Source of the DNA: Ignavibacteria bacterium
GTDB taxonomy: Bacteria > Elusimicrobiota > Endomicrobiia > PHAN01
Reading direction: 5' to 3'
Length of the DNA stretch: 21,912 nucleotides
Assembly: GCA_041694835.1 (NCBI GenBank)
Contig: JBGFRZ010000023.1
Coordinates: 1 to 21,912 of the forward strand
The position numbers and the translations under genes were made by a program. The notes below the pieces were generated by a model. The model was given only the letters and a program-made list of their open reading frames with translations. It had not been told where the DNA came from and did not search any database. Shown piece after piece: positions 1-21,912 of this stretch. The first letter of the stretch is position 1; every line of letters begins with the position of its first letter.

Positions 1-199
1 CCATAATTTGATAACATTAAATTGTTCTGCTATAATTCTACACATTTATATGATACCAAATTTAATAAAAATAGGCAAAAAATTTTAGGGAGTTCCTTGT
101 CGTTGCTCGCGTATGGGCGGGTGGGACAAGGGCAATACCTCTTTCTGGCGGCGCATTTCGCAAGGCGAAATACGAAAAATTGCGGCGGCGAAAAAGCGA

Positions 200-252
200 G
201 GGCGGGGCGGGAATTTATTTTCCCCACACCCCTTTTTCTTCCCGCCCCGCCC
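200..252. repeat. Perfect 14-bp GC-rich inverted repeat with 25-nt spacer
   Basis: GGGCGGGGCGGGAA (200-213) and TTCCCGCCCCGCCC (239-252) are exact reverse complements. Confidence 0.9.
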
Positions 253-273
253 GAGTGTTCCGTTTTTGTTTCA

Positions 274-290
274 GCCGCGCGAAGCGCGGC
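274..290 (+). repeat. GAA-triloop hairpin
   Basis: GCCGCGC-GAA-GCGCGGC, adjacent to the stop codon (293-295, minus strand) of the alternative recombinase tail. Confidence 0.85.
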
Positions 291-292
291 AA

Positions 293-519
293 TCAATCAG
301 GATTTTGCTCAAAATGGGTTCGCACTTCGTTCAGTAATTGCGACCAATCTAAGCATAGCGAATTTTGCGGGCAGTTTGTTTGCTCGCTCGCCGCGTCTTC
401 GGCGGGTGCGGAGTTTATCCGACCTCTGGCGGACTCGCATTTTTCCTTGTATTTCGGCACAAAATCAAACGGACGGACAAAATCAAAAATCAGCTTTCTG
501 TCCAGCGGGCGGCGGTTCG
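293..519 (-). other. Inverted, start-less copy of the recombinase 3' end with an alternative C-terminus; attP-like site
   Basis: The reverse complement of 341-519 aligns ungapped to 2076-2254 (165/179 identical). It encodes NRRPLDRKLIFDFVRPFDFVPKYKEKCESARGRINSAPAEDAASEQTNCPQNSLCLDWS, then diverges to QLLNEVRTHFEQNPD* instead of GWSDLN*. Confidence 0.9.
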
Positions 520-520
520 G

Positions 521-535
521 GGCGGCGAAGCCGCC
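521..535 (+). repeat. GAA-triloop hairpin at the boundary of the inverted copy
   Basis: GGCGGC-GAA-GCCGCC begins at 521, just after homology to the recombinase ends at 519. Confidence 0.85.
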
Positions 536-596
536 AGAGCAAAAACACACCATTAAGAAATTTATTGAAATGTTTTTGCTTTCCAATTTTTTCCGC

Positions 597-619
597 GTGT
601 CCCGATGAAATCGGAACAC
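597..619 (+). repeat. Imperfect palindrome with GAA loop
   Basis: GTGT-C-CCGAT-GAA-ATCGG-A-ACAC; the core resembles the CCCGAT..ATCGGG palindromes at 8070 and 13735. Confidence 0.7.
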
Positions 620-649
620 TACGAAGCCAGTTTTTTAATCCCGCGCTTT

Positions 650-666
650 TTCCGCCGAAGGCGGAA
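650..666 (+). repeat. GAA-triloop hairpin upstream of the recombinase RBS
   Basis: TTCCGCC-GAA-GGCGGAA; the same CCGCCGAAGGCGG core recurs inside the recombinase gene at 2190-2202. Confidence 0.85.
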
Positions 667-706
667 TGGCCAAAGGCGACTTATTAAAGTTAAGGAGTAA
701 AACACT

Positions 707-2275
707 ATGAAGGCAAAATATTTTCTTTACGCTCGCAAATCAACGGAAGACGAAGAAAGACAGGTTATGTCCGTTGAAGCGCAACTTACAGAGTTTGCGG
801 ATTTTGCCAAAAGAGAAAACATTGATATTGCCGAACAGTTTATTGAAAGCAAAAGCGCAAAGAAGCCCGGCCGAGAAATTTTTAACGAAATGATGCAGAA
901 AATCTACGAGAGCAAAGAGCCAGTCGGAATTTTAGCGTGGTACCCCGACAGGTTAGCAAGAAACAGCGTTGACGGCGGACAAGTGATTTATTTGATAGAC
1001 ATCGGCAAGATCGTTTCTTTGCGCTTTCCCACTTTTTGGTTTGAACCAACTCCGCAAGGGCTTTTTATGCTTCAAGTCGCCTTTGGCCAATCAAAATATT
1101 ATTCCGACAATTTGTCGGAAAATGTTAAGCGCGGGATTAGGCAAAAACTCAGGCGTGGCGAATGGCCCGGCCTTGCGCCGTTTGGCTATGTGAACAATCC
1201 AAAAACAAGAACGATTGAGCCAGACCCGACCAAAGCCAGAGTTATCAAAAAAGCATTTGAGGAATATGCGCAAGGCCTCCACACTTTACTTTCGCTTGGA
1301 GAACGTCTGAGTTTTTGGGGCGTGGTGAGCGGCACCGGAAAACCGCTTTGTAAAGCGACTTTGCAACGGATGCTAACAAACAAAGTTTATCTCGGCTTAA
1401 TCGTTCACAACGGCGAAACTTACGAGGGCGGTTTTCCGGCAATTGTTTCCAGAGCGACTTTTGAGAAAGTGCAGGAAGTGTTAAAGAACCGAGCCAAGCC
1501 GCACCATTCCAAAAAGCGGCATTACTTTCCGTTCACCGGACTTTTAACTTGCGGCGAGTGCGGCGCGGCTATTACCGCTCAATGGGCGCACGGCAACGGC
1601 GGAACATACCGCTATTATCGTTGCACCAAGCGACTTGGCTCGTGTTCGCAAAAATATTTAAGAGAGGATTTGCTGGTTGAGCAGTTGAAAGACAAAATCT
1701 CAAAAGTCGCTCTTTGTGAAGACTGGAAAGAAAAAATGCTGGCAAAAGTGGAAGTATGGGAAAAGGAAAATATCCAGTCTTCGCAATCTTTCGCCCAAAA
1801 TTTGGAAAAAGAAATCAAGGAAACGGAACAAAAACTTGATAAATTGGTAAACGCCTTTTTGGACGGAAGCATTGAAAAGGAAACTTACCTTGCCAAAAAG
1901 GACGAACTTATCAAAACAAAAACAGACCTCAACAAAAGAAGGGCTGATTTTGGGCGAAATGGAAACAATTGGATTGAACCATTGAAAGAGTGGATTTTGT
2001 CCACTCACCACGCTGAAAAACTGACTTCGTCAAACGATTTTGATGAAATCAAATCGTTTGCGGAAAAAATTGGAACGAACCGCCGCCTGATGGACAGAAA
2101 ACTGATTTTTGATTTTCAAAAGCCCTTTGATTTTGTGCCGAAATACAAGGAAAAATGCGAGTTCGCCAGAGGTCGGATAAACTCCGCACCCGCCGAAGGC
2201 GGGGCGAGCGAGCAAACAAACTGCCCGCAAAATTCGCTATGTTTAGATTGGTCGGGGTGGTCAGATTTGAACTGA
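707..2275 (+). CDS. Large serine recombinase / integrase (resolvase catalytic domain, recombinase domain, zinc ribbon, coiled coil), 522 aa
   Basis: N-terminal YARKST (catalytic Ser), DRLARN motif, YLG in the recombinase domain, CGECG...YYRC...C zinc ribbon, coiled coil LEKEIKETEQKLDKL. RBS TAAGGAG at 691-697. The final codons (WSGWSDLN*) are the antisense of a tRNA 3' end and T-arm. Confidence 0.95.
   Translation: MKAKYFLYARKSTEDEERQVMSVEAQLTEFADFAKRENIDIAEQFIESKSAKKPGREIFNEMMQKIYESKEPVGILAWYPDRLARNSVDGGQVIYLIDIGKIVSLRFPTFWFEPTPQGLFMLQVAFGQSKYYSDNLSENVKRGIRQKLRRGEWPGLAPFGYVNNPKTRTIEPDPTKARVIKKAFEEYAQGLHTLLSLGERLSFWGVVSGTGKPLCKATLQRMLTNKVYLGLIVHNGETYEGGFPAIVSRATFEKVQEVLKNRAKPHHSKKRHYFPFTGLLTCGECGAAITAQWAHGNGGTYRYYRCTKRLGSCSQKYLREDLLVEQLKDKISKVALCEDWKEKMLAKVEVWEKENIQSSQSFAQNLEKEIKETEQKLDKLVNAFLDGSIEKETYLAKKDELIKTKTDLNKRRADFGRNGNNWIEPLKEWILSTHHAEKLTSSNDFDEIKSFAEKIGTNRRLMDRKLIFDFQKPFDFVPKYKEKCEFARGRINSAPAEGGASEQTNCPQNSLCLDWSGWSDLN
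2076..2254 (+). repeat. Right arm of the 179-bp inverted repeat (partner 341-519), ending at the att core TGGTCG
   Basis: Manual ungapped alignment with 14 mismatches; identity stops exactly after TGGTCG. Confidence 0.9.
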
Positions 2276-2281
2276 CGGCCT

Positions 2282-2387
2282 CCCCGCACCAAAACATCGG
2301 AGCGGTGGGATTTGAACCCACGACCTCATGGTCCCAAACCATGCGCGCTGAACCAACTGCGCTACGCTCCGCAATTTTGGTGCGGGG
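2282..2387. repeat. 13-bp perfect inverted repeats enclosing the inner tRNA
   Basis: CCCCGCACCAAAA (2282-2294) and TTTTGGTGCGGGG (2375-2387), each 3 nt from the inner acceptor stem. Confidence 0.9.
2297..2371 (-). tRNA. tRNA-Pro (anticodon UGG), CCA not encoded
   Basis: CGGAGCG-TA-GCGC-AGTTGGTTCA-GCGC-G-CATGG-TTTGGGA-CCATG-AGGTC-GTGGG-TTCAAAT-CCCAC-CGCTCCG-A: all four stems pair perfectly; anticodon at 2336-2334. Confidence 0.95.
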
Positions 2388-2406
2388 CTGACCCTAAACC
2401 AGATGA

Positions 2407-2459
2407 GCTACCCCCCGAACTATGAGAGGGTGTAGCATTACTTTTCCGCTACCCCCCGA
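2407..2459. repeat. 12-bp direct repeat of the outer tRNA 5' end
   Basis: GCTACCCCCCGA at 2407-2418 and 2448-2459, with a near-complementary AGGGTGTAGC (2427-2436) between them. Confidence 0.85.
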
Positions 2460-2466
2460 TGACCAT

Positions 2467-2494
2467 ATTTTATCAATTTTTTATTTTTTCTCAA
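2467..2494 (-). promoter_or_regulatory. Putative sigma70 promoter for the tRNA locus
   Basis: Minus strand TTGAGA (2494-2489), 16-nt spacer ending in TGA, then TAAAAT (2472-2467), i.e. an extended -10. Predicted start near 2460. Confidence 0.55.
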
Positions 2495-2497
2495 AAG

Positions 2498-2506
2498 TGT
2501 TAAAAT
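2498..2506 (+). promoter_or_regulatory. Putative extended -10 promoter for rsmD (short or leaderless mRNA)
   Basis: TGTTAAAAT ending 10 nt upstream of ATG 2517; no Shine-Dalgarno visible. Confidence 0.35.
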
Positions 2507-2516
2507 AGATGCGCAG

Positions 2517-3083
2517 ATGATTAAAATAATCGCCGGCGAGAGTCGCGGGAGAAATATAAAAACACAGAAAGGTCTTGCAGTAAGACCTATTCTTGCTCGC
2601 ACAAGAAAGTCACTCTTTGATATTTTGACTCCAAGGATAGTTGGGGCAAGATTTTTGGACCTTTATGCCGGTAACGGTGTCGTCGGTCTTGAAGCGCTTT
2701 CACGCGGCGCCGCTTTTGCCGTTTTTGTAGAGAACAACAAAGATGCCGTAAAAATAGTTGAAGAAAATATAAAAAACCTGAGTTGCGCAAATCGCGCCAT
2801 AGTTTTTCAAAGAGATGCTCTTTCAGGACTTATTTCCGCCGAGCATCTGGGCGGACAATTCGATATTATTTATATGGGGCCGCCGTATAAAGACGAGCAC
2901 GGAAATCCTGTGTCCTTTGTCGCTCCGACGCTCGCGAACATACTTTCTTCGGATATACTTAAAGAAGATGGAGTTGTCATAGCTCAACACCACAAAAAAG
3001 AAAATGTTTTTTGCGACGGATGGAAGCTTTTCAGGACGAAAGAATACGGTGACACAACGCTTTCATTTTTTGCGAAAAAATAA
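2517..3083 (+). CDS. rsmD: 16S rRNA (guanine(966)-N2)-methyltransferase
   Basis: IIAGESRGR N-terminus, VRP..R.RKSLF, FLDLYAGNGVVGLEALSRGA SAM motif, (G)PPY motif, YGDT C-terminus. Confidence 0.92.
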   Translation: MIKIIAGESRGRNIKTQKGLAVRPILARTRKSLFDILTPRIVGARFLDLYAGNGVVGLEALSRGAAFAVFVENNKDAVKIVEENIKNLSCANRAIVFQRDALSGLISAEHLGGQFDIIYMGPPYKDEHGNPVSFVAPTLANILSSDILKEDGVVIAQHHKKENVFCDGWKLFRTKEYGDTTLSFFAKK

Positions 3084-3260
3084 GATAGAGTAATCAGTCA
3101 AAGATTTCGCAAAAACGCAAGGTCGCCCAGCGAGTGCTCTTGCTCTAAATTGTCCTCTCTCTTCCTTAGGAAACCATGTCCGTTCGGACAATTAAGGTTT
3201 TGCTTCACCATTGCTCGATAAAAATGAAGTGAGCGCTGCGAATAGATTTCATTGGAGCAA

Positions 3261-4025
3261 ATGATAATTAGAAAGGTTTTATCTTATTTTAGATCGGCTA
3301 CGATAAGTTATTCAAAGCTGAGCGCTTTCATTTTTTGTCCGTTCAAGTACAAACTGATTTATGTAAATGATTGGAAGGTTCAGCCGACGCCACATATTTC
3401 GCTGGGTCAGACGGTTCATAAAGTATTGGAAGAGTTCCATAAAAGAAAGTTGAGCACGATTGATGAGCTTTTTTCGCTTTATGACGAACTCTGGGTGAAT
3501 CTCGGCTTCGAAAACGCGGCGGAAACCGTTGAATTTTATGAAAGCGGGAGAAAAATGCTCGTTGATTATCTTTCATGGGAAGACAGTCGTAAGAGAGAAG
3601 GTATAGTTACCGCCTCCGTCGAAAAAGAGTTCGAGTTCAATCTTGGACGGCATAAAATAAAGGGCATAATAGACAGGATAGACAGGTATCCCAACGGTAG
3701 TTATGAGGTCATTGATTACAAAACCCATCGCGCCGAGTGGTCGACGGAAAGACTTGAAAACGATTTGCAGCTTGCGATATATTCTATGGGTTCGAAAAAA
3801 GCGCTCGGCATCGCGCCGTCGAAATTATCGTATCTTTTTTTAAACCAGAATAAATATTTATCCGTGGTAAAGACATCAAAACATGAACGCGAGGCCAAAA
3901 GAATTATTCTGGATGTCGCTGGGAAAATAACGGGGGAAGAGTTTGTCCCCAATACGAAAAACTGCGGGAGATGCGATTTTAGACAGAAATGCCCTCAATC
4001 CGTTGAAAAAGGCAAAGTGTTTTAA
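3261..4025 (+). CDS. PD-(D/E)XK nuclease, RecB/AddB/Cas4-like, with probable Fe-S cluster (start may be TTG 3252)
   Basis: SYS.L..F..CP.KY, G..VH.VLE, VEKEF, GIIDRID, VIDYKT, QLAIY and C-terminal CGRCDFRQKC, giving the 1+3 Cys arrangement. Confidence 0.88.
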   Translation: MIIRKVLSYFRSATISYSKLSAFIFCPFKYKLIYVNDWKVQPTPHISLGQTVHKVLEEFHKRKLSTIDELFSLYDELWVNLGFENAAETVEFYESGRKMLVDYLSWEDSRKREGIVTASVEKEFEFNLGRHKIKGIIDRIDRYPNGSYEVIDYKTHRAEWSTERLENDLQLAIYSMGSKKALGIAPSKLSYLFLNQNKYLSVVKTSKHEREAKRIILDVAGKITGEEFVPNTKNCGRCDFRQKCPQSVEKGKVF

Positions 4026-4058
4026 GAGTAATAAATCATGCAAAGGTTTTTCTTCACC

Positions 4059-4076
4059 GATGCATAGAAATTAATT
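4059..4076. promoter_or_regulatory. Possible single ArgR box upstream of argB
   Basis: TGCAT-AGAA-ATTAA (4061-4074) resembles TG(A/C)AT-N4-AT(G/T)CA and lies upstream of arg genes, but the context is AT-rich and the match is weak. Confidence 0.25.
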
Positions 4077-4094
4077 GGTTTAAGAGGGAAATAT

Positions 4095-4841
4095 ATGAAA
4101 ACGGCTGTAATAAAGATAGGCGGAAGCGTTTTAGCGAAAAGCAGGAAGGATTTCATTGGTTTCCTTAAGAAAGAAACCAAAAAAAGCGACGTTGTGGTCG
4201 TTCATGGCGGTGGCCCCGAGATAAATTCATGGCTTGAAAAATTTGACATAAAGCCGGGATTTGTCTCCGGGTTAAGATATACGGACGCAAAAACTTTGGA
4301 AGTTGTCTGCATGGTTTTAGCGGGAAAAGTCAACAAGGAACTGGTCGCCGCGCTTAATGACTCCGGAATACCATCTGTCGGTTTTTCAGCCTCCGACGGG
4401 AAAATAGCCGTTTGTAGAAGAATAAATGCCCTTGGTTTTGTCGGCTCGCCGGTGAAGATAAACAGAAAACCAGTCATGGACATGGTAAACGGTGGAATCA
4501 TTCCTGTAATCGCCTCGCTCGGTTACGGCCACGGTGGTGTGCTTTTGAACATAAATGCCGACGTCCTGGCGATGGCTTTGGCCTGCGATATAAAGGCCGG
4601 GAAGCTTGTTTTTGTGACCGATGTGCCTGGTATCATGAAAGGTGGTCGCAAAGTGATAAAAAACTTATCGGAAAAGTTGGCGAAGAAATATATCGCCGAC
4701 GGGACGATAACGGGTGGGATGCTCCCGAAAGTGAAGTCCTGTCTTCAAGCCGTCAGAAAAGGCGTGGGCGAGGTCGTCATCACAAATCTTGAAGGCAAAG
4801 GCACGGTGATTAAAGGTGAGAGGAGAGAGATTAGAGAATAG
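4095..4841 (+). CDS. argB: Acetylglutamate kinase
   Basis: VIKIGGS, VVVHGGGPEI, GLRYTD, NINAD, TDVPGI and GGMLPKV motifs. Confidence 0.95.
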   Translation: MKTAVIKIGGSVLAKSRKDFIGFLKKETKKSDVVVVHGGGPEINSWLEKFDIKPGFVSGLRYTDAKTLEVVCMVLAGKVNKELVAALNDSGIPSVGFSASDGKIAVCRRINALGFVGSPVKINRKPVMDMVNGGIIPVIASLGYGHGGVLLNINADVLAMALACDIKAGKLVFVTDVPGIMKGGRKVIKNLSEKLAKKYIADGTITGGMLPKVKSCLQAVRKGVGEVVITNLEGKGTVIKGERREIRE

Positions 4842-4856
4842 AGGATAGAGAATAGG
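4815..4856 (+). repeat. Six degenerate 7-mers (GNNNAGR) overlapping the argB stop
   Basis: ggtgaga ggagaga gattaga gaataga ggataga gaatagg. Confidence 0.8.
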
Positions 4857-4948
4857 GGTTTGAAAAAGGGAGATTAATGAGGATTTCATAAATGTAGAGT
4901 GAAGTAAATGTTTGTGGCCCGGAATTTATCGGCGGATTTCAACATAAT

Positions 4949-6181
4949 ATGAACATTATTAAAATAGAAAAAAAGTGTCATCTTCAGGTTTATAAAAGAA
5001 ACGAAATTGTAGTTAAAAAAGCATCCGGCAAGTATATTTACGACGAAGAAGGTAAAAAATACCTGGATTTTTTTACAGGTGTGAGTGTCTGCAATTTTGA
5101 GCATTGCCATCCGAGAATAGTTTCAGCGATTAAGGGACAATTAAATGATTATATGCATGTCTCAAATCTTTATTATGCCCCCGTCCAGGTCAATTTAGCA
5201 GACAAATTAATAAGTCGCTCGTTCAAGGGGAAAGTGTTTTTTTCAAACTCAGGTGCGGAAGCAAACGAGTGTGCAATAAAAATAGCAAGAAAGTTAGATA
5301 GCGACAAAGCGAGAAATAAAAAAAGATATGAAATAATAACTTTTAACAACTCTTTTCACGGAAGAACTCTTGCGACTCTGACCGCAACGGGTCAGGAAAA
5401 ATTCAAAAAGGGATTTGAGCCGCTGCCGGTTGGTTTTAAACATGCCGATTACAACGACATAAATTCTGTCAAAAAAGTCGTTTCAGAAAAAACCGTTGCC
5501 ATCATCGTTGAACCCGTTCAGGGTGAAGGCGGCGTAGTGCCGGCAAAAAAGGAATTTCTCGTTCAGTTAAGAAAACTCTGTACTCAGAAAAAACTTGTTC
5601 TCATATTTGATGAAATTCAGACGGGGATGGGCCGATGTGGCGAAATTTTTGCGTGGAAAGTTTATGGCGTCAGGCCCGACATTTTTACACTCGCAAAATC
5701 ACTTGGCGGGGGACTTCCACTCGGGGCGACAATAGTTGCAGCTCAATATGATGGTGTTCTCGGTTTTGGGGACCACGGCTCGACTTTTGGTGGAAATCCC
5801 GTTTCCTGCGCCGCCGCCAATGCCGCCATCGACCTTTTAGATGAGGAATTGTTAAAAAATGTGAAAGAAGTTGGACGATATTTCATGCAAGAATTACTTA
5901 AATTGAAGTCGAAACATAAAGTAATCAAAGATGTTCGCGGTTTGGGCTTGATGGTAGGAGTTGAACTTACAGAGAAAGGAGCGGCTATCGTCAAAAAATG
6001 TCAAGACAATGGATTACTGCTCAACTGCACAAAAGATTATGTCCTGAGATTTCTCCCGCCGCTAACAATAACTAAAAAAGATGTGGACACAACAATAAAA
6101 ATTCTGGATAAAGTTTTAAAGAGTGTGGAAAATATTCGTTTTAGACCATTGAAGCAATCAGGTCGCCGACTTCCGTCGTAG
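4949..6181 (+). CDS. argD: Acetylornithine aminotransferase (class III PLP)
   Basis: NSGAEANECAIK, SFHGRT, EPVQGEGG, DEIQTGMGR, AKSLGGG (PLP Lys), HGSTFGGNP; follows argB. Confidence 0.93.
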   Translation: MNIIKIEKKCHLQVYKRNEIVVKKASGKYIYDEEGKKYLDFFTGVSVCNFEHCHPRIVSAIKGQLNDYMHVSNLYYAPVQVNLADKLISRSFKGKVFFSNSGAEANECAIKIARKLDSDKARNKKRYEIITFNNSFHGRTLATLTATGQEKFKKGFEPLPVGFKHADYNDINSVKKVVSEKTVAIIVEPVQGEGGVVPAKKEFLVQLRKLCTQKKLVLIFDEIQTGMGRCGEIFAWKVYGVRPDIFTLAKSLGGGLPLGATIVAAQYDGVLGFGDHGSTFGGNPVSCAAANAAIDLLDEELLKNVKEVGRYFMQELLKLKSKHKVIKDVRGLGLMVGVELTEKGAAIVKKCQDNGLLLNCTKDYVLRFLPPLTITKKDVDTTIKILDKVLKSVENIRFRPLKQSGRRLPS

Positions 6182-7199
6182 AGAGTCCCATCTTTCCCGC
6201 CGCAAGCGACTTGATTTTTCCCAAAGAGAGTGCTTCAATTACCGCCTTTTCAACCGCTTTGCCGGCTTTTTCTTCGCCAATAAATTCAAGGAGCATTCCG
6301 CCCGCACAGATTGCAGCCATTGGATTGATGACATTTTTTCCCGTATATTTCGGAGCAGAGCCGCCGATTGGCTCGAACATTGAAGTGCCTTCGGGATTTA
6401 AGTTTCCTCCTGCCGCGACGCCCATTCCGCCCTGAATCATCGCACCTAAATCTGTGATGATGTCGCCGAACATGTTATCGGTGACTATTACATCAAACCA
6501 TTCCGGATTTTTAACAAACCACATCGTGATTGCATCCACATGTGCATAATCAGTTTTTATTTCGGGGTATTCTTTTGCAACCTCGTAAAAAGTTCTTTCC
6601 CATAGGTCAAAAGCATAGGTCAGCACATTCGTCTTTCCGCAGAGGGTTAGTTGTTTTCTGTTGTTTCTTTTTTTTGTGTAATCAAACGCAAATCGAAGGC
6701 ATCTTTCGACGCCTTTTTTTGTATTTACGGATGTTTGAATGGCGACTTCATCCTTCGTTCCTTTCTTCAGAAATCCGCCGGCACCAGCATAAAGCCCCTC
6801 GGTATTCTCGCGGACAACCACGAAATCTATATCTTTTGGCTCTTTGTTTTTCAAAGGGCAGTCGACATTGGGAAAAAGTTTTACAGGCCTCAAATTTATG
6901 TATTGGTCTAACTCAAATCTTAGTCGCAAAAGTAGTCCCTTTTCAAGTATGCCGGGTTTTACTTCGGGATGTCCTATCGCTCCCAAAAAAATCGCCTTGA
7001 ATTTTTTAAGTTCCTCAAGCACGCTCTCGGGCAGTATCTCACCTGTTTTTTTATATCTTTCTCCGCCGAGGTCGTAGTTGACATACTCAAGTTTAAAGTT
7101 GAATTTTTGAGCTGCGGCGTCCAGGACCTTCTTTCCTTCGTTTACTACTTCCGGACCTGTTCCATCGCCGCCGATAACCGCTATCTTATATGTTGTCAT
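6141..7199 (-). CDS. leuB: 3-isopropylmalate dehydrogenase
   Basis: [46 protein letters not shown]; leu cluster context. Confidence 0.93.
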
Positions 7200-7225
7200 A
7201 ATCTTTCTCCTTTCGTCGCACCAGA

Positions 7226-7552
7226 TTAAACATACATTTTTTTTGCTTTTTCGACGAAGGCCTTTATTTTTTGGGTTGTTTCAGGCGAGTCGCTTGTGAA
7301 TTTTATGCCATAAAACCTACGTCTCACCCGCTCCTCCACTCTGATTATTTCTATCGGCAACGTTATGATTTCGCCTTCAAGCATGAATCTTACAGAGGCT
7401 TTCTGACCGCCAACGAAAGGTGTGTGCGACTCAAGTCCGGCGCCGCCTTCCGAGATATCGAATATCTCGCCTATGCCCAGGATAGAATCTTCCTCCCTCA
7501 ATTCAGTGAAAATCTGGCATTCAATTCTTGGATACTTTCTTTTTTCTAACAT
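7226..7552 (-). CDS. Single-domain PilZ protein (c-di-GMP receptor)
   Basis: RKYPR (RxxxR) and DISEGG (D/NxSxxG) motifs, YGIKF near the C-terminus; the start overlaps the end of leuD by 32 nt. Confidence 0.88.
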   Translation of the reverse strand: MLEKRKYPRIECQIFTELREEDSILGIGEIFDISEGGAGLESHTPFVGGQKASVRFMLEGEIITLPIEIIRVEERVRRRFYGIKFTSDSPETTQKIKAFVEKAKKMYV

Positions 7553-8018
7553 AGTTTATAAGTCCCCCTGCATCAATTATTTTCTCGATAAACTTTGGTA
7601 TTGGGTCAATCGAGAATTTTTTGTTTCCGGTTTTGTTTCTTAAAATTCCATTATCAGCGTCTATTTCGACAATATCGCCTGTTTTTATCTCGGACGTATT
7701 CTTGAGGATAAAAACCGGCAAACCGGTATTTATAGCGTTTCTAAAAAAGATTCTCGCATACGACTCGGCAATAATCGCGGAAATTCCCGATGCTTTTATC
7801 GATACTACCGCATGTTCGCGGGAAGAGCCGCAGCCGAAATTTTTCCCTACGACGAGAATATCACCTTTTTTCACTTTTTTGACGAAGTCCTTGTCGAGAT
7901 CCTCAAGGCAGTGGCGCGCCAATTTTGCCGGATCTGTTGTGTTGAGATATCTTGCCGGGATTATTTCGTCGGTGTTTATGTTATTGCCGTATTTGTGAAC
8001 TCTTCCTTTGATGAGCAT
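7521..8018 (-). CDS. leuD: 3-isopropylmalate dehydratase small subunit
   Basis: NINTDEIIPARYL, NFGCGSSREHA, SYARIFFRNAINTGLP, AGGLINY. Confidence 0.95.
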   Translation of the reverse strand: MLIKGRVHKYGNNINTDEIIPARYLNTTDPAKLARHCLEDLDKDFVKKVKKGDILVVGKNFGCGSSREHAVVSIKASGISAIIAESYARIFFRNAINTGLPVFILKNTSEIKTGDIVEIDADNGILRNKTGNKKFSIDPIPKFIEKIIDAGGLINYVRKKKVSKN

Positions 8019-8069
8019 TGTTGTTTCCTTCGTAGATAAGGATTCACGGCGTTGAAACGTCTTTATTCT

Positions 8070-8091
8070 CCCCGATAAATCGGGGGGCTAC
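8070..8091 (-). repeat. REP-like palindrome, GTAG-CC-CCCCGATTTATCGGGG
   Basis: 16-nt palindrome preceded by GTAG, whose TAG is the leuC stop codon; sibling at 13735-13756. Confidence 0.65.
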
Positions 8092-9344
8092 ATTTCTTCC
8101 GGATGCACTATGTATCCCTTTATCGCACAAGCCGCGGCGACATAGGGAGAGACAAGATAAACTTCGCTCCTGGGGTGACCCATACGTCCTACGAAATTTC
8201 TGTTTGTGGTGGCAACGCATCTTTCTCCCTCGGCAAGTATGCCCATGTGCCCTCCCAGACAAGGTCCACAAGTTGGAGGAGAGATTATCGCATTGGCATC
8301 CATAAAAATTTTAAGCAATCCTTCTTTTAGTGCAGCGGCATAAATTTTTGGTGTTGCAGGCATTATGAGCAATCGGACATTCGGATTTGTCTTTCTATTT
8401 TTTAAAACTGATGCCGCTTGCCTTAAATCCTCAATTCTTCCGTTGGTGCATGAACCAATGACAACCTGGTCGATAAAAATTTTCTTAATTTTTGAAACTG
8501 GCACCGTGTTTGAGGGAAGATGTGGAAGTGAGACGGTCGGCTCGATTTTTGAAACATCGATATCAAGAATTCTTTCATAATCAGCGTCGGGGTCAGAGAA
8601 ATAAATATCCGGTTTTTTCCACAGATTTTTTCCGTAAGCAAGAGTGGTCTTGTCCACATGGAATATTCCATTTTCTCCGCCCGCTTCAATAGCCATATTT
8701 GCGACGGTAAATCTGTCTGCCATCGTCAGTTCGCCAACAGCATCTCCGCCGAACTCCATCGCTCTGTAATTTGCGCCTTCAACTCCTATCAGACCGATTA
8801 TGTGAAGAATTAAATCCTTGCCCGTGACCCATTTGGAGAATTTTCCATTGCATCTAAAAAGTATCGTCGGAGGAACTTTTAACCAGACGAGACCGGTTGC
8901 AAATATCGCGGCCAGGTCCGTCGAGCCCATCCCCGTTGAAAAAGCGCCGAGAGCTCCGTATGTGCAAGTGTGAGAATCGGCGCCGATGACGATGTATCCC
9001 GGCCTGACCACTCCCAACTCGGGAAGCAATGCGTGTTCCACACCGCAGTTTCCTCCTTCGTAATAATGTTTAATTTTATATTTTTTTGCAAATTCTCTTA
9101 CCTTTTTAACCTGTCCCGCTGCGTCGATGTCTTTATTTGGTGTAAAATGGTCCATGACGAGAGCGATTTTGTTTTGAGCAAAAACCTTTTTTGCGCCGAC
9201 TTTTTCAAACTTCTCGATTGCAAGAGGAGCCGTCACATCGTTGGCCAAAGCGATATCGACTTTTGCCTCGACGAATTCGCCCACCCGTAATTCTTTTTTG
9301 CCCACATGTCGGGCTATGATTTTTTGAGTTATTGTCTGTTTCAT
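8088..9344 (-). CDS. leuC: 3-isopropylmalate dehydratase large subunit (short, homoaconitase-like type)
   Basis: DHFTP, GADSHTCTYGA, IGSCTNGR, CGPCLGGH, TTNRNFVGRMG. Confidence 0.95.
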   Translation of the reverse strand: MKQTITQKIIARHVGKKELRVGEFVEAKVDIALANDVTAPLAIEKFEKVGAKKVFAQNKIALVMDHFTPNKDIDAAGQVKKVREFAKKYKIKHYYEGGNCGVEHALLPELGVVRPGYIVIGADSHTCTYGALGAFSTGMGSTDLAAIFATGLVWLKVPPTILFRCNGKFSKWVTGKDLILHIIGLIGVEGANYRAMEFGGDAVGELTMADRFTVANMAIEAGGENGIFHVDKTTLAYGKNLWKKPDIYFSDPDADYERILDIDVSKIEPTVSLPHLPSNTVPVSKIKKIFIDQVVIGSCTNGRIEDLRQAASVLKNRKTNPNVRLLIMPATPKIYAAALKEGLLKIFMDANAIISPPTCGPCLGGHMGILAEGERCVATTNRNFVGRMGHPRSEVYLVSPYVAAACAIKGYIVHPEEM

Positions 9345-9351
9345 AAATTCA

Positions 9352-9524
9352 GGGACGAGGGACCAGAGATGAGAGGTGAGAGAATAAAATGCCGTAAAGC
9401 GGAAAGCGGGAAGCGGGAAGCGGGAAGAGTTAAAAGCCGTTCACCCTTCACGCTTTACGCTTTGCGTTCTTCTCTTCCCGCTTTCAGTATATTTCTCTTC
9501 TCTCTCCTCTGTTCTCTGTCCTCT
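9352..9524. repeat. Nested 7-mer arrays forming a long imperfect foldback between leuA and leuC
   Basis: GRGRNNA x5 (9352-9386), NRAAGCG x5 (9395-9429), TTYACGC-like x4 (9440-9467), TCTSTYC x4 (9494-9521). AAGCGGGAAGAG (9418-9429) is the exact complement of 9472-9483. Confidence 0.8.
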
Positions 9525-9526
9525 TA

Positions 9527-11059
9527 CTATAATGTCTCTTTCACTTTCAATTTTTTATACGTCAGTATTTTGTTGATTGCATTCAGATACGACTTTGCGC
9601 TTGCTTCGATTACATCCGTCGAACTTCCTCTGCCCGAATAGGTTATGCCCTTATGTTTCAATTTGACGAGCACCTCCCCGAGGGCGTCTTTTCCAGACGA
9701 TATGGATTTTATGGAATAATCTTCAAGCGTAGTCTTTATCTTCGTTATTTTATCTATCGCCTGAAACGTCGCATCAACTGGTCCGTCCCCTGTCGCCGTT
9801 TCTTTTATCGTTTCATTTGTAGTTTTTAAAGCGACAGAGGCTCTGGGCACTTGTTTGGTACCCGAAGTTATGCTGATGTATTCAAGCATATAAATCTCGT
9901 TTATCTCGGAGAATTTTTCGTCCATTAGCGCTAATAGGTCGTCGTCGAATATAACTTTCTTTTTATCCGTGAGTTCTTTGAATTTTTTATATATGCTCTC
10001 TATCTCTGTGTCCGAAGGAAAATATCCCAGAGTCTGAAGTCTTTTTTTAAGAGCGTGCCTTCCGGAGTGTTTTCCCAGAACCAGAGAACTCGAAGGAATC
10101 CCGACATCTTCTGGCCTCATTATCTCGTAAGTCCTTCTCTCTTTTAAAACCCCGTCCTGATGTATGCCCGCTTCGTGGGCGAAAGCGTTCGCTCCGACGA
10201 TGGCTTTGTTGGGTTGAGGATGTATCCCGGTCAGCGTCGCAACCAGCCTGCTTGTCTTATACAATTTTCTCGTATCGATGTTTGTAGTGACGTTGTATAT
10301 TTTCGGTCTTGTTTTTATGGCCATGACGATTTCTTCAAGCGCCGCGTTGCCCGCTCTCTCACCTATCCCATTTATCGTACATTCCACCTGCTTTGCTCCG
10401 TTCAAAACCGCCTCGAGTGAATTTGCTACGGCAAGTCCGAGGTCGTTGTGACAGTGGACGCTAAATACCGCTTTTTGCGAATTTTTCACGCTTGATTTAA
10501 TATTTTTTATGAGCGCGCCGTATTCGGCAGGCGTCGAGTATCCGACGGTATCGGGTATGTTTATGGTCGAGGCGCCTTCATCTATTACGGCTTCAATTAT
10601 TTTAACAAGGAATCCGATATCGCTTCTTGCGGCATCCTCACAAGAAAACTCCACGTCGTCGACGAGGGATCTGGCAAATCGCACGAACTTGCACGCTATT
10701 TCCAGCACCTCGTCCCTTGTTTTTTTCAGTTTTTTTTCTATGTGTATGTCGGATGTGGCGATGAAAGTGTGTATTCGCGGTTTTTGAGAGTATTTTACCG
10801 CATCATAGCACATCTGAATGTCCTTTGAATTCGCTCGGGAAAGTCCGCAAACAATAGGTCCCCTGATTTCTTTTGCAACACGCTTTACCGATTCAAAATC
10901 GTCGGAACTTGTTATCGGAAAGCCGGCTTCAATAACATCTACTCCAAGTTCCGAGAGCTGGTGTGCGACTTGGAGTTTTTCCTTCAGGTTTAAGCTCGCT
11001 CCAGGCGACTGCTCCCCATCTCTTAAAGTTGTGTCGAAAATTATTATTTTTTCCTTCAC
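9527..11059 (-). CDS. leuA: 2-isopropylmalate synthase
   Basis: [51 protein letters not shown] and a regulatory domain with GDGPVDA. GTG start overlaps the pssA stop. Confidence 0.96.
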
Positions 11060-11844
11060 AAGTTTTTATCTCCACCGTATTTGCGCGCGTAATGTTTAAG
11101 TCTTATCATGCGGACAATATATCCGATGATGCCAATCAGAAAATAAATCAGGAAAATCAGAAAAATCGTATTTTGAGGATACGATACTATGAGAAGTATT
11201 GCAACTACGACGAGAGCGAGTATTTGCACCGACTGAGCTCTTTCGAACTTAAATTTTTTAAAACCGGGGTAGTATATCTTTGAAAGCATCATCAAAGAGA
11301 CAAGAATCATCGTAATCGGTATTGTCTTAAAGAAAAAAGGCATCCTTTTTTCAACCAACGGGATTATTTTTACTGTGATTTCATGCCCTGCTTCAAAAAG
11401 TTCATAACTTAAAACGAAGGATGCAAGTATGCCCGCCGCCGCAGGGGATGGTAGCCCCTCAAAGTGGAGCGCCGGGCGAGAAAATTCTTCAGATGCGGAG
11501 ACATTGAATCTGGCGAGTCTTATGGCAGTGGCTATTACGTAAAAAAGAGCTATCGCTATTCCGGGCGTATTTAACCTTGCCAATGCTATTTTATACATCA
11601 TAAAACTCGGCGCCACTCCGAAGGAAATGATGTCGGCGATGGAATCTATCTGAATACCAAAAAGGCTTTGGGTGTTAGTCCATCGAGCTACCTTTCCGTC
11701 AATCATGTCTATGACTATACAGACAATTATCATCCATGCCGCTCTCGAATAAAGATCGGTGGATGAAGATATTATGGAAAGCATTCCAAAAGAAACGTTG
11801 CCCAGGGTAAGAAGTGTCGGTAAAAGATATATGCCTTTTTTCAT
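11056..11844 (-). CDS. pssA: CDP-diacylglycerol--serine O-phosphatidyltransferase
   Basis: DMIDGKVAR...[21 protein letters not shown]-alcohol phosphotransferase motif, RLARFN, FEGLPSP; adjacent to psd. Confidence 0.92.
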
Positions 11845-11853
11845 GGAGGATTC

Positions 11854-12477
11854 CTATTGTTTTTTCGCCAAAATGGTCAGTCCGCCAAAGACTTTATCTT
11901 TAGGTTTAACCAAGACATTATAATTTTTCGGCATAGATATATCGACCTGTGAGCCGAATTTAATGAGCCCTATTTTATCGCCTTGATTGACGGGCTGATT
12001 TTCGTTTACCCGCAGAGTTAATCGTCTGGCAATTATGCCGACAATTTGGTGAACCTTAAAAATTTCGTTGTCGACTGTCTTGATATGTATAATGTTTTGT
12101 TCGTTCAATGTATGCGCTTTTGGATGATTTGCCGCATAAAACTTACCCTTTTTTCTCTCAATCTTAAAGATAGTTCCCGCCACTGGCGAACGTTGGAGAT
12201 GGACATTGAAGATGGAAAGAAATATTTTCACTTTCTTTTCGTTGGAATTATCGACGATTTCAAACACCGTGCCGTCGGCGGGCGAAAGAACATTCGACGG
12301 ATTTACTGAAATAACACGCTCTGGATCACGGAAGAAAAACACTAAAAACACCGCTTTGATAAGTCCCGTTACAGCAAGCACGCAAAAAATCCAGTGCCGT
12401 CCTGACAAACTCAAAAAAACAGCGCTTAGTATCAATGTTGGCGCTATAAAAAAATAACCGTCTTTAACAATTTTCAT
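11854..12477 (-). CDS. psd: Phosphatidylserine decarboxylase proenzyme
   Basis: FFFRDPER, SPADG, IFLSIFNVH..RSP, KFGSQVD self-cleavage site. Confidence 0.93.
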   Translation of the reverse strand: MKIVKDGYFFIAPTLILSAVFLSLSGRHWIFCVLAVTGLIKAVFLVFFFRDPERVISVNPSNVLSPADGTVFEIVDNSNEKKVKIFLSIFNVHLQRSPVAGTIFKIERKKGKFYAANHPKAHTLNEQNIIHIKTVDNEIFKVHQIVGIIARRLTLRVNENQPVNQGDKIGLIKFGSQVDISMPKNYNVLVKPKDKVFGGLTILAKKQ

Positions 12478-12485
12478 TGTTAATT

Positions 12486-12607
12486 TAGAGCATAGAGGAT
12501 AGAGCGTAGAGCACAGCGGATAGAGAAAGGCAATTGAATAAAAATTTTCTTTTCCCTAATCTCTATTCTCTCTCCTCTGTTCTCTGATCTCTGTCCTCTG
12601 TTCTCTG
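12486..12607. repeat. Opposed purine-rich and pyrimidine-rich 7-mer arrays; the second overlaps the ilvC 3' end
   Basis: tagagca tagagga tagagcg tagagca cagcgga tagagaa (12486-12527) and ctaatct ctattct ctctcct ctgttct ctgatct ctgtcct ctgttct (12556-12604). Confidence 0.85.
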
Positions 12608-13609
12608 CTTTTTAAGCCATTGCATCATTGAGCGAAGTTCTTTTCCAACTTTTTCTATTTTATGTTCAGCGAGTTCTTTGCGTTTTGCGTTAAACACCGG
12701 CCTATTGACCTGATTTTCAACCAGCCACTCTCGAGCGAAACTGCCGTTTTTTATCTCGGCAAGAACTTTTTTCATCTCTTTTTTCGTCTCGGGAGTTATG
12801 ATTCTTGGTCCCACAGCATATTCTCCATACTCGGCTGTGTCGGAAATCGAGTAGTTCATATATCCGATGCCTTTCTCATAAATCAAATCGATTATCAGTT
12901 TCATTTCGTGAAGGCACTCGAAGTAAGCGACCTCCGGCTGGTATCCCGCTTCAATCAATGTCTCAAAACCGTTTTTGATTAGTTCTACAAGTCCACCGCA
13001 CAAGACCGCTTGTTCGCCGAATAAATCCGTCTCGGTTTCTTCTTCAAAAGTCGTTTCGATAACGCCCGCTTTCGTGCCACCGATTGCTTTTGCGTAGGCA
13101 AGTGCTGATTTTTTTGCCTTTTTTGAATGGTCCTGCCATACGGCAATCAGCATCGGCACACCTTTTTTCTCCTCATACATTCTTCTAACGAGATGGCCAG
13201 GACCTTTCGGTGCTATCATTACAACATCGCAGTCCTTCGGCGGAACTATCTGTGAAAATCTTATGTTGAAGCCGTGCGAAAAACCGACGATAGCACCTTT
13301 TTTTAAGTTTGGCAATATCTCAAAGTCCCAGACCTTTTTCTGGACCTGGTCGGGAACGAGTATTTGAATCCAGTCGGATTTTTTCGTAGCATCTGCCGCG
13401 CTCATTAGGTTTTTTCCTTCAACCCAGCCGTGTTGGAGTGCAATTTTATAGTTGTCGCTCCCCTTGACTTCGGCGACGAGCACATCCATATCCGAGTCCT
13501 TGAGGCTCAAAGCGTGTGCGTGTCCCTGAGAGCCGTATCCGAGAACGGCTATCGTTTTTCCCTTCAAATCCTGCAGATTTGCGTCTTTTTCATAATACAT
13601 TTTTGCCAT
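12563..13609 (-). CDS. ilvC: Ketol-acid reductoisomerase
   Basis: [57 protein letters not shown]. Confidence 0.97.
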
Positions 13610-13649
13610 AATAATGCCTCCTATGATACCTCACCGCAGAGACCACGGA

Positions 13650-13682
13650 GCACAAGAACACAAGAGCATAAGTGCACAAGTC
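13650..13682 (+). repeat. 8-mer array (GCACAAGW x4), copy 1
   Basis: gcacaaga acacaaga gcataagt gcacaagt c; 30/33 identical to 19565-19597. Confidence 0.85.
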
Positions 13683-13734
13683 ACTATTCGCTGTTCCATG
13701 CCTACCGTCTACCTTTTACCCCTTTACATTTCTA

Positions 13735-13756
13735 CCCGAATAAATTCGGGGGCTAT
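13735..13756 (-). repeat. REP-like palindrome, ATAG-CC-CCCGAATTTATTCGGG
   Basis: Same length and architecture as 8070-8091, with symmetric changes in both arms. Confidence 0.65.
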
Positions 13757-13972
13757 ATTTTTGTACGAATCTTTATTCGCTGCGCACGCCCTGCTAATCT
13801 CCTCATCGCTTCGCCACCAACTTATCTTAAAAGACGTTTTGTGAGTTTATTTGGAAAAGTATATAAAAAAACCAGAAAAAAGTCAAAAATTTAAAATTTT
13901 ACCCTAAAATTTGATAGAATACGCAATACATATAAAGGTTCATATTAAATTTTCAAATTAACTACAAAATCT

Positions 13973-14674
13973 GTGGTCGAAAAATTCTTCACATATCGCT
14001 ACATATTCAGATTCAAAGACGACTCCAAAAAGGAGTTCACGGTTCATTTGAATCCCAAAACGCTCGCTCTTGTGGCTGAAAAAAATGAGGGTCGTCCCGA
14101 ATGGTCAAAACTTAAATTTCATAAATGCCCGATATGTCCTTTGGATGAAGCAAGAGAGAAATTTTGTCCTGTGGCCGTCAATATAACGGAACTCGTTGAA
14201 TTTTTCAAGGACTCTATTTCTTATGAAGAGGCGGAAGTCAATGTTGTTTCCGAGTCAAGAAATTATTCTAAAAGAGTCAAACTTCAAGAGGCTATAAGTT
14301 CGCTTCTTGGAATTTATATGGTCACAAGCGGCTGCCCTGTAATGGACAAATTGAGACCGATGGTTTATGTACACTTACCTTTCGCGAAGAGCATTGAGAC
14401 GGTCTATAGGGTTCTTGGGATGTATCTGATAGCACAGTATTTTTTGCATAAGGACGGTAAGACGGCCGACTGGGAATTAAGAAATCTTCAGGAAATTTAC
14501 AGAGATGTCAGAGCGGTAAATAAAAGTTTTTGTAGCAGAATATCAAACGCAATAAGCAAAGACGCTGGCATAAACGCTCTTGTGATTCTTGATTGTTTTG
14601 CCATCGCAACTGCAATGACTATCAATACAAACAGGATAAACTCGCTTAAAAATTTATTTAAAGCGTATTTCTGA
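13973..14674 (+). CDS. Hypothetical protein with a possible metal-binding Cys cluster
   Basis: 233-aa ORF (GTG start) filling the space before the EamA gene; KCPICP...CP and SGCP motifs, HLPFA. Family not assigned with certainty. Confidence 0.75.
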   Translation: MVEKFFTYRYIFRFKDDSKKEFTVHLNPKTLALVAEKNEGRPEWSKLKFHKCPICPLDEAREKFCPVAVNITELVEFFKDSISYEEAEVNVVSESRNYSKRVKLQEAISSLLGIYMVTSGCPVMDKLRPMVYVHLPFAKSIETVYRVLGMYLIAQYFLHKDGKTADWELRNLQEIYRDVRAVNKSFCSRISNAISKDAGINALVILDCFAIATAMTINTNRINSLKNLFKAYF

Positions 14675-14703
14675 TCGGATTTTATTTTTATCGGAGGATA
14701 GTT

Positions 14704-15120
14704 ATGATGGTTTTCTGGCTTTTGTTGTTGACCGTTGTTGTGTGGGGAATTGCGCCTATTGTCGATAAACTCGCTGTTCAAGGGACATCGCTTTTTTTGG
14801 GCAATATTTTTAGGTCGTTTACGATTGCTGTGGTTATGATTTGTGTTACTTTATTTACGGGCGAAATAAAAGAATTTTTCAAAATGCCTTTCAAGAACGT
14901 TGCTTATTACATTGTCAGCGGCCTGCTTGCAGGGGGCATAGGCGTAGTGGCGTATTACAGAATGCTACAACTCGCTCCGACATCGAAAGTTGTTCCCCTT
15001 GCCGCATCGTATCCTCTGGTCACTGCCATACTTAGCATTATTTTTCTCGGCGAGCAGATAACCCCCGCAAGATTCATCGGCACCATACTTATCATTTCCG
15101 GGATTTACCTTGTAAAATAA
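14704..15120 (+). CDS. Single-domain EamA/DMT-family membrane transporter
   Basis: Five hydrophobic segments, WGIAPIVDKLA, SKVVPL...YPLVTAILSIIFLGE motif; RBS GGAGG upstream. Confidence 0.88.
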   Translation: MMVFWLLLLTVVVWGIAPIVDKLAVQGTSLFLGNIFRSFTIAVVMICVTLFTGEIKEFFKMPFKNVAYYIVSGLLAGGIGVVAYYRMLQLAPTSKVVPLAASYPLVTAILSIIFLGEQITPARFIGTILIISGIYLVK

Positions 15121-15122
15121 TA

Positions 15123-16910
15123 ATGTACAACCATCCTGAAAAATTCGATGTCATAGTCGTCGGCGCCGGCCATGCGGGCTCTGAGGCGGCTTTGATTGCC
15201 TCAAAGCTCGGCGCAAAAACACTTCTTGCCACGATGAAAATTGACGCAGCAGCTCGGATGTCTTGCAACCCCGCCGTCGGCGGTCTCGCCAAGGGTCAAG
15301 TCGCTTCAGAAGTCGATGCTCTCGGTGGAGCGATGGCTCGGATAGCCGATGCGTCGGGCTTGAATTTCAAGATACTAAATTTTTCAAAAGGCCCGGCTGT
15401 TCAATCTCCGAGGGTTCAATGCGATAAAAAACTCTATAGCGCGTTTATGAAAAAAAATATTGAGTCACAGAGCAATCTGATTGTCGAACAAACAGAGCTC
15501 GTCGATATTTTGACCGATGACAGCAGGGTCGTTGGAGTTATGAGTAAATCTGGCGCGGTGTATAAATCAAAATCAGTGATTGTAACCACAGGGACATTTT
15601 TAAACGGCGTCCTGCACATCGGGCTTAACCAATTTGAAGGGGGAAGGTTTGATGAACCACCATCGCGCGCGCTATCCGACTCCCTCAAAAAACTTGGTTT
15701 CGAGTTAAAAAGGTTTAAGACGGGAACTCCCCCGCGGCTTGATTCAAGGACAATAAATTTCGACGCACTTGTGCCCCAAAACGGAGATACACCGCCATTG
15801 CCAATTTCCCATTTTACCGCCGATGTCAAACAAAAACAATTGCCATGCTGGATTACTTTTACCAATGAAAAAACGCACGAGGTCATAAGAAAAAATCTTG
15901 ACAGGTCTCCGCTTTATAGCGGCATTATAAAAGCAACAGGACCGAGGTATTGCCCGTCGCTCGAAGATAAAGTCGTGAAATTTCCCGACAGAACGAGGCA
16001 TCAGGTTTTTCTTGAACCGGAGGGATTTGACACTGACGAAATATACGCAAACGGCATCTCGACAAGTTTACCTGAAGATATCCAAAGGGATATTGTTCAT
16101 TCGATAATCGGCTGCGAAAAAACAGAACTCTTAAAATATGGTTATGCCGTCGAGTATGATTTCTGTCCGCCGATGCAGTTGAAAAATACTCTCGAAACAA
16201 AAGATATCGAAAATCTGTATTTTGCGGGGCAACTCAACGGAACAACGGGTTACGAAGAAGCCGCTGCGCTCGGTATAATGGCGGGGATAAATGCCGTCTT
16301 GAAAATCAGACAAGAAGAGCCTTTCGTTTTGGGAAGAGATGAGGCGTATATTGGAGTTTTAATTGATGACCTTGTTACGAAAGGCGTAACAGAGCCATAC
16401 AGATTGTTCACTTCGCGCGCGGAGTATCGTCTTCTTTTAAGATGGGACAACACGGATTTGCGTCTTATGCCGCATGCTTTTAGATTGGGTTTGCTGGATG
16501 AAAAAATAAAAAAAAATTTTTTGCTTTACAAAGATGCCGTTGAGAGCGGCGTTGAGTTTTTCTCGGGCAAATATGCCGATGCGTTGCTCGTTGAGGAGTC
16601 GCTTAAATATGAGCCCGACGAAAAATCCCCGTGGACAAAGAAAAAAGTCGTCAATGAAATTATGATTCAAATTAAATATGGCGGCTACATAAAACAACAA
16701 CAAGAACAGATAGAAAAAATGAAAAAATTCGAATCAAAAAAAATCCCGGACACTTTTGATTACGAACTGCTGAAAGGCGTTTTGAACGAAACGAAGGAAA
16801 AACTCAAAAAAATCAGACCTTCAACTCTTGGTCAAGCGTCGAGAATTTCCGGAATAACTCCGTCTGACTTGGCTGTTTTGAATTTGTACATTTCAAGGGC
16901 AAGAAATTGA
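15123..16910 (+). CDS. mnmG: tRNA uridine-5-carboxymethylaminomethyl(34) synthesis enzyme MnmG (GidA)
   Basis: VVGAGHAGSEAA, MSCNPAVGG, FKTGTPPR, GPRYCPSLEDK, AGQLNGTTGYEEAAA, EPYRLFTSRAEYRL, GQASRISGITP. Confidence 0.97.
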   Translation: MYNHPEKFDVIVVGAGHAGSEAALIASKLGAKTLLATMKIDAAARMSCNPAVGGLAKGQVASEVDALGGAMARIADASGLNFKILNFSKGPAVQSPRVQCDKKLYSAFMKKNIESQSNLIVEQTELVDILTDDSRVVGVMSKSGAVYKSKSVIVTTGTFLNGVLHIGLNQFEGGRFDEPPSRALSDSLKKLGFELKRFKTGTPPRLDSRTINFDALVPQNGDTPPLPISHFTADVKQKQLPCWITFTNEKTHEVIRKNLDRSPLYSGIIKATGPRYCPSLEDKVVKFPDRTRHQVFLEPEGFDTDEIYANGISTSLPEDIQRDIVHSIIGCEKTELLKYGYAVEYDFCPPMQLKNTLETKDIENLYFAGQLNGTTGYEEAAALGIMAGINAVLKIRQEEPFVLGRDEAYIGVLIDDLVTKGVTEPYRLFTSRAEYRLLLRWDNTDLRLMPHAFRLGLLDEKIKKNFLLYKDAVESGVEFFSGKYADALLVEESLKYEPDEKSPWTKKKVVNEIMIQIKYGGYIKQQQEQIEKMKKFESKKIPDTFDYELLKGVLNETKEKLKKIRPSTLGQASRISGITPSDLAVLNLYISRARN

Positions 16911-16982
16911 GGACATAAGACCGTTGACGCTTTGCTAAAACCTTGCCGCAGAAACACGGGAACTATAAGGGTTGCATAAAAA

Positions 16983-17209
16983 CTAATGGGACGCGGATGA
17001 ACGCAGAAACAACTTTGATAAACGCAGATTAAAGCAACTATAATCTCATCTGCGAAAGTCCGCGTCCTAAAAAGCTAATTGAACGCGGATGAACGCAGAT
17101 AAATACAAAAAACTGTGTTTGTCCTTAAAGTAATCTGCGTTCATCCTGTAAATCTGCGTCCTAAAATTCATTGGTAACATTTCTAATGGGACGCAGATGA
17201 ACGCAGAAA
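16983..17209. repeat. Three copies of a 27-nt repeat, the first two each followed by inverted partners (tandem hairpin units)
   Basis: CTAATKGRACGCRGATGAACGCAGAWA at 16983, 17075 and 17183; complementary ATCTGCG...GCGTCCTAAAA blocks at 17048-17072 and 17133-17166. Confidence 0.85.
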
Positions 17210-17213
17210 AAAT

Positions 17214-17900
17214 ATGGAAATCCAAAAAGAAAATTATTTGAAACTGAAAGAGTTTACTCGACAACTTGGCGCTGCTGTTTTTGGTGTAGCGGAGTTAAAA
17301 GAGATTAAAAAAAACTTCATTCTTCCGAAAGAAGTTACTGACGACTTGACTTTTGGAGTTTCGTTCGGTGTCTCGCTTTCAAGGAAAATTCTTGAGACGG
17401 TCAAAGATAAACCAAATCAACTTTATTATTTTCACTACCAACGGACAAACATACTTATAGACACCATATCTCTCAGAATTTCAGACTTCATACAGAAAGA
17501 AGGTTTCGGCGCTATGCCTATTCCCGCTTCTCAGGTGTCTGATTGGGAGAACCAACTCGGTCATATCTCACATAGGGAAGTGGCGTTTTATGCGGGGCTT
17601 GGCTGGCGGGGAAAAAATAATTTGCTTGTCAACAAGGGACATGGCGCACTTTTAAGATTCGGCGCTGTCCTGACGGACTTTCCGCTTTCAACGGATAAGC
17701 CTGTCGAAAATTTCTGCGGCGAATGTGCGATATGTGTTGAACTTTGTCCTGCCGGTGCGATTTCAGAAAAAGGTTTCAATAAAGAACTTTGCCGCCAGAA
17801 ACTGAAAGAGTTTATGAGGACAGAAAAAATCGGTCAGATGGTCTGTGGTGTCTGTGTAAAAGCATGCCCGCCCCGTAAAGAAGTAGATAGTAGCGAGTAG
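17214..17900 (+). CDS. QueG/reductive-dehalogenase-like Fe-S protein (short epoxyqueuosine reductase-like)
   Basis: SHREVAFYAGLGWRGKNNLLV..GHGALLRFGAVLTD motif, CxxCxxCxxxCP and C...CxxCxxxCP ferredoxin motifs. Confidence 0.8.
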   Translation: MEIQKENYLKLKEFTRQLGAAVFGVAELKEIKKNFILPKEVTDDLTFGVSFGVSLSRKILETVKDKPNQLYYFHYQRTNILIDTISLRISDFIQKEGFGAMPIPASQVSDWENQLGHISHREVAFYAGLGWRGKNNLLVNKGHGALLRFGAVLTDFPLSTDKPVENFCGECAICVELCPAGAISEKGFNKELCRQKLKEFMRTEKIGQMVCGVCVKACPPRKEVDSSE

Positions 17901-18153
17901 ATAGGAGATAGGGGACAGAAAACAGTAAATGGCAAGTAGCAGATAGTGACTGGTGACTTGTGGCTGGTGACTGGAGGAAACGAGCCACGAATCACGAGCC
18001 CCGCACCTATCATTAGGTTAATGAAGCAGGAAGTGAAAAGTTTCAGCACATTACAAAAACAATTTGACGATAGGTGCGTGGCGAGCAACGAGCCACAATC
18101 TCTATTGCTCTGATGCTCTGTCCTCTCATCTCTGACCTCTGATCGCTATTTTC
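17885..18153. repeat. Composite 7/8-mer arrays with an embedded inverted-repeat element
   Basis: Thirteen in-phase 7-mers at 17885-17975 (agatagt...gactggt), MACGARY 7-mers at 17979-17999, inverted repeat 17998-18011/18069-18082, and a pyrimidine-rich ctctgNNN array at 18100-18153. Confidence 0.8.
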
Positions 18154-18159
18154 TAATTT

Positions 18160-18864
18160 ATGGAATTATTAAAGAATTTTCTAAAGACGGAATTAGATTT
18201 TGAATTGTCTTTCGAGATTGAAGAAAAATTCCGGGTGTATGTCCGTGAATTAAAAGAGTGGAATAAAAAAATAAATCTCACCGCCATTACTGACGAAAAA
18301 GAAATAGAGACAAAGCATTTTATCGACTCTCTGGCTGTTTTAAAAATCGGCATAAAAGAAAATGCAAGTGTGATGGATATCGGCACAGGAGCGGGTTTTC
18401 CGGGCGTGCCATTGAAGATATTTTTTCCTTCGCTCAAATTGACTCTTGTCGAGTCGGTGAGAAAAAAAATCGAATTTCTTAAAAATCTTCTCGAAAAACT
18501 TGAAATCCCGGGTGTCAAAGTGATAAATTCAAGAAGTGAAGAGCTTCCCATAAACTTGCGTGAGCGGTTTGATTGCGTCTTGTCAAGGGCTCTTGCCCCA
18601 TTTGTGGTTTCATCCGAACTTGTCCTCCCATGGGTGAAAGTTGGTGGTTGCGGGGCGTTTTATCTTAAGGAGTTGCCGTGTGCCGGCAAAATCTCCGAGA
18701 TATCGAGAATTATGGGAGGTGATTTTTCCAAAGTGATAGAATATGTTTTACCATGCGACAAAGAGAAAAGAAGAATACTTACGATAAAAAAAGTCGAGCC
18801 CACATCTCTTAAATATCCTCGTCGGCCAGGCATGGCAAACAAGAGGCCGCTGATAAAATTATGA
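18160..18864 (+). CDS. rsmG: 16S rRNA (guanine(527)-N7)-methyltransferase RsmG (GidB)
   Basis: WNKKINLTAI, KHFIDSL, DIGTGAGFPGVPLKI, VESVRKK, SRAL, YPRRPG...KRPL. Confidence 0.96.
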   Translation: MELLKNFLKTELDFELSFEIEEKFRVYVRELKEWNKKINLTAITDEKEIETKHFIDSLAVLKIGIKENASVMDIGTGAGFPGVPLKIFFPSLKLTLVESVRKKIEFLKNLLEKLEIPGVKVINSRSEELPINLRERFDCVLSRALAPFVVSSELVLPWVKVGGCGAFYLKELPCAGKISEISRIMGGDFSKVIEYVLPCDKEKRRILTIKKVEPTSLKYPRRPGMANKRPLIKL

Positions 18865-19508
18865 TACCCCTAAGGGATAACATACCTTCAAGAAAATTTC
18901 CGATAGTGAATTATTTGCTTATTTCGCTAAATGCGATTGTTTTTATTTATGAGTTAAATCTGTCTCCTCATAGGTTGGACGAGTTTTTGGCTTCATGGGC
19001 GGTCGTGCCTTCTGAAATTTTTGGCGATTTTCTCGGAGAATATAAGACGCTTTTCACCGCGATGTTTTTGCACGGCGGCTGGCTTCATTTTCTTGGAAAC
19101 ATGCTTTTTTTATATATTTTTGGAGACAATGTCGAAGACAAATTCGGCCATATTAGGTATCTGATTTTTTATATATTATGTGGTTTCGTGGCTTTCATTT
19201 TGCAGATATTTTTTATGATTGGTTCAAGAGTTCCTCTCATCGGGGCTTCCGGGGCCATAGCGGGAGTTTTGGGCGCCTATCTTCTGCTTTTTCCGAGGGC
19301 TCGGATTTTGACGCTGGTTCCTCTTGGAATATTTTTAAGAGTTGTAGAACTACCTGCTTTTTTCTTTCTTGGCATTTGGTTTCTTATGCAGATATTTTAC
19401 GGACTCGCTTCAATAGGGGCGACTTCCGGAGTCGCATGGTGGGCACACATAGGCGGATTCCTCTGCGGGATAATCACAGTCGGGTGGTTTAAGAAATATA
19501 AAAGATAG
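18861..19508 (+). CDS. Rhomboid-family intramembrane serine protease
   Basis: MIPLRD, MFLHGGWLHFLGNMLFL, GASGAIAG (catalytic Ser), AWWAHIGGF (catalytic His); ATGA overlap with rsmG. Confidence 0.95.
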   Translation: MIPLRDNIPSRKFPIVNYLLISLNAIVFIYELNLSPHRLDEFLASWAVVPSEIFGDFLGEYKTLFTAMFLHGGWLHFLGNMLFLYIFGDNVEDKFGHIRYLIFYILCGFVAFILQIFFMIGSRVPLIGASGAIAGVLGAYLLLFPRARILTLVPLGIFLRVVELPAFFFLGIWFLMQIFYGLASIGATSGVAWWAHIGGFLCGIITVGWFKKYKR

Positions 19509-19564
19509 AAAGGTGGGTGAAAGAGTAAGAAAGACACAACAGCGGCTCATATAGTTCAAATAGT

Positions 19565-19615
19565 GCACAAGAGCACAAGAGTACAAGTGCACAAGTCAAA
19601 CTTATGCACTTATGC
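19565..19615 (+). repeat. 8-mer array copy 2 with adjacent inverted units
   Basis: gcacaaga gcacaaga gtacaagt gcacaagt, then acttatgc x2 (19600-19615), which is complementary to the GCAYAAGT unit. Confidence 0.85.
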
Positions 19616-19710
19616 TTTGTTGTTCTGTTGCTCTACTGTTCCATTCTGTCGCTTTATTACTTTTGTTTTCTCAATAATCAAATTGCCAGGATAACACATG
19701 GGAGAATAAT

Positions 19711-21891
19711 ATGGATACCAAGTGGCTTCTTAATTTCATGAAGCTTTTCAGACTCGCTGTCACCAACCTAAGGATATATCCGCTGAACAACTCAAGTGTT
19801 GTTAACTCGATAAATGCGATAGAAGATTATCTAAAAGAGTATTTCATGGCAAATGATTCAATCATATTCACGGAACTTTCCGGGAAATTAAACGTAGTGG
19901 GGATAGAAAACGCCCCGCCCGAGATGCAGCCGATTTCAGAGGAGCTTGCCAGAAATTTCAGCAAATGCAAAATATCTTCTTTGACGATAAGAAAAGATTA
20001 TACCCACGATGAACTAATATTCGTTCTTCAAAACCTGAGCAAATATTTCAGGGGAGATTGGCTTTCCGCCGCTTCGGAAAAAGGTTTCAATAACCTGGAG
20101 TTCAATCAGGTCAGGTATGTTGCCGTAAGCGAGGAGGAAACCGTTGTAAAAAAGATATCTGCACTTGTTTCCGAAAAAAGCAGCGATATCACAGGCATTA
20201 TAACCCTTCTTAAAGAAGCGTATGATTTGATGGACGACCTTCCCCCCGAAAACAGGACCAAAGCGGTGACGCGTCTTGCAGTAGATCTTTCAACACAGGA
20301 TACCGCTATCTTAAAGGAGATTTTCGAGAGGGATCTACCGAGTAAAATTGAGGAAAGCGGAATAAAAGACAAACTTCTCGCATCGCTTACAAAGGAAAAA
20401 ATATCGGACGTTTATCAACAGATAATAAAATGGTACAGCGATGTAAAATCTTCCGGCGCCTCCGAGTTCGAGGCCGTCGAACAACTCGAAAAACTAAAAA
20501 AATTTCTTTCAATAATACTTAACAGCGCTTGTGCGAAAGAAGTACCTTTCAAGCTCTATGAGGAGCTTTTCAATCTTGGTCTTATAGAAAGCATTCCGAC
20601 GTGGGCTAAAAAAGGCGCTCTTCCCGAAAACCTCGCCGAACAGCTCGAGATTGTCATGAATCTTTCAGACGAGAATCTTATAATGTCTTTGTGGTCAGAG
20701 AGGATACCAGAGATCACTGAAAAACTTATAGCGGCGCGCCTTAAAGAAAAGCTTGTAAAACTGCTTCTCAAAGTCGTCAATAACTATAAAAATATAGATT
20801 ACAACATAAGAATCAGGGTGTCAGAGATTCTAACGGAGATGATTAAAATAATGAAGGCGCAGGGTTATGAAAATCTAATTTCGGTTTGCGAGCGCACCCT
20901 CTACGAATGGTTCGAAAATGAGGAGATGATGTCCATCTATGAGCCGCTGAGCGATATAATGTACGACAGGGTAATAAACCACATTCTCAATTCGAAGATT
21001 GAACATGCTCAACACAATTTCGAGCTGTTCAAAATGCTCGGTTCCGAGATAAATCAGAATGCCGAAAAAAGAAAATACATCGTTAGTTTTCTCGATAAAC
21101 GAATATTTCAGATAATCCCGATATTGCTGAACGATGTGAAATCGAGCGACGAAGTAAAGAAAAAAAACGCTTTTGAGTTTCTATCGAAAATAGGAGCCGA
21201 GGCGCTAGATCCTCTTGTGAAAATAGTAAAAGAGGTTGACGACGCCCATATAAGATTACTCGCCGCGGGAATATTGAAAAATCTCGGTGCGCCTGCGACT
21301 CAAAGAATTAAGGAAGAACTGAATCTCGGTCTTACGAAGGAGGAGATACTAAAATTTATAGACATTTTGAGGTTTATGGGTGACGGCCAGTTTTTTGATG
21401 AAGTAAAGGGTTTGATGAGATATCCGGATCTTGGCATAAAGACAGAAATAATCAGATATTTTTCATCTATCGCCATACCAGAGGTGGACAAGCTTCTTAC
21501 GGAGCTACTTTCCGACGAGGCGCTCGCCAAGCCCGCCATGAAAGCGATTGTTCAGAGAAAATCGCGGGAAGCGGTTCCATCGCTTATCCATCTTATTTCC
21601 ACCACCAAAGACTGGGGCATTAAGGAAGAAGCGGCAATCGCCATGGGTGAGATTGCCGACAGGAGATTTGAAAAACCGCTCATAGAACTGCTTGGGAGCA
21701 GAAGGATGCTTTTTCGCCCGCTTTCGATGAGTCAGGAAAAAGCGCGGATAAGAGCGGCTTATGTGTTGAGAAAATTCAGAAATACCCCCGAAATTATTAA
21801 AGCCTTAAAAAAGGCATCGGGAGATAAATATCACGCTGTCGCGATTACCGCAGCTGAGTCGTTGAGGATACTGGATGATAAAAGAATTTAA
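19711..21891 (+). CDS. Large alpha-helical HEAT-repeat protein, 726 aa
   Basis: C-terminal HEAT/PBS-like repeats (ALDPLVKIV..IRLLAAGILKNLG; AVPSLIHLI..IKEEAAIAMGEI; ARIRAAYVL); RBS GGGAG upstream. Confidence 0.85.
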   Translation: MDTKWLLNFMKLFRLAVTNLRIYPLNNSSVVNSINAIEDYLKEYFMANDSIIFTELSGKLNVVGIENAPPEMQPISEELARNFSKCKISSLTIRKDYTHDELIFVLQNLSKYFRGDWLSAASEKGFNNLEFNQVRYVAVSEEETVVKKISALVSEKSSDITGIITLLKEAYDLMDDLPPENRTKAVTRLAVDLSTQDTAILKEIFERDLPSKIEESGIKDKLLASLTKEKISDVYQQIIKWYSDVKSSGASEFEAVEQLEKLKKFLSIILNSACAKEVPFKLYEELFNLGLIESIPTWAKKGALPENLAEQLEIVMNLSDENLIMSLWSERIPEITEKLIAARLKEKLVKLLLKVVNNYKNIDYNIRIRVSEILTEMIKIMKAQGYENLISVCERTLYEWFENEEMMSIYEPLSDIMYDRVINHILNSKIEHAQHNFELFKMLGSEINQNAEKRKYIVSFLDKRIFQIIPILLNDVKSSDEVKKKNAFEFLSKIGAEALDPLVKIVKEVDDAHIRLLAAGILKNLGAPATQRIKEELNLGLTKEEILKFIDILRFMGDGQFFDEVKGLMRYPDLGIKTEIIRYFSSIAIPEVDKLLTELLSDEALAKPAMKAIVQRKSREAVPSLIHLISTTKDWGIKEEAAIAMGEIADRRFEKPLIELLGSRRMLFRPLSMSQEKARIRAAYVLRKFRNTPEIIKALKKASGDKYHAVAITAAESLRILDDKRI

Positions 21892-21912
21892 TGTCAGCAG
21901 CGTCAAAAGAAA
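21891..21912 (+). CDS. Possible start of the next gene (MSAASKE...), truncated by the window
   Basis: TAATG stop-start overlap with the HEAT gene; only 7 codons visible. Confidence 0.3.

What the first reader, a model, noticed from the sequence alone, without database searches (positions are those of the whole stretch)
293..2275. Serine recombinase enclosed by inverted copies of its own 3' end: candidate self-inverting switch that swaps its C-terminus
Seen: 341-519 is an ungapped inverted copy of 2076-2254 (165/179 nt; 52/59 aa, frame open). Both copies end at TGGTCG, the antisense of the tRNA end CGACCA. The gene currently ends ...LDWS-GWSDLN* (tRNA-encoded), whereas the upstream copy continues ...LDWS-QLLNEVRTHFEQNPD*. 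Established: some integrases carry attP inside their own 3' end, so integration changes the tail, and the displaced tail then lies at the far end of the element in direct orientation without the gene-side arm. Here a complete site with both arms sits about 190 bp upstream of the start codon, inverted. Inference: recombination between the repeats would flip about 1.9 kb. This would give a 531-aa protein with the long tail, keep the tRNA's CGACCA intact, and turn the gene from convergent with the tRNA transcript to co-directional downstream of it. That could be a phase switch for integrase activity, stability or directionality. Alternatively, an mRNA starting upstream of 341 would pair its 5' UTR with its own 3' end.
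Basis: partly seen in the sequence, partly recalled or inferred. Interest (0 to 1): 0.85.

Follow-up and report, generated by a model that had tools for sequence, protein, structure and literature searches.

The report
Integrase island with mirrored spare attachment-site
The recombinase gene belongs to a widespread family of small mobile DNA islands that insert at the tips of tRNA genes and always keep a second, mirror-image copy of their own docking site next to the gene; what that spare copy is for remains unproven.

Summary
In detail: 341-519 is an inverted copy of 2076-2254 (165 of 179 nt), and it continues into a different, conserved C-terminal tail.

It is not a one-off. The same layout occurs in 129 loci, 124 of them among 160 related loci fetched from many phyla. 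The layout reads: host | displaced tail - cargo - inverted complete site (tail', core, arm') - integrase - arm | tRNA. Twenty-seven complete islands measure 3.1-10.7 kb. The upstream copy is therefore the island's second, intact attP plus the gene's 3' end.

It is closest to its own gene, 92% against at most 84% for any other element. Mismatches are about half as frequent within 60 nt of the core.

Flipping is geometrically possible but not shown. In chromosomal contigs the integrase almost always abuts the host. Tail-bearing integrases sat on contigs over 10 kb in 0 of 35 cases, against 33 of 82 tail-less ones. One contig (L072) carries both junction types, and one pair (L108/L171) suggests gene conversion between the arms. 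Source reads were not available.

This scan has noted the same architecture at least eight times on other DNA. I found no description of it in the papers searched.

The targeted "tRNA end" belongs to a tRNA-Pro gene that is itself interrupted by a second, intact tRNA-Pro.

The parts
8..36 (+). Promoter-like site (TTGATA-17-TATAAT with TG) pointing through the spare site towards the integrase gene
   Evidence: 11 of 12 matches. This is a consensus match only. No promoter-like site was found between 520 and 706.
78..292 (-). Sequence downstream of the spare tail (T' extension), with G+C-rich hairpins at 200-252 and about 272-290. It is the 3' untranslated part of the duplicated gene end.
   Evidence: Window 78-716 aligns at 82% with the matching region of the complete island L202. 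Inverted pair 200-213/239-252 is 14/14. In complete relatives this part is repeated, inverted, at the far end of the island.
293..340 (-). Spare tail: 15 codons (QLLNEVRTHFEQNPD) plus a stop. This is the P' half of the spare attP.
   Evidence: The motif is conserved in 84 of 101 visible upstream copies. Codon-periodic conservation with a near-invariant CGA-AC. GAAC lies at offset 20 from the core in 60 of 87 loci.
341..346 (.). Core of the spare site (CGACCA on the + strand)
   Evidence: Similarity between the two copies ends here.
341..519 (-). Spare arm A': inverted copy of the last 59 codons of the integrase before the core
   Evidence: 165 of 179 nt match. 10 of the 14 differences lie in the 50 nt furthest from the core.
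520..706 (.). Spacer between the spare arm and the start codon. It contains a 61-nt insertion (520-580) and a further 16-nt repeat piece (581-596).
   Evidence: I5, I8. The spacer is 187 nt here; the median over 129 loci is 145 nt and the minimum 14 nt.
707..2275 (+). Large serine recombinase gene, 522 aa. Its last 6 codons and stop are read from the antisense of the tRNA.
   Evidence: YARKST at residues 8-13; in the 72-sequence alignment (first sequence P0001, from L131) these positions are nearly invariant.
2076..2254 (+). Arm A: the integrase's own 3' end up to the crossover core TGGTCG (2249-2254). This is the island/host junction.
   Evidence: The same junction type, arm-core-tRNA antisense, is seen in 74 loci with a called tRNA.
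2249..2296 (-). 3' part of the outer, interrupted tRNA-Pro(TGG)-like gene: anticodon loop, T arm, acceptor and CCA. This is the B half of the former attB.
   Evidence: It resembles the tRNA-Pro(TGG) of same-family genome G001 (88% over 42 nt), which there sits beside a gene whose product begins like that of the window's gene at 2517.
2297..2371 (-). Intact inner tRNA-Pro(TGG), the only TGG isoacceptor found in the assembly
   Evidence: 71.6 bits; 38 tRNAs found, one Pro-TGG.
2372..2417 (-). 5' part of the outer tRNA-Pro-like gene, followed by 11 nt of which 8 are complementary to the outer anticodon loop
   Evidence: A 13-bp perfect stem (2375-2387 with 2282-2294, lying within inverted pair I2) encloses the inner tRNA.

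Best explanation
The gene is the integrase of a small mobile island that inserted, by serine recombination, at the 3' tip of a tRNA-Pro gene.

In this family the attachment site attP lies inside the integrase's own 3' end, in the order arm, core, conserved tail. The island also carries a second, complete, mirror-image copy of that whole gene end just upstream of the integrase: arm', core, tail', stop and downstream hairpins.

Insertion used the copy inside the gene. The gene therefore now ends in tRNA-encoded residues, its original tail went to the far end of the island (beyond this contig), and the spare copy stayed intact at 293-519. Up to here the account is shown or follows directly from the comparisons.

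The next step is inference. The recombinase reads a GAAC motif in the tRNA T-loop region at offset 15 from the core and the same motif in the tail at offset 20. That is the spacing rule of large serine integrases, and it explains why many different tRNAs are used.

The role of the spare site is also inferred, at roughly one chance in three. It may be a reserve gene end and docking site, kept like the working copy by gene conversion. Rare inversion across the arms, by host homologous recombination or by the integrase, would rejoin it to the integrase body, restore the full-length tail-bearing enzyme and allow excision. On this view it is not a frequently flipping phase switch.

The copy in this window is comparatively decayed: its arms are 92% alike against a family median of 99%.
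For: Architecture:
- An inverted repeat between the integrase 3' end and a site upstream of the gene is present in 5 of 23 class-level homologue loci, including all four with 44-69% identity.
- It is present in 66 of 80 genome-contig loci and 58 of 80 metagenome loci.
- Most loci without it lack the DNA needed to show it. Of the 14 such loci I re-examined, 6 had diverged inverted remnants by tblastn, and at least L053, L137 and L190 had none despite enough flanking DNA.
- Over 129 loci the upstream copy ends in the tail motif in 84 of 101 visible cases. The integrase-attached copy runs into a called tRNA in 74 of 117 visible cases, into other non-tail sequence in 41, and into the tail in 2.
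- Twenty-seven islands are complete, with a second inverted pair (tail plus extension) flanking the cargo, and measure 3,111-10,686 nt.
- One 3.0-kb island in G006 is fully bounded inside a protein gene.

Free or full-length form:
- L131, L143, L161 and L192 have a full-length tail-bearing integrase on contigs of 2-4.7 kb.
- Among 120 database proteins, 36 carry the tail (31 by pattern, 5 more by eye). None of the 35 with a known contig length is on a contig over 10 kb. For tail-less ones the figure is 33 of 82.

The spare site is under constraint:
- Arm/arm' mismatches run at 0.036 per site within 60 nt of the core and 0.060-0.078 per site at 60-139 nt, over 45 imperfect pairs.
- Median arm identity is 98.98%, and 53 of 129 pairs are identical.
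- The arms are more alike than the tails in 18 of 27 islands.

Tail and site logic:
- Tail codons show periodic conservation.
- GAAC lies at offset 20 on the tail side in 60 of 87 loci and at offset 15 on the host side in 65 of 87.

Exchange between the arms:
- L108 and L171 share an identical integrase body (1,554 nt), cargo (6,024 nt), tRNA flank and spare arm. They differ by 15% in the integrase-attached arm, which in L108 equals the spare.
- L072 reads host genes, tRNA-Pro(CGG), core, spare arm, integrase, arm, core, tRNA antisense. Both junction types are therefore on one contig.

No conserved second gene:
- Cargo of nine islands includes a symporter, a P-type ATPase, a sigma factor, small HTH proteins and proteins of unknown family.
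Against: - No molecule with the integrase segment flipped was observed for this window. No run held more than 0.16 of its words, and the four runs laid gave only fragments of relatives.
- Across 129 loci only L072 shows the spare arm on the tRNA. That contig could also reflect two inverted tRNA copies or a mixed population.
- The L108/L171 difference could be an assembly effect, and the two records may come from related data.
- Whether the tail-less enzyme is inactive is untested.
- The structure prediction of a full-length relative gave pLDDT below 50 for residues 455-526.
- Five pairs of islands with shared cargo all had the same cargo orientation.
- The mismatch gradient fits any role that needs integrase binding, such as an operator, equally well.
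- At least L053, L137 and L190 seem to lack the spare copy.
- The 5-bp rule for attP against attB half-sites is recalled from the literature. The passages I read confirm only that the half-sites differ in domain arrangement.
Confidence: 0.6

Rival explanations
1. The spare attP is an operator. The integrase binds it and so controls its own transcription, and perhaps that of the divergent regulator gene, as resolvase does at res. No DNA rearrangement is involved.
For: The spare lies directly upstream of the integrase. In relatives it sits between the integrase and a divergently read HTH_3 gene. The arm'-to-ATG spacer is 40 nt or less in 25 of 129 loci, so the promoter must lie in or beyond the spare there. 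In the window the only promoter-like site aimed at the gene is at 8-36, upstream of the spare. Mismatches are depleted in the 60 nt next to the core.
Against: Identity extends far beyond a 50-bp binding site: arms reach 203 nt and tails 628 nt. It also includes the stop codon and downstream hairpins. The promoter scans are consensus matches in organisms whose promoters are not known.
Confidence: 0.2
2. RNA-level control. A transcript starting upstream of 341 carries the antisense of the gene's own last 179 nt in its leader. Leader and 3' end then pair into a long duplex that sets mRNA stability or translation.
For: A promoter-like site at 8-36(+) and none in 520-706. Short arm'-ATG spacers in 25 of 129 loci. 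Near-perfect complementarity over 90-200 nt in most relatives.
Against: There are no RNA data. It does not explain why the spare keeps the tail, the stop codon and a core matching the tRNA end. It also does not explain why mismatches are rarer near the core than further in.
Confidence: 0.1
3. The upstream copy in this window is only the dead remnant of a second, related recombinase gene from another insertion.
For: Arm identity here is 92.2%, one of the 18 of 129 loci below 93%. The 14 differences show no excess at third codon positions (3, 6 and 5 at positions 1, 2 and 3). The same genome holds a dead stub of a related island at tRNA-Pro(GGG).
Against: The position, orientation and extent of the copy are the same as in 128 other loci. 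It is closer to its own gene (92%) than to any other sampled arm (at most 84.4%). The flanking region 78-716 is collinear with the complete island L202.
Confidence: 0.04
4. The two repeats are the terminal inverted repeats of a 1.9-kb insertion-sequence-like element that consists of the recombinase gene alone.
For: The repeats bracket exactly one gene.
Against: In 27 complete relatives the island extends 1.1-8.2 kb beyond the upstream repeat to a displaced tail in direct orientation. The right repeat lacks the tail that the left one has.
Confidence: 0.02
5. Assembly artefact: a fold-back at a contig end.
For: The repeat lies 340 nt from a contig end. Many relatives' contigs also end near the repeats.
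Against: The arms differ at 14 positions and are separated by 1,556 nt of unique sequence. The layout also recurs inside long contigs from many independent assemblies.
Confidence: 0.02

Closest known systems
Dehalococcoides ssrA-specific genomic islands with the CcrB-like serine integrase DsiB (McMurdie et al. 2011, PMC3146451; passages read)
   Same: A large serine recombinase gene always overlaps the island/host junction at its 3' end, so its stop codon comes from host or neighbouring DNA. The authors suggest the gene may be fully functional only on the circular form. The target is the 3' end of a small structured-RNA gene, and islands occur in tandem.
   Different: The word 'inverted' does not occur in that paper's main text; supplements were not seen. 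No internal mirrored attP is described. Those islands have a conserved multi-gene integration module (dsiA, recF-like, parB-like), whereas the islands here share only the integrase and often a small HTH gene.
Phage-type large serine integrases (Bxb1, phiC31, A118/LI; model in PMC5499577, passages read)
   Same: Domain set. Short asymmetric sites. Different placement of a recognition motif on P-type and B-type half-sites, which the GAAC offsets of 20 and 15 resemble.
   Different: Those systems have one attP outside the integrase gene and a separate directionality factor. Here attP is inside the gene, there is a second inverted attP, and no conserved second gene was seen in the small islands examined. 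Activity was not tested.
SSV1-type 'suicidal' archaeal integrases (review PMC8371274; seen only in search listings; content recalled)
   Same: attP lies within the integrase gene, so integration disrupts the gene, and an intact gene exists only on the free form.
   Different: Those are tyrosine recombinases and the gene is split into two large parts. Here only a 15-residue tail is exchanged, and a spare intact 3' end is kept next to the gene.
Hin/Gin-type invertible segments and intragenic invertons (recalled, not read)
   Same: A serine recombinase gene lies between inverted sites. Gin- and shufflon-type inversion swaps C-terminal coding ends.
   Different: Those use small serine (or tyrosine) invertases and 26-bp sites with an enhancer, and both orientations are readily found in populations. 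Here one orientation dominates: 2 of 117 loci have the tail on the integrase-attached copy.
Yeast 2-micron circle with FLP and its inverted repeats (recalled)
   Same: On my reading the free circle carries two long inverted repeats, each holding a recombination site, which divide it into two segments, one of them encoding the recombinase.
   Different: That is a tyrosine recombinase on a replicating plasmid, and inversion serves copy-number amplification. No replication gene was found in the nine islands scanned here.

Membership tests
Large serine recombinases (serine integrases) | N-terminal resolvase-type catalytic domain | tested here: met
   PF00239 at residues 6-153, E=2.7e-19. YARKST at residues 8-13; in the 72-sequence alignment (first sequence P0001, from L131) these positions are nearly invariant. 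That the serine is the nucleophile is recalled.
Large serine recombinases (serine integrases) | Recombinase domain followed by a zinc ribbon with an embedded coiled coil | tested here: met
   PF07508 at 174-262 and PF13408 at 275-331. A close relative is predicted to have long helices at 338-385 and 391-414.
Large serine recombinases (serine integrases) | Catalyses attP x attB recombination at a 2-bp crossover | not testable with these tools
   Only junction sequences are available. Similarity between the copies ends at TGGTCG.
tRNA/tmRNA-targeting islands with attP inside the integrase 3' end (DsiB type) | The integrase reading frame crosses the island/host junction | tested here: met
   The gene ends 21 nt into tRNA-antisense sequence. 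The same holds in 74 loci with a called tRNA.
tRNA/tmRNA-targeting islands with attP inside the integrase 3' end (DsiB type) | The displaced gene end and a repeat of the core lie at the far end of the island, in direct orientation | tested here: inconclusive
   The window ends before the far end. A tail-like 35-nt piece followed by CGA and unrelated DNA lies on contig C52, but linkage is not shown. The feature is met in 27 complete relatives and in G006.
Invertible DNA switches (Hin/Gin-like, invertons) | Inverted recombination sites flank the segment | tested here: met
   Cores at 341-346 and 2249-2254 are in inverted orientation.
Invertible DNA switches (Hin/Gin-like, invertons) | Both orientations occur in populations or among close relatives | tested here: not met
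   The integrase-attached copy carries the tail in 2 of 117 visible loci. Only L072 has the spare arm on the tRNA. Tail-bearing proteins are on contigs over 10 kb in 0 of 35 cases. The source reads were not available, so absence in this population is not shown.
Insertion sequences with terminal inverted repeats | The repeats are the ends of the mobile unit | tested here: not met
   Complete relatives extend beyond the upstream repeat to a displaced tail.

The most novel reading that the evidence does not exclude
The mirrored gene end is the working part of a directionality control that needs no separate factor. Integration cuts the conserved tail off the integrase and so freezes the island. 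The long, near-identical arms then let the host's homologous recombination occasionally flip the 1.9-kb integrase segment onto the spare tail. That rebuilds the full-length enzyme, which excises the island. It would amount to a stochastic 'suicide and rescue' switch shared by hundreds of islands across bacterial phyla.
Probability: 0.25. Interest if true: 0.85.

Novelty: new variant of a known kind. Interest (0 to 1): 0.7.

Why it matters
Large serine integrases are prized genome-engineering tools because a single protein and two short sites give one-way insertion; reversal normally needs a separate factor.

This family has two unusual features. The attachment site lies inside the enzyme's own coding end, and a second mirrored site is conserved across elements that range from about 57 to 93% protein identity and occur in many phyla. 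That points to a different, self-contained way of controlling or resetting the reaction.

The family also appears to recognise a universal tRNA feature, a GAAC motif in the T-loop region. That would explain how close relatives retarget to Pro, Ala, Gln, Trp, Ser and other tRNAs.

These islands move single cargo genes, including transporters, sigma factors and a methylase-type gene, among uncultivated bacteria such as Patescibacteria and Omnitrophota. They are therefore relevant to gene flow in those groups.

Tried and rejected
**Reads.** The look-up of sequencing runs returned no run holding more than 0.16 of the sampled words. Contigs of X1, X2, X3 and X6 laid on 1-2700 were fragments of relatives 85-99% alike. 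No strand-changing joint was listed. This says nothing about inversion in the source population.

**Structure.** AlphaFold2 on a natural full-length relative (L131 protein, 72-sequence alignment) gave mean pLDDT 67, with residues 455-526 below 50. No inference about where the tail docks was possible, so no fold search was run.

**Contig linkage.** No other contig end of the genome overlaps the window's left end. The HTH, sigma and anti-sigma cargo proteins of L202 have no match in the own genome.

**Cargo inversion.** Five island pairs with shared cargo all had the same orientation, and two of the pairs are probably the same sequence filed twice. L131's cargo has no homologue among the fetched loci, so its orientation is not informative.

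**L072's missing partner.** No arm-tail junction of that element was found in its genome.

**Independent translation of the spare.** There is no consistent start codon in four relatives; L025 and L027 have an in-frame stop just upstream of the homology. I dropped the idea without a systematic test.

**Dyad symmetry of attP.** ATTG-GTCG-CAAT around the core was seen by eye only. I did not establish a conserved motif on the arm side beyond A.AGT at about 10-13 nt before the core.

**Nested tRNA in relatives.** The 5' outer part matched nothing in any fetched locus.

**Literature.** Searches found no description of an internal inverted attP in serine-integrase islands. Only open-access text is covered, and supplements are closed.

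**Earlier notes of this scan.** Look-ups by place and by words returned nothing.
Full report
**1. The observation**

The window is an entire 21,912-nt contig of a 1.9-Mb, 89-contig assembly.

Positions 341-519 and 2076-2254 are ungapped inverted copies: 179 nt, 92%, BLASTN E=1.3e-69. They differ at 14 bases and at 7 of 59 residues. A further 16 of 16 match (581-596 with 2060-2075) shows that the homology runs on behind a 61-nt insertion in the left copy.

The gene at 707-2275(+) is a 522-aa large serine recombinase with Resolvase, Recombinase and Zn_ribbon_recom domains. Similarity between the two copies stops at TGGTCG/CGACCA. Beyond it the gene reads GWSDLN-stop from tRNA-antisense DNA, whereas the upstream copy reads QLLNEVRTHFEQNPD-stop.

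**2. The 'tRNA end' is unusual**

ARAGORN and Rfam call only tRNA-Pro(TGG) at 2297-2371(-). The 48 nt between that tRNA and the gene (2249-2296) are the anticodon loop, T arm, acceptor strand and CCA of a second tRNA. Its 5' part lies on the other side of the called tRNA, at 2372-2417.

When a script removes the inner tRNA plus 11+3, 10+4 or 9+5 flanking bases, ARAGORN calls an 80-nt tRNA-Pro(TGG) spanning 2417-2249. The whole 170 nt folds with the outer acceptor stem, a long perfect stem and the inner cloverleaf elements, at z=-5.9.

The outer 3' part resembles the tRNA-Pro(TGG) of same-family genome G001 (88% over 42 nt). That tRNA sits beside a gene whose product begins like that of the window's gene at 2517. 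The inner tRNA resembles the tRNA-Pro(TGG) of other families (up to 86%). It is the only TGG isoacceptor among 38 tRNAs in the assembly.

So the island sits at the tip of a native tRNA-Pro gene that has itself been interrupted by an 89-nt insert supplying a replacement tRNA-Pro. I found no second example among the fetched loci and have no mechanism for it.

**3. The inverted copy is a conserved architecture**

- In the same class, 19 of 122 genomes had a match at E<=1e-30. The four closest homologue loci (44-69% identity) and one more distant locus have an inverted repeat of 102-133 nt at 89-100% identity between the gene's 3' end and a site just upstream. That is 5 of 23 loci.
- In each of the four closest, the upstream copy continues into a tail like the window's: SLLNEARTYYEH.., CFLNEVRTFFEQ, CLLNDIRTWF.., TLYEKIRTEFQR.
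- The 80 best loci from genome contigs (57-93% identity) come from records titled Patescibacteria, Omnitrophota, Saccharibacteria, Gammaproteobacteria, Bacteroidales, Planctomycetia, Actinomycetota and others. The repeat is present in 66 of them.
- It is present in 58 of the 80 best metagenome contigs.
- Of the 14 genome-contig loci without it, 10 have under 100 nt upstream and 2 lack the gene's 3' end. L104 has a diverged inverted remnant and L053 has none.
- I re-examined 14 loci without the repeat from both sets. Six had diverged remnants by tblastn (33-54% residue identity). At least L053, L137 and L190 had none despite enough flanking DNA.

**4. Tallies over the 129 loci with the repeat**

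| Feature | Count |
|---|---|
| Outer side of the upstream copy visible | 101 of 129 |
| ...of those, showing the tail motif | 84 of 101 |
| Outer side of the integrase-attached copy visible | 117 of 129 |
| ...running into a called tRNA | 74 |
| ...running into other non-tail sequence | 41 |
| ...running into the tail | 2 (L121, L161) |

- At least six of the 17 upstream copies scored 'other' show the tail further out; the repeat alignment had stopped at a contig end.
- The called tRNAs are Pro 50, Ala 7, Gln 5, Trp 4, Ser 2 and one each of six others.
- Arm identity has a median of 98.98%, and 53 of 129 pairs are identical. The window's 92.2% falls among the 18 loci below 93%.

**5. Whole islands**

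Where enough upstream DNA exists, a second inverted pair abuts the spare arm. It consists of the tail plus 100-600 nt of downstream sequence and is repeated, inverted, at the far end of the island.

Twenty-seven islands are complete in this sense and measure 3,111-10,686 nt. Their order is: host | core | displaced tail (direct with the gene) - cargo - tail'(inverted) | core | arm'(inverted) - spacer - integrase - arm | core | host.

A 3.0-kb example in G006 is bounded on both sides inside a protein-coding gene and carries one 288-aa cargo ORF.

Cargo differs from island to island. Examples are a sodium:solute symporter, a P-type ATPase, an ECF-type sigma factor, TPR and unknown proteins, and often a small HTH_3 protein read divergently from the integrase. 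I saw no second conserved gene in the nine islands examined.

Window 78-716 is collinear (82%) with the matching part of the complete island L202. The contig therefore breaks roughly where that island's HTH gene would begin.

**6. Free or full-length forms exist, but not in long chromosomal contigs**

- L131 (4.7 kb) has a 526-aa integrase with the tail. The cargo is flanked by inverted copies of the tail extension, and both contig ends lie at the repeats.
- L143 and L192 are 2.0-2.5-kb contigs whose repeats run through the core into the tail on both sides. L161 has the tail on the gene.
- Among the 120 best database proteins found with the C-terminal third of the L131 protein, 36 end in the tail (31 by pattern, 5 more by eye).
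- None of the 35 tail-bearing proteins with a recorded contig length is on a contig longer than 9,366 nt. Of the 82 tail-less ones, 33 are on contigs over 10 kb, up to 635,771 nt.
- I read this as follows. The tail-bearing gene is the form on the excised circle, or on unresolved short pieces. The integrated form almost always has the gene cut at the core.

**7. What the sites look like**

- On the tail side a GAAC starts 20 nt from the end of shared sequence in 60 of 87 loci, and a second GAAC starts at 9 nt in 33.
- On the host side GAAC starts at 15 nt in 65 of 87 loci. There it is the antisense of the tRNA T-loop region.
- A 5-bp outward shift of one recognition motif in attP relative to attB half-sites is, as I recall, the rule proposed for large serine integrases. 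The passages I read confirm only that P-type and B-type half-sites hold the protein domains differently.
- The near-invariant CGA-ACN (Arg-Thr) of the tail is therefore probably a DNA motif.
- The surrounding codons (L, L, N, F, E) are conserved at first and second positions and looser at the third, as expected for a selected peptide.

**8. Is the spare site functional?**

- In 45 imperfect, ungapped arm pairs, mismatches run at 0.036 per site in the 60 nt next to the core and 0.060-0.078 per site at 60-139 nt. In the window, 10 of the 14 differences lie in the 50 nt furthest from the core.
- The arms flanking the integrase are more alike than the tails flanking the cargo in 18 of 27 islands (6 the reverse, 3 equal). 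Eight islands differ by 3 points or more, for example 100% against 89.9% in L108. These loci are not independent.
- L108 and L171 have identical integrase bodies (1,554 nt), cargo (6,024 nt), tRNA flank and spare arm. The integrase-attached arm in L108 equals the spare. In L171 its inner half differs by 15% and fits the family consensus better (F.F..PF rather than W.W..EY). Gene conversion from the spare into the gene is the simplest reading; an assembly effect is not excluded.
- L072 shows host housekeeping-type ORFs, a complete tRNA-Pro(CGG), core, spare arm (antisense), integrase, arm, core, and then the same tRNA in antisense up to the contig end. The two arms differ at four positions. This needs either two inverted tRNA copies or a population holding both orientations. 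No arm-tail junction of that element was in its genome.

**9. How it most likely works**

Shown:
- The gene is a large serine recombinase.
- It sits at an island/tRNA junction, and the crossover lies inside its 3' end.
- A complete inverted copy of that end is a constant part of the island family.
- The copy evolves in concert with the gene.
- Full-length forms occur on short contigs.

Inferred:
- The free form is a circle with two mirrored attP sites, and integration uses the one in the gene.
- A GAAC motif at offsets 15 and 20 distinguishes the host half-site from the element half-site.

Proposed, at about one chance in three: the spare end serves to rebuild a full-length integrase by rare inversion across the arms.

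The operator and RNA-pairing readings remain open. In 25 of 129 loci the spare arm ends 40 nt or less before the start codon. In the window the only promoter-like site aimed at the gene (8-36, 11 of 12 matches) lies upstream of the spare.

**10. Comparison with what is known**

- The overlap of a CcrB-like serine integrase gene with attL, and the idea that the gene is complete only on the circle, are in print for Dehalococcoides ssrA islands. 'Inverted' does not occur in that paper's main text (PMC3146451).
- Suicidal SSV-type integrases share the logic but are tyrosine enzymes (recalled).
- Five full-text searches gave no description of an internal mirrored attP. Subscription journals and supplements were not covered.
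- Earlier notes of this scan describe the same layout on eight other stretches of DNA, with the same open question. I reached the architecture before reading them. One of them led me to the Dehalococcoides paper.

**11. Verdict**

- Observation: confirmed.
- Interpretation: partly supported. The geometry, the conservation and the co-evolution hold; active switching is not shown and is, at most, rare.
- Novelty: a new variant of a known kind.

This window's copy is an older, partly decayed member whose far end is not assembled. A dead sibling stub lies at tRNA-Pro(GGG) on contig C82, and a tail-like piece lies on C52, flanking a large methylase-domain gene.

Noticed in passing
window 2249-2417 (-): A tRNA inside a tRNA. 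A native-type tRNA-Pro(TGG) gene is interrupted in its anticodon loop by an 89-nt insert that carries an intact, foreign-looking tRNA-Pro(TGG), the only one in the assembly. The insert begins with 8 nt complementary to the old anticodon loop, which gives a 13-bp perfect stem. No second example was found among the fetched loci, and no mechanism is known to me.
   Followed up: partly
G000 contig C82 27947-30341 and contig C52 1-1877 (L018, L019, L215, L216): A dead sibling island. tRNA-Pro(GGG) is followed by a 36-59-nt remnant of an integrase arm and then an open frame of over 750 aa with a DNA methylase domain that runs off the contig. C52 starts with an open frame of 600 aa and then has a 35-nt tail-like piece followed by CGA and unrelated DNA. 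The two contig ends may be one island without an integrase.
   Followed up: partly
window 100-300 and 520-670: Several short G+C-rich hairpins with GAA or similar loops (for example about 272-290, 521-535 and 653-665), and a 14-bp stem at 200-213/239-252. The first group lies where a terminator for the duplicated gene end would be expected. The tool's terminator scan called none.
   Followed up: partly
L121 2430-2723 and 4721-4886: A Bacteroidales relative in which the integrase carries its tail while the spare site is split by an AT-rich insert of about 125 nt between arm' and tail'. The insert ends in a short palindrome at the core. The arms are only 83% alike.
   Followed up: no
L134, L163, L173, L182, L115 (several metagenome and genome loci): Two related integrase genes lie within about 5 kb of each other, suggesting tandem or nested islands at one tRNA.
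   Followed up: no
(contig ranges): In most fetched records the contig ends within a few hundred bases upstream of the integrase, or right at its 3' arm. The repeats, or variation behind them, appear to break short-read assemblies systematically, which may be why the islands have gone unnoticed.
   Followed up: partly

Follow-up and report, generated by a model that had tools for sequence, protein, structure and literature searches.

The analysed DNA, referred to here as the window, is the stretch from position 1 to 21,912 of contig JBGFRZ010000023.1 in the genome assembly GCA_041694835.1, labelled Ignavibacteria bacterium and placed by GTDB in Elusimicrobiota (Endomicrobiia; PHAN01). Near its start, a complete proline tRNA gene, clamped by a short inverted repeat, lies within the two halves of another tRNA-Pro gene, next to a gene of the rsmD type and to an element with a large serine recombinase. 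The features of the locus, in coordinates of the window, are the following:

341-2275, plus strand: neighbouring mobile element, with a large serine recombinase gene (707-2275; Pfam Resolvase, Recombinase and Zn_ribbon_recom) and 179-nt inverted repeats (341-519 and 2076-2254, 92% complementary), abutting the 3' end of the outer tRNA
2249-2281, minus strand: 3' part of the outer tRNA (the shell), with variable-loop bases (AGGCC), intact T-arm (GTCAG/TTCAAAT/CTGAC), acceptor 3' strand (CACCCCG) and ACCA; its CGACCA end is also the outer edge of the recombinase element's inverted repeat
2282-2294, minus strand: 3' arm, TTTTGGTGCGGGG, the right inverted repeat
2295-2296, minus strand: 2-nt spacer, TG
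2297-2371, minus strand: inner, complete tRNA-Pro(UGG) without encoded CCA
2372-2374, minus strand: 3-nt spacer, TTG
2375-2387, minus strand: 5' arm, CCCCGCACCAAAA, the left inverted repeat
2388-2417, minus strand: 5' part of the shell, with acceptor 5' strand, D-arm and three linker bases
2426-2458, minus strand: leader hairpin whose 5' strand repeats the first 11 bases of the shell
2467-2494, minus strand: promoter-like site (TTGAGA, 16 nt, TAAAAT, with TG)
2517-3083, plus strand: rsmD-type methyltransferase gene (PF03602), the syntenic anchor of the locus

The earlier note had described 2249-2417 as a 169-nt double cloverleaf with one tRNA nested in the anticodon arm of another, and our analysis confirms that this arrangement is present in the sequence. 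ARAGORN called one tRNA in the window, the tRNA-Pro(UGG) at 2297-2371, which is also the only tRNA-Pro(UGG) among the 38 tRNAs called in the genome, and Rfam gave one match at gathering score, to tRNA (RF00005), with 71.6 bits against a threshold of 29. No match was obtained to the group I intron model (the insert is 108 nt), to tRNA-like Y RNA (YrlA) or to other catalogued tRNA mimics at gathering score. A search for repeats listed the arms as an inverted repeat. The 176-nt stretch covering the nest was predicted to fold at -85.4 kcal/mol, compared to -61.9 +/- 4.4 for shuffled sequences (z -5.4, 0 of 200 shuffles as good).

Some details differ from those given in the note. The outer acceptor stem has one G.A mismatch (6-67) and the outer D-stem two G.U pairs. 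The shell was not called as a tRNA by ARAGORN even in intron mode, which found only the inner tRNA. It was called in 28 of 420 in-silico deletion variants, only when part of the arm was kept as a surrogate anticodon stem, and in 0 of 169 variants in which the arm core and the bases outward of it were removed. In addition, the 13-bp repeat is a conserved element motif and not a derivative of the outer anticodon stem. We also first read the arm together with TTTGGTG as the shell's own anticodon stem-loop, extended by template switching, but this reading was dropped when the same 13-mer was detected across phyla.

The promoter-like site upstream of the shell has 10 of 12 hexamer matches and is the only candidate start for the transcript of the inner tRNA, although it is a consensus match only. 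Three promoter-like sites were found in 2000-2700 against 0.7 expected from shuffles. Among the sequencing runs searched, none contained half of the sampled words, and the four runs that were mapped covered the recombinase element and tRNA-like parts but had zero depth right of 2496, and in three of the four also at 2393-2496, and therefore say nothing about the junctions of the nest or about RNA ends. A near-identical arrangement in an independent assembly, however, argues against an artefact.

Relatives of the shell and of the inner tRNA

The outer halves are the positional ortholog of an ordinary tRNA-Pro(UGG) that is found in two genomes of the same family (G001 and G002) in the same place beside rsmD, a PD-(D/E)XK nuclease gene and an amino-acid kinase gene. 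The rsmD homolog beside the un-nested tRNA of G001 is 56% identical to that of the window. Of the 5' part of the shell, 20 of 26 and 22 of 25 bases are identical to the tRNA genes of G001 and G002, respectively, and of the 3' part 28 of 30 and 26 of 30. The inner tRNA, in contrast, is only about 71% identical to these genes (53 of 75 and 53 of 74 bases). Its best matches in 60 nearer relatives were 86% or less, whereas it is 96% identical (72 of 75 bases), with identical 13-nt arms, to a nested tRNA (locus L073) in the genome titled 'Elusimicrobia bacterium UBA5214', which belongs to the same phylum but to another class. The T-arm of the shell is intact and differs from that of G001 by a compensated pair, which could mean that the shell is under constraint, or the difference could simply predate the insertion.

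A CCA-adding-type nucleotidyltransferase family is present in the genome (2 hits), and by our reading 6 of the 38 tRNA genes encode CCA. The splicing endonuclease EndA (PF01974) was not found in the genome, which is 97% complete, while the same search gave hits in 4 archaea used as a control. As the shell has no anticodon arm after removal of the arms, the nest does not correspond to a protein-spliced tRNA intron of the bulge-helix-bulge type. The earlier note was right that it is not an ordinary integration-derived 3' duplication either, as both a 5' and a 3' part flank the inner gene within 169 nt and the recombinase element lies outside the nest.

Distribution of the arm motif

The note did not see that the arms are a conserved cross-phylum motif, or that the genome holds five more nests. 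An exact pattern of 11-nt arms with a gap of 75-95 nt gave 27 genome and 63 metagenome loci. Of the 92 matches outside the window, 45 enclose a complete tRNA and 21 carry RNase P motifs, and three of the latter were confirmed by Rfam to lie inside RNase P RNA. The tRNA nests belong to CPR and Elusimicrobia, and the RNase P RNA genes to Planctomycetes. [quoted passage not shown] Within this genome, the arm core (CCCCGCACC / GGTGCGGGG) was found around five more tRNAs (Met, Thr-CGU, Pro-CGG, Cys and Trp) with shells of the same isoacceptor, and around at least six non-tRNA inserts. Thus, the arms have the character of a MITE-like palindromic repeat family in that several copies with the same terminal inverted repeats occur in one genome.

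Four of the non-tRNA copies are flanked by direct GTAAA. Two further copies of 128 nt, flanked by TCA, hold the first 33 codons of a GIY-YIG ORF (PF01541, 27.5 and 26.5 bits). The tRNA nests, on the other hand, show no regular target-site duplication and share at most two flanking bases (AG in this window). In UBA5214 a full GIY-YIG ORF (60.3 bits; locus L190, span 306 nt) lies between CCCCGCACCTTTT and AAAAGGTGCGGGG and is flanked by TAAA, and these are the very arms of the Met nest of the genome studied here. The fragment and this ORF align at 13 of 29 identities (E 7e-8), and a longer relative with the same ends that encodes an enzyme exists.

No nuclease gene lies in or next to the nest. 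At E<=0.01 the genome showed only a 438-aa GIY-YIG-domain ORF and the two fragments, so that mobility here is past or depends on an unassembled gene. Across 401 genomes of the phylum, counts of GIY-YIG genes do not track counts of arms, apart from UBA5214 having the largest count of both that we saw in the two tables, and single arm matches in GC-rich genomes were equalled by a reversed-pattern control. About half of the inverted repeats around 28 small GIY-YIG ORFs scored 11 or more, without a chance control for comparison. A search for long arm pairs, which would indicate a full-size element, gave no convincing pair beyond about 180 nt in the retrieved loci or in this genome.

The shells decay. 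With the arms removed, ARAGORN called 18 of 36 shells as tRNA, and 11 of 36 with the inner anticodon, and the others are broken, several with extra palindromic inserts. In this genome the Pro-CGG shell lacks its 3' acceptor strand and the acceptor of the Met shell is broken.

Origin of the nest and comparison with described systems

The interpretation in the earlier note was partly supported. Of its three options (a mobile tRNA cassette that replaced the anticodon arm of a resident tRNA-Pro, a scaffold or precursor from which the inner tRNA is excised, and a retained shell serving as integration target), the first is favoured by our evidence, as the shell is the syntenic ortholog of the family's resident gene, the inner tRNA is foreign to the family but close to a nested tRNA of another class, and the arms are shared with a repeat family in this and other phyla. 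We consider it more likely than not, though far from certain, that the resident tRNA-Pro(UGG) gene was invaded by a small non-autonomous mobile hairpin cassette, consisting of a complete tRNA-Pro(UGG) gene between the two arms, which took the place of the anticodon arm and now supplies the only tRNA-Pro(UGG), while the halves of the old gene remain as a slowly decaying relic that serves as leader and trailer. The synteny, the identities, the additional nests, the arm-bounded repeats and nuclease ORFs and the state of the shells are what the sequences show, whereas the events at the RNA and protein level are inferred. In this view, the whole unit would be transcribed from the old tRNA promoter, RNase P and a 3' nuclease would release the inner tRNA, the CCA-adding enzyme would finish it, and the shell pieces would be by-products. 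The arms would belong to a repeat family whose autonomous members carry a small GIY-YIG nuclease gene. We infer that such a nuclease, whose cleavage activity and target are themselves only presumed, drives the spread, and that only insertions bringing a spare copy of the broken tRNA survive, which would explain why shell and cargo are always the same isoacceptor. The sequences do not show how a tRNA comes to lie between the arms, and in some nests, such as the Met nest, shell and cargo are nearly identical except for the acceptor stem, which fits self-duplication or gene conversion as well as invasion.

An unlikely alternative is that the arms are a conserved processing signal and the shell a working tRNA-like scaffold, which could guide RNase P, RNase Z or RNase III or yield a CCA-ended tRNA-like RNA with its own role, the double cloverleaf being kept by selection as one transcript. 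The very stable predicted fold, the promoter-like site, which does mean that the shell 5' part would be transcribed as leader of the inner tRNA, the conservation of the arm sequence across phyla and its position at helix tips of RNase P RNA, the perfect T-arm, 6 of 7 acceptor pairs and encoded ACCA of the shell, and the half of the shells that are still recognisable as tRNAs speak for it. Against it, the shell has no anticodon arm of its own, the other half of the shells are broken, the ACCA belongs to the core shared with the inverted copy of the recombinase element at 341, and the same arms bound non-RNA-gene repeats with direct flanking repeats and nuclease gene fragments, which points to mobility at the DNA level. 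Comparison of G.U with A.C pairs beyond the arms showed both kinds and no clear strand bias, although the ungapped register is doubtful. In its most far-reaching and improbable form, which our evidence does not rule out, the arms would be a cross-phylum RNA signal and not only DNA repeat ends. Bacteria of Elusimicrobiota, CPR and Planctomycetota would then have an unrecognised way of handling inserts in their stable RNAs, the clamped helix would be recognised by a dedicated enzyme, the nested tRNA would be released like an intron-borne gene, and the CCA-ended shell would survive as a split, anticodon-less tRNA-like RNA with a job of its own, for example as decoy or landing pad for tRNA-targeting integrases or nucleases. 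If true, this would be of very high interest.

Two other explanations are unlikely to a similar degree. A palindromic hairpin element could have landed in the tRNA gene, with the intact inner copy arising by local duplication, template switching or gene conversion from the resident gene itself. In the Met and Cys nests of this genome, and in the nest at locus L141, shell and cargo are identical over long stretches and differ mainly in the acceptor stem, and shell and cargo are always the same isoacceptor. However, in this window the cargo is only about 71% identical to the family's resident gene, while the shell is 87-93% identical at its 3' end, the cargo plus arms is 96% identical to that of a genome in another class, and no mechanism is known to us that would place a full copy precisely between the arms. 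Alternatively, the shell could be kept because its 3' end is the attachment site of the serine-recombinase element, the nest letting the cell keep a working tRNA while the old gene serves as landing pad. This third option of the note is partly consistent with the data, as the element abuts the shell's CGACCA and not the inner tRNA, relatives of this recombinase sit at tRNA 3' ends between 109-133-nt inverted repeats in all 4 of the closest loci examined, and several CPR tRNA-Pro shells also end in CGACCAAT-like sequence. On the other hand, the other five nests of this genome were not seen with such an element in their flanks, a tblastn search found only one other recombinase fragment (on contig C1), and the element may simply have integrated before the nest formed. 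An assembly artefact joining two tRNA-Pro loci, although the genome is a MAG of 89 contigs and the mapped reads did not cover the host side of the nest, is very unlikely, as the architecture recurs with the same arms in 32 other non-redundant contigs from many assemblies and five more times in this genome, and is near-identical in L073.

Literature searches found no published description of this element, but it can be compared with several described systems. In the tRNA-dependent lysogeny of actinobacteriophages (Guerrero-Bustamante and Hatfull 2024, PMC10865867) the element is a whole prophage with a tyrosine integrase, and the spare tRNA lies elsewhere in the phage, whereas here the element is about 100 nt, has no gene of its own, and the spare tRNA sits inside the broken gene between inverted repeats. 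Rickettsia palindromic elements and REP/REPIN elements are likewise short, hairpin-forming, multi-copy, non-coding elements found in many loci of a genome, including inside genes, with related copies across taxa. They are not known to us to carry a tRNA or to nest a gene inside a copy of itself, while relatives of the present element carry a GIY-YIG nuclease gene. Free-standing and intron-borne GIY-YIG homing endonuclease genes resemble our case in that a nuclease of this family is associated with an element in highly conserved genes and that an empty site (G001, G002) and an occupied site exist at one syntenic locus. Here, however, no intron or intein removes the element, and the damage is instead made good by a spare tRNA gene copy or tolerated at helix tips of RNase P RNA. 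Archaeal disrupted tRNA genes, with bulge-helix-bulge introns or as split and permuted tRNAs (Kanai 2015, PMC4390854; Fujishima and Kanai 2014, PMC4033280), are also interrupted at the anticodon loop and other positions, with a helix formed by the sequences next to the break, but those pieces are spliced into one working tRNA by EndA and a ligase, whereas here the shell lacks an anticodon and the insert is itself the working tRNA. Finally, the intervening sequences of bacterial rRNA genes are hairpin inserts at helix tips of stable-RNA genes, sporadic among relatives, and resemble the arm-bounded inserts in RNase P RNA. They are cut out by RNase III and carry no gene.

The nesting affects 6 of the 38 tRNA genes called in this genome and many in CPR bacteria, and nested shells can confuse tRNA annotation, tRNA counts and the use of tRNA genes as integration-site markers. 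It also gives a testable target for a large group of small, uncharacterised GIY-YIG proteins. If the favoured reading holds, mobile DNA has a third way, beside introns and inteins, of living inside essential, highly conserved genes, in that it brings a spare copy of the gene it breaks.

Structure and identity of the shell and the inner gene

Reading of the minus strand between 2417 and 2249 showed the following parts in this order:

a tRNA 5' part (acceptor strand, D-arm and three linker bases)
the 13-nt arm CCCCGCACCAAAA, followed by TTG
a complete tRNA, at 2297-2371
TG, followed by the complementary arm TTTTGGTGCGGGG
a tRNA 3' part (AGGCC, a perfect T-arm with a TTCAAAT loop, CACCCCG and ACCA)

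ARAGORN called one tRNA in the window, tRNA-Pro(UGG) at 2297-2371, and the only Rfam match at gathering score was the same tRNA, at 71.6 bits. The stretch was predicted to fold at -85.4 kcal/mol, which is 5.4 sd below 200 shuffles. Thus, the observation of the earlier note, a complete tRNA nested within another tRNA, holds, while its interpretation was partly supported. Small corrections are needed, as the outer acceptor stem has one G.A mismatch and the outer D-stem has two G.U pairs, and no program called the outer shell as it stands.

The window is the first 21.9 kb of contig C11 of a 1.9-Mb genome of 89 contigs (here G000) that is 97% complete. Two genomes of the same family (G001 and G002) carry an ordinary tRNA-Pro(UGG) at the same place, next to homologs of the rsmD-type gene, and in G001 it is also next to homologs of the PD-(D/E)XK nuclease and amino-acid kinase genes. 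The 3' part of the shell is identical to these genes in 28/30 (G001) and 26/30 (G002) bases, and the 5' part in 20/26 and 22/25 bases, respectively. The shell is therefore the old resident gene. The inner gene is the only tRNA-Pro(UGG) among the 38 tRNAs called in the genome, whereas Pro(CGG) and Pro(GGG) exist once each. A hairpin in the leader (2426-2458, minus strand) has a 5' strand that repeats the first 11 bases of the shell, and its 3' strand is close to the reverse complement of the G001-type tRNA 5' end.

In contrast to the shell, the inner gene is identical to the G001 and G002 genes in only 53/75 and 53/74 bases. It is 72/75 identical to the inner tRNA of a nest with identical 13-nt arms in another contig (L073), while the best matches to the inner tRNA in 60 nearer relatives were 86% or less. 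L073 is 100% identical over 321 nt to the genome G132, 'Elusimicrobia bacterium UBA5214', which is placed in the same phylum but is not among the 122 genomes of this class. The cargo is thus shared across classes while the shells differ. In UBA5214 the shell of the matching Pro(UGG) nest has a further insert of ~50 nt in its T-loop (L073 4600-4740), followed by a lone motif resembling the 3' arm and another tRNA-Pro 3' remnant, as if an outer layer had lost its 5' half.

Distribution of the arm motif

The arms are a family motif. A search with an exact pattern (11-nt arms, 75-95 nt apart) gave 27 loci in one-genome-per-species contigs and 63 in metagenome contigs. By our own arithmetic, and not from a shuffled control, about one match is expected by chance in the 596 billion bases of the first collection. 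Of the 92 matches outside the window, 45 enclose a complete tRNA (Ala, Arg, Asp, Glu, Gly, Met, Pro, Val), 21 carry RNase P RNA motifs and 26 are in other contexts, among them clear chance hits in coding sequence. Rfam confirmed that the arms lie inside RNase P RNA in the 3 loci tested, and one further match lies at the margin of a 16S rRNA hit. In G000 itself, the RNase P RNA match (C79:19836-20297, locus L163) is 462 nt long and scores 83.8 bits, under the 100-bit gathering score, and it may carry inserts. After removal of duplicates there are 33 nests including this one, from contigs whose titles name CPR groups and Elusimicrobia. In the nests inspected, the flanks look like halves of a same-isotype tRNA. 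The break is mostly in the anticodon loop and in two cases in the T-loop, and some nests are several layers deep. As the search fixed both the arm sequence and a tRNA-sized gap, the count is a biased lower bound.

A scan of tRNA flanks for helices found the same arm core around five more tRNAs of this genome, each flanked by pieces of a tRNA of the same isoacceptor.

Further tRNA genes of G000 clamped by the arm core (contig and position)
Met, C28:21136-21209
Thr(CGU), C55:47198-47269
Pro(CGG), C82:11374-11448
Cys, C68:2385-2458
Trp, C4:23929-24003

The shells are in different states: the Met shell equals its cargo over the D-arm and anticodon stem but has a broken acceptor, and the Pro(CGG) shell has lost its 3' acceptor strand. 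Across 36 nests, ARAGORN still called 18 shells as tRNA once the arms were removed, and 11 with the anticodon of the cargo. In the class, the shorter arm pattern matched in 3 of 122 genomes (6, 1 and 1 matches), and in a 401-genome sample of the phylum it matched in 26. Single matches in this sample are no commoner than those of the reversed control, and only G000 (6), G132 (11) and two further genomes, G136 (4) and G155 (2), stand out with tRNA cargo.

Association with mobile DNA

The same arm core bounds non-tRNA repeats of about 102 nt in this genome (C42:146-247, C54:15004-15105, C81:12059-12161 and C82:10687-10800), each flanked on both sides by GTAAA. Two 128-nt copies on contig C7 (22951-23078 and 21390-21516, locus L221) enclose the first 33 codons of a GIY-YIG nuclease ORF (PF01541, 27.5 and 26.5 bits), are flanked by TCA, and each sits directly upstream of a start codon on the other strand. 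In UBA5214 a full small GIY-YIG ORF (60.3 bits) lies between CCCCGCACCTTTT and AAAAGGTGCGGGG with TAAA on both sides, and those are exactly the arms of the Met nest of G000. The fragment and the full ORF align at 13/29 identities (E 7e-8). Another GIY-YIG ORF lies 40 nt from the Pro(CGG) nest of UBA5214, between a variant inverted repeat. These data show association, not activity. The tRNA nests lack a regular target duplication, and GIY-YIG counts do not follow arm counts across the phylum.

Next to the shell, and abutting its 3' end, lies an element at 341-2275 with a large serine recombinase gene (707-2275) between 179-nt inverted repeats (92% complementary), whose outer edges are both CGACCA. 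The last codons of the recombinase ORF (2249-2275) are encoded antisense to the T-arm and acceptor strand of the shell, and the 69%-identical homolog in another genome (G052) aligns to the very end of the 522-aa query. Homologs occur in 23 of 122 class genomes at E<=1e-20. The four closest loci all have 109-133-nt inverted repeats, and three of them abut a tRNA gene; relatives with such repeats sit beside tRNA-Ser and tRNA-Pro-like genes in other genomes. Contigs from four sludge, fermenter and groundwater runs carry relatives of this element, but not the host flank. In G000, the 3' end of tRNA-Pro(GGG) and the 37 nt after it (C82:28002-28060) are 83% identical to the 3' end of the shell plus the end of the recombinase element, which may be a second attachment site or a remnant. 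A second serine-recombinase fragment (C1:3233-3706; 28% identical over 158 aa) lies a few hundred bases from tRNA-Gln(UUG). The encoded ACCA of the shell belongs to the junction with the recombinase element and is therefore no sign of a working outer tRNA.

Likely mode of action

No description of a tRNA gene nested in a tRNA gene in bacteria, or of these arms, was found in full-text literature searches, although these covered few subscription journals and no supplements. The nearest described logic is tRNA-dependent lysogeny (PMC10865867). The present nest is in Elusimicrobiota, with the same arms as in CPR and in Planctomycetes RNase P RNA.

Our data show that a resident gene is split, that a foreign gene with the same anticodon sits inside it between family arms, that the family has nuclease-bearing relatives, and that shells decay. 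The remaining steps are inferred. The cargo would be expressed from the old promoter; the only promoter-like site (TTGAGA-16-TAAAAT, 2494-2467) lies upstream of the shell. RNase P and a 3' nuclease would free the tRNA, which would be completed by a CCA-adding enzyme (2 hits to PF01743 in the genome). No EndA was found, so archaeal-type splicing is unlikely. It is most likely that a nuclease-driven cassette enters tRNA genes and that only hits bringing a spare copy of the broken isoacceptor survive, and in this view repeated hits on the intact inner copy would give the layered nests.
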